A DNA stretch of 64,000 bases from Mobula hypostoma. Lineage: Eukaryota. Positions within the stretch are counted from its first letter, which is position 1; each line of letters begins with the position of its first letter. The stretch lies in contig NC_086097.1 of assembly GCF_963921235.1 (NCBI RefSeq), forward strand, positions 42,162,001 to 42,226,000, in the 5' to 3' direction. Of this stretch, positions 1 to 64,000 are shown in pieces. A program made the position numbers and the translations under genes. Below the pieces are notes generated by a model that was not told the origin of the DNA, did not search any database, and saw only the letters and a program-made list of their open reading frames with translations.

Positions 1-1169
1 AAGTTTTCTGATCCTCACCATTCCAGTTAATAATCTATCTCAGTAAGGAAATTCACCCACCATTTGTCTCTGACTTCCCTCTTCCTTCTTCCTTTCTATA
101 TGCCCAAGTAGCCACAAAAGATAAAACATTTACCTTGAGATCCAGATCTGTAAAAAGGAACAATGGGTTATCTTCTGCACCATTAACCTTGCACACCTAC
201 TCAAGCATTAATGGGAAGAGTGCTCTGCAGCAGTTAAAATTGTATGATATTTCGGTAAAAAATCCCACAAGTTCTATCTCTACAAATTCTCCAAATTCTC
301 CCCTGTTTTGGCAAGGTCATCATCCACACATAGTCCTTAGTTTAATAAAGATCCAACAATTAAGTTACTCCTGCTGTTCAAACTGGCAGGATATCCAGGA
401 AAACCATACTTCCAAGATTCTCCAGTTGCTCAAGAATTTTCTGGCTACCCAGGACCTTCCATGTGTTTCCATAAATATTGGAGCATAGTAAGTAAGTACT
501 TGGCCAAATACCTGCTGCTGATCAGAGGGTTTAAAGTATGAAAATGTGACTGGTGCATAATGGCTGTCTAATGCTGTGTGATTACCATACTTACCAACAT
601 TTCAAACCATGTTGCCAGCAAGATTCGTTTCAAATTCCAGGCAAGATATGGGGAAGTTAACAAAAATATCACACATTTAAATTGCAGAATACATTTTAAA
701 TATGTGTGCACACAAGCTCAGTTGCAATTGAGGCTAAAATGATTTCTATGATTTCATGTTATAGCCTATCATAGCTTGCATTCTCTTTGGCAATGGTTGA
801 ACTTGAGATGGTAGATGTGCAGGCTAGAGTTCAGCGCTAGCGCACAGGAGACCAACCTGAAGACAACGGGGGAGAAAATGGAAACTTGGGACATGATTAT
901 GACCACCACCTCTTGACTCAGATTTTGATATTAGTTGCAAAAGATGGACAAGTCAAAAGCGGTTATAGAAAAAAAAACACATTCTTTTGGTTTTGCTACT
1001 ACTAGATTGAATAGAATATTTGATAATCCAAATTCTTGTGTGAGACCAACAACTGGTGAGTCCAACTTTACTCTCCTGATGTCATCATCTTAAAAAGAGA
1101 ACAAATATATTATACCTCAAACTCCAAAATCCAAGATTTCAAATGAAAGTGTAGTTTAATTACTTCTAA

Positions 1170-3698
1170 TGTAATGGTTCCAGGATCAGGGACATCTCAG
1201 TACAGGTCCATGACACTCTAAAAGGGAAGAGGGGTGAGCAGCCAGAAGTCTTGGTACATATTGGCACCAATGACATAGGCAGGAAAAGCAAGGAGGTCCT
1301 GAAGAGAGAATTTAGGAAGCTAAGTAGAAAGCCGAAAAGCAAGACCTCCAGGGAAGCAACCTCCTTATTGCTGACCGTGTCACGCGCCACTGGGGGTAAG
1401 AATAGGATGATTTGTCAGACGAATGCATGGCTGAGAAACTGGTGCGGGGGCAGAGTTTCAATTATCTGGAACATTGGGATCTCTTCTGGGGAAGGAATGA
1501 CCTGCACAAAAGAGATGGGCTACACCTGAACCCAAGGAGGACCAATATCCTTGCAGGCAGGTTTGCTAGAGCTGTTGGGGAAGGTTTAAAATAATTTGGA
1601 AGGAGGATGGGATGGAGAATATAATTTCATAGAGTGATAGGGCTGAGGATAGGGCTATTGATTTACAAGCAAAGGCAGCATGCAGTGAGACTGTAATGAA
1701 TGATAGGCAGATGATAGGGCAAAACTACCGTCAGTGGGATGAGTTAAAGCATGAAAGGGAGACAAAATTGAAAATGGTAACAGATACAGGACTGAAAGTG
1801 TTATATTTGAATGCACGCAGTAAATGCAATAAGGTAGATGATCTTGTAGCAGTTAGAGATTGGCAAGTATAACGCTGTGGGCATTTCTGAGTTGTGGCTG
1901 AAAGAAGAGTATATTTGGGAGTTTAACATCCAAGGACACATATTGTATGGAAAGGACAGTCAGGTAGGCAGAAAGGGAGATGTGGCTCTGTTGGTAAAAA
2001 ATTAAATCAAATCCTTAGAAAGAAGTGACATCGGATTGGAAGATGTAGAATCCTTGTGGGTAGAGTTAAGAAATTCCAGAGGTAAAAATACACTGATGGG
2101 CACTATAGGCCTCCAAATGGTAGATAGGATGCGGGCTACAAAGTACAATGGGATCTCAAAAGGGCAATACTACGATAGTCATGGTGGATTTCAATATATA
2201 GGTATATTAAGAACCTGGAAACCAAGGGAAAAAATTTATAAAATGCCTGTGAGATAGCTTTTTAGAGCAGCCTGTCATTGAGCCCACTAGGGGAACAGCT
2301 ATTTTGGATTAGGTGTTGTGTAAAGAACTAGATTTGATTAGAGAGCTTAAATTAAAAGTACCCTTAGGAGACAGTGATCATAATATGATAGATTCACCCT
2401 GCAAATTGAGATGGCGAAGTTAAAGTCAGATGTATCAGTATTACAGTGGAGTAAAGGGAATTACAGAGGCACGGGAGAGGATCTGGCCAAAGTTAATTGG
2501 AAGGGGAGACTAGCAGGGATAATGGCAGAACAGCAGTGGGCGGAGTTTCTGCGAGCAATTGAGAAGGATAAATAATTCCCAAAGAGGGAGAAGTATTCTA
2601 AAGGCAAGATGATGCTACAATGACTGACAAAGGAAGTCAAAGCCAACATAAAAGCAAAAGAGAGAGCGTATAATAGAGCAAAATTTAGTAGGAAGTTAGA
2701 GTATTGTGAAACTTTTAAAAACCAACAGAAGGCAACTAATAATGCCATGGGGGGGGGGGGAGAGATGAGAATAGATGGTAAGCTAACAAATTATATCAAA
2801 GAGGATACCAAAAGTTTTTTCTGAAATATAAATAGAGAGAAAGAGAAACGAGAGTAGATATTGGACCACTGGAAAGTTACGCTAGAGAAGTAGTAATGGG
2901 GGACAAGGAAATGGCAGACTAACTGGATAAGTATTTTACATTAGTCATCACTGTGGAAGACACTTACAGTATGCTGGAAGTTCAAGAGTGTCAGGTAACA
3001 GAAGTGAGTGCGGCTGTCATTAATAGGGAGAAGGTGCTTGATAAGCTGAAAGGTCTGTAGGTAGAATAAGTCACCTGGACCAGATGGTCCACACTCCAGG
3101 ATGCTAAAAGAGGTAATTGCAGAGATTACAGAGGCATTAGTAATGAGCTTTTAAGAATCAATAGATTCTGGCATGATTCCAGAGGACTGGAAAATTGCAA
3201 ACGTCACTCCGCTCATCAAGAACGGAGAGAGGCAGAAGAAAGGAAGTTATAGGCCAGTTAGCCTGACCTCAGTCGATGGAAATATGTTGGAATTGATTAT
3301 TAAGGATGTGTTTTCGCAGTTCTCAGAGGCATATGACAAAATAGGCCATAGTCAGCATGGTTTCCTTCAGGGAAAATCTTGCCTGACAAACTTGTTGGAA
3401 TTATTTGACGAAATAACAAGAAGGATAGACAAAGGAGAATTGGTGAATGTTGTGACTTGGATTTTCATAAGACCTTTGATAAGGTGCCTCACCTGAGGCT
3501 GGTTAGCAAGATAGGAGCTAATGGTATTACAGGAAAGATAAGCATGGATAGAGCACTGGCTAATTGGCAGGAAGCAAAGAGTGGGAATAAAGGGATCTTT
3601 TTCTGACTTACTGCCAGTGACTAGGGGTCAGTGTTGGGACCACTTCTTTTTACATTGTATGTCAATGATCTGGTTGACGGAAATTGATGGTTTTGTGG
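1170..3698 (+). mobile_element. CR1 (HER1-like) LINE, decayed: ORF1 esterase C-half, ORF2 APE endonuclease and N-part of RT
   Basis: ORF1 SGNH motifs VHIGTNDIG and DGLHLN; EN start LKVLYLNARS (~1791); RT motifs PEDWKIANVTP, YRPVSLTS, QHGF..GKSCLTNLLE; breaks off just before FADD. Confidence 0.9.
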
Positions 3699-3699
3699 T

Positions 3700-4184
3700 T
3701 TACAGGACTGGTTTGAATCGGTGGATTGGATAATATTCAGTGATTCCTTTTGGAGTCTAAATGAGTATGCCATAGCTGTCCCTGACTTCTGTGGATGAGT
3801 GTGTACCTACAAGAGCTTACTGGACAAACCAAGTAAAAAGCCTGGGATGAGCCAGGAGGTTCGTAGTCTGCTGAGGGCTAGAGTTAGTGCACTGAATTCT
3901 GGAGACCTAGGTCTGTACAAGAAAGCCTGGTATGATTTGCGGAGGGCTATTTCAAGAGCAAAGGAAAAATTCCAGGAGAGGTTGGAGGCAACATTGGATG
4001 CACATCAACTCTGGCAGGGTTTGCGGGCCATTACTTCCCACAAAGTGAAACTCAACATCATGAACTGCCGACGTGCTTTACTCCTAGACGAGCTCAACAC
4101 CTTTTATGCTCACTTTGAGAGGGAGAATAGAACTACAGCTATAAGAATCCCTGTAGCACACAGTGATGCTGTGATCTCTGTCTC
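3700..4184 (+). mobile_element. Rex1/Babar LINE fragment (region upstream of RT)
   Basis: QEVRSLLRAR..YKKAWYDLRRAISRAK..LWQGLRAITSHK..LDELNTFYAHFE. Confidence 0.8.
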
Positions 4185-4220
4185 TGGCTCCCTTTTTCCC
4201 ACTCTTTGCCGCCTGCCAGT

Positions 4221-5173
4221 CAGCCACCAAGAGACCTATGTCAACTCTGGAGGAGTTACAAGCTTCAGTGGCTGAGATGGGAGAGACTGCGCATAAAACA
4301 ACGGTTGCCTGAGTGCTTCACCAGTCGCAGCTTTTTGGGAGAGTGGCAAAGAAAAGGGCACTGTTGGAAAAAAAACTCATGTGGAATCTCAGCTAGAGTC
4401 TGCCAGAAGGCATGTGGGAGACTGAAGTTAGCTGGAAGAAGGTTCTGTGGTCTGATGAAACTAAAATTGAGCTTTTTGGCCATCAGACTAAAGGCTATGT
4501 TTGGCATAAGCTGTGGGGATGCTTCACTGCAGCAGGCCCTGAAAGGCTTGTGATGGTAGAGGGTAAAATGAATGCAGCAGAATACAGGGAAATCCTGGAG
4601 GACATTGTGATATAGTCTGCAAGAGAACTGTGACTTTGGAGGAGATTTGTTTTCCAGCAAGACAATAACCCCAATCATGAAGCCTAAGCTACACAGGAAT
4701 GGCTTAAAAACAACAAAGTTAATGTCCTGGAGTGGCCAAATCAGAGTCCAGACCTCAATCCAATTAAGAATTTGTGGCTGGACTTGAAAAGAGCTGTTCA
4801 CTCATGATCCCCATGCAATCTGACAGAAGTTGAGCAGTTTTGTAAAGAAGAATGGGGAAATATTGCAGTGACCAGATGTGCAAAGCTGATAGAGACCTAT
4901 CCACACAGACTCAAGGCTGTGATTGCTGCCAAAGGTGCATCTACTAAATACTGACTTGAAGGGGGTGAATACTTAAGCAATCAATTATCTTGTGTTTTAT
5001 ATTTGTAATTAATTTAGATCACTTTGTAGAGATCTGTTTTCACTTGATATAACAGAGTCTGTTTCTGATGATCCACGTCAAAAAAACCAGATTAAATCCA
5101 TTCTGATTCAATGTTGTAAAACAATAAAATATGAAAACTTCCAAGGTGGGGTGAATACTTTTTATAGGTACTG
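4221..5173 (+). mobile_element. Tc1 DNA transposon, 3' half (DD34E-type transposase remnant and right IR/DR terminus)
   Basis: [35 protein letters not shown] (catalytic E to K), AKGASTKY*; repeated ggggtgaatact motif at ~4962 and ~5149; ends ...gtactg followed by TA; left end absent. Confidence 0.9.
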
Positions 5174-5228
5174 TATGGTATAGATACATGCCAGTGATAT
5201 TAAACATGATTCTGATTCCTATGGTAGA

Positions 5229-6124
5229 ATTGTCGGTAGATTCTAGGCGGTGACGAGAGGGCGTACAGGAGTGAGATATGCCAACTAGTGGAATGGTGCC
5301 ACAGCAACAACCTGGCATTCAACGTCAGTAAGATGAAAGAGCTGATTGTGGACTTCAGGAAGGTTAAGACGAAGGAGCACATACCAATCCTCATAGAGGG
5401 AACAGAAGTGGAGAGAGTGAGCAGCTTCAAGTTCCTGGGTGTCAAGATCTCTGAGGATCTAACCTGGTCCCAACGTATCAATGTAGTTATAAAGAAGGCA
5501 AGACAGTGGCTATACTATATTAGGAGTTTGAAGAGATTTGACATGTCAACAAATACACTCAAAAACTTCTGTAGTTGTACTGTGGAGAGCATTCTGACAG
5601 GCTGCATCACTGTCTGGTATGGAGGGGCTACTGCACAGGACTGAAAGAAGCTGTAGAAAGTTGTAAATCTAGTCAGCTCCATCCTGGGCGCTAGCCTACA
5701 AAGTACCCAGGACATCTTTAGGGAGCGGTGTCTCAGAAAGGCAGCGTCCATTATTAAGGACGTCTAACACCCAGGGCATGCCTTTTTCTCACTGTTACCA
5801 TCAGGCAGGAGATATAGAAGCCTGAAGGCACACACTCAGCGATTCAGGAACAGCTTCTTCCCCTCTGCCATCCGATTCCTAAATGGACATTGAAGCTTTG
5901 GACACTACCTCACCTTTTTTTAATATATAGTATTTCTGTTTTTTGCACATTTTAAAAAATCTATTCAATGCATATAATTGATTTACTTGTTTATTTATTT
6001 TTATGCTTTATTTTATTTATTATTTTTTCTCTCTCTGTTAGATTATGTATTGCATTGAACTGCTGCTGCTAAGTTAACAAATTTCACATCACATGCCAGT
6101 GATAATAAACCTGATTCTGATTCT
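5229..6124 (+). mobile_element. Rex1/Babar LINE, 5'-truncated
   Basis: WCHSNNLAFNVSKMKELIVDFR, FKFLGV, CTVESILTGCITVWYG; (gattct)n tail; same subfamily as 61822-63262. Confidence 0.9.
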
Positions 6125-6130
6125 AGAAAA

Positions 6131-6415
6131 GGTGTCTAAGACCAGACATCACAGCCTCATAACAGAGGGATGTCCATTTAGAATGGAGATGAGGAGGAAT
6201 TTCTTTTATTAGAGGGTGATGAACCTGTGGAATTTGTTGCCACAGGCTGCTGTGGAAGCCAGGTCATTGGGTATACCCAAGGCTGAGGGTTCTTGATTAG
6301 TCAAGGTGTGAAAGGATACAAGGAGAAAGCAGGAAAATGGGGTTGAGAGGGAAATGGATCAGACTTGATGTTCTGAATGGCCTAATTCAGCTCCTACGTC
6401 TTGTGGTCCCGTGGT
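6131..6415 (+). mobile_element. CR1 LINE 3' end
   Basis: TRxHSL..EMRRNFF..RVMNLWNLLP remnant and 3' UTR aatggcctaattcagctccta. Confidence 0.75.
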
Positions 6416-8429
6416 AATTATTATTTTTACAAATTAATTTAGATATCCACAGTAAATCTGGCGTATATTAAAATGTAACCAATTTTTTTTTTAACTGCTG
6501 AGTACACAATCATTGGCAAGTATCTCTCAATATCCCTTGTACTGCAGTGCTCTTATACGCTGGGCTCCCAGTGAAGAGCTTGGCTGCCCTTCACATTGAT
6601 TAGAGTTTTTTTTTGTCTCTGCTCATTCAGATGTCACAACACTTTAGCTGAATCACAGTGATATATTTAACACTGAACAGTTCTTAGTGGAATTAGGGAC
6701 AGTTCTATTATCTGCCTTTCCAGTCAGCTTCATTACAATATTAATTTTGTGAATAAATCTAGTTAAGCGAATTCATCAAGGAGTTCTTTCTTCATCATTC
6801 TGCTGCATTGTCTCACCTTAATATGATTTGAATACTGAAAATTAATGTTTTATATCTACTCATTAAAAAAGCAATTTATCAGTGTTATTTGAACGTTATA
6901 AATTCAACCAATTAATCTGAAAACTTATTCTTGCTTAGGAAGACTTGTGTTGCATGCATTGGCCAGAAAGTCCTCTTAAATGAATCTGCACCTAAAGAAT
7001 TACTTTACATGCTTTGATAACTTCAAGGGTGTACCAGGATTTTATAAGTAGAACCATAAGATTCTCAATTTATATGGATGGGAACCTGGTCAGCAAATAT
7101 TTAAACCTATAATACCTGTTCAACAATAAGCATTTGGACAAATAGAGTCTATATAGTCATTTCTAGTTCCCTGAAGAACACTCATCTAACGATATAATCA
7201 TTTTTCAAAGTTAACATTAAATAGGACTACAAAATTAGATTTTCATTATTACTTAAAATAATGCATTTTCTAACTTTTCCAGTTTTGAACTCCAAAAGTT
7301 ACTTCTGCTCTTTTCACAGGTACTCCCTGCTCTATTGAATGTTCATCGCATTTTCTGTTTTTATTTAATATATTTTTTTTATTTAGTATAAAAATCTGGT
7401 CAAAGTGTGGCTTCTCTTACATTAGCTTTCATTATGGATAAACGTTGAATAAGAATAAAGTCACGGATGATAAAAGCTTCTCTCATTTAGTCTAGTCACT
7501 AGATAATAAAGTATTCTCTCATTTAGGCTAAGTGTGAAATGCAGTGTTAGCTGTACTTGGTACTCAGAATTAATTTCTGCTTTTTAGTGGGGGTGAGTTC
7601 TGGAAACAATAGAAATGAATGTTTTAAGTGAAGCATCATTTACAGATACTAATACAGTATTTTGCACTCTGACATGCAACAGATTTGGAATTTCTAAACC
7701 ATAATGCTTTTCAGAGAGAAGGATTAATGATAGAAATATGTTAAATAATGAAATCTAATTTAATGTGGGAATAAAGAGACATGAAGATACTTAAAAACAG
7801 ATTTTCAAAGATAACAGGTTTATATATAATAAGCAAAAAATTAAAACGTTTACAAACCACTGATAAGGCTTGACCACTTTGGCATAGTCAAGACACGATA
7901 ATTTAGAAATTATGTAAAAGATTTGGAGAGGCAGAACAGATTTGCCATCATGATAGCATGGACTGTGATTACTGATAGATGGCAGAACAATAGAAGCTGG
8001 GATTGTTCTCTATTGATTAGATTGTTGGCAACAACTGGGAAAGCAATAATTTGCAATTAGATATCCTAACCTATAAATATGCCACATTAGGTATTCAAGG
8101 CAAGATTTAAGAGTGGTATTCAAAGTTATGATGGGGTTTGCTGAAATAAATTAAAAATGTTTTTATCTGCAGCACAATTGGTAATTAGATGACACAGATC
8201 CAAGATAATAGGCTATAAACCAGAAGGGAAATGAAGAGATGATTATCTTTATCAGCAAGTTGTTATGACTTGGAAACTTCAGGGAACTGGATATACTCTC
8301 AACAAGTAGGAAGGGCATGATGGAGTGAATCACATGCTCCAATGCCATTTGAGTTTGTGACACCCTGCAGTTTAATTTGATCTTCCCTTTGAAAAGAAGA
8401 GAACGAGAACTATCATGGGGCAGAGTCTT

Positions 8430-9444
8430 CAAAGTAAGCAAGATATTCAATCCCTGATTATTACCACTCTCATTCTTCTGTCCTCAGTAAAGACCTTACC
8501 TTTGTCCACATGCGTCCACACCTCAGTGTGTTCACAAGATGCTGAGCTGCTCTCCCGTTGCCCCTGTCTCCATGTCTACTTCTTTGGCAAGCATTCACCA
8601 TCAATCTCTTCTCCTGTCTTCAGCATTCCTCCACTTCTTGGACACTCTGCTCTTGTCTTCTTCAGCTCTGGATTTTTTCATTCCTTTCTGCCAATGAGAT
8701 GACAACTGTCTCCACTTCAACAGTCCTTTCACCTATTTGAGCCTCACACCCCCTGAATGCATCCACTCTCCCCATATGCCATCATCAATCCTGCAGACAA
8801 GGAGGTTGCTGTTGTAATCTGGTGGACTAATACCTACCTTGCTGAGGCCAGGTGGCAACCCTCAGATACGTCCAGTTACTTACCCCTTGAACAGGACCCC
8901 ACTAAGGAGCTTCTCCTACACCATCACATCATCCACTGCCAGCAACTTCATAGTTCCCTGACCCCACATTACTCGTTTTTACCTCCTACCTAAGATTCAC
9001 AAACCACTGTCCAGGTACTCCTGCTCCTATCCTGCTGAACTCATGTCCGTGTACCCTAACTCAATTTTATCCCCTTTGGTTCAAGCCCTTCCGACTCATA
9101 TCCATAACACTTTACACACTCCCAATCACATTAAGTTCCCTGGCTCTGATTACCTCATTTTAACTGTGGATGTCGAATCCCTATGCATTTCTAACCCCAT
9201 CAGAAAAGTCCTAAAGCACTTATTTCTAAACCCTACTCCCTCCTTCATCTGACAGAAGCAGTCATCACCCTCAACAATTTTTCTTCCTGCTTCTCCCACA
9301 TTTTCCAAACCCAAGGTGAAACCATGGGCCCCAGCTATGCCTCTCTTTTTGTCAGCTACATGGAGAAGTCCTTGTTCCAATCCTACACTGGTAACAATCC
9401 CCAGCTCTGTCTGTGCTACACCAATGACTCCATTGGTGCAGCTA
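8430..9444 (+). mobile_element. Penelope-like element RT remnant
   Basis: INPADKEVAVVIW..YLAEARWQPSDTSSYLPLEQDPT, FYLLPKIHKP, TVDVESLCIS, PSYASLFVSYME. Confidence 0.8.
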
Positions 9445-10690
9445 CCAATTTGGTTGAGTTTTTGACAAGGTGACAAGAGGGATTGATGAGGGTAGGGCAG
9501 TGGATGCTGCCTACATGGATTTCAGTAGGGCGTTTGACAAAATCCCTCACAGGAGGCTAATCCCGACGGTTAAGATGCATGGGGTCCGTGGCGAATTGGC
9601 TGCTTGGATTCAGAAGTAGCTTGCTCATGGAAGACAGAGGGTAATGGTTGAAGGGACCTATTCAAGCTGGAGGTCTGTAATTAGCAGTGTCCCGCGGGGT
9701 TCTGTACTGGGACGTCTGCTGTTTGTGATATATATAAATGACCTGGATGAAAATGTAGATGGATGGGTCGGTAAATTTGCGAATGATACCAAGATTGGTG
9801 GAGTTGTAGAAGACTGGCAAAGAATACAGCACGATATAGTTCAGTTGCAGAAGTGGGCAGAGAAATGGCTGATGGAGTTTAACCCAGATAAATGTGAGGT
9901 GTTGCACCTTGGTAGAGCAAGTGCAAGGAGATGGTACGCTGTTAAGGGCAAGATCCTGAACGGTATTGCTGAGCAGAGAGATCTTGGGATCCAAGTTCAT
10001 AACTCCTTTAAAGTGGCTACATGAGTCAATAAGGTGCTTAAGAAGGCTTATGAAATATTTGCTTTTATAGTCGAGACATTGAGCTCACAAGTCAAGAGGT
10101 TATGTTACAACTTTATAAAACTCTAGTTAGGCCACAACTGGAGTATTGCATACAGTTCTGGTCACCCCACAATAGGGAGGATGTTGAGGCTTTGGAGAGG
10201 GTGCAGAAGAGGTTCACCAGGATGTTGCCTGGTTTAAAGGCCAGGTGCTATCACGAGAGGCTGGACAAACTTGGGTTGTTTTCTCTAGAGTGTTGGAAGC
10301 TGAGGGGAGATCTGATAGAAATTTAGAAGATTATGAGAGGCATAGATAGAGAGGACAGAGAGCACCTGTTTTCCAGGGGTGAAATGTCTTAATACCATAG
10401 GGCATGCATTGAAGATGAGAGGGTGTAAGTTCAAGGGGTAAGGTTTTTACATAGAGTCATGGATGCCTGGAATGTGCTGCCTGATATGGTGGTAAAGACA
10501 AGTACGTTAGAAGCTTTTAAGAGATGTTTGGATAGGCACATGGATGTAAGAAAGATGGAGGGATATGAACGTAGTGTAGGTAGGAGGGATTAGTGTTTGG
10601 GTGCTTTTGTTTTGCTCTTTAGCTAGTTCAGCACATTGTGGGCCAAATGGCCTTTTTCTGTACTGTACTGTACTGTTCTATGTTCTATGT
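9445..10690 (+). mobile_element. CR1 LINE, 5'-truncated (RT to 3' tail)
   Basis: VPRGSVLGRLLFVIYINDLD, KFANDTKIGG, LVRPQLEYCIQFWSP; tail ctgtactgttctatgttctat. Confidence 0.92.
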
Positions 10691-10823
10691 ATCATTTCCT
10701 CTGGCAGCTGGTACCACACTCTGAGTGAAGAAACTCCCTCTCACTTTCACGTTAAACATTTCACCTTTCATCTATATCCCATTACCTCTAATTCTAGTCT
10801 CACCCAGCCTCAGTGGAAACATT

Positions 10824-11013
10824 AACAACGGGAATTCTGCAGATGCTGGAAATTCAAGCAAAACACATCAAAGTTGCTGGTGAACACAGCAGGCCAGGCA
10901 GCATCTCTAGGAAGGGGTACAGTCGAAGAGTCTCGGCCTGAAATGTCGACTGTACCCCTTCCTGGAGATGCTGTCTGGCCTGCTGCGTTCACCAGCAACT
11001 TTGATGTGTGTTG
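10824..11013. mobile_element. Penelope-like terminal repeat inserted as an inverted (hairpin) pair
   Basis: 68-bp arms 10859-10926 and 10946-11013; 14-bp TSD tcagtggaaacatt at 10810-10823 and 11014-11027. Confidence 0.85.
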
Positions 11014-11685
11014 TCAGTGGAAACATTGGTTATATTTACCCTACCTACAGTATACCCATAAAAGTTTGGTATTTTACATTTTATATTTTTAAACTATTTA
11101 ATTATTTCAAATGTTATTAAGAACCTTGTAACGCTTTTGAGTGCCTCTGAATGTTAAGGACTCTCAGACGCAGTTTACATTTTTGGCCGTCAGTTAAGGC
11201 AAAAGGCATAGGTAAGGTGAATTGCTACTGTTTTTACCCAGGGTAGGGAGAAGGGAAAGATTTAAAGGGAACCCAAGGGATGTTCTCACACTGAGGGAAA
11301 TGGTAAAAGTGTAACAAACTGCCAAAGAAAATGGTAGAGGCAGGAACAATTACAAGTTCAAGTTCAAATATAAGGTTTAAAAGATATTTGGATTGGTACA
11401 TGGATAGGAATGGTATAGAGGGAGGTGGCCCAAATGCAGTCAAGTGAGACTATCTCGCGTAGGCAACTTGGTTGGCATGTATGATTTTGGACGAAGTGCC
11501 TGTTTCTGTGCTGTTAACCATTAGGGCTCTGAGGCATTGCTAGCACACACACAAAGCAAGTTTGAGAATAGCAGTCAGATGACTGGTGGGAATAGTAAAT
11601 TGGCCACTGCCAAGAAATCTGGATCAATAGCTTAATGGGAAATACACATTCTAAAATCAATACCTAATTCTGCTGCTGTAGAATT

Positions 11686-11718
<33 letters not shown>
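11686..11718. repeat. (TG)n(TATG)n microsatellite
   Basis: Seen directly. Confidence 0.9.
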
Positions 11719-12325
11719 AATTGGAGCTCAGTTTTGTTTTATTTAGTGTTTACATTCATAATGTGAATTTCATGAACAATATATATTCATTTTTATATGA
11801 TTGTCCAAGCAGCCCCATGAAAAATAATTGTATTTGCAACATATCCAACAGTGATGTTGGGCACATGGAAGATAGAAGCTCTTAATTGCTAACTGCATTA
11901 ATATCAAATGGCTATGCTTTTCTAAAGCTATTTAAATGAATACAGGCCATGTGCAATGTTGCAAAATCATCACCTTTCATTTTTGCTCCCTCCCCACTCT
12001 ATAGTCACCAGTACTATATACTCTGTTAACAATATCCTGTTAATTCCACTGTATTTTGGCAAAGGAATACAAAGATAACTAAGAAATACTGAAAAGTTGC
12101 TGTAGTGTCACAGTATGATCCTTGGTACACTGTATAAACTTCCTGCCTTGTCCAACAATCTATTTGAAAGCGGATGCAATTAGAATAATGGAACGTAGTC
12201 ACCTAGAAATGAATAGAAACTCAGTAGCAAATACGTGGCTGTAACAAGCTTTCACATCTACACACATAGTCAAAGGAAAATGCATTTTGTTCAGAGCAAA
12301 ATGTGAAAAACAGTTCTAGAGAGAA

Positions 12326-13375
12326 CGCTCTACAATCACTCTGAGCATCGGTGCCCCACAAAGCTGTGAACTCAGCCCCCTGCTGTACTCACAGTACACC
12401 CATGATTGTGTAGCCAAGTTTCCACCAAACTCAATATATAAGTTTGCTGATGACAGAACAATTGTAGGCCATATCTCGGGTAATGATGAGTTTGAGTACA
12501 GAGAGGAAATTAAGAACCTGGTGGCATGGTGCGAAGACAATAACCTATCCCTCAACGTCAGCAAGACAAAGGAATTAGTTGTTGACTTCAGAAGGAGTAG
12601 CGGACCACACAACCCTATTTACATCGGTGGTGCACAAGTGGAACAGGTTAAAAGCTTTAAGTTCCTCGGGGTCAATATCACAAATAACCTGACTTGATCA
12701 AACCAAGCAGAGTTCACTGCCAAGAAGGCCCACCAGCGCCTTTACTTCCTGAGAAAACTAAAGAAATTTGGCCTGTCCCCTAAAACCCTCACTAATTTTT
12801 ATAGATGCACCATAGAAAGCATTCTTCTAGGGTGCATCACAACCTGGTATGGAAGTTGTCCTGTCCAAGACCGAAAGAAGCTACAGAAGATCGTGAACAT
12901 GGCGCAGCACATCACACAAACCAATCTTCCGTCCGTGGACTCACTTTACACCGCACACTGTCGGAGCAGTGCTGCCAGGATAATCAAGGACACGACCCAC
13001 CCTGCCAACAGACTTTTCATCCCTCTTCCCTCCGGGAGAAGATTCAGGAGCTTGAAGACTCGTACGGCCAGATTTGGGAACAGCTTCTTTCCAACTGTGA
13101 TAAGACTGCTGAATGGATCCTGACCCAGATCTGGGCCGTACCCTCCAAATATCCGGACCTGCCTCTGGGTTTTTTTGCACTACCTTACTTCCCATTTTCC
13201 TATTTTCTATTTATGATTTATAGTTTAAATTTTTAATATTTACTAATTTTAACTATTTTTAATATTTAATATTTGTAATCCAGGGAGTGTGAAGCGCAGA
13301 ATCAAATATCGCTGTGATGGTTGTACGTTCTAGTACCAATTGTTTGGCGACAATAAAGTATAAAGTATAAAGTAT
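12326..13375 (+). mobile_element. Rex1/Babar LINE, 5'-truncated, (aaagtat)n-tail subfamily
   Basis: KFADDRTIVG, WCEDNNLSLNVSKTKELVVDFR, LPSGRRFRSL..RFGNSFFP; tail ataaagtataaagtataaagtat. Confidence 0.92.
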
Positions 13376-13539
13376 CAGTACAGTTGACTTTGCAAATGAA
13401 TGATGAGGGGGAAATTACCAAAAACCAACTGAATTCACATTTCATTAATATGCAACTGTTTAAGGTGTTCCATTAGCATGGAAGTGCCAAGGTCTTGCAA
13501 AGTCTCAAACTCCCATTATCAATTACAGAGAAGCCTTCA

Positions 13540-14145
13540 TCATTTCCACCAGTAAAAGTGGGATCTCCCAGTGGCCACCCATTTTAATTCTACTTCCCAT
13601 TCCCATCCTGATATGTCTATCCATGGCCTCCTCCACTGCCGTGATGAAGCCACACTTAGGTTGGAGGAACAACACCTTATATTCCATCTGGGCAGCCTCC
13701 CACCTCACGGCATGAACATTGATTTCTCGAACTTCCGGTAATGCACGCCCACTTCACCATCCCCCATCCCCTTTCCCTCTCTTGACTTCTCCTTGCCTGC
13801 CCATCATCTCCCTCTGGTGCTCCTCCCCCCTTTTTTTTTCTTCCATGGCTTTCTCTCAGAACAAACCCCACCTTCTCCAGCCTTGTGTCTCCTTCACCAA
13901 TCAACTTCCCAGCTCTTTACTTCATCCCTCCCACTTCAGATTTCACCTATCACCTTGCGTTTCTCCCCCCCCTTCCCACCTTTTAAATCTACTCCTCAGC
14001 ATTTTTTCTCCAGTTCTGCTGAAGAGTCTTGTCCCGAAACATCGACTGTACTCTTTTCCATAGATGCTGCCTGGTCTGCTGAGTTCCTCCAGCATTTCGT
14101 GTGTGTTGCTCAAATTTCCAGCATCTGCAGATTTTCTCTTGTTTG
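13540..14145 (+). mobile_element. Penelope-like element 3' end (GIY-YIG C-terminus plus terminal repeat)
   Basis: DLPVATHFNSTSHSH..RLEEQHLIFHLGSL..GMNIDFSNFR*, pyrimidine-rich UTR, decayed hammerhead at ~14010-14048. Confidence 0.85.
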
Positions 14146-15639
14146 TCAGCCTTCATCATTTGTTCCGTTATATTTCTCTCCTTAACCAATTCATTATAGA
14201 GTCAGAAATTTCAAACACCTAAAGCATTTCAGTAAAAGATACGACGAAAACCTTCCAAGATGATTACATGTGAAAATGCAAGGTGACATTTTATCAGTGG
14301 TCACTCATGAGAATAACAAAATGAGTCACTGGGACCGCACAAGCTAAATGTTCCCAGTTCTGGACTGCATATCAACCTCATCTCTTTAACCATGACGGTA
14401 GAATGATACAGAGATGCGGCAACAGTTTAAATTGCATTTGGATATCCAAAGCCAGATCTCTGAGCTTTGGAATTCAGCAGTGAAATGCTGAGCATAAACT
14501 TCATATGCAAATTCTTAAAATGTAATTTTCTTATGCAACACAAGTACATTGGCCTGGAAATTAAATCGTCTATTTTCAGTAATTAAATTAATACCTAAGC
14601 TTACTACCTTCTGGAATGAAGGATATTAAGCAACACCAACCCTGGTGCATTGCCTAGCTTATTGGTAGAAGTATGTAAGATATAGGTATCCAGGCAATTA
14701 AATAAAGCAAATATTAGGCCTTTCCTACATGTAGACAGGAGGCTTATTGCCACTTTAGGGAATTCTGACTAAAATTGAGTTTATCTAACACATCCAGCCT
14801 GGCTTAGGATCCCACAGCCTTGCTAGCACACTCTATAAAGGATGAGCACCCGTGAAACATCACAAATAATCCTGTTTATTAAAAATTCTGACTTTAATGT
14901 GAACCCAGAAGATGCAGCAGTTCTCTCTAGGATTATATATTCCACTGAGAAGGGCAATTTAATAAATGCTAGCCTGTTGAGATTTAATGACAGTCTTATT
15001 CCGAGACACAAGCTCTGTACAACTTTATCGCTATTGTCAACAAGAAGCTTTTACCTGTTAATTAATTCTGGTTATGTGCTATTAATAAAGTCAGTAAGAA
15101 TTGCAATTATAAGATCAAAAGCTCAAAGCATACATTTTTCTTGTTCCACTTTATCTCTGACTCATCTTATTTATTCTGGAACAGAATAAATTAGATTCAT
15201 CTCCTCCTTCTACAACCGAATTCTCACATTTGCAATTTATTTTGTGCTGAATTACTTTCACACTTCACAGCTCTCAGAAGAGCAATGGGATAGAACACTG
15301 AAAGACCGTGGCTGGGTTATTTTGCAAATGTATCTGTTCAGACAGACATGGGAAAAGTGCTAATTATTAATAAGTTAATCCTGAACCATATTTACAAAGG
15401 CTGAAGGTGTTCTAACTCATTTAATGATAGTTTTTAACTAATCTTTAACAAATGAATTAATTACTGATTAATTGGAAGCAACCTAACTTTTATTCATTCA
15501 AGTACTTGCACACCATTAGTAAGGCCTGTATTGCTGCCACCACTATTTTCACTGTGAGTTTTGCTCTGCTTTTTCAGAATATAATTTAGGATAAACCACA
15601 TAGGTGTGGATCCGTAGTTCTACATAGGGGTTATACATA

Positions 15640-15740
15640 CATCCCGAAGAAAGTGTTTCAGCCCAAAACGTCAACTATTTACTCTTTTCTATAGATGCTG
15701 CCTGGCCTGCTGAGTTCCTCCAGCATTTTGTGTGTGTTGT
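15640..15740 (+). mobile_element. Short Penelope-like tail
   Basis: gatgctgcctggcctgctgagttcctccagcattttgtgtg motif shared with 14060-14110. Confidence 0.7.
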
Positions 15741-15882
15741 TTTGGAGGTGTGTATACAAAGATCAGACTGGATAAAAACGTTAGTAAACTGGATGCACTT
15801 TTGCAACAACTTAATAGTTTAATCTCATAATCAGAGCTGTGGATAGGGCTTAAATTAATTAGTAGGGAGATGGCCTCAACTC

Positions 15883-16270
15883 TGATCAGATCAGATTTAA
15901 TATCACTGGCATATGTCATGAAATTTGTTATGCGGCAGCAGAACATTGCGATATGCAGCAATAAAAACAATCTATAAATTACAATGAGAAATATATTTTT
16001 AAATGAATTAAATAAGTAGTGCAAAAGAGAGTTTTTAAAAAAAGAAAAACAATAGTGAGGTAGTATTCGTGGGTTCATCGTCCATTCAGAAATCTGATGG
16101 CGAAGGGGAAGAAGCAGTTGAGTGCGTTTCTTCAGAATCCTGTGCCTCCTCCTTGATGGTAGCAATGAGAAGAGGGCTTGTCCTGGGTGCTGGGGGTCCT
16201 TTATGATGGATGCGCCTTTTTGGGTTATCGCCTTTTGAAGGTGTACTTGATGCTGGGGAGGTTAGTGCCC
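15883..16270 (-). mobile_element. Rex1/Babar LINE 3' fragment
   Basis: Minus strand LPSRRRHRIL..; tail atgccagtgatattaaatctgatctgat. Confidence 0.75.
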
Positions 16271-16423
16271 ACAATGGAAAAGTAAAAAGGAAGAAGAGCA
16301 CAGGAGAGTTAACTAAGTTGTTGAGAATATTAAAAAAAGACAGGAAGATTTGAAACGGATAAGAATTTAATTTCAGACAACATGGAGACAAATTTGAGAA
16401 GTGGTGAATACAGGATGGAAGTT

Positions 16424-17235
16424 ACATAGAAACACAGAAAACCTACAGCACAATACAGGCCTTTCGGCCCACAAAGTTGTGCCGAACATGTCCCTACCTT
16501 AGAAATTACTAGGCTTACCCATAGCCCTCTACTTTTCTAAGCTCCATGTACCTATCCATAAGTCGCTTAAAAGACCCTATCGTATCCACCTCCACCACCA
16601 TTGCCGGCAACCCATTCCACACACTTACCACTTTCTGCATAAAAAACTTACCCCTGACATCTCCTCTGTACCTACTCCCCAGCACCTTAAACCTGTGTCC
16701 TCTTGTGGCAATCATTTCAGCCCTGGGAAAAAGCCTCTGACTATCCACACAATCAATGCCTCTCATTATCTTATACACCTCTATCAGGTCACCTCTCATC
16801 CTTCGTCCCTCCAAGGAGAAAAGGCCAATTTCACTCAACCTGTTTTCATAAAGCATGCTCCCCAACCCACGCAACATCTTTGTAAATCTCCTCTGCACCC
16901 TTTCTATGGTTTCCACATCTTTCCTATAGTGAGGCGACCAGAGCTGAGCACAGTACTCCAAATGGGGTCTGACCAGGGTCCTATATAGCTGCAACATTAC
17001 CTCTCGGCTCCTAAATTTGATTCCATAATTGATGAAGACCAATACACCGTATGTCTTCTTAACCACAGAGGCAACCTACGCAGCTGCTTTGAGTGTCCTA
17101 TGGACTCGGACCCCAAGATCCTTCTGATCCTCCACACTGCCAAGATTCTTACCATTAATGCTATATTCTGCCATCATATTAGACCGACCAAAATGAACCA
17201 CTTCACACTTATCTGGGTTGAACTCCATCTGCCAT
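16424..17235 (-). mobile_element. CR1 LINE 3' portion
   Basis: ORF 16515-17066 LVRPHLEYCAQLWSP..RMRGDLIEVYKIM; (tttctatg)n-like tail. Confidence 0.92.
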
Positions 17236-17249
17236 CAGTTGTTGTATTC

Positions 17250-18585
17250 CATCAGTTGTTGTACTCTAATGCAAACAAAATACAAAATAAGGTAGATGAA
17301 CTTATAATGCAGTTAGAAATTGACAGATACAAAGTTGTAGCCATCACCGAGTCATGGCTGGAAGAACAACACACCTGGGACCTAATCAAGGATACAGATT
17401 TTATCAAAAAGATAGGCAGGTGGCCAGAGTGGAGAGATTTCAGTTTGTAAAAAGTGAAATCAAATCCTTAGCATGGAGTGACTTAGGGCCAGAAGATGTA
17501 TAATCTGTGTGGGTAGAAGTAAGAAATTTCAATATTGAAAAGAGCCTGAATGGAATTATATTAAGGCCCCTGATCTATTGCCAGGATGTGGGGTACAAAT
17601 CACAAAAGAAGATGGAAAAGACATGGAAGAAAAACAATATTACAGAGGTTATGGAAAACTTCAATATGCAGGTAAATTGGGAAAATCATGTTGGCAATGG
17701 ATCCCAAAAGAAGGAATCTCGAGTGCCTATAAGATGGCTGCTTGTGACCAAGCCCATTCGAAAAAGAAGGATGATACAAAGGTAAATGGAGGGCCAGATG
17801 GTGTTGAGGAAATAGGAAATCTGCACAAGGACTTGGAATATTTGGGAGAATGGGCCATGAAAGGACAGATGGAAAGCAGTGCATGGAAGTGTATGGCCAT
17901 ACACTTCAGTAGATGGAGTCAAGATGAAGACTATTTTCTAAATGGGGAAAGAATGCAATGTTGGAATCATTTTGAGAGAACTGGAATATAAAAACAAGGA
18001 TGTAACACAAAGGCTTTATAAACTACATTTGGAGTATTGTGAGCAGTTTTGGTCCCCATATCTAAGGAAGGATCTGCTGGCATTGGGGAGGGTCCAGAAA
18101 AGGTTTCTAAGAAAAATCTCAGGGATCAGAGGATTAACATGAAGAGTATCTAATGGCTCTGGGCTTATAATTTCCACAGTTGAGAAGGATGAAGGGGGAT
18201 CTGATTGAAATCTACCAGATATTGAAAGGCTTGAATGGTGTGGATGTGTAGAGGATGTTTCCAGTAGTGGGAGAGTCTCGGACCAAAGGGCACAGCCTCA
18301 GTATAAAAGGATATCTCTTTGGAACAGTGATAAGGGAGAATTTCTTCTGCTATTTCTTCAGGTGGTGAAACTGTGAAACTCGTTGCCACAGACAGCTGTG
18401 GAGGCCAAGTCATTGGGTATACAAAGTGGCGTTAGATAGGTTCTTGATTAGTGAGGGTGTCAACAGTTATGGGTAAAGGTAGGAGAATGGGTTTGACAGG
18501 GAAAATAAATCAGCCATGATTAAATGATGGAGCAGACGTGGTGGGTTGAATAGCCTAGTTCTGCTCCTATGTCTTATAGTCTTCT
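17250..18585 (+). mobile_element. Old CR1 LINE with internal deletion (EN joined to RT C-terminus)
   Basis: LLYSNANKIQNKVDEL..VAITESWL; HLEYCEQFWSPYLRKD; tail ctgctcctatgtcttatagtctt. Confidence 0.8.
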
Positions 18586-18685
18586 GATCTATAACCAACT
18601 TTACAGATATTAAATTTAATGTAGCATTCAAAACAAATGTATATTCAATATAGGAGAAGTATTTTAAAGGACTTTGTATTCAGAT

Positions 18686-19542
18686 TGTTACGTACCCCGT
18701 AACTGGGTTGCCAAACCAGCAGAAATGGATCACTCAGTAGGAGTCTGGAGTACTAGAACTAAGAAAGTTTTATTAAAGAAACAAGCAACACAGTAATCGA
18801 AAGGATAATAAATGCAACAATTCAACAATGATAACCACACATGTGCACAGAATTAAGATAACAGCATCAATCAAGCTCTATCGTTGTCTAGGGGTAAATG
18901 ACCAATTTCAAAATGACTCAAAGTTCAGTCCAGTTTGTAGTTCAGTTTGCAGTAATCGTTTCCATGGCGATGGACAAGGTGGGGGAAGAGAGACAGAATA
19001 GGAACAACTGATCATTCAGCACAGCTTCACTCACAGACCAGCGGGATGGCTCACAAACAGCATTTGGGCGGGTCCTTGGTGATGTCACCTGAGGTCACCG
19101 ACTGTGACCCCTCCTCCAGATGCGGTCGATCCTCTGCAGTGAACCCGGCACCCAGGCAAGGGCGGACACACACCGGGTTCCCGCTGATCGTACCTTTCCA
19201 CCCTGGTCGTTGTCTGACACTTCTCACCCACTCGTGAGAAGCGTACCGCTTCCAGGGTCTCGTTACCTCGGGTGGCGTGTGTGTCTGTCTTAGCGAACCT
19301 GTCCCTTTTTATCCCCCTGCTGGGGTATCGCCTGTCCATCACTTCAAACAGTTCAGGATTCAAAGGGGGGAGCCGCTCCAGACAGCTCTCTCTCCCACAT
19401 CCCTTCATTACACATCTCCAGACGCTGCTCCATTGTTCCTTATCTCTCCTTCCCCTGAGGGCAGGTGGCAGACCAACTGCTGATGCCACTGATGCTAGCC
19501 CAGGCCAGCAAACATCTTAATTTTATGTGTATTCTCGTAACA
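18686..19542 (-). mobile_element. Solo LTR (857 bp), probably Gypsy-type
   Basis: Termini TGTTACG...CGTAACA; perfect 4-bp TSD AGAT (18682-18685 and 19543-19546); AATAAA on the minus strand near 18770. Confidence 0.9.
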
Positions 19543-21775
19543 AGATGTAGGATGCAATAGTTAGATCTAAAACTGGTGTATTATGCTTGAACAAGGAAGA
19601 CTACAATGGGATGAGGGAGGAGTTGGCTAATGTAGATTGGGAGCACAGGCTATTTGGTAGGACAGTTGAGGAACAGTGGAATACTTTCAAAGAGATTTTT
19701 CACAGTGCTCAACAAAAGTATATTCCAGTCAAAAGTAAGGACAGTAAGTGTGGGGAGAGCCAGCCTTGGATAACTAAGGAAATAAAAGATAGTATCAAAT
19801 TAAAAGCTCGTGTGTACAAAGTTGCAAAGAGTAGTGGGAGACTGGAGAATTGGGCAAACTTTAAAAAGCACCAGGGAACAACTAAACAAGAAATAAAGAA
19901 AGGGAAGATAAAAGTACGAAAGTAAATTAGCACAAAATATAAAAAGAGATAGCAAAAGTTTTTATAAATATATAAAGCGGAGGAGGGTGGCTGAAGTCAA
20001 CGTAGGTCCCTTGGAAGACAAGAGGAGGAAATTGATATTGAGTGATAAGGAAATGGCTGAGGCATTGAACGACTACTTTGTATCGGTCTTCGCAGTGGAG
20101 GACACGTCTAATATGACAAAGAAGGATGTTATGGACAAAATAGGAGGTGAGGACCTCGATAAAATCATTGTCGCTAAAGAGATAGTGATAAGCAAACTAG
20201 AGGCCCTGAAGGGGAGTAGAGGGGACTGATAAGTCCTCTGGTCCTGATGGGATGCATCCCAGGGTGCTGAGGGAATTGGCGGAGGTTATAGCAGACACGT
20301 TGATAATTACTTATCAAAACTCTCTCGACTCTGGGCAGGTCCCGGTGGATTGGAAGATAGAAATTGTCAAGCCACTTTTTAAAAAAGGATGTAGGCAAAA
20401 GACAGGCAATTACAGGCCAGTTAGCTTAACATCTGCAGTCGGGAAAATGCTTGAAGCTGTCATTAAGGAAGAAATAGTGAGACATTTAGAAAGGAGTGGT
20501 TCTATTAGACAGACACAGCATGGATTCAGAAAGGACAGGTCCTGTTTGACAAACTTACTGGAGTTCTTTGAGGACATAATGAGTGCAGTGGATAGAGGGG
20601 AACAGGTGGATACTTGGATTTCCAGAAGGTGTTTGATAAGGTGCTGCACAAGAGACTTATAAATAAGATACGGATGCATGGAGTTGGAGGAAGTGTATTG
20701 GCATGGATAGTGGATTGGTTAACCAATAGAAGGCAGAGAGTTGATACAAATGGGTGTTTCTCCGGTTGGCAGTCAGTGGTGAGTGGGGTGCCGCGGGGGT
20801 CGGTGCTGGGCCCGCAGCTGTTTACCAATAACACTGATGATTTGGAAGAGGGGACTGAGTGTAGCACAGCAAAATTTTCTGATGATACTAAACTGAGTGG
20901 AAAAGTAAATTGTACAGAGGATATGGAGAGTCTGCGGAGGGATACAGATAGGTTAAATGACAGGGCCAAGGTCTGGCAGATAGAATACAATGTTGGTAAA
21001 TGCGAGATCATCCACTTTGGAAGGAATAATAGAAGAGCAGATTATTATTTAAATGGTGAAAGATTGCAGCATTGTGTTGTGCAGAGGGACTTGGGAGTGC
21101 TTGTTCATGAATCGCAAAAAGTTGGCTTGCAGGTACAACAGGTTATTAAGAAGGCAAATGGAATGTTGGCCTTCATTGCTAGAGGGATTGAATTCAAGAG
21201 CAGGCAGGTCATGCTGCAACGATACAGGGTACTGGTGAGGCTGCACCTGGAGTACTGTGTGCAGTTCTGGTTTCCATACTTGAGGAAGGACGTACTGGCT
21301 TTGGAGGCAGTGCAGAGGAGGTTCACCAGGTTGATTCCAGGGATGAAGGGGTTAACCTATGAGGAGAGATTGAGTCACCTGGGATTATACTCTCTGGAGT
21401 TCAGAAGAATGAGAGGGGATCTTATAGAAACATACAAAATTTTGGAAGGGATGGCTAAGATAGAAGTAGGAAGGTTGTTTCCATTGGTAGGTGAGACTAG
21501 AACTAGGGGACATTGCCTCAAGATTCAGGGGAGAAGATTTAGGACGGAGATGAGGAGAAACTGTTTTTCCCAGAGAGTGGTGAATCTGTGGAATTCTCTG
21601 CCCAGGGAAGAGGTTGAAGCTCCTTCACTTTAAGATACAGTTAGATAGGTTTTTACGTAGTAAGGGAATTAAGGGGGAAGGGGTTATGGGTAAAAGGCAG
21701 GTAGATGGAGCTGAGTTTACAGACAGATCAGCCATGGCCTACTCCTGCTCCTATATCTTATGTTCTTATGTTCTA
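19543..21775 (+). mobile_element. CR1 LINE ORF2 (tether and RT) to 3' tail, relatively young
   Basis: 339-aa ORF 20614-21633 with VPRGSVLGPQLF, KFSDDTKL, HLEYCVQFW; (tgttctta)n tail. Confidence 0.95.
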
Positions 21776-22063
21776 ACTTCTGGGAAAGAGGATGGACAGT
21801 GACACTTGTTGGATAGTTCTTGCATAGAGTTGGCTCAGACTTGAATAACCAAATGGAGTCCTTTTGTACTACTTCTAAGTTTGTAGAACAAATCATCTGG
21901 CGGAGGTGGTAGAGGTGGAAAAGCATACAATAGGACAAAACAGCAACCAGTGTGAGACTGAAATACAGTTTAACCATCTGCCCAAAATGCTCCAATAAGA
22001 CTGTTATCAGCACCTTTCTTATTTTTGATTTTACCCAACACCTTAAAAAACTTCTGAAGCCTT

Positions 22064-22378
22064 AAACACAAGAGGCTCTGCAAAAGCTGGAAATCCAGAG
22101 TAACACACACAAAAAACTGGAGGAACTCAGCAGGTTAGTCAGTTTCTATGGAAAGGAATAAACTATTGACGTTTTGGGCCAAGGCCATTCTTCAGGACTG
22201 AGGGAAATGGAGAAGAAAACAGAATAAGAGGGTGGGAGGTTGGGGAGGTAGAGGGGAAGAAGTATATGCTAGATGGTGATAGGTGAAACCAGATGAGGGA
22301 AAAAGTGAGGGGTGGAAGAAAGGGGTAAGTGTGAAGCTGGGAGATGAAATTTGGAAGAGGTAACGGGCTGAGGAAGAA
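22064..22378 (-). mobile_element. Penelope-like terminal repeat
   Basis: Reverse complement of the 13.9-14.1 kb tail; decayed hammerhead at ~22165-22200. Confidence 0.75.
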
Positions 22379-22580
22379 TAAACTCTTCTCGGGCTTCCAG
22401 CCAGGTACAGATATCGACTTTAACCAGCATTTCAATAGCATGCTCTGCCGCCTTCATCACATATGCCAGGAAAGCACTAGATCCTTTCCTGCCTGAGGAA
22501 GAAACTCTAAGCCTTGTCTCTCTCTAAAACACCTCCCATCACAGTGACACATGTCATTCACCTCCTCCTGCCATGACTTA
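22379..22580 (-). mobile_element. Terminal repeat of a probable second Penelope-like family
   Basis: Minus strand gtgatgaag...gaaatg..tcgatatctgtacctggctggaagcccgagaagag resembles a PLE hammerhead-bearing end. Confidence 0.45.
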
Positions 22581-23052
22581 CGCACTCTCAGCACCTTGGA
22601 TTCCTCATGATTAAGATCTTAAGAACATAAAAAAATGCAATCAAGAGTAGGCCATTCGGCCCCTTAAACTTCTCTACTATCAGTAAGATTGTGGGTAATC
22701 CTTCTGTACCACTAACCTTCACAAACCCCATAATCCTTATTCTGTGAATATTTGCAAATCTATCAACATCTGTCTTGGATACATTCAGTGGCCGAGCTTT
22801 TAAATCTCCCCTCAGTAGAGAATTCCAAAGATTCACCCAGTGAAGAAACTTCTCCTCATCTTTGTGCTATATTCATTTTCTCAGCAGACTGTTACCTTGT
22901 AGTCCTGCTCTGCCATTCAAAGGTTATGATTTATCCTCTGTCTAGAGTCTGTTATCCCAAACCCACAACATGAGTCCTTTGGTATCTAAAAATATGTGGG
23001 TCTCACCCTTGAATCATGTATTTCATGAACATCTACAATTCTCTGATGCAGA

Positions 23053-23737
23053 AGTAAGTGGTTTCTTCTTTTCTGTTACTGCATAGGCTAATTAAAATGG
23101 CTTCTTTGTTATGTTAACTGCTGAGAAATATCTCTCACTAGTAGTTTGTTTAGGATATATTATTGATAAGAGAAAGAAAGAACCAAGTGGGATAGATGTT
23201 ATTCTTTCTTGTGTGTCTGTAAGCTATTGTGATGCGCGGGTTTTTGAGCAGAAAGCGCGATGGGGAGAGAGAGAGTGGACGCGATGCTGTGAGCTGGCCG
23301 ACAGGAAGGACCCCGAGCCAGAGTCCGAGGTCCAGGGTCTTCGGCGAGGAGAGAAGAAGAAGATGGACTCGTGTGGAGCGTCTAGTCAACCACCGTGTTT
23401 GATACCAGGAGGGGAGCCGAGGTGGTCGGAGGGAATCAAATGGTGAAAAGAGGACCATTACTAGAACTCCAACTATTGTGCACAAAGAGGTTGAACTTTG
23501 ATAAGTTTGGCACCTTTTACTTTCCTTTTATATTTTATCTCTATTAATTACGTAGTTCCAGAAATATCTATAAATTGTAATCATTTACTCGTATATGGTG
23601 TATAGTCTGTTATTTGGCCGGGTGGGGTACATCACACAGCATCCACACAAACTTAATCACCAGTTTGGAGGGGCCAAAGGCTGCTTCCCCTAGACGACAG
23701 CGAGTTGAGCGAGCCTGAGGCTTACCAGGGGGCTACA
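23053..23737 (+). repeat. 5' LTR
   Basis: (a)gtaag...ggctaca; direct repeat of 26095-26781. Confidence 0.95.
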
Positions 23738-23739
23738 TT

Positions 23740-23757
23740 TGGAGGCTCGTCCGGGAT
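23740..23757 (+). promoter_or_regulatory. Primer binding site, tRNA-Pro
   Basis: TGGAGGCTCGTCCGGGAT, 17/18 match to the tRNA-Pro PBS TGGGGGCTCGTCCGGGAT. Confidence 0.9.
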
Positions 23758-23929
23758 TGAATTCAGTGGTGTGCTGCGTGATTGCCCTGTTTAAATCAGT
23801 GCTGCTGTGGCTCTGTGGGATTGCTGGTTATTACTGTATGTGTGTTGGTGGTGGGACCAGTGGCTGTCCATACTGTTAGGAGAGAGAGGAAAGAGTGGTC
23901 TAACTTGGAAATAGTGTCTGCGAATAAAT

Positions 23930-24310
23930 GTTCCCGCTCTGGCAGGCTCCGCCTGGCTTTTGGGATATTGTCCACCCCTAAAGGGGCGCAGACGTAGGAG
24001 ACGTGGGCGGAGTGGATCTCTCAGTTGTTAGATGAGTGGCAGTGCTCGGTTGAGGGAGAGTGACAGGGATTGGTTGAAAGTTTGAGTAGGCGGGCTGCTG
24101 ACGGTGTTAGAGCTGTCAGGTTCACTTACCCCGTAGTGACAGCTGCCAGTTATCTGAAAGAAGGGGAAAAGCTTTCAGTGTATCTTCTCTGGCTAGGAGG
24201 GCAGCTAAATTGCTTGCAGTGCCAGGGGGATCATTTCAGGGGATCAGCCCCTCCCTCAGTTGTTCAGCTGATCAGAGAGGTGTCCGGAAACTTAGTGGAG
24301 GCCCAGTGGG
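23930..24310 (+). pseudogene. PNMA/Ma-like gag remnant with internal deletions
   Basis: [60 protein letters not shown]. Confidence 0.75.
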
Positions 24311-24369
24311 GGAACAGCTTGGGGTTTCTGGGGGAGCACGTTCCCAGCAATGTACCAAGGAACATCCGA

Positions 24370-25200
24370 AAGGAAAAGACCCTATTCCTGAAGGCTTAGA
24401 GGGATCACACCCCAGTGTGTCATTACGGATAGATGGAAGCTATGCTAAGGCCATCCTCGACACCAGGGCATAGGTCAAGTTGTTGTACAGTTCATTTTAC
24501 AACCGGTGTCTGAAGCACTTACCCTTGACAACATTAAGGGCACTGGAGATTTGGGGTACCAGTGCCAGTGATTATCCAGAAGACGATGATTAGTTAGTGA
24601 ACCTGGAGTCCATGGGGGCGTTGTCTGTGCACACAGCATTTTGAGCTGCTTGTGAGGACGTGTGTAGCAGCCTTGGGCCAGTACCGAATTTAAACAAGAC
24701 CCGATTGTGGTACGGCCTGGGGGAAGTATCTGAGGGTGAGACCCTCTTAGTAGATGCTCCGAAATACCACAAGGGAGGGGAGTTGACCGCTAAAGACATC
24801 TCGGTGAGAGAGAGGTCGCAGCGACTGGACCCTGTAGCCGTGGAAGACATAGGCGGTGTGTGTGTGGAATATAGGACTCTGAACAGGCGCACTGTCATTG
24901 ACCAGAATACGGCCCTGAGGGCCAAAGACGCTACGGTCTGTTTGTATGGTGCGACGTGGTTTAACGTGCTGGATCTGAGGAGTGGATGTTGCCAGATCCC
25001 CATGAGTGAGGCCGACGAGGAGAAGACAGCCATTATAGGTTCCCTAGGATTCTTTTGATCTGAAAAGATGCCCCAGGGCATAACCAGAGCCCCTGCAACC
25101 TTCCCACGGGGCATGAAGAAGACCATGGGGAATGTGGAGTTTGGAGTTTTGGCGTATGTGGATGATCGCTTAGGGTTTGGATTCGCCTTGGGGGACGATG
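24370..25200 (+). pseudogene. Protease and N-terminal RT remnant
   Basis: [56 protein letters not shown]. Confidence 0.88.
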
Positions 25201-25217
25201 ATGTGAGGCGAGTGCCA

Positions 25218-25592
25218 GAGCCCGGGACAACCATTGAAGACTTGGAGTTCACGCTCATCAAAGTGGAGACGGAGAAATGGAATTCTGACCCGAAACTGCG
25301 GTCATGTATTGATGAATTAATGCAGAGAGATGAAACAATGTCCAACCTTCAAAAGGATCAGCAGACACTCAAGACATCGATCCAGAGCAGATTGGAAGAA
25401 GCTGGTGGTGTAATTGCATCCCAGATGGAGATGGACGCGAAACGGGAGTCAGAACTGCTGAGACTGGGGCGAAAGTTGGAGGAGTCAGAGGAGAAGCTGA
25501 CGTCTCGACTGCAGGAGGCTGAAGAGGCTGCAGAGGCAGCCCAGGCTAAATGCTTCAGTTTGGAGAAAATCAAACAGCAGCTATCGATCGAG
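25218..25592 (+). pseudogene. Three joined fragments of a sarcomeric myosin II heavy chain rod (possibly MYH16-like), intron-less, in frame with pol
   Basis: TIEDLEFTLIKVETEK..; [59 protein letters not shown]. These align ungapped to recalled MYH [37 protein letters not shown] and [27 protein letters not shown]. Confidence 0.9.
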
Positions 25593-26080
25593 GGAATGTG
25601 GAAGAATACGGATTCGAAGGATGATGTGCGGGATGTGTGGTACATGCTGCCTTTCACTAACTTCCCCTTGATTGAGGAAGAGACTTTTGACCCTTCTCCC
25701 ACTGAGTCAGGTGTAGTGGGGAGGGCTAGCTGTGGGCAGCCTGGGTTACAGCAGGACCCAGAAGGAAAAGAAGTGGGGCCCTGGACACGGGATAGGGGGC
25801 TCCGAGTTGCAGTGGAGGCATGAGTGAGAAATTGAGGAGTTGGCAAGCAGACCCGAGGTATCCCCAGTAGTGTCCGAGCCTTAGGGGTTTAGGTGAGAGG
25901 GTACCGGGGTCTCAGAGGATTAGGAAACTCCCAGATAGGTTGGCCTATGTAGCACCCGTGGGACCGGGCATAAGGTCCACTGTTTAGGGAGCGATGTCAC
26001 TGTGTGTACCTGGATTGGGTTTTTGTGTCTGCAGGAATGGTTGGAGAGTTATTTAGAAGTCATGAGGACATGACTTTATT

Positions 26081-26094
26081 TGGTGGGGGGAGAG
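26081..26094 (+). promoter_or_regulatory. Polypurine tract
   Basis: tggtggggggagag immediately before the 3' LTR TG. Confidence 0.8.
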
Positions 26095-26781
26095 TGTAAG
26101 GGGTTTCTTCTTTTATGTTACTGCGTAGGCTAATTAAAATGGCTTCTTTGTTATGTTAACTGCTGAGAAAGTTCTCTCGCTAGCAGCCTGTTTGGGTTAT
26201 ATTATTGATAAGAGAGAGAATGAACCAAGTGGGATAGATGTTATTCTTTCTTGTGTGTCTGTAAGCTATTGTGATGCGCGGGTTTTTGAGCAGAAGGCGC
26301 GATGGGGAGAGAGAGAGTGGACGCGATGCGGTGAGCTGGCCGACAGGAAGGACCCCGAGCCGGAGTCTGAGGTCCAGGGTCTTCGGCGAGGTGAGGAGAC
26401 GAAGACAGACTCGTGTGGAGCATCTGGTCGACCACCGTGGTTGATCCCAGGAGGCGGGTCGAGGTGGTCAGAGGGAATCGAATGGTGAAAAGAGGATCAT
26501 TACTAGAGCTCCAACTATTGTGCACGAAGAGGTTGAACTTTGATAAGTTTGGCCCCTTTTACTTTCCTTTTATATTTTATCTCTATTAATTACATAGTTC
26601 CAGAAATATCTATAAATTGTAATCATTTACTCATATATGGTGTATAGTCTGTTATTTGGCCGGGTGGGGTACATCACACAGCATCCACACAAACTTAATT
26701 ACCCAGTTTGGAGGGCCCAAAGGCTGCTTCCCCTAGACAACAGTGAGTTGAATGAGCCTGAGGCTTACCAGGGGGGCTACA
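26095..26781 (+). repeat. 3' LTR
   Basis: tgtaag...ggctaca followed by TSD caga. Confidence 0.95.
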
Positions 26782-28589
26782 CAGAGAATTTGAGATATTC
26801 AACCTTCTGCATAAATACATTCTACAAACATGCATGTAAAGCAGTTTATCCTCATCTCAGTCCTAAATGGTTGACATGATCCTAAAACTTTGTCCCCTGG
26901 TTGTAGACTTTCCAGTTAATGGAAGCATCAAATTGGCAACCACCTTGTTAATCTATCTCAAAACTCTGCATTGATCATTGCTCATTCTTCTGAACTCTAG
27001 TGAGTAGTGGCCAGTCCTATACAATTTCTTTTCATTAGGCAATCCCCCAGTGGATAAAGCGGTAGTTAACTATCCAAGCTTACAAGTGGCACTAAGTTAG
27101 GAAGCATAATAAATTGCAGATCCAAAACTTTAGCTTGGCTAACATAGATTGTCATTTGCATTCCAAGACACGGAAATCTTTCCTTGAACTTTCCTATTCA
27201 TTTCCCTTTCTGACTTTAGACACAATCCCTAAAATTTGCCTCCACCTCCTGAAGTCCTCTTTAATTTTGCATCAATTTTTGTTTAATGAAAACTTAGCAT
27301 GTTTTATTGGTTTAAAGGTACTTGGGAAAAGCAAACTACTATTAGAATGGAGTTCACATAGGAGCATTCAAGATATTAGGTCACAGAACAGCAGTTATCT
27401 GCTATATCCATGCTGCTTCTTGGAATAGTTCTCCTTTTTTGTTTTTCCTTACAGTTTTATTAATTTACATGCCAATTTGCATTTTTCTCGTTTCCATGAT
27501 GAGTCAGTGCTGTTTAATGTAATTAATGTCCATTGAATAAATTGTTCAAATCATTGTGTTCTTAAAAATATGAGTACTTGCAGCTTTTCAATGGTTTGGA
27601 AATATCAGATGCATTTTAAAATATTGACCATTCCTATATTTTTAAATTAAAATGTTTTGGATATGATGCAACAAAATATTTAAATTAACATTGTTCCATT
27701 TAAAGCATTTATTTCAAAGACGATCAGCTCAATAAGAATCATTATCGCTGTGTTTACTCCTAAACCATATCAAGTAACCTGTCAGAGAAGTCTTTGTGTG
27801 ACTTGTTAAATATTGATCGGTTTAAAGTAGAGCTATTGATTAGTTTTGGTGGATTACACAGAATAAATAAACTAAGGCAATGGTTTTGCTTCTTCTAGTA
27901 GTTCAGTGCAAGCTCGCCACAAGCAGTAGCAACAGACAGACCAGCTTTCAGTTCCACAAGCCATTCTCTGTGGAGGTAACTGACATGGTGGAGACCAGTT
28001 CCCTCCATTGCCTTTGGTTCAGGGAATGTTGTGGAGATTCCAGTAGCAAATCAGAAAACTCTCTGCTCAGATGAGCACAGGATTATTACTGCTGCTAGTG
28101 CCACCTGACGACAATTACAGGTAGAAATTTGTCCTCCAACACTTGAAGGTAGCACATAATATCCCAACAAGTGACGGGCAGCTACTGCTGACACTTGCCT
28201 TCTTTTCACATCCAAAGATTCATACTGGAAGAGATGGTCATTGACTGCCCATATGCCAGTCCCACATGTCTACTAGTTCCTCTCTGCCCCACAACGTATC
28301 CTCCAACCTTTGCTTTGGTGGATGACTACCTTTTTATCATTTCACTTTGCCAATACTAGTATTTTCTTCAGAATCCAGCATTCACATGAGGGTTGATTGG
28401 TAATGAGTTGAGCAGAAGGGTGGAAGGTAGCCAGGTGGGATATTTTGGGATGTGTGGTAGAGAACTATAAGGCTTGTAATCAGAGGAGACTCATCTTGTG
28501 AAAGAAAACAAACAAAAATCATGTGCTTCATAACGTGTCCCTCGAATGTTTGCAACCCTAATCAAAGAGAAGGTTAGAAATTTACAGCA

Positions 28590-30180
28590 GAGAAACAAGC
28601 ACCTTGGCCTACCATATCTGTGCTGACCATCAAGCACCCTTTTACGGAGAACATAAAACCTAGCACAGTATGGCACTGAACAAGCCATTTAACTCATGAT
28701 GGTGTGCCAATCTTGAAGCCAGTTTATAGTAAAAGTCTTCTTCCTGAGTATCATCCATTCAACACGTTCCCTTTGTGTGTTTATCTAAAAGTTGCTTAAA
28801 CCTACATCTCTTTGCATAGAAAACGTGCCCCTCATTTTACCCTTATGCATCCCCTCTCTAACCATAAAAGTTTGTCCTCTAGCGTAGATTCTGACTGTTT
28901 ACCTATCAATGATCCTTATGATTTTAAGAACCTCTACTAGGTCCAACCCTCCAACCCTCCAACGCTTAAGCAAGAATCAGCCAAGGTTGTCCAACCTTCC
29001 CTTATAGCTTATACATTCTAATCTAGACAGGTTTCTGGTAAACCTCATCTGCACACTCCACAGTTTCCACATCCATAGGGTGACCAGGACTGCCTGCAAT
29101 AGTCTAAGAGCAGTCTGACTGAAGTTTTATATAGCTGTCGCATGACATTCCTACTCTTATAGTCAATTAGTCAATACCCTTACCAATGAAGACAGGCATG
29201 CCATACACCTTCTTTACCACCTTATCCACATGTGTAGGCAATTTCAGTGTACCATGGACCTGGACCTCAAAGTTCCTCTATACCCCAATGCTATTAAGGG
29301 GTCTACCATTATCTGCATACTTTCTCTTTTCATATAACCTCCCAAAGTGCAACACCTCACACATGCCCAGATCAAACTCCATCTACTCATATCTATATCC
29401 TGCTGTGTTCTTTGATAGTCTTTTACATTGCCCACAACTTCACCAATCTTGGTGTCACCTACAAACTTGCTAATCCACCCATCTACATCTTCATCCAAAT
29501 TATTGGTGTACATCCCAAACAACAGAGCTCTCAACATTGATCCTTGCAGAATACCACTGGTCACAAACCTCCAGCCAGTACTTCAGCTGCTTCTTCTGGG
29601 TCAAAGTACAAATTCCCTCCTTTTTCCTTGAAAGGACATCCCATACCCTGGGTTAAACCCCTTTTCTTAATATAAGTATAAAATGCCCTGGGATTCTCCT
29701 TGATCCTGCTTACCAAGGACATTTCATTTTTTGACCTTCCGAGTTGTGTGATGGAGCACTTTCCTGCTATCTTTATATTCTCACAGGGATGTATGATTTT
29801 AGCTTTCTAGCCCTAATGTATGCCTTTTTTAACTTCCTGATTAAATTTAGGACTTCTCGTGTCTTCCAAACTTCCTTACCTTACTATCATTGTCCTTACT
29901 CTTACCAGAACAGGCCAAACCTAAACTGGGATCAGGCAGGCTTTAAACAATTCCCACATATCAGGCATCGCTTGTCTGACAGTAGCTGCTCTCAATCAAT
30001 GCCTCTTAACTCTGTCCTATTATGTCGAAATTTGCCCTCCCCCCAATTTAAATATCCTCCCACAAGATCTTTTATTTTTAATCCTTAATGATCTTAGCAT
30101 AATTAGTTGTCATCACTGTTGACAGAATTTTCACCCACTGTTTGGTTGGCTACCAGGTCTGGCTCATTTCTCAAAGTCAG
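28590..30180 (-). mobile_element. Old CR1 LINE fragments
   Basis: SGILQGSMLRALLFGMYTNNLDEDVDGWISKFVGDTKIG (29244-29564), with tail-like sequence near 28650. Confidence 0.75.
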
Positions 30181-30214
30181 GTCTCAAATCCAGAATGTTT
30201 TACAATCAAAAGAC

Positions 30215-31430
30215 CCTACTGAACATTATGAACATAAAGTACTGCAGGCCTACCCCATCAGTGAGTTGCTCGTTGGCAGAGAAAGTGAAGGAGGTGGGCT
30301 TGGTGTGGACCGTGAAGCTGCCTGTGACAGAGAGGCGTTGTTGTGTGAAGGAGGTGTACAGTCTAACAGCAACAGATCATCTCAGTCACTTTTCTTTGAT
30401 CACAAGACCCTGTTGAACATTAGTGCTGTGGAATTTTACAAGTCCAATTCATCGGTTTACTGGAAAACGGTGGGGGTAGATGGTAGGGGAGCTGTGTGGA
30501 CTCAGTCTAAACCTCAAACTGCGGTGCTACCTGTTTGCTGCCACCCAGGGGAAGGCATCGAAGTCGGGCGCTCCTCCAGTGTGCCAGAGACAGTGTGGCC
30601 TGGTGTCCGTGCTGGAGCCCGTGCTGCCTGTCAGTGTTCACTCAGCAGAAGGCAAGCTGGATTGAGATCAACTTTAGACTGCTGCAAAATTCAGGGACTC
30701 AGGGACTTGAACTGTATTTTACTGCTATCCTAAATCGTGTTGGTTGTTCATCATTTCTGACAATGACATGATCTGTGAGGGAGGAGTTTTAAGGTGAAAA
30801 GCCGTGGCGCTGAGGCAGTTCCACTCTCTCTGCCTCAGAAATCTTGCTCCAATGGTACAAAAAAATTATCACAACTGGAGACTTCCTCAGCTGTAGTGGA
30901 TAAACATGATGCCTCCTGTGTCTTGTCACGCCCTTTGCTCTCCAGGAACGGTTGCCTTCTTGGCCGTTGGATCTTGTAGCTGACCTCATCCGCCCGGTCC
31001 GCTGGATTTGGCTTTGCACACTGGGGACGCATATCCCTATCTCACCGAGGTTGGAGGTTCCCGGCTAGCCTGTCGTGGTTTAGTCTGTCTGTCGAAGCAG
31101 TGTTGAGGGAGTGGCCACTGTCGCATACAAACTGTTACTTGGAGCCACAGGTGAGAGCTGGGTGGCAGGTGGGGACCAAAGGTGGATGACCTGCTCCTGG
31201 GCAGAGCACAACAAGCCCGGCACTAGAGGTGCTACCCCTCCCTGCGCACCCGATGCATTGCACTGCTATCTTATATGTGCTTACTACATTATATGTGCTA
31301 TACGTTTTGTGCTGTGTATGACTGTTGGGTACGTGCTTCGCACCTTGGCCCTGGAATAACACTGTTTCATTTGGCTGTAGTCATGGGTATTCATGTATGA
31401 TTGAATAATAATTAGACTCGAACTTGAACT
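30215..31430. repeat. Unclassified composite repeat ending in a Rex-like (aacttg)n tail
   Basis: GC-richer than flanks; tail ctcgaacttgaactt; no recognisable protein motif. Confidence 0.4.
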
Positions 31431-31589
31431 TTGCTGCTCTCCATAAACTGTTTGAAGATCTCATCTTAGATTTACATAGATTTTGTTTTATACTTTTCAC
31501 TTTCCCATCAACTCACTTCAATCCCATTCCTCCTCTTATTTCTCTGTACTCATGAAATTCATTCTCTCACGCACCCAGTTCTTTGCAAC

Positions 31590-31790
31590 TATCCGAATCA
31601 TAGTGGCCAGTTAACTGATAAACTCACACATTTTTTGGATTTGTGAGGAAATCAGAGCCACCAGAGGAACCCCAGGCAGTCACAGAGAATATTCTATGTA
31701 GATAATGTCAGAAATGGAGAACGTAGCCATGGGTCAGCAGGTCTATGATTCAGCAGGTCTTTGAGACAGCAAGTCAATCAGCTTTGCCAC
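31590..31790 (-). mobile_element. Decayed V-SINE (HE1-like)
   Basis: ttttggatttgtgaggaaatcagagccaccagaggaaccccaggcagtcacag resembles the V-domain. Confidence 0.55.
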
Positions 31791-31924
31791 TGCAACATCC
31801 TTTAAGGCTTGGTCTGAACTAGAAATCAACTTCTGTAAAACCAGTTAGCCCACAAACAATCTGAATATAAAGAGAAAAGATGTGTGGAAGCCACTGTTTC
31901 TTTAATAACACTTTTATAAGATTT

Positions 31925-32548
31925 GTACTTCGCTTTGCTGAATATCTACACTCTGTCCGCCAGAGAAAGCAGGATCTCCCAGTGGCCACACATTTTAATT
32001 CCACATCCCATTCCCATTCTGACATGTCTACCCATGGCCTCCTCTACTGTAAAGATGAAGCCACACTCAGGCTGGAGGAACAACACCCTATATTCCGTCT
32101 GGGTAGCCTCCAACCTGATAGCATGAACATTGACTTCTCTAACTTCCGCTAAGGCCCCACCTCCCCCTCGTACCCCATCTGTTACTTATTTTTATGCACA
32201 CATTCTTTCTCTCACTCTCCTTTTTCTCCCTCTGTCCCTCTGAATATACCTCTTGCCCATCCTCTGGGTCACCCCCCCCTCCTTGTCTTTCTTCCCGGAC
32301 CTCCTGTCCCATGATCCTCTCGTATCCCCTTCTGCCTATCACCTGTCCAGCTCTCGGCTCTATCCCTCCCCCTCCTGTCTTCTCCTATCATTTTGCATCT
32401 CCCCCTCCCCCTCCAGCTTTCAAATCCCTTACTCACTCTTCCTTCAGTTAGTCCTGACGAAGGGTCTCGGCCTGAAACGTCGACTGCACCTCTTCCTACA
32501 GATGCTGCTTGGCCTGCTGCATTCACCAGCAACTTTGATGTATGTTGT
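31925..32548 (+). mobile_element. Penelope-like element 3' end (GIY-YIG C-terminus plus terminal repeat)
   Basis: RFAEYLHSVRQRKQDLPVATHFNS..RLEEQHPIFRLGSLQPDSMNIDFSNFR*. Confidence 0.88.
32450..32486 (+). ncRNA. Minimal type I hammerhead ribozyme motif (PLE-associated)
   Basis: agtc-CTGACGA-agg(gtctcgg)cct-GAAAC-GTC-gact: stem I, conserved core, stem II, GUC cleavage triplet. Confidence 0.75.
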
Positions 32549-32954
32549 TCCTGTATCTTTCACACTCACTGGCAGAAAGTGGTATAGCAGCTAAACTAAC
32601 AATTTACCATCTTTCTCATTTTTCATTGGCACATTACCCATGTGATGTCATTGCTTGAATTATGTAGCCTATTAACTAATTCAATCCTATCAAAGGAATT
32701 TCTTTATCTTATCTATAAAAGTGATAGGTTTTTCAGAAGTGCCATCTTTATTCTCCAGTTTTAACATTAATTCCCCTCTGAGCATCATTTCTCAGCACTT
32801 TATGTTTGTTTGTACTCTAAAATAAACTGAAATCTTGGAATTAAGACTGCTTGCCATTTTTGACTCCTGGAAGAACCCTAAGGATCGGAAAGTAAACAGA
32901 GATCCATTAGATGTTTAGACAGCACTTCATCATTAGGCAGTAAAATGCTGATCT

Positions 32955-33209
32955 TATGGCAGCTCGCCCACGCAGCAAGTCAACCGGCTCCAGCAGTCGC
33001 CGGTGAACCCGCAGCCAGTGGCAACCGAGAGGAATCTGAGTGTGGGGCAGACCTCGGCCTGGAGGCCAACATTGCTTCCGCCCCACAGAGAGCAGAGGTT
33101 GCTGGGAGCGGGTACTTAAGTACGCGCCGATTCAAACAGTAAACGATTCAACCAGACCCTGCTCAACTCAGTGTGTTGTTTTCACTCGTAGCATATCAGC
33201 GCAACTACA
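32955..33209 (+). repeat. 5' LTR
   Basis: tatggcagc...actaca; repeat of 36981-37235. Confidence 0.95.
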
Positions 33210-33210
33210 T

Positions 33211-33224
33211 TGGTGACCCCGACG
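33211..33224 (+). promoter_or_regulatory. Primer binding site, tRNA-Trp
   Basis: TGGTGACCCCGACG matches the first 14 nt of the tRNA-Trp PBS. Confidence 0.88.
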
Positions 33225-33247
33225 GTCCAACGACATTTGGACCCAAC

Positions 33248-33954
33248 ATGAACGACTCGGCTCTGCAGAATACAGTTTCCCTTAAACTGCCAACCTTCTG
33301 GACCACTCAACCCCTGGTCTGGTTTGAGCAAGCGGAGGCCCAGTACCAGGTCAGGCAAATTGTCGCAGACACCACCAAGTATTACTACATGGTGGGCGCC
33401 CTCGACCAGGAGACAGTGAGTCGCGTTATCGACTTTCTGCATCAGCTCCCGGCAACAGACAGATACGAGGCACTCAAGGCCCTGCTAATCCGCACATTTG
33501 GCCTCTCCCACCGTGAACAGGCCGCGCGGTTACTGCATATGGACGGCCTGGGCGACCGCGCACCATCAGCCCTGATTTGCAACATGCTAGCACTGGCTGA
33601 TGGCCATAAGCCTTGCCTGCTGTTTGAACAGATCTTCTTGGAGCAAATGCCAAAGGACATCCACCTCCTGCTAGCAGATGAAGACTTCAGAGACCCGCGC
33701 GGGGTGACTGCCCGCACGGACGTGCTTTGGCGCGCCAAACAAATGGGCCAAACCACCATCGGAATTAGTGCTGCAGCACGGCCGAAAGCCCAGCCCTCCC
33801 ACACCCCAGCAGCGGAGCACCTTTACACCCACACCAAGGGACGGCACCACTTCTGAGTCTTGGTGGTTTTATCATCAAGGGTGGGGTTCCGGGGACCGCT
33901 GCTGCTGATCGCCATGCTCGTTTCAGGGAAAACGCCAGGACCAGCCGTAACTGA
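33248..33954 (+). pseudogene. gag with degenerate CHCC motif
   Basis: MNDSALQNTVSLKLPTFWTTQP..TKYYYMVGALD; W(C)FYHQ.WG...C..PCSFQ at ~33862-33930. Confidence 0.85.
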
Positions 33955-36900
33955 TGGATACGGCGGCTGGTCAAAGTGATAGCCTCCTCTATGTTTGGGA
34001 CAAGCTCTCCGGGAGAAGATTCCTGGTGGAGATGGGGGCGGAAATCAGTATCCTACCCCCCTCGAGCCATGATACCCGAACTAGAGGAACAGGACCAGAA
34101 CTTACGGCAGCCAACAGCAGCACCACCCACATCTACAGCACAAGAACCATCCCCTTGCAGTTCGGTTCCCGCCGCTTTACATGGACATTTACGCTGGCTG
34201 CAGTGTCACAGCCACTGCTAGGTGCGGACTTCCTCCGCGCACACTGCCTGCTTATGGATTTGAAGGGACGACAATTGGTCGATGCAAAGACGTTCCAGAC
34301 TTTCTCCCTTGCCGAGGCCAGGTTACCGGCCCCGCGCCTGGACTCTGTCACTCATTCCGACAACGAGTTCGCCAGTGTTATCGGAGTTCCCATCTATCAT
34401 CGCGTCGCAGTTTTCCTCAACAAACCCCAAGCACAGCGTGATGCACCACATCCCCACACAGGGACATCCCCTTCATGCCGGGCCCGCAGGCTACCGCCCA
34501 ACAAACTCCGCCTCACGAAGGAGGAATTCATGAAGATGGAGGAGATGGGGATTGTGCTGCATTCCGACAGTCCGTGGGCCTCCCCACTCCATTTGGTGCC
34601 CAAGTCCACGGGAGGGTGGAGACCGTGCGGCGACTATCGGAGGCTGAACAACGCCACCACGTCCGATCGCTATCTGGTACTGCACATCCAGGACTTTACG
34701 GCCAACCTGCATGGGGTACACATCTTTTCGAAGATTGACCGGTCCAAGGGTATCATCAGATCCCAGTCCACCCGGATGATGTATCCAAGACGGCCCTCAT
34801 TACCCCTTTTCGCCTGTTCAAGTTCCTCAGGATGCCGTTCAGGCTCAAAAACGCGGCGCAGACTTTCCAGCGCTTGATGGACGCAGTAGGGTGAGGTCTG
34901 GACTTTCTGTTCATCTATCTGGATGACAAACTTATCGCCAGCCGCTCCCACCAGGAACATTTAGCACATCTACGCCTGCTCTGCCGCCACCTAAGTGACT
35001 ACGGCCTGGTTATCAACCCCGCCAAGTGCCAGTTCGGCCTACCCGCCATCGACTCCTTGGGACACCGGATCGACCACCATGGAGCTGTCCTCTGCCGGAG
35101 AAAGTTGAGGCCATCCGCCAATTCACCAGGCCCAGCGCTGTTAAAGGCCTGCAGGAGTTTGCTGGGATGGCTAACTTTTACCACCGTTTCCTGCCCTCAG
35201 CGGCCTGGATCATGCGGCCCCTTTTTGACTTGATGTCCGGCAAGGTCAAAGAGATCACCTGGACAGAGGAGGCGAAGGCGGCTTTCGAATAAGCCAAGAA
35301 CGCGCCAGCAAACGCCATGCTCCTAGTCCACCCCCGGGTCGACGTCCCCACTGCCCTCACTGTGGATGCCTCCAATGTGGCAGTTGACGGTGTGCTCGAG
35401 CAGCTCATCGAAGGCCAGTGGAAGCCGCTCGCGTTTTTCAGCTGGCATCTACGATTCCCGGAACTTAAGTACAGCGCTTTCGACAGGGAGCTGCTGGCCC
35501 TGTACCTTGCCATCCGGCACTTCAGGTATTTCCTGGAGGGGAGCGAGTTCACGGTCTTCACAGACCACAAGCCCCTCACTTTCGCGTTTACCGAAGTGTC
35601 GGACCCGTGGTCGGGCCGCCAACAACGCCATCTGTCGTACATCTCGGAGTTTACCACCACGATCAAGCACATCTCCAGAAGGAACAACGTGGTGGCAGAC
35701 GCACTGTCACGAACCTCCATCCAATCAGTGTACTCTCTGTCTCCGGGGGTGGATTATGCAGCATGAGCTGAGGCGCAATGGCTGGATGGAGAGATGTCGG
35801 TGTACCGAACCACAGTCTCAGGACTCCGCCTCGAAGATATACCCACTGGGCTTGAAGGTAAGAAGCTCCTTTGCGATGTGTCCACCGGGAAACCTTGGCC
35901 CATTCTCCCGACCGCGTGGAGGCACCGCGTTTTTGACACCTTGCACGGTTTAGCCCACCCTTCCATCCGGGCCACCATCCGGCTGATCGCAGACAGGTTT
36001 GTGTGGCACGGCCTACGCAAGGAGGTCAGGCACTGGACCAGGACATGCACGCACTGTCAAACATCCAAAATCCAGAGGTACGTGAGGGCCCCACTGCAAC
36101 CCTTCCAGCCGACACATAGGAGGTTTGAACATGTCCACATGGATATCGTCGGCCCACTGCCGGTTTCGAGAGGAGCGAGATACCTGTTCACCATGGTGAA
36201 CAGGTTCACGAGGTGGCCGGCAGCTGTCCCACTCGCTGACACGGCCACGGAGACATGCGCCAGAGCCCTGATTACCACCTGGGTGGCACGGTTCGGACTC
36301 CCAGCCCACGTCACTTCAGACACGGGTGTGCAGTTCACATCGGCTTTGTGGTCTGCACTGGCACAACTGCTCGGAACCCAGCTCCACCGAGCGACTGCTT
36401 ACCACCCACAGTCTAAGGCACTTGAAGTCGGCCCTGATGGCACACCTCCGAGGGCCAGACTGGGTGCTGCTTGGCATCCGCACGGCACCCAAGGAGGACC
36501 TGGCAGCATCATCGGTCGAACTGGTTTACGGTGCCCCATTCACAGTTCCCGGTGAGTTTGTGCCTGCATCCCGTGGCCGGGAGGACACACCTGCTGGGGT
36601 CCTAACTAAACCCCGGGAGCGGCTTGGAACACTTGTTCCAGTCCGGACGTCCCATCATGGAACAACACCCTCTTTCATGCCCAGGGACCTACAACAGAGC
36701 AAGTATGTTTTCATTCGCCGAAGCGGGCACAGACCACCCCTGCAGCGACCATACGAGGGACCCTACAAGGTGGTGCGCCATAATGGAGCGATTGTGTTCT
36801 CCACATCGGCGGTCGGGACGAGACTTTTACCATTGACCATCTCAAACCGGCGCATCTGGACCTTGAATGCCCGGTTGCGGTACCACCCCCATGACGTCGA

Positions 36901-36960
36901 GGCCGGCCACCTAAAAGAACTGAGAGTGTGCAGGCTGCGGACTCTGCACCTCCTATCGCC
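33954..36960 (+). pseudogene. pol (protease, RT, RNase H, integrase), disrupted
   Basis: FLVEMGAEIS (DTG mutated), WRPCGDYRRLN, FIYLDD, YSAFDRELLA..TDHKPL, HHCC, HMDIVGPLP, SDTGVQFTS, RPYEGPYKV; deletion after YHPQS removes the catalytic E. Confidence 0.92.
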
Positions 36961-36980
36961 AGTTCTGAGGGGGGGGGTCA

Positions 36981-37235
36981 TGTGGCAGCTCGCCCACTCA
37001 GCAAGCGAACCGGCTCCAGCAGTCGCCGGCGAACCCGCAGCCAGCGGCAACCGATAGGAATCTGAGTGTGGGGCAGACCTCGGCCCGGAGGCCGACGTCG
37101 CTTCCGCCCCGCAGAGAGCGGGGGTTGCTGGGAGCGGGTACTTAAGCACGTCCCGATTCAAACAGTAAACGGTTCAACCAGACCCTGCTCGACTCAGTGT
37201 CTTGCTTTCACTCGCAGCATATCAGCATGACTACA
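36981..37235 (+). repeat. 3' LTR
   Basis: tgtggcagc...actaca after PPT gaggggggggg. Confidence 0.95.
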
Positions 37236-37827
37236 ACCTTGCCAGTGGCAATATTTTCTCAGTAATGTATGAAGAAAGATACAATATGTTGCTGATGCAT
37301 ATTTTTTCTACCAGTCTGTAAAACATATCAAAGATGTGCTGTTTTATCTTTGTTATTTTTCTACCTATTTTCAGAGCTGAATAATATTCAGCAATTGCAC
37401 CGAGTGCATTAGCATACAAAGTGACATGTTACTGTATTATAAACAATGGAGCTCAAAACTTGGGATTTTAGATCAGGCCTTTTTTCTTGAAGGAAAATCA
37501 AACACTGTTGGTACTGGAAATCTGAAAGAAAAAACATAAACACTAGAAACACTCTGATCGCCCAGCCATTGTAGAAAAAGACAAAGGGTTAACTTGTCAG
37601 GTTGAAACTCCTTTGTCAGAAAGGAGAAAGAGTAAATAAGTTACTTGTAAATTAAAGTGGTCAGGGTTCCTATCAGAACTTGTAGAGGTTATCTGATTGA
37701 TGGGTCAATTGCGGCATTTAGAAAAGAGAGGTGGATGACTGATTTGAACTGAAAACTAGGTAGATGCTTATTCTCTTCATATGATATATCCTTTGGTTTA
37801 AAGATGTCTGTCATTACATATTGGAGT

Positions 37828-38730
37828 CATAGAGCACCACAGCACAGAATCACCCACTTCTGCCCATCCAATCCATGCTGAATAGTTATTCTGTCTAGTC
37901 TCATCGACCCACACCTGTACCATAGCCCTTCATACCCACCCCCCATCCGTGTACTTATCCAAACGTCTCTTAAGTGTTGCAATTGAACCCGCATCCACCA
38001 CTTGCACTGGAAGCTTGTTCCACATCTCATGACCCTCTGAGTGAAGAAGTCCCCCCTCATGTTCTTCTTAAGTATTTCCTCTTTCATCCTTAACCTGTGA
38101 CCTCTAGTTCTAGTCTCACGCAGCCTCAGTGGAAAAAGCCTGCTAGCATTTACCCTAGTTATACCCCTCACAATTTTGTACACTTCTGTCAAATCTCCCC
38201 TCACACTCCAGGGAATAAAGTACTAGCCTATGCAACCTTTCTCTGTAACTCAAGTTCTTAAGTCCCAGCAATAACTTTGTTAATTTTCTCTGTACTCTTT
38301 CAATTTTATTGATAGCTTTCCTGTAAGTGCTGTAGGTGACCAGAAATGCATAAGTACTTCAAATTTAGCCTCGCCAATGTCTTATACAACTTCAACATAA
38401 CATCCCAAATCCTGTATTATGATATCTGTATCGGATTTATGAAAGCCAATGAGAAAAAAACTCTTTTTATGACCCTATTTACATGTGATGCCACTTTCAA
38501 GGAATTATGGATCTGTTTTCCCAGATCCATTTGTTCCCTCATACTGTCAGTGCTCTACTGTTCACCATGTAAATCCTACCCTGATTTGTCCTCGCAAAGT
38601 TCAACAGATTACTCTTGCCTGCATTAAATACCACCTGCCATTTTTCCAGTTGGTCCAGATTCTACTGCAAGCTTTGATAGCCTTTCTCACTGTCCACTAT
38701 GTTCCCAATGTTGATGCCATCTGCATACTG
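37828..38730 (-). mobile_element. CR1 LINE 3' portion
   Basis: RGDLTEVYKIVRG..TRTRGHRL..FFTQRV. Confidence 0.85.
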
Positions 38731-39186
38731 ACGTTCTGTGAGCTCTGAGGCCCTTGATATACTTAATTCAATTCCACAGACTCCAGCACAGATGGTGCTT
38801 CATTCTGTAAATGTGGGAGGTTCTTCTTTCCTCCTGCAGCGACTATTTGGCTTCTGAGTGCTTCTGTCGTAGGAACACGAAGTGTTCAGTGACACCTCAA
38901 TTGTTTCACTATTTTAAACAATCAACTGTCAGGGACTGCAACAAGTCAATGTGGATAATACATTTCCAACATGGAGCAAACTTCGTGAAAGAAAATAGAA
39001 TGCAAAGGAGAAGCAGAAGAGGAGTAGAATACCTGATTAGGAGACTGGCATTAAGCATATAGACAATGTAACTAACTATAATCAGGAACTCAGCAGGTCA
39101 GGCAGCATTTATAGAGAGGAATAAACAGTTGATGTTTTGGGCCAAGACCCTTCATCGGGTCCTACTGAGTTCTTCCAGCATTTGAA

Positions 39187-42100
39187 AAGACCATAAGATA
39201 TAGGAGCAGAGAAAGCCCATTTGACTGTCAAGTCTGCTCTGCATTTCATCATGGTTGATCCATTTTTCCTCTCAACCCCAATCTCCTGCCTTCTCCCCAT
39301 ATCCCATCATGCCCTCTGCCGTAAATATATTTAAAGTCTTGGCCTCCACAGCCACTTGTGGTAATGAATTCCACAGATACCTCTCCGGCTAAAGGAATTC
39401 CTCATCATCTGAAAGGACACTCCTCTATTCTGAAGCTGTGTCCTCTGATCTTAGACTCTCCCACCATAGGAAACATCCTTTCCACATCCACTCTCTCAAG
39501 TCCTTTCAACATACAATACATTTCAATTAGAGCAGCCTTTATTCTTCTGTATTCTGGTGAAGACAGGCCCAGAGCTATCAAACACTCTTCATATGACAAG
39601 CTGTTCAGTCCTGCAATAATTTTTATGAAACTTCTTTGAACCCTTTCCAGTTTCAGCAAATCCTTTCTAAGGTAAAGGGCACAAAACTGCTCACAATACT
39701 CCCAGTGTGCCTCACCAATAAAGCCTCAATATTACATCCTTACTTTTATATTCCAGTCATCTCAAAATAAATTCCAGCATCACATATGCCCTCCTCACCA
39801 CTGACTCAACCTGCAAATTGACCTTTAAGGAATCCTGCACAAGGACTCCCAAGTCCCTTTGCACCATAAATGGTTGAATTTTCTCTCCATTTAGAAAATA
39901 GTCTACCCCTTTATTTCTTCCACTAAAGTGCATGACCATCCACTTCCTGACACTGTATTCCATCTGCCACTTCTTTGTTCATTCTCATAATCTGTCTAAG
40001 TCATTTGTAGCCCCTCTGCTTCCTCAAAACTACCTGCTCTTCCACCTATCTTCATATCATCTGCAAACTTTGCAACAAAGCTCTCAACTCCATCATCCAA
40101 ATCATTGACATACAATGTCATAAAGAAGTGGTCCCAGCACAGAGCCCTGTTAAACACCAATAGTCATCGGCAGCCAGCCAGAAAAGGCTCTCTTTATTCC
40201 CACTCTTTGTCTCGTGCTAATCAGCTTCATCCATGCGGGTATCTCTAATACTGTGGGGTCATAGCTTGATAAACAGCCTAATGTGTGGCACTCTCTCAAA
40301 GGCCTTCTGAAAATCCAAATACACAACATTAAACAATTCTTCTTTGTCTATCATGCTTGTTATTTCTTCAAAGAACTCCAACAGATTTGTCAGGTAATAT
40401 TCTCCCTCAAGAAAATCACGGGGACGACAGCCTATTTTATCATGTACCTCCATGCACCCTGAAACCATATCCCTAATAATCCAAGATTCCAACATCTTCC
40501 TAACCACTGAGGTCAGACTAACTGACCTATAATTTCCTTTCTTCTGCCTCTCTCTTTTCTTGAAGAGTGGAGTGACATTTGCAATTTTTCAGTCTTCCAG
40601 AACCATTCCAGAATCTAGTGATTCTTGAAATATCATTACTAATGCCTCCACAATCTCTTCAGCCTCCTTTTTCAGGACCCTGGGGTGTACTCCATCAGAT
40701 TCACATGACTTACCAACCTGTAGACCATTCAGTTTCCCAAGAACCATCTCCCTAGTAATGACAACTTCACGCATTCATGACCCCTGATACCTGGAACTTC
40801 CACCATACTGTTAGTGTCTTCCACAGTGAAGACTGATGCAAAATATTTATTCAGATCACCCACCATTTCATTGTTCCCCATTACTATCTCTCCAGCATCA
40901 TTTTCCAGCAGTCTGATATTCACTCTCACCTCTCTTTTATACTTTATGTATCTAAAAATCTTTCTAGCTTACTTTCATATTCCAGCTTTTCCTTCTTAAT
41001 GATTTTTAGCTGCCTTCTGTTGGTTTTCAAAAGCTTCCCAATGCTCTAACTTCCCACTAATCCTTGCCCTATTATATGCCCTCTTTTTGGTTTTTATGTT
41101 AGCTGTGACTTCTTTTGTTAAGCCATAGTTGCATCATCTTGCCTTTAGAATACGTTTTCCTCTTTGGGATGTATAATTCCTCTGCCTTCTGAATTGCTTT
41201 CAAAAATTCCAGCCATTGCTGCTCTGCCATCATCCCTGCTGGTCTCTCTTTCCAAACAAATTTGCCCAGATCTTCTCTCATGCCTCTGTAATTCCCTTTT
41301 CTACACTGTAATGCAGATACATCTGACTTTAGCTTCTCCCTCTCAAAGTTCTAGAAATTCCCCCTCTTGGGATCCAGCACCAACTTGATTTTCCCAATCT
41401 ACCTGTATATTGGAATCCCCCATGACTGTTGTAACGTTGCACTTTTAGCAAGCATTTTCTTTCTCCCATTGTAATTTGTAGATAACATCCTTTCTACTGT
41501 TTGAGGGTCTGTATTTAGCTCCCATCAGGTTCTTATTACCCTTGCAGTTCCTTAGCTCTACCCAGAACGATTCAATATTTTTTGACCCTATGTCACTTCT
41601 TCCTCATGATTTGATTTCACTTTTACCAATACAGTCACACCACCACCACCCCCTCAGGCTACCTGCCTGTCCTTTCAATACACTGTGTATCCTTAGATGT
41701 TAAGCTCCCAGCTATAACCTTCTTGTGATACCAACAACATCATACATATCAATCTGTTACTGTGCTACACATTCATCGATCTTATTCCATACATTGTGTG
41801 CATTCACATATAACACTTTCAATCCTGTATACACTCCTTTCAATTGTCCACCCTTTACATTGCATCTCATCCCCTTGACCGCAACTTTGTCCCATCACCA
41901 GTCCCCCCTGCCAGAAGCCCCAGCACACACTGCCTCTGTTTGTAAACCAATTACTTCATCCTCAACACTATCACTCTGGCTCCTATCCCCCCGTCAAATT
42001 AGTTTGAACCCTCCTGAACAACTCCAGCAAAACTGCCTGCAAGGATATCAGACCCTCTCGGGTTTAGGTATAACCCTGCCCTTTTGTAAAGGTTTTGCCC

Positions 42101-42560
42101 TCCCCAGAAGAGGTCGCAATGATCCATAAATCTGAATCCCTGTCCCCTGCACCAGTTCCTCAGCCAAACATTCATCTGCCAAATTATCCTATCCTTACCC
42201 TCACTGACACATGACACAGGCAAAAACTCAGAGATTACTACCCTGCAGGTTCTGTTTTTCAACTTTCTACCTAGCTCCCTAAAATCTCTCTTCACCGGTA
42301 CTCTGCACCAACTTTGCAGTTCCCTTCCTTCTCCTGACATTTGCCCAATTACCTGTCTCCTGCAACCTAAGTGTCACTACCTCCTCGTGGCTCCTATCTG
42401 TCACCTCCTCATCCTCCCATATGAGTCGAAGGTCACCAAGCTGCAACTCCAGATTCTTAATATGTTCTCTCAGGGGCTGAAGCTCGGCGTACCTGGTGCA
42501 GACGTGATTATCCCCAAGACTGGGGGTCTGGCACAATCACAAGAACAGCTGCTCTGCTTA
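39187..42560 (-). mobile_element. Near full-length decayed CR1 LINE (ORF1 coiled-coil/esterase plus ORF2)
   Basis: ORF1 HVCTRYAELQPLREHIKNLELQLGDLRLI and NVWLRNWCRGQGFRFMDH; ORF2 VHPRVLK, LTNLLEFFEE..YLDFQKAFERVPH; tail ccataagatatagg. Confidence 0.9.
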
Positions 42561-42799
42561 CACTTGTGTTATTTTTATTCGCCCTTCCTAATGGATCCCT
42601 CTTGTTGATCGGTCACAGCTCAACTCAGAGAAACTGCCGCAAAGCTCTGCCTTTTAAATCTCGATTGTGGACCTGACTGAAAAGGTAGCTCTACTGACAC
42701 ATGACCTCTTGACGAATGGTTGCAGCCCAACAATTTCGTGTGTGTTGAGTTGGATTCCCAGCATGTGCAGAATGTCTTGTGTTTATAACTATAATTAGA

Positions 42800-43200
42800 G
42801 CCTTGATAATGACAATGGGACAGGATGCTAACTTTGGTTCACTCACCCAATGGGGCAGGGAGATTTTGTGGAAAGTGCATTTGTGGTGTCTCTCCAGCGC
42901 TTTGAGGTGCATGCCGTAAGTAGTCCATGTCTCCAAGGCATAGATCACTGTAGCCTTGTAAACCATGCACCATCTTTGAGGACTCGGTCTTTGCACATTC
43001 ATGTTCCTTAGATGCTCGCCCGCTGTGGTTGATGGTGAGTTTCTCTTTGTTGTGAGGCAGCTTCAAGATATGTCATGTGGTTTGCATTCTCCAGGGTCTC
43101 CAGGGTCTCATCATGGGTCCTTATTCTAGGAGAATGCCGTTGTGCATCGGGGACAGGTTGGTAAAGGTTGATCGGGTGTAAGGTCCCAGTAGTATGAATG
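42800..43200 (-). mobile_element. RTE (BovB-like) LINE remnant
   Basis: MVYKATVIYALETWTTYGMHLKALERHHKC. Confidence 0.65.
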
Positions 43201-45001
43201 AATCAGCAGGAACATACAAATCAGTCTCCAAGCGTGTACTTAAAAAAAAGTGTACTGTAGAGAGTCCATTGAACACACCATGACATCCAATGAGTTGAAG
43301 GGGAGATCAAATGTATGCCTGAGCTCACAGCAAAGAGTAGACTGCATAACAAATAGAGGGAGTTAGAAAATAAGGAGTGGAGGAAGTACAACTAATGGCT
43401 GAAGTTGATCAGATTTTCCAAAAAAAATGCAGAGTTGATTCACTAGAATTGTTAAGAGTCGAATGCAATTATGTGAATAAAAGCCATATTGGTTATTTAC
43501 AGCAATGAGGTCAGCAAGTCTGATTGACAGTGAAATCACCTAATTTTATTATAGTTTTTTATTTATTAAGTGAGACAGCACTTTAACCAGCCCAATGAGG
43601 CCGCACCACCCAAATACACCCATGATAATATACGCAGGAGTTATTTTTATGCATCATTTGCATTGTCCAGACATTGTATAAATTATAGGCTTAATCCTTT
43701 GAGACTGGTCTTCCTTACAATGATTGTACTAACATTTGATCAAGGTATAACTTCAACAGTATCTTGTTATCAGTCAAAATGTTATTGCGGATATTAACTA
43801 TCCAGATTGCAGTGAATGTTGCTGATTTATAGAAGGCACAACCAGGCTTTGCAAACTAGTTCTGTTTAATAGCATACCATACATCATGCATGCCATTCAG
43901 AAAGGCAAAGGATGCAATCTTGTGCCATTTGACAATCAATCTCAGTATTTTGATAACATTGATATAGTTTAGCCTTTTAATGACAGCAAAGGGATCATTT
44001 TGTTGTAAAGGGTAACGTTCCTAAGTATCATTAAATTAAAGATTGTTGGAGTCAAACTAATTGAATTGCTTGCCTATTTGATAAGATGGCTGCAAACAGG
44101 AAGAAAGCTAGGTCAGGAGACATTGCTGCCTATTGCCTAAGATTGATTAGCAGTAGCAATCTGCAATGTGCAGTGTAGTGTGAAACACCAGCTATAACTG
44201 ATGTCAGGATCACATAGTCATCTATTCATTCAATGCCACGAAAAGATTTAATTTGAGGATAAATCTTGCATTAATATTTTACTGCACATTTCGCAACCAG
44301 TACAAAATAAAAAGGACAATGTTGATCTACAGTAAAATTGATTTTATGGTGAATAAATTAATCATGAGGCCAACTTTTCTGGGGACTGAAACACACTGGG
44401 AAAAGTCCTAGAGTTCCTGTTCTTGTAGGTTGACCCTCCACTGTCGGCTATTTCCATTAAATTTGATCTTTACTACTGTGCACTGACACCTATTTGTCAC
44501 GGTTCCAGTTCCCTAATGCAGACTCAACTGTTACTGTGTGATGATACCTTTGGATACAATTTAAACTTCTATTCTCTTTTATTTCCATTTTAGGACCACC
44601 TGTGTTTATCCACATCAGGCCTCAATCAATACACTTCTGCCCTGAGTCAGTAGGTTGTGAGCTCAAGTCCTTCTCCCAGGGATTGAGCACATATTCTTGA
44701 GTTAAAGGTGCTTATCCTTGTTCGCATTACCTCCATGGTTTTCCTCCTTGCCTTCTATGTCACTTTCTCCTGAGCAGGCAACTTTTGATCACTCCATTAC
44801 CGGTAATCATCCTTCAGTTATCAATACCCGAGTTTCTACAATTCTCTTCCTGAACTTGCTACCTCCCTCTACTTCACAACAGTTCTTAAAATGTAGTCCT
44901 GTGTTGTCTTCTATAACATTACTTTCCAAGGCTCAGTGAGATATTCATTATTAAGACCCATCTAAAGTGCTTTGGGATGTTTGCACCATGATAAAAATGT
45001 T

Positions 45002-45839
45002 AAATTAAGAACCTGGTGGCATGGTGTGAAGACAATAACCTATCCCTCAACATCAGCAAAACGAAGGAATTGGTTGTTGACTTCAGAAGGAGTAGCGGAC
45101 TGCACAACCCCATTTACATCAGTGGTGTGCAAGTGGAACAGGTCAAAAGCTTTAAGTTCCTCAGGGTCAATATCACAAATGACCTGACTTGGTCCAACCG
45201 AGCAGAGTTCATGGCCAAGAAGGCCCACCAGTGCCTTTACTTCCTGAGAAAACTAAAGAAATTTGGCCTGTCCCCTAAAACCCTCACTAATTTTTATAGA
45301 TGCACTGTAGAAAGCATTCTTCTAGGGTGCATCACAACCTGGTATGGAAGTTGTCCTGTCCAAGACCGGAAGAAGCTGCAGAAGATTGTGAACACGGCGA
45401 AGCACATCACACAAACTAATCTTCCATCCTTGGACTCACTTTACACCGCACGCTGTCGGAGCAGTGCTGCCAGGATAACCAAGGACACGACTCACCCAGC
45501 CAACACACTTTTCATCCCTCTTCCCTCCGGGAGAAGGGTCAGGAGCTTGAAGACTCGTACAGCCAGATTTGGGAACAGCTTCTTTCCAACTGCAATAAGA
45601 CTGCTGAACGGATCCTGACCCAGATCTGGGCCGTACCCTCCAAATATCCGGACCTGCCTCTCGGTTTTTTTGCACTACCTTACTTTCCCTTTTCTATTTT
45701 CTGTTTTGATTTATAATTTAAATTTTTAATATTTACTATCGATTTGTACTCCAGGGAGCGTGAAGCACAGAATCAAATATCGCTGTGATGATTGTACGTT
45801 CTAGTATCAATTGTTTGGCGACAATAAAGTATAAAGTAT
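45002..45839 (+). mobile_element. Rex1/Babar LINE, 5'-truncated, (aaagtat)n subfamily
   Basis: Open 200-aa ORF 45016-45618; closely similar to 12508-13375. Confidence 0.93.
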
Positions 45840-46464
45840 TTTAATAGTTGTTCATACTGCAGTCCAGTAATATAGCATTATTAAAGGAGGTTGGTTTTGA
45901 TTAAGGAGTATCTTGCTGTGCAAAAGAGAAAAGATGTCCAGGACAGAATCTAATCATCTAGAATTAAGAAATAGTCTTCTTCCTTCTCTCACTTTCTCAA
46001 GTCTTCTTCATTCCCTCACAGTGAGGGATGACTTGCTTCCCCACTAGTTCTGTGGAAGAAGCCTGTGTCTGATTTATTTTAATTTGAGGTGTCTGCTACA
46101 CACCAGAATTGAAGAGTGAGATCTTCGTCCAAAGACAGATAGATGCAGGATGATAGAACACCAAGCAATACCACACTGTCTCAGCACACACATATAACTA
46201 GACTCACATAGTCATACTACATACACAGGCATACACCTACACACGGGCAGACACATGCACATAAACTCTAAGCACATCTAGACATAGTCTGCCCACACGT
46301 GTCAATACACGATCTGCACATTTGCTTCATCTCACCTCCCTACTCACACTATCTCCCATTGAGGCTCTCTCAGGTAACGCAGGGCATTCTTCATCTGCCT
46401 AACTAATGCTGCATAATGTCAGGGCATTGTGGTCTCCTGGTGCTCCGCAGGGAGGTTATACTTA

Positions 46465-46660
46465 TTTTTATTTGTTTGGAGATACAGCACAGTAACAGGC
46501 TCTTCCAGCCCAGTGAGCCCACACGGCTGAATTACACCCATGTGACCAATTGACCTATTAATCCGTACACCTTTGGAATGTGGGAGGGAACTGGAGCACC
46601 TGGGGAAACCCATGTGGTCACAGAGAAAACATATAGACTCCTTACGGACAGCAGCAGGAA
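46465..46660 (-). mobile_element. V-SINE (HE1-like)
   Basis: tttggaatgtgggagggaactggagcacctggggaaacccatgtggtcacag V-domain with CR1-type tail. Confidence 0.75.
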
Positions 46661-47169
46661 AATTCCAAAGCCTAAGGACATGGATATGACTCGCAGGAAC
46701 TAGGGAATTCTACAGGACTGCTATCACCATCCAGTATAAATAACGACCCCTAATTTCCAGTGTGGGGGGGTGGGGTGGTATCGTATCTGTCTTTCACACT
46801 GCCTTTCAGAAGCTCAGGAAACGGATGCCCCATGAATTTAAAATACCAAAGATAAAAACAAAGATGCAATTGCATTGCCAGGACTATTCATTAGACAGCT
46901 AAAGGAGGACAAGGGGGAAACTGATAAAATATGAAAATGGATGAATTCAACAATCCAGATATAAACCAGGATGTAACAAAATCATCTTTGGCAAAGCAGA
47001 GGTTGGAGTTTCGGAAGTCTGCTCCTGAGAACTTTCTTAATGAATGTATTTCAAGCAATAAGTATTTCAATAAGAAGGGCAGATTTATTGCATTTGTTTC
47101 TGATAAATGAGACAGTCCAAGGAACTGGTGCGTGGACTGGAGAAGCTGCATCTCTAACAGTGTTTGGGG

Positions 47170-47497
47170 CTTCTTTCATCGTGTCAGTAGCTTCCTTTCA
47201 ATTTCCACTACGGTCAGTCATGCAAGTTCCGGCTGGAGACTCAGGAATACCATCACTCTCAGATATAGAAAGATTCTTTATTGCTATGTCCATAACAATT
47301 TTTTTTTACCAGCCATGAGCTGAACCCCCAAACCTGGAAGACAGGTGGACCATTCTTAGTCTGGCCTCTAACCTTTGACCTGTTTGGCATGGTCGACCCT
47401 ACCAAGAGCCAAAGCATAAGGCCCTGACTCCAGCCAACATAGCTCTCCAGGTCATTGAGGCACACAAGCCTCCAAACCATGACAAGGTTGTGGTCCT
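47170..47497 (-). mobile_element. RTE LINE 5' UTR-derived fragment
   Basis: Minus strand ggaccacaaccttgtcatgg..ggcttgtgtgcctcaatgacc..gagctatg resembles RTE/BovB 5' ends. Confidence 0.55.
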
Positions 47498-47574
47498 TTC
47501 AGAAAAGTCTGAAGTGTGGATGATCAGTGAAGAATTTGGAATAGAGTTGCTGAGGAAAGCGAACTAGATACTCT

Positions 47575-49195
47575 TACATTAGAACATTGGGCCCAATAAA
47601 GTTTGCCAAATTCCTAATCACATAGTGTGTTAAAATAACCATTGAGTTAAGATTTGAAATTCTCTAAGGTACCACCCTGAACAACACAACTAGGTAGTTT
47701 ATTCTATGTGCCCACAACACGCTGTGTAAAAAAAAAATGCTTCCTGATGTAAGTCTGAAGTCTCCTTTCAACTAGTCTTCGCCTATAGCCCTATGTCCTC
47801 AATGAAGGATTAATTTTGGATTAGTAGCTAGCATCCATGCTACCTATCCCTTACTGTTTTTCAACATTTCTATCATGTCTCCTCTCATTCTACGTCTACT
47901 TGGGCTAAAAAGATTTAATTATTTCAATCACCTTTCTCTGAACTCTCTTCAATGCCTTCACATCCCTCACAAAATATGGAGACCAAAACTGTATACGGTA
48001 TTCAAGGTGTGGCAGCATTATCAGCCGAAGAACGATAACCTGAACACCCATTGGCTAGTAGCACCCTGCTATCTGTATTAACCCAAGCAAATGTCTAGCT
48101 GGAGACTTTCTCAGCATTTAACATAACAAAGAAGCCATTTTAATTCACAAACACAGCAATTTAAAAGATTAACATAACAAAGAAGCCATTTTAAATTTAA
48201 CATACAAAAAAAAAGATGCTGTACATATGTATATATTTAATCACTCATGTAGTTGATCTATTGTTTTTATTCTTCTTTCAACCTTGGGTATAAACATTTC
48301 CGGCACTGTGTGTATTACCTCTTTAAATCTTTCTCATTGTTCCCCAACTGACTCAACATCAAGCAGTTCCTTCCAGTTTACCTTCTGAAGTCTTTGCTGC
48401 ATCTGCACAAACTTTGCCTTTCGGAAATTCAATTTAATGGCTTTGATTTTTACTGAAAACTCTCCCAAAAAAAAAACTTCCAGACTAGCAAGATTATGAT
48501 CCCTTGTTCCTAAAGGCTCAACAACTTCTGTACTCAAAATTCTATCCTGATTGTTACGGAATATCAAATCTATACAGGCCTCTCTTCTTGTTGGTGCATT
48601 TACATACTGGATCAAAAAACAATCATTCAATAACTCAATGAATTCACTTTCCTGTAATCTATTAGTCACTGAGTTCTCCCACTCAAAAGTTGGTAAATTA
48701 AAGTCATCCATAACTATAACATCACCCTCAGAAATTGGTTTTCTATTATTCTGATAGAGTTAAATGAATTCACTTTCCCGTAATCTATTAGTCACTGGGT
48801 TCTCCCACTCAATATTTTGGAAATTAAAGTCACCCATAACTATAACATCACCCTCAGAAATTGGTTTTCTAATATTCTGATAGAGTTGTTTATTAAAATC
48901 ATTATCAACATTAGGGGTCTATAACATACACTCAATGTTATTCCTTTATCCTTATAGCCTTCAATTCTCACCCAGATATCTTCAGAGTCTTGATTCATCT
49001 CTTATCAAAAGCATCATGTTTAAATTCTCTCTTTTGTATATAGCTGCTCCTCTACCTTTACACTCTTGTCTATCTTTCCTAAGTGAAGTATATCTTTTAA
49101 CACTATATTCATCTCCAGCCTTTGAGGTCAGACAGGTTTCTGTTATTGCTATTATAGCATACTTATATGCACTTACATATAATTCCAGCTCCTGG
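47575..49195 (-). mobile_element. Old CR1-group LINE fragments (EN and 3' end)
   Basis: AIIAITETCL; DDFNLPTFEW..FLIQYVNAPTRREACIDLIF..LGTRDHN. Confidence 0.75.
48637..48887. repeat. Tandem duplication, two ~125-bp copies
   Basis: 48637-48761 repeated at 48763-48887. Confidence 0.9.
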
Positions 49196-49742
49196 GTGAA
49201 AACCATGAATCTGCAGATGCTGGAAATCTGAAAGAAAACCTGAAAATGCTGGGGGGAGAAAAGATTAAGCAGTATCTATGGAGAGGGAAACTGCTAATGG
49301 TTCAGCTCCAGGACCTTTCATTCAAATGAAATATGAGAGAAACAAGTTAGTCCCACTTGAATGTGTAATATGTTGGTAATGTTGTAAAGCCTTTGTAATG
49401 TACTTTACTGGTACATGCCCAACAAGTCAATCTTCACATGGGAAAAATAATGCAGAAAGGGGATAGCAGGCAAAAATCACCAATCTAATGCAAAAAGAAA
49501 GAAAGAGTATTATTTAAAGTCAGAGAATTCAATATTGAGTCAGACAGGAACCTACTGGTTGCCAATTTAATTCATCAACAGGTAGATGCAGGAACTTAAG
49601 ACGAGGGGTTATATGGGAGGCAGGGTTTAAGGGTCGGCACAACATTGTGGGCCGAAGGGCCTGTACTGTGCTGTACGGTTCTATGTTCTATCTATGTTCT
49701 AACTCACACATCTCTCAGTTTTTGACCTACTGTGCTGTTACT

Positions 49743-50090
49743 ATAGAGCCATAGAGTACTGCAGCAGAGTAACAGGTCTTTCTGCCCATCTAGTCCATGC
49801 TGAACTATTACCCTGCTGAGTCTCATCAACCTGCACTTGGACTGTAGCCACCCATAACCCTCCAATCAATGTACTTTTCCAGATTTCAATTAAATGTTGA
49901 AATCAACAGTGTGTCTGCCTCTTTGGCTGGCATCACATTCCACACTCTCACCACCCTCTGGTTGTAGAAGATCCCCCTCATGTTCCCCTTCAACATTACA
50001 CATTTGATCCTCAACCCATGGCCTCCAGTTCTAGTTTCACCCAACCTTAACAGAAAAAAGCCTGCTTGCATTTACCCTATCTATACCCCT
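49743..50090 (-). mobile_element. CR1 3' end
   Basis: GETRTGGHGL..FYNQRVVRVWN. Confidence 0.75.
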
Positions 50091-51077
50091 CCGAAGTTGA
50101 GGCCTAACATAAGCCGAAGAAACAACTGCCCAGCTTTCATCTGGGTGCATTGCACCCTTCAGAACTCTTGAATTTTGTGAGTGCTCTCTTTCAGCTGAGA
50201 CAAGAATCCAATAGCACTGTTCGAATAAGAGGACATTTTTCTTAATATCGTGGCCAATAATTAGCGCTCAGATAAAATAACTAACAAAATCAAATATTTC
50301 CTGAACTGTGTTAATCAACTGGCTGAGTATTCACTGGGATCCTTAACCTCTCACATCGGCAGTCTGAGGTACCCACCTGCTTCAAGCAGTCTTCACCTAA
50401 GAAGAATGTGAAACCCTGTCTCAATGACTATCATTCAGTAGCACTTACATCCATAGTGATGACGTGTTTTGAGAGGTTCATGATGAAACATATCAACTCC
50501 TGCCTGAGGAGTGTCTTGGATTTGCCCCAGTTTGGCTACTGATGCAACAGGTCCACGGCAGATGTCATCTCACTGGCTCTTCACTCAACCCTGGAACATC
50601 AGGACAGCAAAGATGCATACATCAGGATGCTCTTTATCAACTACAACTCAGCATTCAATACTATCATCCCCTCAAAGCTAATCAATAAGATTCAAGTCCT
50701 TGGTTTCAAAATCTTCTTGTGCAATTGGAACCTTGATTTCCTCACTTACAGACACCAGTCAGTTTGCATTGAAAACAGCATTTCCTCCACACTCACTATC
50801 AGCACAACTGCATAAGGCTCTATTCACTTTACACTTTGACTGTGCAGCTAAGCACAGCTGCAATGCCATTTTCAAGCTTGCCAATGACACCACTGTCAAT
50901 AGGCCAAATCAAAAGTGGTGACGAACCAGAATATAGGAGAGAGCTTGGATTTCTGACTGAATGATGCCACAACAATAACCTCTTACTCAATGTTAGCAAG
51001 ATGGCATAGATGATTATTGACCTCAGGAGCAGGAAACGGAGGGCCATGAGTCAGTCTTCAAAGGAAGATCAGAGAAG

Positions 51078-52063
51078 TCATAGTCATAGTCATAGTAATA
51101 CATTATTGATCCTGGGGGAAATTGTTTCTCATTACAGTTGCACCATAAATAATTAAATAGTAATAAAACCATAAATAGTTAAATAGTAATATGTAAATTA
51201 TGCCAGGAAGTAAGTCCAGGACCAGCCTATTGGCTTAGGGTGTCTGACCCTCTAAGGGAGGAGTTGTAAAGTTTGATGGCCACAGGCAGGAATGACTTCC
51301 TATGACGCTCTGTGTTGCATCTCGGTGGAATGAGTCTCTGGCTGAATGTACTCCTGTGCCCAACCAGGACATTACGTAGTGGATGGGAGATATTGTCCAA
51401 GATGGCATGCAACTTGGACAGCATCCTCTTTTCAGACACTACCGTCAAAGAGTCCAGTTCCAGCCCCAGAACATCACTGGCCTTACGAATGAGTTTGTTG
51501 ATTCTGTTGGTGTCTGCTACCCTCAGCCTGCTGCCCCAGCACACAACAGCAAACATGATAGCACTGGCCACCACAGACTCGTAGAACATCCTCAGTGTCG
51601 TCCGGCAGATGTTAAAGGACCTCAGTCTCCTCAGGAAATAGAGACGGCTCTGACCCTTCTTGTAGACAGCCTCAGTGTTCTTTGACCAGTCCAGTTTATT
51701 GTCAATTCATATCCCCATGTATTTGTAATCCTCCACCATGTCCACACTGAGCTCGGATGGAAACAGGGGTCACCGGTACCTTAGCTCTCCTCAGGCCTAC
51801 CACCAGCTCCTTAGTCTTTTTCACATTAAGCTGCAGATAATTCTGCTCACACCATGTGACAAAGTTTCCCACCGTAGCCCTGTACTCAGCCTTATCTCCC
51901 TTGCTGATGCATCCAACTATGGCAGAGTCATCAGAAAACTTCTGAAGATGACAAGACTCTGTGCAGTAGTTGAAGTCCGAGGTGTAAAAGGTGAAGAGAA
52001 AGGGAGACAAGACAGTCCCCTGTGGAGCCCCAGTGCTGCTGATCACTCTGTCTGACACACAGT
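51078..52063 (-). mobile_element. Rex1 LINE (fish Rex1 type), 5'-truncated
   Basis: TGAPQGTVLSPFLFT..QKFSDDSAIVG; FYESVVASAIMFAVVCWG..RKSFLPVAIKLYN; (tatgac)n tail. Confidence 0.92.
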
Positions 52064-52271
52064 GTAGGCAAATGTAGGAGAGGGTAGGCAAATTTAAATT
52101 CCTCTGTGTTATCATTTCAGAGGACCAGAAATTACGAAGAAAGCAGAGCAGTGTCTCTACTTCCTTTGAAGTTTACAAAGATTCAGCATGACACCTAAAA
52201 CTTTGACAAACTTCTAATGATGTATAGTGGAGAGTATATTGACTGGTTGCATCACAACGTCAATGCCCTTG

Positions 52272-52835
52272 ACAATAGACAATAGACAATAGGTGCAGGA
52301 GCAGGCCATTTGGCCCTTCGAGCCAGCACCGCCATTCACTGTGATCATGGCTGATCATCCACAATCAGTATCCAGTTCCTGCCTTATCCCCATAACCTTT
52401 GATTCCGCTATCTTTAAGAGCTCTATCCATCTCTTTCTTGAAAGCATCCGGAGACTTGGCCTCCACAGCCTTCTGGGGCAAAGCATTCCATATATCCACC
52501 ACTCTCTGGGTGAAAAAGTTTTTCCTCAACTCCGTTCTAAATGGCCTACCCCTTATTCTTAAACTGTGGCCTTTGGTTCTGGACTCACCCATCAGCGGGA
52601 ACATGCTTCCTGCCTCCAGCGTGTCCAATCCCTTAATAATCTTATATGTTTCAATAAGATCCCCTCTCAGCCTTCTAAATTCCAGAGTATACAAGCCCAG
52701 TCGCTCCAATCTTTCGACATATGACAGTCCTGCCATCCCGGGAATTAACCTTGTGAACCTACGCTGCACTCCCTCAATAGCAAGAATGTTCTTCCTCAAA
52801 TTTGGAGACCAAAACTGCACACAGTACTCCAGGTC
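52272..52835 (-). mobile_element. Young CR1 3' fragment
   Basis: LEYCVQFWSP..RGDLIETYKI; (ctattgt)n tail. Confidence 0.92.
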
Positions 52836-53344
52836 CATGACGAAAAAGCCCTCCTCACCACAAAGCACATCTACTATACATGGAGTTTTGTTGCAGGAAA
52901 GCAGCATCCATCATCAAGGGTCCCACCACCCAAGTCATGATCCCTCCTCGCTATTGCCATCAGGAAGAAGGTACAGGAGCCCCAGAACTCACACCACCAG
53001 GTTTAGGAACAGTTATTACTCCTCAACTATTGGCTCTTGAACCAAAAGCTATAACTTCACTCAACTTTACTTGCCCCATCAATGAAATGTTCCTACAACC
53101 TATGGACACTTTCAAGGACTTTTCATCTCACGTTCTCAATATTTATTGCTTGCTTGCTTGCTTATTTATTTATTTATATTATTTCTTTCTTTTTGTATTT
53201 GTACACTTTATTGTCTTTTGCACACTGGTTGAACGTCCAGTTGATGTGGTCTTTCATTGAGACTATTAAGGTTATTGTTGTATTATGAATTTATTTGAGT
53301 ATGCCTGTAAGGAAATGAATCTCAGGGTTGTATATGGTGATATA

Positions 53345-54265
53345 CAGGGGCATGCAAACGTTTGGGCACCCCGGTCAAAATTTCTGTTACTGTGAATAGC
53401 TAAGCGAGTAAAAGATGGACTGATTTCCAAAAGGCATAAAGTTAAAGATGACACACTCCTTTAATATTTTAAGCAAGAAAACTTTTATTTCCATATTTTA
53501 CAGTTTCAAAATAACAAAAAAGGAAAAGGGCCTGAAGCAAAAGTGTGGGCACCCTGCAGGGCAGTACTTAGTAACACCCCCTTTGGCAAGTATCGGAGCT
53601 TGTAAATGCTTTTTGTAGCCAGCTAAGAGTCTTTCAATTCTTGTTTGGGGGATTTTCGCCCATTCGTCAATGCAAAAGGCTTCTAGTTCTGTGAGATTCT
53701 TGGGCCATCTTGCATGCACTGCTCTTTTGAGGTCTATCCACAGATTCTCGATGATGTTTAGGTCAGGGGACTGTGAGGGCCATGGTAAAACCTTCAGCTT
53801 GCGCCTCTTGAGGTAGTCCATTGTGGATTTTGAGGTGTGTTTAGGATCATTATCCTGTTGTAGAAGCCATCCTCTTTTCACCTTCGGCTTTTTTACAGAC
53901 GGTGTGATGTTTGCTTCCAGAATTTGCTGGTATTTAATTGAATTCATTCTTCCCTCTACCAGTAAATGTTCCCCGTGCCACTGGCTGCAACACAAGCCCA
54001 AAGCATGATCGATCCACCCTCGTGCTTAACAGATAGAGAGAGGTTCTTTTCATGAAATTCTGCACCCTTTTTTCTACAAACGTACCTTTGCTCATTGCGG
54101 CCAAGAAGTTCTATTTTAACTTCATCCGTCCACAGGACTTGTTTCCAAAATGCATCGGGCTTGTTTAGATGTTCCTTTGAACCTTTTGAATAGAACTTTC
54201 ACTTGCTTAGCTATTCACAGTAACAGAAATTTTGACCGGGGTGCCCAAACTTTTGCATGCCCCTG
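53345..54265 (-). mobile_element. Internally deleted Tc1 transposon (DD34E)
   Basis: ~70-bp TIRs starting caggggcatgcaaa, TA TSD on both sides; VLWTDEVKIE, QQDNDPKH..SPDLNIIENLW with D-34-E spacing; N-terminal DNA-binding domain deleted. Confidence 0.95.
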
Positions 54266-54539
54266 TATAACTACTTTAATAATGAATTTACTTTGAGCTT
54301 GATAATTTTGCTACATGTAAATTGTTCGCAGTACGTCTTGAGTTACAAGAGAGACCACGCTCCAAAACAAAATCATTCCTTAATTGTAAACTTCTTCAGA
54401 GGGTTACAAAGTGATGAAATACACTATGGAAAAGCTGCAGATGGTGGCAATAACATTCCCAAACTAAACAAAGGTGACGGAGTGTTCTGCATTAATCCAG
54501 CATTTGAATGCATGACCATAAATGAGTGAGATTCTGTGT

Positions 54540-54650
54540 GCTTCTATCCTCCATTCGTTGGGTGTTTTATGGTGAAATTTCCCTGCTATTAGTGAAAGAA
54601 GTTCTTGCAATTTCAGTCATAATTTCTCCTTCATCTATTCATCACACAGA
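54540..54650. repeat. 111-bp direct repeat, left copy (putative TSD)
   Basis: 8 mismatches versus 57318-57428 by manual count. Confidence 0.9.
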
Positions 54651-57317
54651 CTCTGACTCTGCTTTCTGTAGAGTAGAGCTAATAGGACTTGATGTTTCAA
54701 TCCTTGTGATAAGTCGGCACTCTCGATATTGGTGGTGGGCTTGGAGTGGTGACAAGGAGGGACGGTAGGTACCTCATTGGGGGGTCATCAGGTGGGCACC
54801 CTCCTTCTTTGACGTTTCGTTGGTAAGCCCACGATGTCTCCAGAGGGCTCAACGGTGCTACCTGGCATCTCAGATACACCCCCCTCAGTTCCATACCCTC
54901 CTGTCTTCATCTTGCAGCCCAGTTGTTCTCTTTTCTTTTAATCCAAATCCAATTGCTGCTTTCTTCTGCTGCATTTAACAGGGACTTGATTGGTTGTTGG
55001 AGGGAGTGACCCCTCACCCCCATCTTCCTCAATAGACTGGTCGTAGATGTAGCAACGAATCCCCTGCATCTCACTTCTACAAGGAAAATCTTGGTCTTCC
55101 AGCCATCCTGGGCAGCTTCAGTTGCCAATTCAGAGTATTTGGTCTTTTTCCTCTCATAAGCTTCTTCAATACCATCTTCCCATGGTGCTCTCAATTCCAC
55201 AACATATGCTAGCTTGGCTGTTGTGGACCACAGGACCATGTCTGGCCGGAGTGTTGTAGCCGCAATGTCTGGGGGAAACACAAGCTTTTTTTCCCCAAGT
55301 CCACGCCCATTTTCCATTACTGAGCAACCTGCAGAATGCTTACATCTTTTGATGTTATGTGGTGCTCTGGAGGTTGGCCTGCTGGTACAAATCGTGTAAT
55401 GTCAACATTTCTTGCCGATGGTTGTGGGAGAGCATTTGTGGTGATTCGCCTCTGTTCCAAGATTGATGCCAGCTGTCTGAGAACTTGGTTATGCTGCCAA
55501 GTATACTGCTCCTGACTGAGGCTCATGGTGCATCATGTTAAAATGCGCCTTATTGATCCAGGTGCTTGTCAAAGAGAACAAGCGGGGACTTCTCCCCACC
55601 ACTGGTTTAGGTTGTGGGGTGTGGGTAGGAGGTCATAAGTGGCTCTGATGACAAAACTTAGTCAAGATCCCCCCATCTCCCAGATGTCACGCCAGCTGAG
55701 CTTCCTCTTTTCCAGGCTCTCCCAATTAGTCCATTGGCCCTGCTTGGCCATTGAGATGGCCCTGCCGTGTCGCTCTGTCTCCTCCTGTCTTCTCACCTCC
55801 TCCACCACAAGCCGTCTCTTCTGCAGTGATGTTGCCTTGTGCCATTGAGGAGCCTTTGGGATGAGCCCAAGCCCGGCTCTCCCATGTTGGACTTGGCCAA
55901 CCACATCTCTGAAGTGAAGAGCAGACTTAGCACTCTGAACAGCTTCAGATGGGGTTCACTTCCTCCCCGTTGCCACACGGGGGGGCCACTGTTCAAATAA
56001 CAGTATCTTCAGATTCAGTGAGGGTCATGACCAACCTTGCTTTGGTGCATTTGAATTCTTCCACAAGACTTGCAATTGGTAATTCCAATTTGTCATTCCC
56101 ATACGGTCCAACAGGACTTAAGCATCGTGGGAGTCCAAGCCACTGTTTCACATGTGTGCTGATCACTCTTTCGAGCTTTTCCACCTTGTTGATGGGGATT
56201 TCCTAGTTAAAAGTCACATGAGTCTTGGGAGTATGCCGAACTGGAAGCACCACAGCTGGAGTTTTTCTGGCAGCCAGGTCTTGTTGATGCCAGCTATCTA
56301 CATGGTGGTACCCTTTTTGAGTTGTTCAAACTGCTCAGTGTCCTTGAGCTTGCATCATACTCTTCACTGCCCAAATTCTTCACTGGCATTTCTGGAACAG
56401 TTGGGATGGGTGTTCCGTCAATATGAAATCTTTGATCTACGACGTGACCTTTGACAATGGAGATGCTTCTACACTTGCTGGGCTTGATTTTCATCCTCGC
56501 CCATGTGATGTTCTGATGAAGCTTTTCTTGGTGCGGGGGACAGTTGTCGTCAATATTGTTATATAATCCATACAGTCTCGTATCGGTGGTAACCACTGAC
56601 CAAACTGTAGCCAGTTTCCTCCCGCAACCCATTTTGAGGCTCAGATAATGAGCTCCATTGCCATAGTGAAGGCCAATGGGGAGATGGTGCACCCCGCCAT
56701 GATGCCTATTTGCTGTGGTGAAGCCTAATGTTGTGAGACAAACTTGCAGATCCTGGAAGTAGTGTTTTACCAGATTTGTTGTTGTTGCAGGCACCTGAAA
56801 GAATTCAAAAGCAGTCCACAGTAGGGAATGAGGAACAGATCCACAGGCGTTGGCCAGGTTGAGGAACAAGACATGCAGATCCTTCCTTTCTTTCTTAGCC
56901 ATCCGGATTTGATGCCATATGACACTGGTATGTTCAAGATATCACAAGAAGCCTGCTATGCCAGCCTTTTGGATTGACGTATCAATGAAATGGTACTTTG
57001 TAAGTCTTTGCACCAACACGCTAAAAAAGATCCTGGCTTCTATGTTCAGAAGGTTTATTTGGCGAAACTGTTCGATGGTGGACGAATTCTTTTCTTTTGG
57101 GATCAGAACTCCACCCCCCCCCCACTCTTCTCCAGGCTTTGGCGATCACTTGCTTTTCCCACGCAACCCTTATGTTTCTCCAGAGAAATTTCAGAACATC
57201 CAGGGCATTCTTGTAGACACAATACGGAACACCGTTAGGGCCTGATGCTGATGCCGATCTTGCCTTCTTCATTGCCTCTTTCACCTCACTCAGCTTGCGA
57301 GGGCTGAGTTGGGACAA
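54651..57317 (-). mobile_element. HERO-like (R2 superfamily, RLE) non-LTR retrotransposon, 5'-truncated
   Basis: KKARSASASGPNGVPY, LNLANACGSVPH, YTWQHNQVL after a CCHC remnant, RPDMVLWS..VELRAPWE..YERKKTKY..VEVRCRGF; (agagtc) tail. Confidence 0.88.
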
Positions 57318-57428
57318 GCTTCTATCCTCCATTCGTCGGGTGTTTTATGGTGAAATTACCCCGCTATTAGTGGAAGAAGTTCTTGCAGTTTCAGTCAAAA
57401 TTTCTCTTTGATCTATTCATCACACAGA
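57318..57428. repeat. 111-bp direct repeat, right copy (putative TSD)
   Basis: Abuts the 5' truncation point of the HERO-like element. Confidence 0.9.
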
Positions 57429-58024
57429 ACACATTGACTTTCTTTGCTGATAGAAGAGACTGTGGATGCTGGAATCTGGAAGTAACGTACATGATGTTCG
57501 GGGGAACTCAACAGGTCAGGAGGCATCTCTGGAGGGCAGTTGATGTTTTCTGTCGAGAATCATCATCCAGAGACCTCTTGACAGTTACCACAACTGAACA
57601 CTAGCTGAAGAGGTGAAAGGCAATATTCAACTTCATGCTGGTAATATCTGGGTTTGTAGCTTATAATTTGAGCTAAACAAGTACTTCAGTGAGACAGAAA
57701 AGTCATTTTAGATCAACGAAATAAATACATTGAGGCATGTACCTAAATCATTAATTGGAAAATGGAATGCAGTATTAAGTCAACCATTAAAGTAATTAAT
57801 CATTCAAAAATTCACAAAATTTATAAGAGAAAATCAAATCCTAGAAGTCTTAGAAAAATCAGATAATTCAAAAAATATATTTGCAAATTATTGAAAAAAA
57901 GAAACAATCCTATAGACCAGGGAACTGGTTTAAACTTTTTAGGGTTATTTTGTACTAGCAACTGAATAATGTTTCATTAGTCAGGCTCCTTCAGATCTGT
58001 AATACTGTGGTTAATTAGATACAT

Positions 58025-58407
58025 TAGTTAGTTAGTTAGATCGGCCCATCACCCCTAATTGGGCATAGGCTGCTGACAGTAGTTCCTCAGAGCCCTCTGA
58101 TCTGGGCCAGTCTTTCAATTTGTCCCCAGGTATAGCCCATCTTCTTGGTGTCAGCTTCAAGATTATGTCACCAGATGTTCTTTGGCCAGCCTCCTTTAGA
58201 AGGTTGATCAGCCGGTGGCTTCACGGACTTGCAGCTTTCAACACACGACTCCAAACACCTTCTAGGCGAAGATCCTTTCTCTTCCAGGGATGAGGTCTTT
58301 GGAGCTTCTGTTAGCATTTCCATAGCTCTGGGTTTGTATGGGGTGAGATTACAAGCCCTGTGCTCAACCCTCCTTTCACAGCCAGGCTTGGGACCATCCA
58401 TGGCGAC
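58025..58407 (-). mobile_element. Short RTE-derived non-autonomous element (5' UTR piece joined to 3' end)
   Basis: GWPKNIW..LEADTKKMGYTWGQIERLAQ..LCP RTE C-terminus, (ctaa)n tail; upstream gggttgagcacagggct..ctcacccc resembles RTE 5' UTR. Confidence 0.6.
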
Positions 58408-59255
58408 TTAAATTCAATGGTTCCATTTAATATCAGAGAATGCACACAGTATACAGCCCGAAATTCTTGCTCTTTGCAGGCATCCATGAAAGCAAAGAAA
58501 TAATCACAGTAAAACTTCAGAATCCCAAAGCCCCCTCTCCCCACTCACACACAAACACAGCAAAGCATCAACCCTCTCCCTTCCCCTGCCGCCCGTATTT
58601 CAGCAGGAAGCATCAGCATTCACCAACCACCAAGCAAGCAATAGCAAAGCCCCCAAAGAGAGACCATGATCTGCAGTCCAACAAAAACTAATTGTTCATC
58701 CAAATATTCAACATGCCATTGGCTCTCTCTCTCTCTCTAACGAAGGACAGAGAGGTGTCACTCTTTCCACAATGAGAGGTGAGACTAACAAAACAGCTCA
58801 CTGATTATTATGTTACAGTCTGCCATGTCGTTCTTATTCTGAGTTCTCCAACTTGAGAATGTCCCCCACCGACGAGAGAAAGAGAAAGAACAAAAGTGAT
58901 TGCCCAAGTACAGAGGCCTCCAACAGCTACATCCGCTGTCGTAATGTTCCCTTTCATCTCCTGCAACACCTCAGTTGGCGACTCCGGCATGGAATCTGCC
59001 CATCTACAGGGCCGCAGGGCCTCACCCTGTAGGCATGCGTCTTCCATGCTGCGTCTGTACTGCTGGTCGGCGAGCTCCGGGAGCGAGAACCATCACTATA
59101 AAGAACCACAGTTTCAGTGCAGCTGTAGATCACGGACTCCGACAGAACCCCATCCACCTTGAAAAGGGAAAAAGAGACATTAAAGGAGAGAAATTAAGCT
59201 GCTTCACAGGTGAGCTCGAAGAAGTCGCCCTCTGGCGATATCTTAGCTCCACTTT
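58408..59255 (-). mobile_element. Non-coding element with a Rex-type 3' tail
   Basis: Minus-strand tail resembles 53290-53342; no RT motifs inside. Confidence 0.45.
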
Positions 59256-60139
59256 ATTCCTTGGAACGTAGAAGAGGTAAAAGTAAAATTCCTCCAAAAA
59301 AAACCTGTGAGCCATTAACTAAGGAAAGACGGGGCTGAATACACTGCAAAATATACTGAATAACAGGATTGCTTCACAGTCTACATTTAAAGTGTGCATT
59401 TTATAATAGAAATTACATTGCCACATCACATTTATGACTTTATGTATTTAATTGTCCTTGAGGAATATATCTTTTGCTATGTGATTATTATATTTTTATA
59501 CTGCTAAAGGAAGCTCTGCAGCTTGGTCATTAGAATAGAGGGGCTAATATCTCATCTTCAAAACAAGCTATTTTTTATTAAAGTTTCCAAATCTAAGTAA
59601 CTAGAAGTTGCATTATGATGAGCTAGACTAGCTTGCTTAAAGTGTCAATCAGACTCTCCCAAAGGGAACTACTGAATGGAGGGTTCAACATACAGGAATT
59701 ATTTCTGATTGTTGTGTATTTAATTGAAATTGAATCACTGAATATATTATGAAAACTACTATTTATGATCCAGTTTTATCACAAGAGCAGCACATTTCAT
59801 CAGTTTTGTCTTTTCGTCAGCAGTCGTGAACAGAATAGAATTCAAAATCATCTCGTCCATAATAAAACTGAAAATGTAGGAAATACTTAATGATTTAAGC
59901 AGCATCCGTAAGGACAGAATCAAAGGCGGCATTTCCAGCTCACAGTCAGATTTGCAGCATTCTCTCTGCTCAGGTGCAGCCGGATCTATTGAATATTTCC
60001 AGTATTTCTAATAACTTCACTTTTTTGATATCTCACCAAGGTTACACTTGTCAACACCAAACACAACACGGAAGACAGCAAGTCAGTAGGTATACAGACA
60101 GTGTAAGTCCAAGTGATTTCGTCCCATCTCCCAACTTAC

Positions 60140-60350
60140 GCCCTGAGCAGGAGAGCACGGGCTGACATTCTAATGCAGTGTGAGAGCGGTGCTACATTGC
60201 TTTTCAGATGAAATGTTAAAATAGGCCACTGTCTTCTCTTTAGAAGATCTGTACTACTCCCCTTTTAGCAGTGACAATTAACAACAGGTATAAAAAGTAC
60301 CTCAATTGGAAAATAGAAGTCTATACAAGGACTCTACATGTGCTTCTACA
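60140..60350 (+). mobile_element. Ancient Deu-domain SINE remnant (SacSINE1-like)
   Basis: ggctgacattctaatgcagtgtgagagcggtgctacattg..ttttcagatgaaatgttaaa; related pieces at ~44640-44695 and ~50180-50290. Confidence 0.5.
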
Positions 60351-61352
60351 TATAACTATTTTAATTCCACAGAAATACCCAGCAAAGCAATGCAGTTAAT
60401 TGCCTGAGAAAAGGAATGTCATATAACTGCAAGGCTAAGCACCAAACAGAAATTATTGAGAAATTCACAAAATTCATTGTGAAAGAACAAAAGCAACAAC
60501 GTCTAGAAAATTTAAAAAATTCTATTTTTCTCTGATGATTATGGATTAAAAGTAAGATCCCTAAGATCAGAGAATGAAAAGTAATTTTTCTCAGATGTTT
60601 TTCTTCTTGTAAGAATGAATGCACAAGATAAAAGAATGAAAGAATAAGGAAACAGGAGCAGGAAAAGGCCACCTGGCTCCTGAATCCATTCAATATAATC
60701 ACAGCTCAATGCCCTATGCCTCATTCCTCTTCTATGAAAGCTCCATAGTTCTAAAATTTTTCAAAGAAAAAAGCTGCCTTCTCTTCAAACACCTTCAGTA
60801 ATCAAACCTCCACAGTCTTCTGGAGTAAAAAATTCCAGAGTTCAAGAAGAAACTCTAATGCAACTCTGTTCCATTGACCTTCTCATCGGAGACCACAGTC
60901 AGTGCAGATCAAAAGTAAGACCATAAGACCATATGGCCCATTGAGTCTGCTCCGCTATTTGACTATAACTGATCCATTTCCCTCTCAACTCCATTCTCCT
61001 GCCTTCTCCATGTAACCTTTCACGATTGACTAATAAAGTATCTATTAATCTCACCTTAAATATACCCAAAGCCCTGGCCTCCACAGCCACATATGGCAAC
61101 TAATTCCACAGATTCTCCAACCTCTGGCTAAAGGAATTCCTCCTCATTTCCGTTCTACATGTATGTCCCTCTATTCCGAGTTTGCACTCTCTAGTCCTAG
61201 ACTCACCAACTATAGGAAACACTCTCTCCAAATACACTATACAGAGGCCTTTCAACATATGATAGGCTTCAATGACAACCACTCATTTTCTAAATTCCAA
61301 GGAGTACAGGCCCAAAGCCATAAGTCTTTCATTCCCGATATCATTCTCATGA

Positions 61353-61449
61353 GTCCTACTGAAAGGTCTCAGCCCGAAACATTGACTGTACTTTTTTCCA
61401 TAGGTGCTGCCTGGCCTGCCGAGTTCCTCCAGCATTTTGTGAGAGTTGC
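61353..61449 (+). mobile_element. 97-bp Penelope-like tail insertion
   Basis: 12-bp TSD tcattctcatga (61341-61352 and 61450-61461). Confidence 0.85.
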
Positions 61450-61821
61450 TCATTCTCATGAATCTCCTTTGAACCCTCTCCAATATCAGCACGTCCTTTC
61501 TTGAATAAGAGGCCCAAAACTTCTCATAATACTCCAAGTGAGGCCTCATCTGTGCCTTTTAAAGCCTGAGTATTAGATCTCTGTTTTTATATTCTATTCC
61601 TCTTGAAATGAATGCCTTCCTCACCAGTGACTCAACCTGCAACTAATCATTAGGGAATCCTGCATGAGAACTCCTAAGTCCCTTTGCACCTAAGATTTAG
61701 AGTTTTCTCCCCATTTAGAAAATAATCTACACTTTTATTGCTTCTACCAAAGTGCAGGACCATATACTTCTCGACGCTGTATTCCATCTGCCATTTCTTT
61801 GCCCACTCACCTAAACTGTCT

Positions 61822-63262
61822 CACTGCTACAGGCGGAAGTTCACACTTGCTTCAAAAAGGCAACAATTATACCGGTGCCTAAGAATATTATGAGCTGCCT
61901 TAATGACTATCGCCCGGTAACGTTCACATTGACAGTGATGAAATGCTTTGAGAGGTTGGTCATGACTAGACTGAACTCCTGTCTCAGCAAGGACCTGGAC
62001 CCATTGCAATTTGCCTTTCGCCACAATAGGTTAATGGCAGAGGCAATCTCATTGGCTCTCCACACGGCTTTAGACCACCTGGACAACACAAACATCTACG
62101 TCAGGATGCTGTTCATCGACTATAGCTTAGCATTTAATACCATCACTTCTACAATCCTGATTGAGAAGTTGCAGAACCTGGGCCTCTGTACCTCCCTCTG
62201 TAATTAGATCCTCGACTTCCGAACTGGACAATCACAATTTGTGCGGATTGGTGATAACATATCCTCCTCGCTGATGATCAACACTGGTGCACCTCAGGGG
62301 TGTGTGCTTAGCCCACTGCTCTACTCTCTATATACACATGACTGTGTGGCTAGGCAGAGCTCAAGTACCATTAATAAATTTGTTACTAGAATCTCAGATG
62401 GCGACGAGAGGGCGTACAGGAGTGAGATATGCCAACTAGTGGAGTGGTGCCACAGCAACAATCTGGCACTCAAAGTCAGTAAGATGAAAGAGCTGATTAT
62501 AGAAGTGTAAGGCGAAGGAACACATACCAATCCTCATAGAGGGATCAGAAGTGGAGAGAGTGAGCTGCTTCAAGTTCCTGGGTGGCAAGATCTCTGAGGA
62601 TCTAACCTGGTCCCAACATATTGATACAGTTATAAAGAAGGTAAGACAACAGCTATACTTTATTAGGGGTTTGAAGAGATTTGACATGTCAACAAATACA
62701 CTTAAAAACTTCTATAGTTGTACTGTGGAGAGCATTCTGACAGGCTGGTATGGAGGGGCTACTGCGCAGGACCAAAAGAAGCTGCAGAAGGTTGTAAATG
62801 TAGTCAGCTCCATCTTGGGTACTGGCTTACAAAGTACCCAGGACATCTTCAGGGAGTGGTGTCTCAGAAAGGCAGCTATTGTTAATAAGGACCTCCAGCA
62901 CCCAGGACATGCCCTTTTCTCACTGTTACCATCAGGTAGGAGGTTCAGGAGCCTGAAGGCACACACTCAGCGATTCAGGAACAGCTTCTTCCCCTCTGCC
63001 ATCTGAATCCTAAATGGATATTGAATCTTTGGACACTACCTCACTTTTTTTAATATACAGTATTTCTGTTTTTGCACATTTTTTAATCTATTCAATATAC
63101 ATAATTGATTTACTTGTCTATTTATTTTTTATTGTATTTATTATTGGTATTATTTTTTTTTCTCTGCTAGTTTATGTATTGCATTGAACTGCTGCTGCTA
63201 AGTTAACAAATTTCGCGTCACATGCCGGAGATAATAAACCTGATTCTGATTCTGATTCTGAT
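61822..63262 (+). mobile_element. Rex1/Babar LINE, 5'-truncated
   Basis: [56 protein letters not shown]; (gattct)n tail. Confidence 0.93.
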
Positions 63263-64000
63263 TAAGCCCTTCTGCAGACTCGTTGCCTCCTCAACACTAC
63301 CCGCCCCTCCACCTAGCTTCATATCATCCACAACCTGGACACAAAGCCATCAATTCCATCATCCACATCATTGACAAACAATGTAAAAAGAATCAATCTC
63401 AACACAGACCCCTGTGGAACAACACTAGTCACCGGCAGCCAACCAGAAAAGGCTCATCTTATTCCCACTCTTTGCTTCCTGCCAATCAGCCAATGCTCTA
63501 TCCATGCTCGTATCGCTCCTGTAATACCAAGGGTTTTTATCTTGCTGAACAACCTCATGTATGGCACCTTATCAAAGGCCTTATCAAAATCCAAGTACAC
63601 AACATCCACCAATTCTCGTTTGTCTATCCTGCTTGTCATTTCCTCAACAAATTCCAACAGATTTGTCAGGCCAGATTTTCCCTTAAGGAAACCATGCTGA
63701 CTTTGACCAATTATATCATGTGCCTCCAAGTACCCCAAGACTTCACCCATAACAATTGACTTCAACATCTTCCCAACCACAGAAGTCAGACGAACTGGCC
63801 TATAATATATTTTCCTCTGCCTCCCTCCCTTCTTGAAGAGTGAAGTGATATTTGCAATGTTTCTGTCCTCAGGAACCATGTCAGAATCTACTGATTCTTG
63901 AAAGATCATTATTAATGCCTCCAAAATCTCTTCAGCTATCTCTTTCAGAACACTGGAGGGTAGTCCATCTGGTTCAGGCAACTTAACTAACTTCAGACCT

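What the first reader, a model, noticed from the sequence alone, without database searches (positions are those of the whole stretch)
23930..25823. Gag-PR-RT'-myosin frame preserved across many deletions: likely a mobilised chimeric family
Seen: protease (24210 frame), the RT piece (24660) and the RT-myosin ORF (25068) share one frame. It is broken only by isolated point stops at ~24471, 24591, 24642 and 25056, although gag, pol and myosin are mosaics of short retained blocks. Gag is offset by -1 near ccggaaac (~24283), as expected of a native gag-pol frameshift. The LTRs differ by only ~7% in the first ~215 bp (manual count), while the interior is heavily rearranged. Inference: the rearrangements predate this insertion, so a non-autonomous master with an open chimeric ORF was copied in trans. 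This suggests selection for translation (packaging in cis, NMD avoidance, or a Gag-coiled-coil product).
Basis: partly seen in the sequence, partly recalled or inferred. Interest (0 to 1): 0.75.

Follow-up and report, generated by a model that had tools for sequence, protein, structure and literature searches.

The report
Myosin-stuffed jumping gene keeps reading frame
This is a dead copy of a ray retrotransposon family whose enzymes are wrecked and partly replaced by muscle-myosin scraps, yet one long reading frame runs through the patchwork, likely because copies had to be translated end to end in order to spread.

Summary
A Ty3/Gypsy LTR element (LTRs 6.4% apart) carries protease, RT and myosin-rod pieces in one frame with exactly four stops. 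It belongs to a multi-copy family of myliobatiform rays with shared breakpoints. The scan noted this family at least eight times on other DNA, mostly calling the myosin useless cargo.

New here is evidence that the frame itself was under selection. All 9 junctions inside the ORF keep frame; all 3 in the Pol-derived tail behind the stop break it (p=0.0045). Family contigs show 8 of 10 measurable rearrangements as multiples of three. Three Hypanus sabinus loci encode an unbroken 729-residue Gag-protease-RT-myosin chain that has lost 33-39% of invariant RT residues.

Protein sequence is not conserved: the protease motif, zinc knuckle, RNase H and integrase are gone, a compensated frameshift is tolerated, and subfamilies keep different myosin pieces. 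The best reading is selection for translation in cis, like mouse IAP 1Δ1, with myosin as frame-safe filler.

Caveats: this copy has two more stops in gag, no gag ATG and a non-canonical slip site. Translation was not shown, and gene models favour open copies. New variant of known kinds.

The parts
23049..23052 (+). Left target-site duplication (4 bp)
   Evidence: Same four bases at 26782-26785
23053..23737 (+). 5' LTR; its first base departs from the TG of the 3' LTR
   Evidence: 93% identical to the 3' LTR; 44 of 683 sites differ
23740..23757 (+). Primer-binding site, tRNA-Pro-like (tRNA match recalled, not tested)
   Evidence: Sits 2 bases behind the 5' LTR end
23944..24396 (+). Deleted gag remnant (PNMA-type capsid N-terminal piece, no zinc knuckle), frame mod3=1, stops at 23995 and 24061, no ATG
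   Evidence: Pfam PNMA E 1.9e-6; blocks against P0048/P0050
24285..24291 (+). Position of the gag/pol -1 slip site; heptamer non-canonical in this copy
   Evidence: Frames of gag and pol blocks; downstream fold z 0.45
24312..24680 (+). Protease remnant (Pol 3-101 and 156-178 of P0181), catalytic motif broken, stops at 24471, 24591, 24642
   Evidence: 55 of 99 and 9 of 23 identical; invariant sites kept 1 of 6
24681..24721 (+). Pol piece read out of its native frame: compensated frameshift pair shared with H. sabinus and M. birostris members
   Evidence: 1 of 400 shuffles; truncated model P0025 ends in the native-frame reading; alignment
24732..25190 (+). Linker and RT blocks (Pol 216-225, 351-372, 408-500, 505-519), stop at 25056
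   Evidence: RVT_1; Ty3 RT
25233..25592 (+). Three intron-less sarcomeric myosin rod blocks (P0188 970-1016, 1161-1197, 1406-1440), in place of RNase H and integrase
   Evidence: 18/47, 22/37, 22/35 identical; PDB myosins; the first block crosses a likely exon border at 990/991 without a gap. MYH16-like by NCBI's names only
25614..25823 (+). Pol C-terminal tail block (1333-1374) and end of the chimeric ORF; stop 271 bases before the 3' LTR
   Evidence: 14 of 42 identical
25886..26096 (+). Pol-derived tail behind the stop: three blocks in three different frames (internal control); polypurine tract at 26083-26094
   Evidence: Scores 65, 59, 54 against P0181 1451-1522
26095..26781 (+). 3' LTR (TG...CA)

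Best explanation
This is a decayed copy of a non-autonomous Ty3/Gypsy family of rays whose source elements kept one long open frame through broken gag, protease, RT and myosin pieces, likely because ribosomes had to read the RNA almost to its 3' end for it to survive and be copied by a helper element. Shown: the anatomy, the family, shared breakpoints, frame-keeping inside but not behind the ORF, and loss of enzyme residues. Inferred: a spliced myosin mRNA was captured by template switching; masters were copied with helper proteins in trans; a stop near the 3' LTR would leave a short 3' UTR and so avoid nonsense-mediated decay, or would route the translated RNA to helper particles. The amino-acid sequence likely matters little. 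Myosin rod mRNA would be good filler because its repeats make deletions fall in frame. This copy has decayed neutrally since insertion.
For: (1) Frame-blind block mapping: 9 of 9 junctions between blocks scoring >=35 inside the ORF keep frame; 3 of 3 behind the stop change it (Fisher p=0.0045; p=0.0025 with microhomology priors). (2) Independent of gene models: 8 of 10 measurable rearrangements in family contigs are multiples of three (p=0.003 at 1/3, 0.012 at 0.4), 4 of 5 inside the pol frame (p=0.045-0.087). Listed small indels in the ORF are two compensating pairs and one +3, against six non-triplet rows in the tail (table 4, 12 of 19 rows shown). (3) 3 of 10 proteins in one H. sabinus cluster (9 loci, 6 contigs) are unbroken 729-aa chains. 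They keep only 28-31 of 46 RT sites that 64 autonomous relatives keep at 96%, which predicts 9-12 stops and frameshifts even at the low bound, against 0 (P about 1e-4 or less). (4) Sequence is free: protease invariant sites kept 1/6 to 4/8, capsid 3/5 to 5/9; compensated frameshift; the window and H. sabinus myosin pieces overlap by only about 24-34 codons; heptad windows 0-25% against 42-45% in real rods. (5) This copy: 4 stops against 2.0 expected since insertion (P=0.14), 0 net frameshifts against 1.1-2.5; at 2 of the 4 stops nearly all laid family depth reads another letter.
Against: No translation or NMD data. RNA-labelled runs are guesses and hold contigs only. RefSeq models favour open copies, so closed subfamilies are invisible in the protein sets. 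The 2 myosin-myosin junctions are in frame 76-98% of the time by microhomology alone. Fixed differences in the RT piece alone predict only 1.9 stops (P0=0.15). This copy has no gag ATG and a non-canonical slip site, so how its master entered the pol frame is unknown. The window lineage keeps invariant RT sites better than variable ones (36/46 against 34/65, p=0.006), which leaves room for some protein constraint. The score cut-off of 35 was chosen after viewing the blocks; 11 of 21 Pol blocks and 1 of 4 myosin blocks were dropped. The frameshift rate rests on 5 events.
Confidence: 0.5

Rival explanations
1. The fusion protein itself works in cis: the Gag-protease-RT-myosin chain would co-assemble with helper particles, through its capsid piece or a coiled-coil tail, and pull its own RNA in, as proposed for IAP 1Δ1.
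For: Reviews state that the IAP 1Δ1 gag-pol fusion protein acts in cis. The capsid N-terminal piece still scores as PNMA. The last myosin block (about 1414-1437) is kept in nearly all members that reach it. The H. sabinus ORF makes the full chain without a ribosomal shift. Earlier unchecked notes report other ray Gypsy families with in-frame SH3KBP1 and RABEP1 pieces.
Against: No zinc knuckle and no whole capsid. Capsid invariant sites are kept no better than RT sites (only 9 sites). Subfamilies keep different myosin pieces, some with up to 5 prolines, and heptads are eroded.
Confidence: 0.27
2. Neutral history: the frame is a by-product of coding parents, in-frame microhomology and our seeing only open copies.
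For: Identical k-mers lie in frame 0.38-0.43 of the time in this ORF (k=3-6) and 0.76-0.98 in a simulated myosin rod. Window lesions (4) fall within the low bound of the neutral expectation (4.3, P=0.57). Window-versus-family differences look neutral (19 missense, 11 silent; p=0.43).
Against: The tail comes from the same Pol gene yet is frameshifted 3 of 3 times. Contig rearrangements are not filtered by annotation. An open 729-codon frame with a third of invariant RT sites lost has P about 1e-8 (1e-4 at the low bound) and is present at several loci.
Confidence: 0.17
3. Host-kept gene: one or more loci were domesticated, for example as a dominant-negative restriction factor against the helper, and the host keeps the frame open.
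For: Several gene models splice host exons into the element or carry host gene names (P0006, P0015, P0036).
Against: Open copies are paralogues 91-97% alike, not one conserved orthologue; this copy has 6 stops; structures differ between species.
Confidence: 0.06

Closest known systems
Mouse IAP 1Δ1 non-autonomous elements (PMC6466679 and PMC7411935, passages read; the primary paper Saito et al. 2008, PMC2413153, was not held)
   Same: A deleted, helper-dependent LTR element that keeps an in-frame gag-pol fusion ORF, reported to aid its own retrotransposition in cis.
   Different: Ty3/Gypsy rather than a betaretrovirus-like ERV; many deletions rather than one; host myosin in the frame; heavy missense decay and compensated frameshifts; spread over three ray genera; no functional test here.
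LTR-mediated retroposition chimeras (Tan et al. 2016, PMC5131818, abstract and passages read)
   Same: Partial spliced mRNA between discontinuous LTR-element halves, secondary mobilisation, shared switch points.
   Different: Their older retrocopies mostly lost the frame (14 of 21 with a loss-of-function change) or showed protein constraint. Here the frame is kept while the protein decays.
Maize Bs1 (passages in PMC5131818 and PMC13317346)
   Same: LTR element with host gene pieces fused into one translated hybrid ORF, partly out of the parental frame; copies share switch points.
   Different: Bs1 has 1-5 copies and is read as a new host gene; this family is abundant and still looks selfish.
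NMD evasion by unspliced retroviral RNA (RSV stability element; PMC2925335, abstract read)
   Same: Same problem: a full-length RNA with an early stop and a long 3' UTR is a decay target.
   Different: RSV uses an RNA element behind the gag stop; here the inferred solution is to push the stop to within 271 bases of the 3' LTR. The parallel with defective interfering RNAs that keep fused ORFs is recalled; PMC9610340 (passages) shows one in-frame fusion case only.

Membership tests
Ty3/Gypsy LTR retrotransposon | Paired LTRs with TG...CA ends and a short target-site duplication | tested here: met
   the first base of the 5' LTR is changed
Ty3/Gypsy LTR retrotransposon | Primer-binding site and polypurine tract | tested here: inconclusive
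   Both sit in the expected places; the tRNA match is recalled, not computed
Ty3/Gypsy LTR retrotransposon | gag, then pol in the order PR-RT-RH-IN, with Ty3-type RT | tested here: met
   Blocks are collinear with P0181, which has RT, RNase H and integrase in that order; RH and IN are deleted in the window
Autonomous Ty3/Gypsy element | Intact protease, RT, RNase H, integrase and zinc knuckle | tested here: not met
LTR-mediated retrocopy (Tan et al. 2016) | Intron-less host mRNA piece between discontinuous halves of one LTR element | tested here: met
   Pol before and after the myosin; an ungapped block crosses a border where an eel gene model skips exons. Same border in the ray donor is assumed
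LTR-mediated retrocopy (Tan et al. 2016) | DNA microsimilarity at the switch points | not testable with these tools
   No DNA of the donor gene or helper was held; only protein-level overlap at junctions
LTR-mediated retrocopy (Tan et al. 2016) | Secondary retroposition: copies share switch points | tested here: met
   Myosin-to-Pol junction in 9 of 24 proteins, inner myosin junction in 14 of 24 plus one approximate
IAP 1Δ1-like cis-translated non-autonomous element | Deletion leaves an open gag-pol fusion ORF | tested here: met
   Met for the H. sabinus subfamily; not shown for this copy's gag join
IAP 1Δ1-like cis-translated non-autonomous element | Translation or the product is needed in cis for mobilisation | not testable with these tools
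   Only indirect evolutionary evidence
IAP 1Δ1 (as a family) | Betaretrovirus-like class II ERV of mouse | tested here: not met
   PNMA-type gag and Ty3-type RT
MYH16 (donor gene) | Closest myosin paralogue is MYH16 | not tested
   No MYH16 sequence came back; the label rests on NCBI names and earlier notes

The most novel reading that the evidence does not exclude
Ray non-autonomous Gypsy families repeatedly recruit host coiled-coil mRNA pieces (myosin rod here; SH3KBP1 and RABEP1 in unchecked notes on sister families) as in-frame tails on a dead Gag-Pol chain, and that chain docks the translating RNA onto helper particles: a general hijacking module built from stolen coiled coils.
Probability: 0.15. 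Interest if true: 0.78.

Novelty: new variant of a known kind. Interest (0 to 1): 0.5.

Why it matters
LTR retroelements are usually taken to be packaged in trans, so dead family members should lose their reading frames. The IAP 1Δ1 case says translation can matter in cis, but it is one deletion in one species. Here several lineages across three ray genera keep a frame while the protein rots, with a built-in control (the frameshifted tail). That makes 'translation for its own sake' testable from genomes alone. It also explains a set of false 'myosin' and host-isoform gene models in ray annotations.

Tried and rejected
No genome is held for this window, so copies could not be counted or dated; summed contig depths are no copy number. 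No RNA holder was listed on record; two RNA-guessed runs cover all 30 bins with family contigs, which is neither proof nor disproof of expression. AlphaFold2 of P0015 on 11 near-identical rows gave pLDDT 28.9: uninformative, not evidence of disorder. The ESM Atlas confirmed 'myosin tail' only. Three homologue searches returned no ray myosin donor. A heptad screen of the stored search hits found no second captured coiled coil, but those hits were selected by RT likeness. tblastn failed on a wrong option and was replaced by a frame-blind chaining script. Rejected: single-copy accident; a working enzyme; the 116-codon frame in each LTR as meaningful (not tested statistically; such lengths occur by chance). 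Paper searches with myosin/LTR/stingray and non-autonomous/gypsy/cartilaginous terms listed no description of this family; the library lacks most subscription journals and Saito 2008. Earlier-note searches by sequence and relatives were empty, and no note held all the words on frame selection.

Full report
Observation. The element runs from 23053 to 26781 between 4-bp duplications, with LTRs 44 of 683 sites apart, a primer site and a polypurine tract. Pfam finds a PNMA-type gag piece and RT; PDB finds Ty3 RT and sarcomeric myosin rod.

Family. No genome was held. A protein search gave 14 hits, all from myliobatiform rays: 5 Mobula hypostoma, 4 M. birostris, 3 Hypanus sabinus, 2 Hemitrygon akajei. 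The longer-protein search gave P0015 and 7 fish myosins. P0015 is a 729-residue unbroken gag-protease-RT-myosin-tail chain; its cluster has 10 proteins from 9 loci on 6 contigs, 3 of them 729 residues long; six long ones are 91-97% alike. Two DNA-guessed runs laid 8591 and 7796 contigs on the internal region, most under 95% alike. Mapping 24 family proteins on an unnamed autonomous Pol (P0181) and an anchovy myosin (P0188) shows shared breakpoints: the inner myosin junction near 1195/1403 in 14 plus one approximate, the myosin-to-Pol junction in 9, the RT gap 372/408 in 6, and the 1016/1161 myosin gap in 3. So the rearrangements predate this insertion. Earlier scan notes describe the same family at eight or more other places and give about a thousand copies (copy number not checked here).

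Origin of the myosin. The first block aligns without a gap over 47 codons and crosses position 990/991, where an eel gene model skips exons, so a spliced mRNA is the likely source, as in LTR-mediated retroposition (PMC5131818, abstract and passages). The MYH16 label comes from NCBI's names and was not tested.

Is the frame selected? Test 1: a chaining script with one flat jump cost, blind to frame. Of 21 Pol blocks 10 scored 35 or more, and of 4 myosin blocks 3; the rest were dropped, and the cut-off was set after viewing. The 10 blocks inside the ORF share one frame (9 of 9 transitions); the 3 Pol blocks behind the stop lie in three frames (p=0.0045). Microhomology raises the in-frame prior to about 0.4 in pol and 0.76-0.98 in myosin, which leaves p=0.0025. 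One transition is only a one-codon gap and one hides the compensated pair. Test 2, free of annotation bias: of the 12 shown rows of joints with known inserts (10 places; 3 rows not shown), 8 places are multiples of three, and 4 of the 5 inside the pol frame (p=0.003-0.012 and 0.045-0.087). Two of the eight span the gag/pol border, where a triplet length need not keep the pol frame. Test 3: H. sabinus chains keep 28-31 of 46 invariant RT sites and M. birostris 20 of 36, against 96% in 64 autonomous relatives. At 0.054 stops per missense and 0.023 frameshifts per substitution (5 events) this predicts 17-21 lesions (9-12 at the low bound) against 0. These models were seen because they are open, but a chance of 1e-4 to 1e-9 at several loci is hard to put down to picking. 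Against: the window copy alone gives 4 against 9.8 (range 4.3-19), and fixed RT differences between subfamilies predict only 1.9 stops.

This copy. From the LTR divergence 2.0 new stops and 1.1-2.5 frameshifts are expected since insertion; 4 and 0 are seen. At 24471 and 24642 nearly all family depth reads another letter, so those stops are private; the other two are not among the 40 of 380 rows shown. Differences from the family are 19 missense to 11 silent, as neutral decay predicts (30 of 32 rows kept). The copy is dead and was likely open in the pol frame when it inserted.

What is selected? Not the enzymes: protease invariant sites kept 1/6 to 4/8, RT gutted, RNase H, integrase and zinc knuckle absent. 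Not clearly the capsid piece (3/5 to 5/9 kept, only 9 sites). Not clearly the coiled coil: window and H. sabinus pieces overlap by about 24-34 codons, and heptad-like windows are 0-25% against 42-45% in real rods. The H. sabinus chain even reads the end of gag in the wrong frame. One result cuts the other way: the window lineage keeps invariant RT sites better than variable ones (p=0.006), while H. sabinus does not (p=0.55). The simplest reading is that translation itself was favoured. The stop lies 271 bases before the 3' LTR, which would shorten the 3' UTR; long 3' UTRs expose unspliced retroviral RNA to nonsense-mediated decay (PMC2925335, abstract). That step is inferred.

Comparison. It works like mouse IAP 1Δ1, whose gag-pol fusion is reported to help retrotransposition in cis (PMC6466679, PMC7411935, passages; primary paper not held), but is not a member of that family. 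It is an LTR-mediated retrocopy like maize Bs1, but abundant and with a decaying protein. Earlier notes call the myosin useless cargo; I agree about its sequence and disagree about its frame. Notes on sister families with in-frame SH3KBP1 and RABEP1 pieces were not checked and feed only the novel case. Two paper searches listed no description of the family; no supplements were read.

Verdict. Real feature, new variant of known kinds. Selection on the frame about 0.8; translation per se 0.5, protein acting in cis 0.27, neutral 0.17, host gene 0.06. Interest 0.5.

Noticed in passing
window 32957-37235: A second, full-length Ty3/Gypsy element of another lineage (LTRs 27 of 256 sites apart) with at least 3 frameshifts in pol; used as a neutral-decay control.
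   Followed up: partly
P0006, P0013, P0015, P0036: Ray gene models named SDHAF3, TMEM192 and GSTT2 isoforms contain or consist of this element; P0006 appears to splice a host exon into the myosin piece.
   Followed up: no
window 23096-23446 and 26138-26488: A 116-codon stop-free frame lies in both LTRs; model P0014 reads from the myosin piece into it.
   Followed up: no
window 48079-48194, minus strand: Short pieces like the start of this LTR (80-100% over 26-91 bases), perhaps a related LTR remnant.
   Followed up: no
window 54540-57428: A 111-base direct repeat 2.8 kb apart flanks a minus-strand RT-like frame (56297-56941).
   Followed up: no
P0181 cluster: An unnamed ENA Pol of 1522 residues matches this family up to the last codons before the LTR, the closest helper-like relative found.
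   Followed up: partly
P0002, P0003, P0004, P0015, P0023: At least four different Pol-to-myosin junctions exist in the family, either later deletions across one capture point or repeated captures.
   Followed up: partly

Follow-up and report, generated by a model that had tools for sequence, protein, structure and literature searches.

Acutely transforming retroviruses, whose pol is partly replaced by spliced coding sequence of the host, are replication-defective and helper-dependent. The ray element described here resembles them in carrying spliced host sequence in pol, and in being defective and dependent on a helper. Unlike these viruses, it is a germ-line retrotransposon whose 5′ joint has no visible splice donor and, in contrast to oncogene transduction, nothing indicates that the captured myosin, a rod fragment without motor, acts on the cell. 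A second comparison is offered by LTR-mediated retrocopies of animals, or 'pseudo-LTR retrotransposons', for which a template-switch model has been put forward (Tan et al. 2016, Genome Res 26:1663, PMC5131818). As described in that paper, these retrocopies share with the ray element an intron-free portion of a host mRNA set between non-contiguous stretches of an LTR element, microsimilarity at each of the two switch points, the lack of a poly(A) tail, a fusion in frame, and the recopying of the chimera as a non-autonomous element. The retrocopies it describes are young and single- or few-copy (5/7 in zebrafish, 4/10 in chicken), whereas one subtype of the ray element alone has at least 182 copies, its joints occur in two ray families, and its 5′ joint falls on the first bases of an exon.

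Two other systems are described in the same source (PMC5131818). Maize Bs1, a plant element with 1-5 copies, contains fragments of three genes, whereas the ray family has hundreds of copies, a single donor gene and a cartilaginous fish as host. The MaLR/MERVL relation is one of non-autonomous LTR elements with internal deletions; the ray element was likewise amplified despite the loss of its integrase (and of RNase H in one subfamily) and, since integrase is missing from an element that nevertheless multiplied, the proteins must come in trans. Unlike elements of the MaLR/MERVL type as presented there, its internal region holds a fragment of a host gene. Set beside these cases, the myosin chimera is a large and unusually prolific example of a known process, and not a new process. 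A literature search, with subscription journals outside its coverage, found no paper on this myosin-carrying Gypsy family. The reading favoured here, with a probability of about 0.85, is that of a non-autonomous Ty3/Gypsy family of myliobatiform rays, which captured a spliced MYH mRNA by template switching, and subsequently spread and underwent deletions.

Anatomy of the element and its fused frame

The window, i.e., the whole stretch of 64,000 nucleotides that was analysed, contains at positions 23053-26781 a copy of a two-LTR Ty3/Gypsy-type element, with all its features on the + strand. Its 4-bp target-site duplication, CAGA, can be read directly from the sequence (23049-23052 on the left, 26782-26785 on the right). 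Direct repeats and alignment delimit a 685-nt 5′ LTR (23053-23737) that ends in CA, and a 3′ LTR (26095-26781) bounded by TG...CA; the 5′ LTR opens with A instead of the expected T that the 3′ LTR has, and the pair is identical at 640/685 positions (K2P distance 0.069). Sequence reading also places a primer-binding site (TGG..., 23740-23757), presumably resembling a tRNA-Pro site, that begins 2 bases past the 5′ LTR, and a polypurine tract, GGTGGGGGGAGAG (26082-26094).

Between these landmarks, tblastn, queried with P0022, a Gypsy polyprotein from a ray, detects a PNMA-type gag and protease remnant decayed by stops and deletions (23944-24641), with matches to residues 155-326 (27%, E 6e-7) and 437-574 (49%, E 2e-26). 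It is followed by a reverse transcriptase (RT) remnant (24792-25208) with an internal deletion, a stop at 25056-25058 and the YVDD motif at 25155-25166. This remnant is 47% identical to P0022 residues 816-988 (E 1.7e-36), and the match stops at about residue 988, short of the end of the RT domain. The nearest named proteins to the RT are 'Gypsy retrotransposon integrase-like', and Pfam RVT_1 reaches only E 0.13 on the window frame, below the Pfam cut-off. Neither RNase H nor integrase is found in the window element by tblastn with P0022. Downstream of the place that integrase occupies in full elements, blastx identifies a pol C-terminal tail (25594-25972), where KNTDSKDD..VWYMLPF begins at ~25605 and SQRIRKLPDRLAY follows in another frame at 25910-25948. 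The matches, to the C-terminal ~20-145 residues of the full-length Gypsy pols P0037, P0040, P0041 and P0042, are weak (E 0.004-0.3 in a small database), but their order is consistent. L067, a relative devoid of both myosin and integrase, carries the same pol tail.

An open frame of 254 codons (25059-25823) combines RT, myosin rod and pol tail, and runs from the YVDD motif into ~125 codons of myosin rod coiled coil. Against PDB chains, phmmer gives three collinear matches to cardiac MYH7, at residues 953-1077, 1145-1220 and 1348-1423 (whole-chain E = 3.8e-6), the top match being the MYH7(1361-1425) chimera 4xa3 (1.2e-8). The first myosin segment (25224-25388, MYH7 ~953-1003) consists of the final 54 nt of donor exon A joined to the next exon without intron: 25224-25277 agrees with the donor exon at 50/54 positions, and 25224-25392 with the long family copy L053 at 139/169. 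The second (25389-25484, RLEEAGG ... RKLEE, MYH7 ~1145-1180 in the PDB alignment) matches donor exon E' at 52/62 positions over 25423-25484. The third (25485-25593, MYH7 ~1382-1425) comprises the first ~104 nt of exon G, preceded by the final codons of the exon before; 25492-25593 matches exon G at 89/102 positions.

At the protein level, the window frame scores only 30-38 bits against PDB myosins, has no match to Pfam Myosin_tail_1 (PF01576) at E<=1, and in a library of 1.8 billion proteins reaches two myosin fragments only (P0018 and P0019), and no full-length myosin at E<=0.001. The long family member, in contrast, matches 5357 myosins (best E 2.7e-31), and in the long copy Myosin_tail_1 scores 38.0 bits (E 6.4e-10) in one frame and 19.1 in the other, for a curated cut-off of 38.1. 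Because searches with the window frame are weak, significance rests on the DNA match to the donor and on the longer members of the family. A first, sequence-only reading of the locus had described a TSD-flanked Gypsy element with two LTRs, a frame continuing past YVDD into ~125 aa of myosin coiled coil, and a return to pol-like sequence near 25910; the anatomy above agrees on all these points, while the Myosin_tail_1 match that it anticipated for this frame failed to appear.

Donor gene and capture joints

The myosin part of the window shares 84-93% DNA identity over three exons with its donor, a divergent MYH gene of sarcomeric type in this genome (C68:14.52-14.72 Mb). In exon G, L053 agrees with this gene at 110/121 positions and L052 at 113/121; in exon A, L053 differs from it at 20/228 bases, with 79% protein identity. 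Element and donor are paired with a support of 100/100 in the exon-A tree (tip lengths 0 for the donor, 0.25 for the element), where the donor occupies its own long branch, 43-62% identical to any named MYH class. Its splice sites are canonical and found at MYH-type positions, and its introns look very large, to judge from a gene span of ~200 kb. These introns are absent from the element: junction A|B is crossed in the window copy and in long copies, which add B|C, C|D, D|E and F|G to it. Since donor exon junctions are crossed without introns, the origin lies in a spliced mRNA, as the sequence-only reading had proposed.

That reading also suggested a MYH16-like donor, which holds for the gene structure and fails for orthology. 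The donor and the host MYH16 both end exon A at ..EKQ|gt, an intron position five codons before that of other sarcomeric MYH genes, three other sarcomeric paralogues ending at ..ENK|gt. The host MYH16 orthologue is nevertheless a separate gene, located at C36:112.71-112.73 Mb and sharing 64-83% identity with named MYH16 proteins, and the donor is a very divergent paralogue.

Other myosin genes were rejected as donors. Those on C45, at C68:25.47 Mb and at C36:126.1 Mb are of non-muscle or smooth-muscle type and match the family weakly, with no stretch longer than 78 residues and identities of 24-43%. The typical sarcomeric gene on C40, which supplied the exon layout, is only 40-47% identical in exons A-D. 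No exon was located upstream of donor exon A, and in the C40 gene the 3 kb preceding exon A contain none. A protein search with donor exon A returned nothing at E<=1e-5 among 377 candidates, and the donor product may be absent from the protein collection within the length range searched.

Both capture joints can be read by comparing three sequences, those of the chimera, the donor and L067, the relative that lacks myosin. Each lies in a 5-nt stretch common to element and donor, with further similarity alongside, and both are in frame. At the 5′ joint, L067 reads ...GGACAAG GAGTGGGAAAG and the donor cag|GAGCGGGAGAG; GAG is common to both, and downstream of the joint, the side on which microsimilarity with the mature mRNA is documented, 9/11 bases agree between element and exon A. 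The joint falls on the three opening bases of donor exon A, within three bases of its splice acceptor. L067 has GACAAG|GAGTGG at this point, with no GT or GC splice donor, and three more distant autonomous relatives, with AAG|AGTGTC at the corresponding site, have no GT either. The 3′ joint lies inside exon G, in the common CGAGG (25589-25593), with ~10/13 further bases in agreement; a contig of run X19 departs from the window at 25593, and then continues as donor exon G.

Ancestral layout, amplification and decay of the family

The long copy L053 presents the order protease, RT, complete RNase H, myosin exons and pol tail, without integrase. As the window copy has neither RNase H nor integrase, and L053 no integrase, the family is a non-autonomous derivative. 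P0022, a full-length relative, has its RNase H domain ending at residue 1238 and its integrase starting at 1401, and the 5′ joint maps to about residue 1270; the myosin insert occupies the place where full-length relatives have integrase. The sequence-only reading had myosin in place of both RNase H and integrase, which is right for the latter; RNase H, complete in L053, was lost later in the window's subfamily, together with the end of RT, by deletion at short repeats. The myosin may have replaced integrase in one step, or may have entered an L067-like element that was already integrase-less.

Deletion also accounts for the apparent division of the myosin part. A 439-nt deletion between two 11-nt direct repeats, specific to the subfamily, has its joint at 25389-25399 of the window: in comparison with L053rc, which holds AGATTGGAAGA twice (at 2013 and 2452), the window holds one copy. 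The three rod regions of the sequence-only reading (25218-25385, 25386-25487 and 25488-25592) have borders that agree with the segments given above within ~6 bases, and what changes is their interpretation: instead of three captures, they represent one collinear cDNA shortened internally at short repeats. It is through the deletions of this subfamily that the three pieces came to lie directly behind YVDD, and successive subfamilies removed large, differing parts of the rod.

The subfamily deletion joint is present at 182 places in the genome, for 0 with a reversed-pattern control, giving a family of at least 182 copies for the window's subtype alone. A 501-nt stretch spanning RT and myosin yields 953 first-look candidates, of which all 40 that were scored cover at least 497/501 nt at 90-100%, and collinearity with the window extends into the LTR in 7/7 retrieved copies. 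The 3′ capture joint occurs at 46 places, within 3 mismatches of the L053 version, and the original 5′ joint at 2 only. NCBI gene models of Mobula hypostoma, Hypanus sabinus and Hemitrygon akajei hold the same internal and 3′ joints, which are thus common to two ray families. Moreover, contigs of 4 public runs from 2 organisms span the whole stretch, bridging RT to myosin; one contig of run X1, a run that possibly comes from the assembled sample, is identical to the window over 25243-25416. The RT/myosin junction is no assembly chimera, the outcome that the sequence-only reading had named as refuting it, and no one-off. Family contigs occur in runs X17-X19, whose 'RNA' label is a guess, and these are not counted as expression. 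Among 14141 RT and 2410 RNase H Gypsy candidates, no autonomous partner with matching LTRs was identified, and the closest full-length relatives with long open frames are only 55-71% identical in RT.

The fused frame itself is variably preserved. Among seven sister copies, counted on the assumption that a single stop present in every copy is the terminal stop of the window's frame, two are fully open, four have one internal stop and one is frameshifted. Between L053 and the donor, 134 codons show 8.5 synonymous and 27.5 non-synonymous differences, a ratio near 1. In the window copy, dN/dS is 0.46 in exon E' and 0.32 in exon G, values that could hint at constraint and come from small samples (11 and 19 differences). 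Taken together, dN/dS and open-frame counts give no clear signal of selection on the fused frame, which is most simply seen as a decaying, presumably neutral passenger rather than a working gene.

Route of capture and rival explanations

According to the favoured reading, an ancestral element would have gained ~1 kb of spliced mRNA from the C68 myosin gene during reverse transcription. The insert starts at the first codon of exon A, stops midway through exon G, and lies in frame, with the end of RNase H before it and the pol tail after it; the most likely route would be two template switches guided by microsimilarity within a virus-like particle (LTR-mediated retroposition). The chimera would have retained its LTRs, its polypurine tract and primer-binding site and, presumably, the signals for packaging, so that the proteins of autonomous relatives could copy it in trans into hundreds of places. 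Deletions between short direct repeats then generated the subfamilies, that of the window being left without the last part of RT, without RNase H and without ~440 nt of rod sequence.

Why should a template switch fall on an exon border? The chance of a random switch doing so is a few in a hundred by rough estimate, a coincidence that template switching leaves unexplained. Classical retroviral transduction, to which the sequence-only reading had compared the event, is an alternative: an element upstream of exon A would be joined to it by splicing or read-through, and a single non-homologous recombination would restore the 3′ end. The proximity of the 5′ joint to the splice acceptor is then expected, as is a 3′ joint within an exon, and both joints being in frame also suits this route. 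Yet L067 and three more distant autonomous relatives offer no GT at the joint, and the 9/11 shared bases there, of no need to a splice, are usable by a template switch. Transduction is considered unlikely, and double template switching at microsimilarity looks the better fit. The short microhomologies at the joints would also suit DNA end joining, and it could be proposed that the element recombined in the genome with an integrated myosin cDNA, by microhomology-mediated repair or gene conversion. Intron-free myosin-tail stretches do exist in this genome (e.g., C18:48745523-48746731, with 407 contiguous profile positions and 6 stops), but nine such loci (L009-L013, L016, L020, L021, L034) share no DNA with the element, and the contiguous intron-free runs listed cover a different region of the rod, between profile positions 514 and 992. 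Two in-frame joints in the same orientation, at a place where pol is interruptible, are more simply obtained from one reverse-transcription event, which makes a DNA-level origin improbable.

A functional RT-myosin-tail fusion, selected for the element (e.g., through assembly driven by the coiled coil) or for the host, would be consistent with in-frame capture joints, with the 254 open codons of the window and the 2/7 open sisters, with the low dN/dS (0.32-0.46) of two short window segments, and with NCBI gene predictions made from such copies. It is very improbable considering that dN/dS is near 1 over 134 codons of the long copy, that 3/8 open frames fit a rough neutral estimate of ~4% decay per copy, and that subfamilies deleted large and differing parts of the rod, deletions that would break the heptad register. 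One variant, that the coiled coil yields a self-associating protein helping the element to compete for the particles of its helper, or tempering the helper, would account for the hundreds of copies and for activity in two ray families, and is hardly less doubtful. Finally, coiled-coil composition is common and inflates weak matches, and the window frame, with its low PDB scores and no Pfam myosin match, might on its own have been taken for a chance likeness or an assembly artefact. The probability of this is close to nil: the DNA identity to one host MYH gene across three exons, the myosin matches of the long member, and a joint found at 182 places, 0 in the control, and covered by contigs of 4 public runs refute it.

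This family is a case where the whole history of gene-fragment capture by a vertebrate LTR element can be followed, with a donor that is still present, joints located to within a few bases, a relative lacking myosin to compare with, and a series of deletion derivatives, one of them amplified at least 182-fold. Such chimeras can form successful and long-lived repeat families in cartilaginous fishes, beyond single retrocopies. In public ray genomes, copies of the family are annotated as 'myosin heavy chain-like' or 'MYH16' genes, and myosin gene counts and gene-family studies in rays will be inflated unless the family is masked. One gene model joins a copy of the family to a LYR-domain protein.

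A Gypsy element carrying myosin rod sequence

The element occupies positions 23053-26781 and, like all of its features described here, is read on the plus strand. It is delimited by two LTRs that align as a direct repeat (5' LTR, 23053-23737; 3' LTR, 26095-26781; 640/685 identical bases, K2P distance 0.069) and by a 4-bp target-site duplication, CAGA (23049-23052 and 26782-26785). The latter was read from the sequence, as were a primer-binding site (TGG...) beginning two bases after the 5' LTR and a polypurine tract, GGTGGGGGGAGAG, directly before the 3' LTR. Its internal region is only ~2.3 kb. A tblastn search with P0022, a full-length ray Gypsy polyprotein of 1566 aa (Pfam domains PNMA-gag, zf-CCHC, RVT_1, RNase H, Integrase_H2C2 and rve), recovered three remnants: a decayed gag, a protease (49% identity), and the first two thirds of the reverse transcriptase (RT; 47%, E 1.7e-36), which carries a deletion and a stop. 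An open frame of 254 codons (25059-25823) runs from MPQG..YVDD, the RT motif being at 25155-25166, through the coiled coil to KNTDSKDD..VWYMLPF.

Other retroelement-like stretches occur in the window. Just upstream of this copy, a long RT-domain frame at 19912-21633 (+), with Pfam RVT_1 over cut-off at 20596-21633 (E 5e-11), looks like a LINE-type element; minus-strand frames at 29244-29806 read by eye like a further RT fragment (e.g., ..FVGDTKIGEVV.., resembling ..FADDTKIG); and ~90-115 nt at 48079-48194 (-), matching the start of the element's LTR at 80-100% identity, may be a solo-LTR fragment.

Taken by itself, the window frame gives modest myosin scores. Pfam Myosin_tail_1 has no match to it at E<=1, and only 20 of 1.8 billion representative proteins match at E<=0.001, 18 of which are not myosins (mostly short gene models representing further copies of this element, the remainder retroelement pol proteins). 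Among PDB chains, phmmer returned 15 sequences at E<=10. Myosin heavy chains, or constructs made from them, account for 12, and an MYH7(1361-1425) chimera (4xa3, E 1.2e-8) ranks first; full MYH7 matches at E 3.8e-6 in the collinear stretches 953-1077, 1145-1220 and 1348-1423. The decisive evidence lies at the DNA level, where three stretches match exons of the donor gene described below: 25224-25277 (50/54 identical), 25423-25484 (52/62) and 25492-25593 (89/102). Moreover, the E-G frame (189 aa) of L053, a long family member, has 5357 matches to myosin heavy chains in a collection of 5.8 billion proteins (best E 2.7e-31). The coiled coil is indeed sarcomeric myosin rod, and the original observation is confirmed. 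The interpretation given in the sequence-only reading is right in essence, and needs correction as to what the insert replaced, the origin of its three pieces, the likely mechanism and the copy number.

The donor gene and the cDNA origin of the insert

The myosin genes of the genome were listed by Pfam-profile and protein searches. Three genes fetched first were of non-muscle type, did not match the element and were set aside, and a typical sarcomeric gene on contig C40 supplied the exon layout and the labels A to G of the rod exons. Its exon A has 29 matches in the genome: 10 ordinary sarcomeric exons (77-100% identity), two divergent genes at 47% (C36:112.73 Mb and C68:14.52 Mb), and 17 weaker matches (37-46%), three of which were separately verified as element copies. 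The gene at C68:14.52-14.72 Mb is either the donor or the closest survivor of the donor: its exon A is 79% identical to that of L053 in protein (20/228 bases differ in DNA), against 37-40% for all other paralogues, and exon G identity is 70-77% to this gene and 52-62% to the C40 gene. The latter, only 40-47% identical to the element in exons A-D, was rejected as donor. In a tree of exon A (76 columns), element and donor group together with 100/100 support and share a long branch, which is separate from a MYH16 clade and from the clade of the other sarcomeric myosins; the deeper placement is weak.

A MYH16-like donor had been proposed from the sequence alone, and this holds for intron position: the donor exon ends ..EKQ/gt, as in the host's MYH16, five codons before the ..ENK/gt of three other paralogues. 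However, the donor is only 43-47% (exon A) and 60-62% (next exon tested) identical to every named MYH class, and the host's MYH16 orthologue is the C36:112.7 Mb gene (64-68% and 76-83% identical to named MYH16 proteins in the same exons). At C68:14,524,969-14,723,907 the donor, a highly divergent sarcomeric gene, spans ~200 kb; at a distance of 0.6 Mb lies a tandem array of fast-type MYH genes with at least 8 copies (C68:15.31-15.90 Mb). Myosin-tail stretches without introns and with stops also occur at C18:48745523-48746731 (407 profile positions long), C50:30689110, C184:304888, C157:172388 and C21:138691427; they have no DNA in common with the element family, and may be ordinary processed pseudogenes.

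In both the donor and the C40 gene, introns bounded by canonical AG and GT sites lie between pieces that adjoin in the element. The window crosses junction A/B without an intron, and long copies and gene models cross A/B, B/C, C/D, D/E and also F/G (at TCCAA/GAAGAAG), which bears out the proposed origin from a spliced mRNA. In the donor, the intron preceding exon G ends (locus L058, 134-145) in ggattccaacag, which resembles the element's exon sequence ahead of exon G, GGAGTCCAA; this likeness at the F/G joint is probably due to chance.

Capture joints and later deletions

L053 (C1:175,392,501-175,395,500, minus strand) is a chimera of ancestral type. It contains protease, a partly deleted RT and an RNase H that is complete and ends ..NIDVDVLSRQVPEGVDMDK. 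Without a change of frame there follow donor exon A, beginning at its first codon, and the rod as far as ..RRELEE, from where the sequence skips to the final two codons of exon F and to exon G up to ..LQIE. Next come EKEKNTDS..VWYMLPF.. and ..SQRIRK, both of which align, with weak E-values but in consistent places, to the C-terminal 20-145 residues of full-length pols from several Gypsy elements. Its 5' capture joint corresponds to about residue 1270 of P0022, between the end of the RNase H domain (1238) and the start of the integrase zinc domain (1401), so the insert occupies the integrase's place. The myosin had been thought to replace RNase H as well, but the latter is complete in L053 and was lost later, in the window's subfamily.

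Did the myosin displace the integrase directly, or enter an element already devoid of it? Either may have happened. A related copy without myosin, L067 (C18:78763600-78764600; ..LDMDK EWESAPAPGVKAMCQPTLTVEAE EKERNTDSEDDE..), also lacks integrase and passes from RNase H through a 23-residue linker directly to the pol tail; it is either an example of the element type that took up the myosin, or the outcome of a parallel deletion.

Comparing L067, donor and chimera base by base, the 5' joint reads GGACAAG GAGTGGGAAAG in L067, cag/GAGCGGGAGAG in the donor and GGACAAG GATCGGGAGAG in the chimera (GAG in a second copy), and the 3' joint GCCGAGGAAAAGGAA, ATCGAGGTAGAGGAG and ATCGAGGAAAAGGAG, respectively. 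The 5' crossover falls within a shared GAG, 9/11 following bases being common to element and donor, and the 3' crossover within a shared CGAGG inside exon G, 30 bases before the exon end; the reading frame is kept across both. A contig from the public run X19 departs from the window at 25593 and goes on as donor exon G, confirming the 3' position. In Tan et al. 2016 (PMC5131818), LTR elements with partial intron-free mRNAs show microsimilarity at switch points, and such chimeras can be recopied as non-autonomous elements. The joints here bear the same signature. Of the retroviral oncogene capture invoked earlier, the taking of a spliced host mRNA stands; the route looks more like template switching as described there. 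The chimera is an unusually prolific case of an already known process, the individual family being new.

The 5' crossover also coincides with the three bases that open a donor exon. A splice joining the element to this exon would account for the position, but in L067 the joint is followed by GA and not by GT. Coincidence is possible, at a few per cent by rough estimate, as is a switch on partly spliced pre-mRNA, where the acceptor AG lengthens the shared stretch to 11/13 bases.

The three myosin pieces, previously taken as separate, belong to one collinear cDNA shortened by deletions. Relative to the ancestral chimera, the window's subfamily has two: one from RT (about P0022 residue 988) to exon A (about 25216-25224), and one of 439 nt between two copies of AGATTGGAAGA at positions 2013 and 2452 of reverse-complemented L053, the single surviving copy being at window 25389. 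Other copies (e.g., locus L052 and the protein models P0002, P0012 and P0015) have differing internal deletions. The 439-nt deletion joint occurs at 182 genomic places (88 exact; reversed-pattern control, 0), so the deletion derivative was itself copied many times. The original 5' capture joint is found at only 2 places within 3 mismatches, and the L053 version of the 3' joint, more than 3 bases different from the window's, at 46.

Copies, coding potential and spread among rays

A genome-wide search with the 501-nt RT/myosin stretch gave 953 first-look candidates in 3.48 Gb; all 40 scored among them, one being the window itself, cover at least 497/501 bases at 90-100% identity. Collinearity with the window extends from gag into the 3' LTR in all seven copies fetched, repeat-derived gene models belong to three species (Mobula hypostoma, Hypanus sabinus and Hemitrygon akajei), and contigs from four public runs of two organisms, of which X1 may derive from the assembled sample, cover all 30 bins of 24600-26100, some spanning RT to myosin (e.g., X19 record 27 at 25087-25365). 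The chimera is therefore a repeat family, and an assembly artefact is rejected.

No good evidence was seen that the RT-myosin fusion is in use. Over 134 codons, L053 and donor differ by 8.5 synonymous and 27.5 non-synonymous changes (ratio ~0.95); for the two short segments of the window the ratios are 0.46 and 0.32, on 11 and 19 differences. In the window's frame, two of seven sister copies are open throughout, four have one internal stop and one a frameshift, if the one stop present in all is taken as terminal, a tally close to that expected, by rough estimate, from ~4% neutral decay per copy.

Hypanus models have their own shared substitutions, yet their internal and 3' joints are identical to the window's, which suggests a single capture followed by activity in both ray lineages; the capture would predate the split of the ray families having these joints in common. 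Several repeat-derived models are labelled 'myosin heavy chain ...-like' or 'putative uncharacterized protein MYH16'. Two models, P0005 (Hypanus sabinus; N-terminal LYR-family domain, Pfam E 2e-12) and P0013 (Hemitrygon akajei; no Pfam match), join the repeat's myosin piece to other coding sequence, and represent either copies that were exonised or artefacts of annotation.
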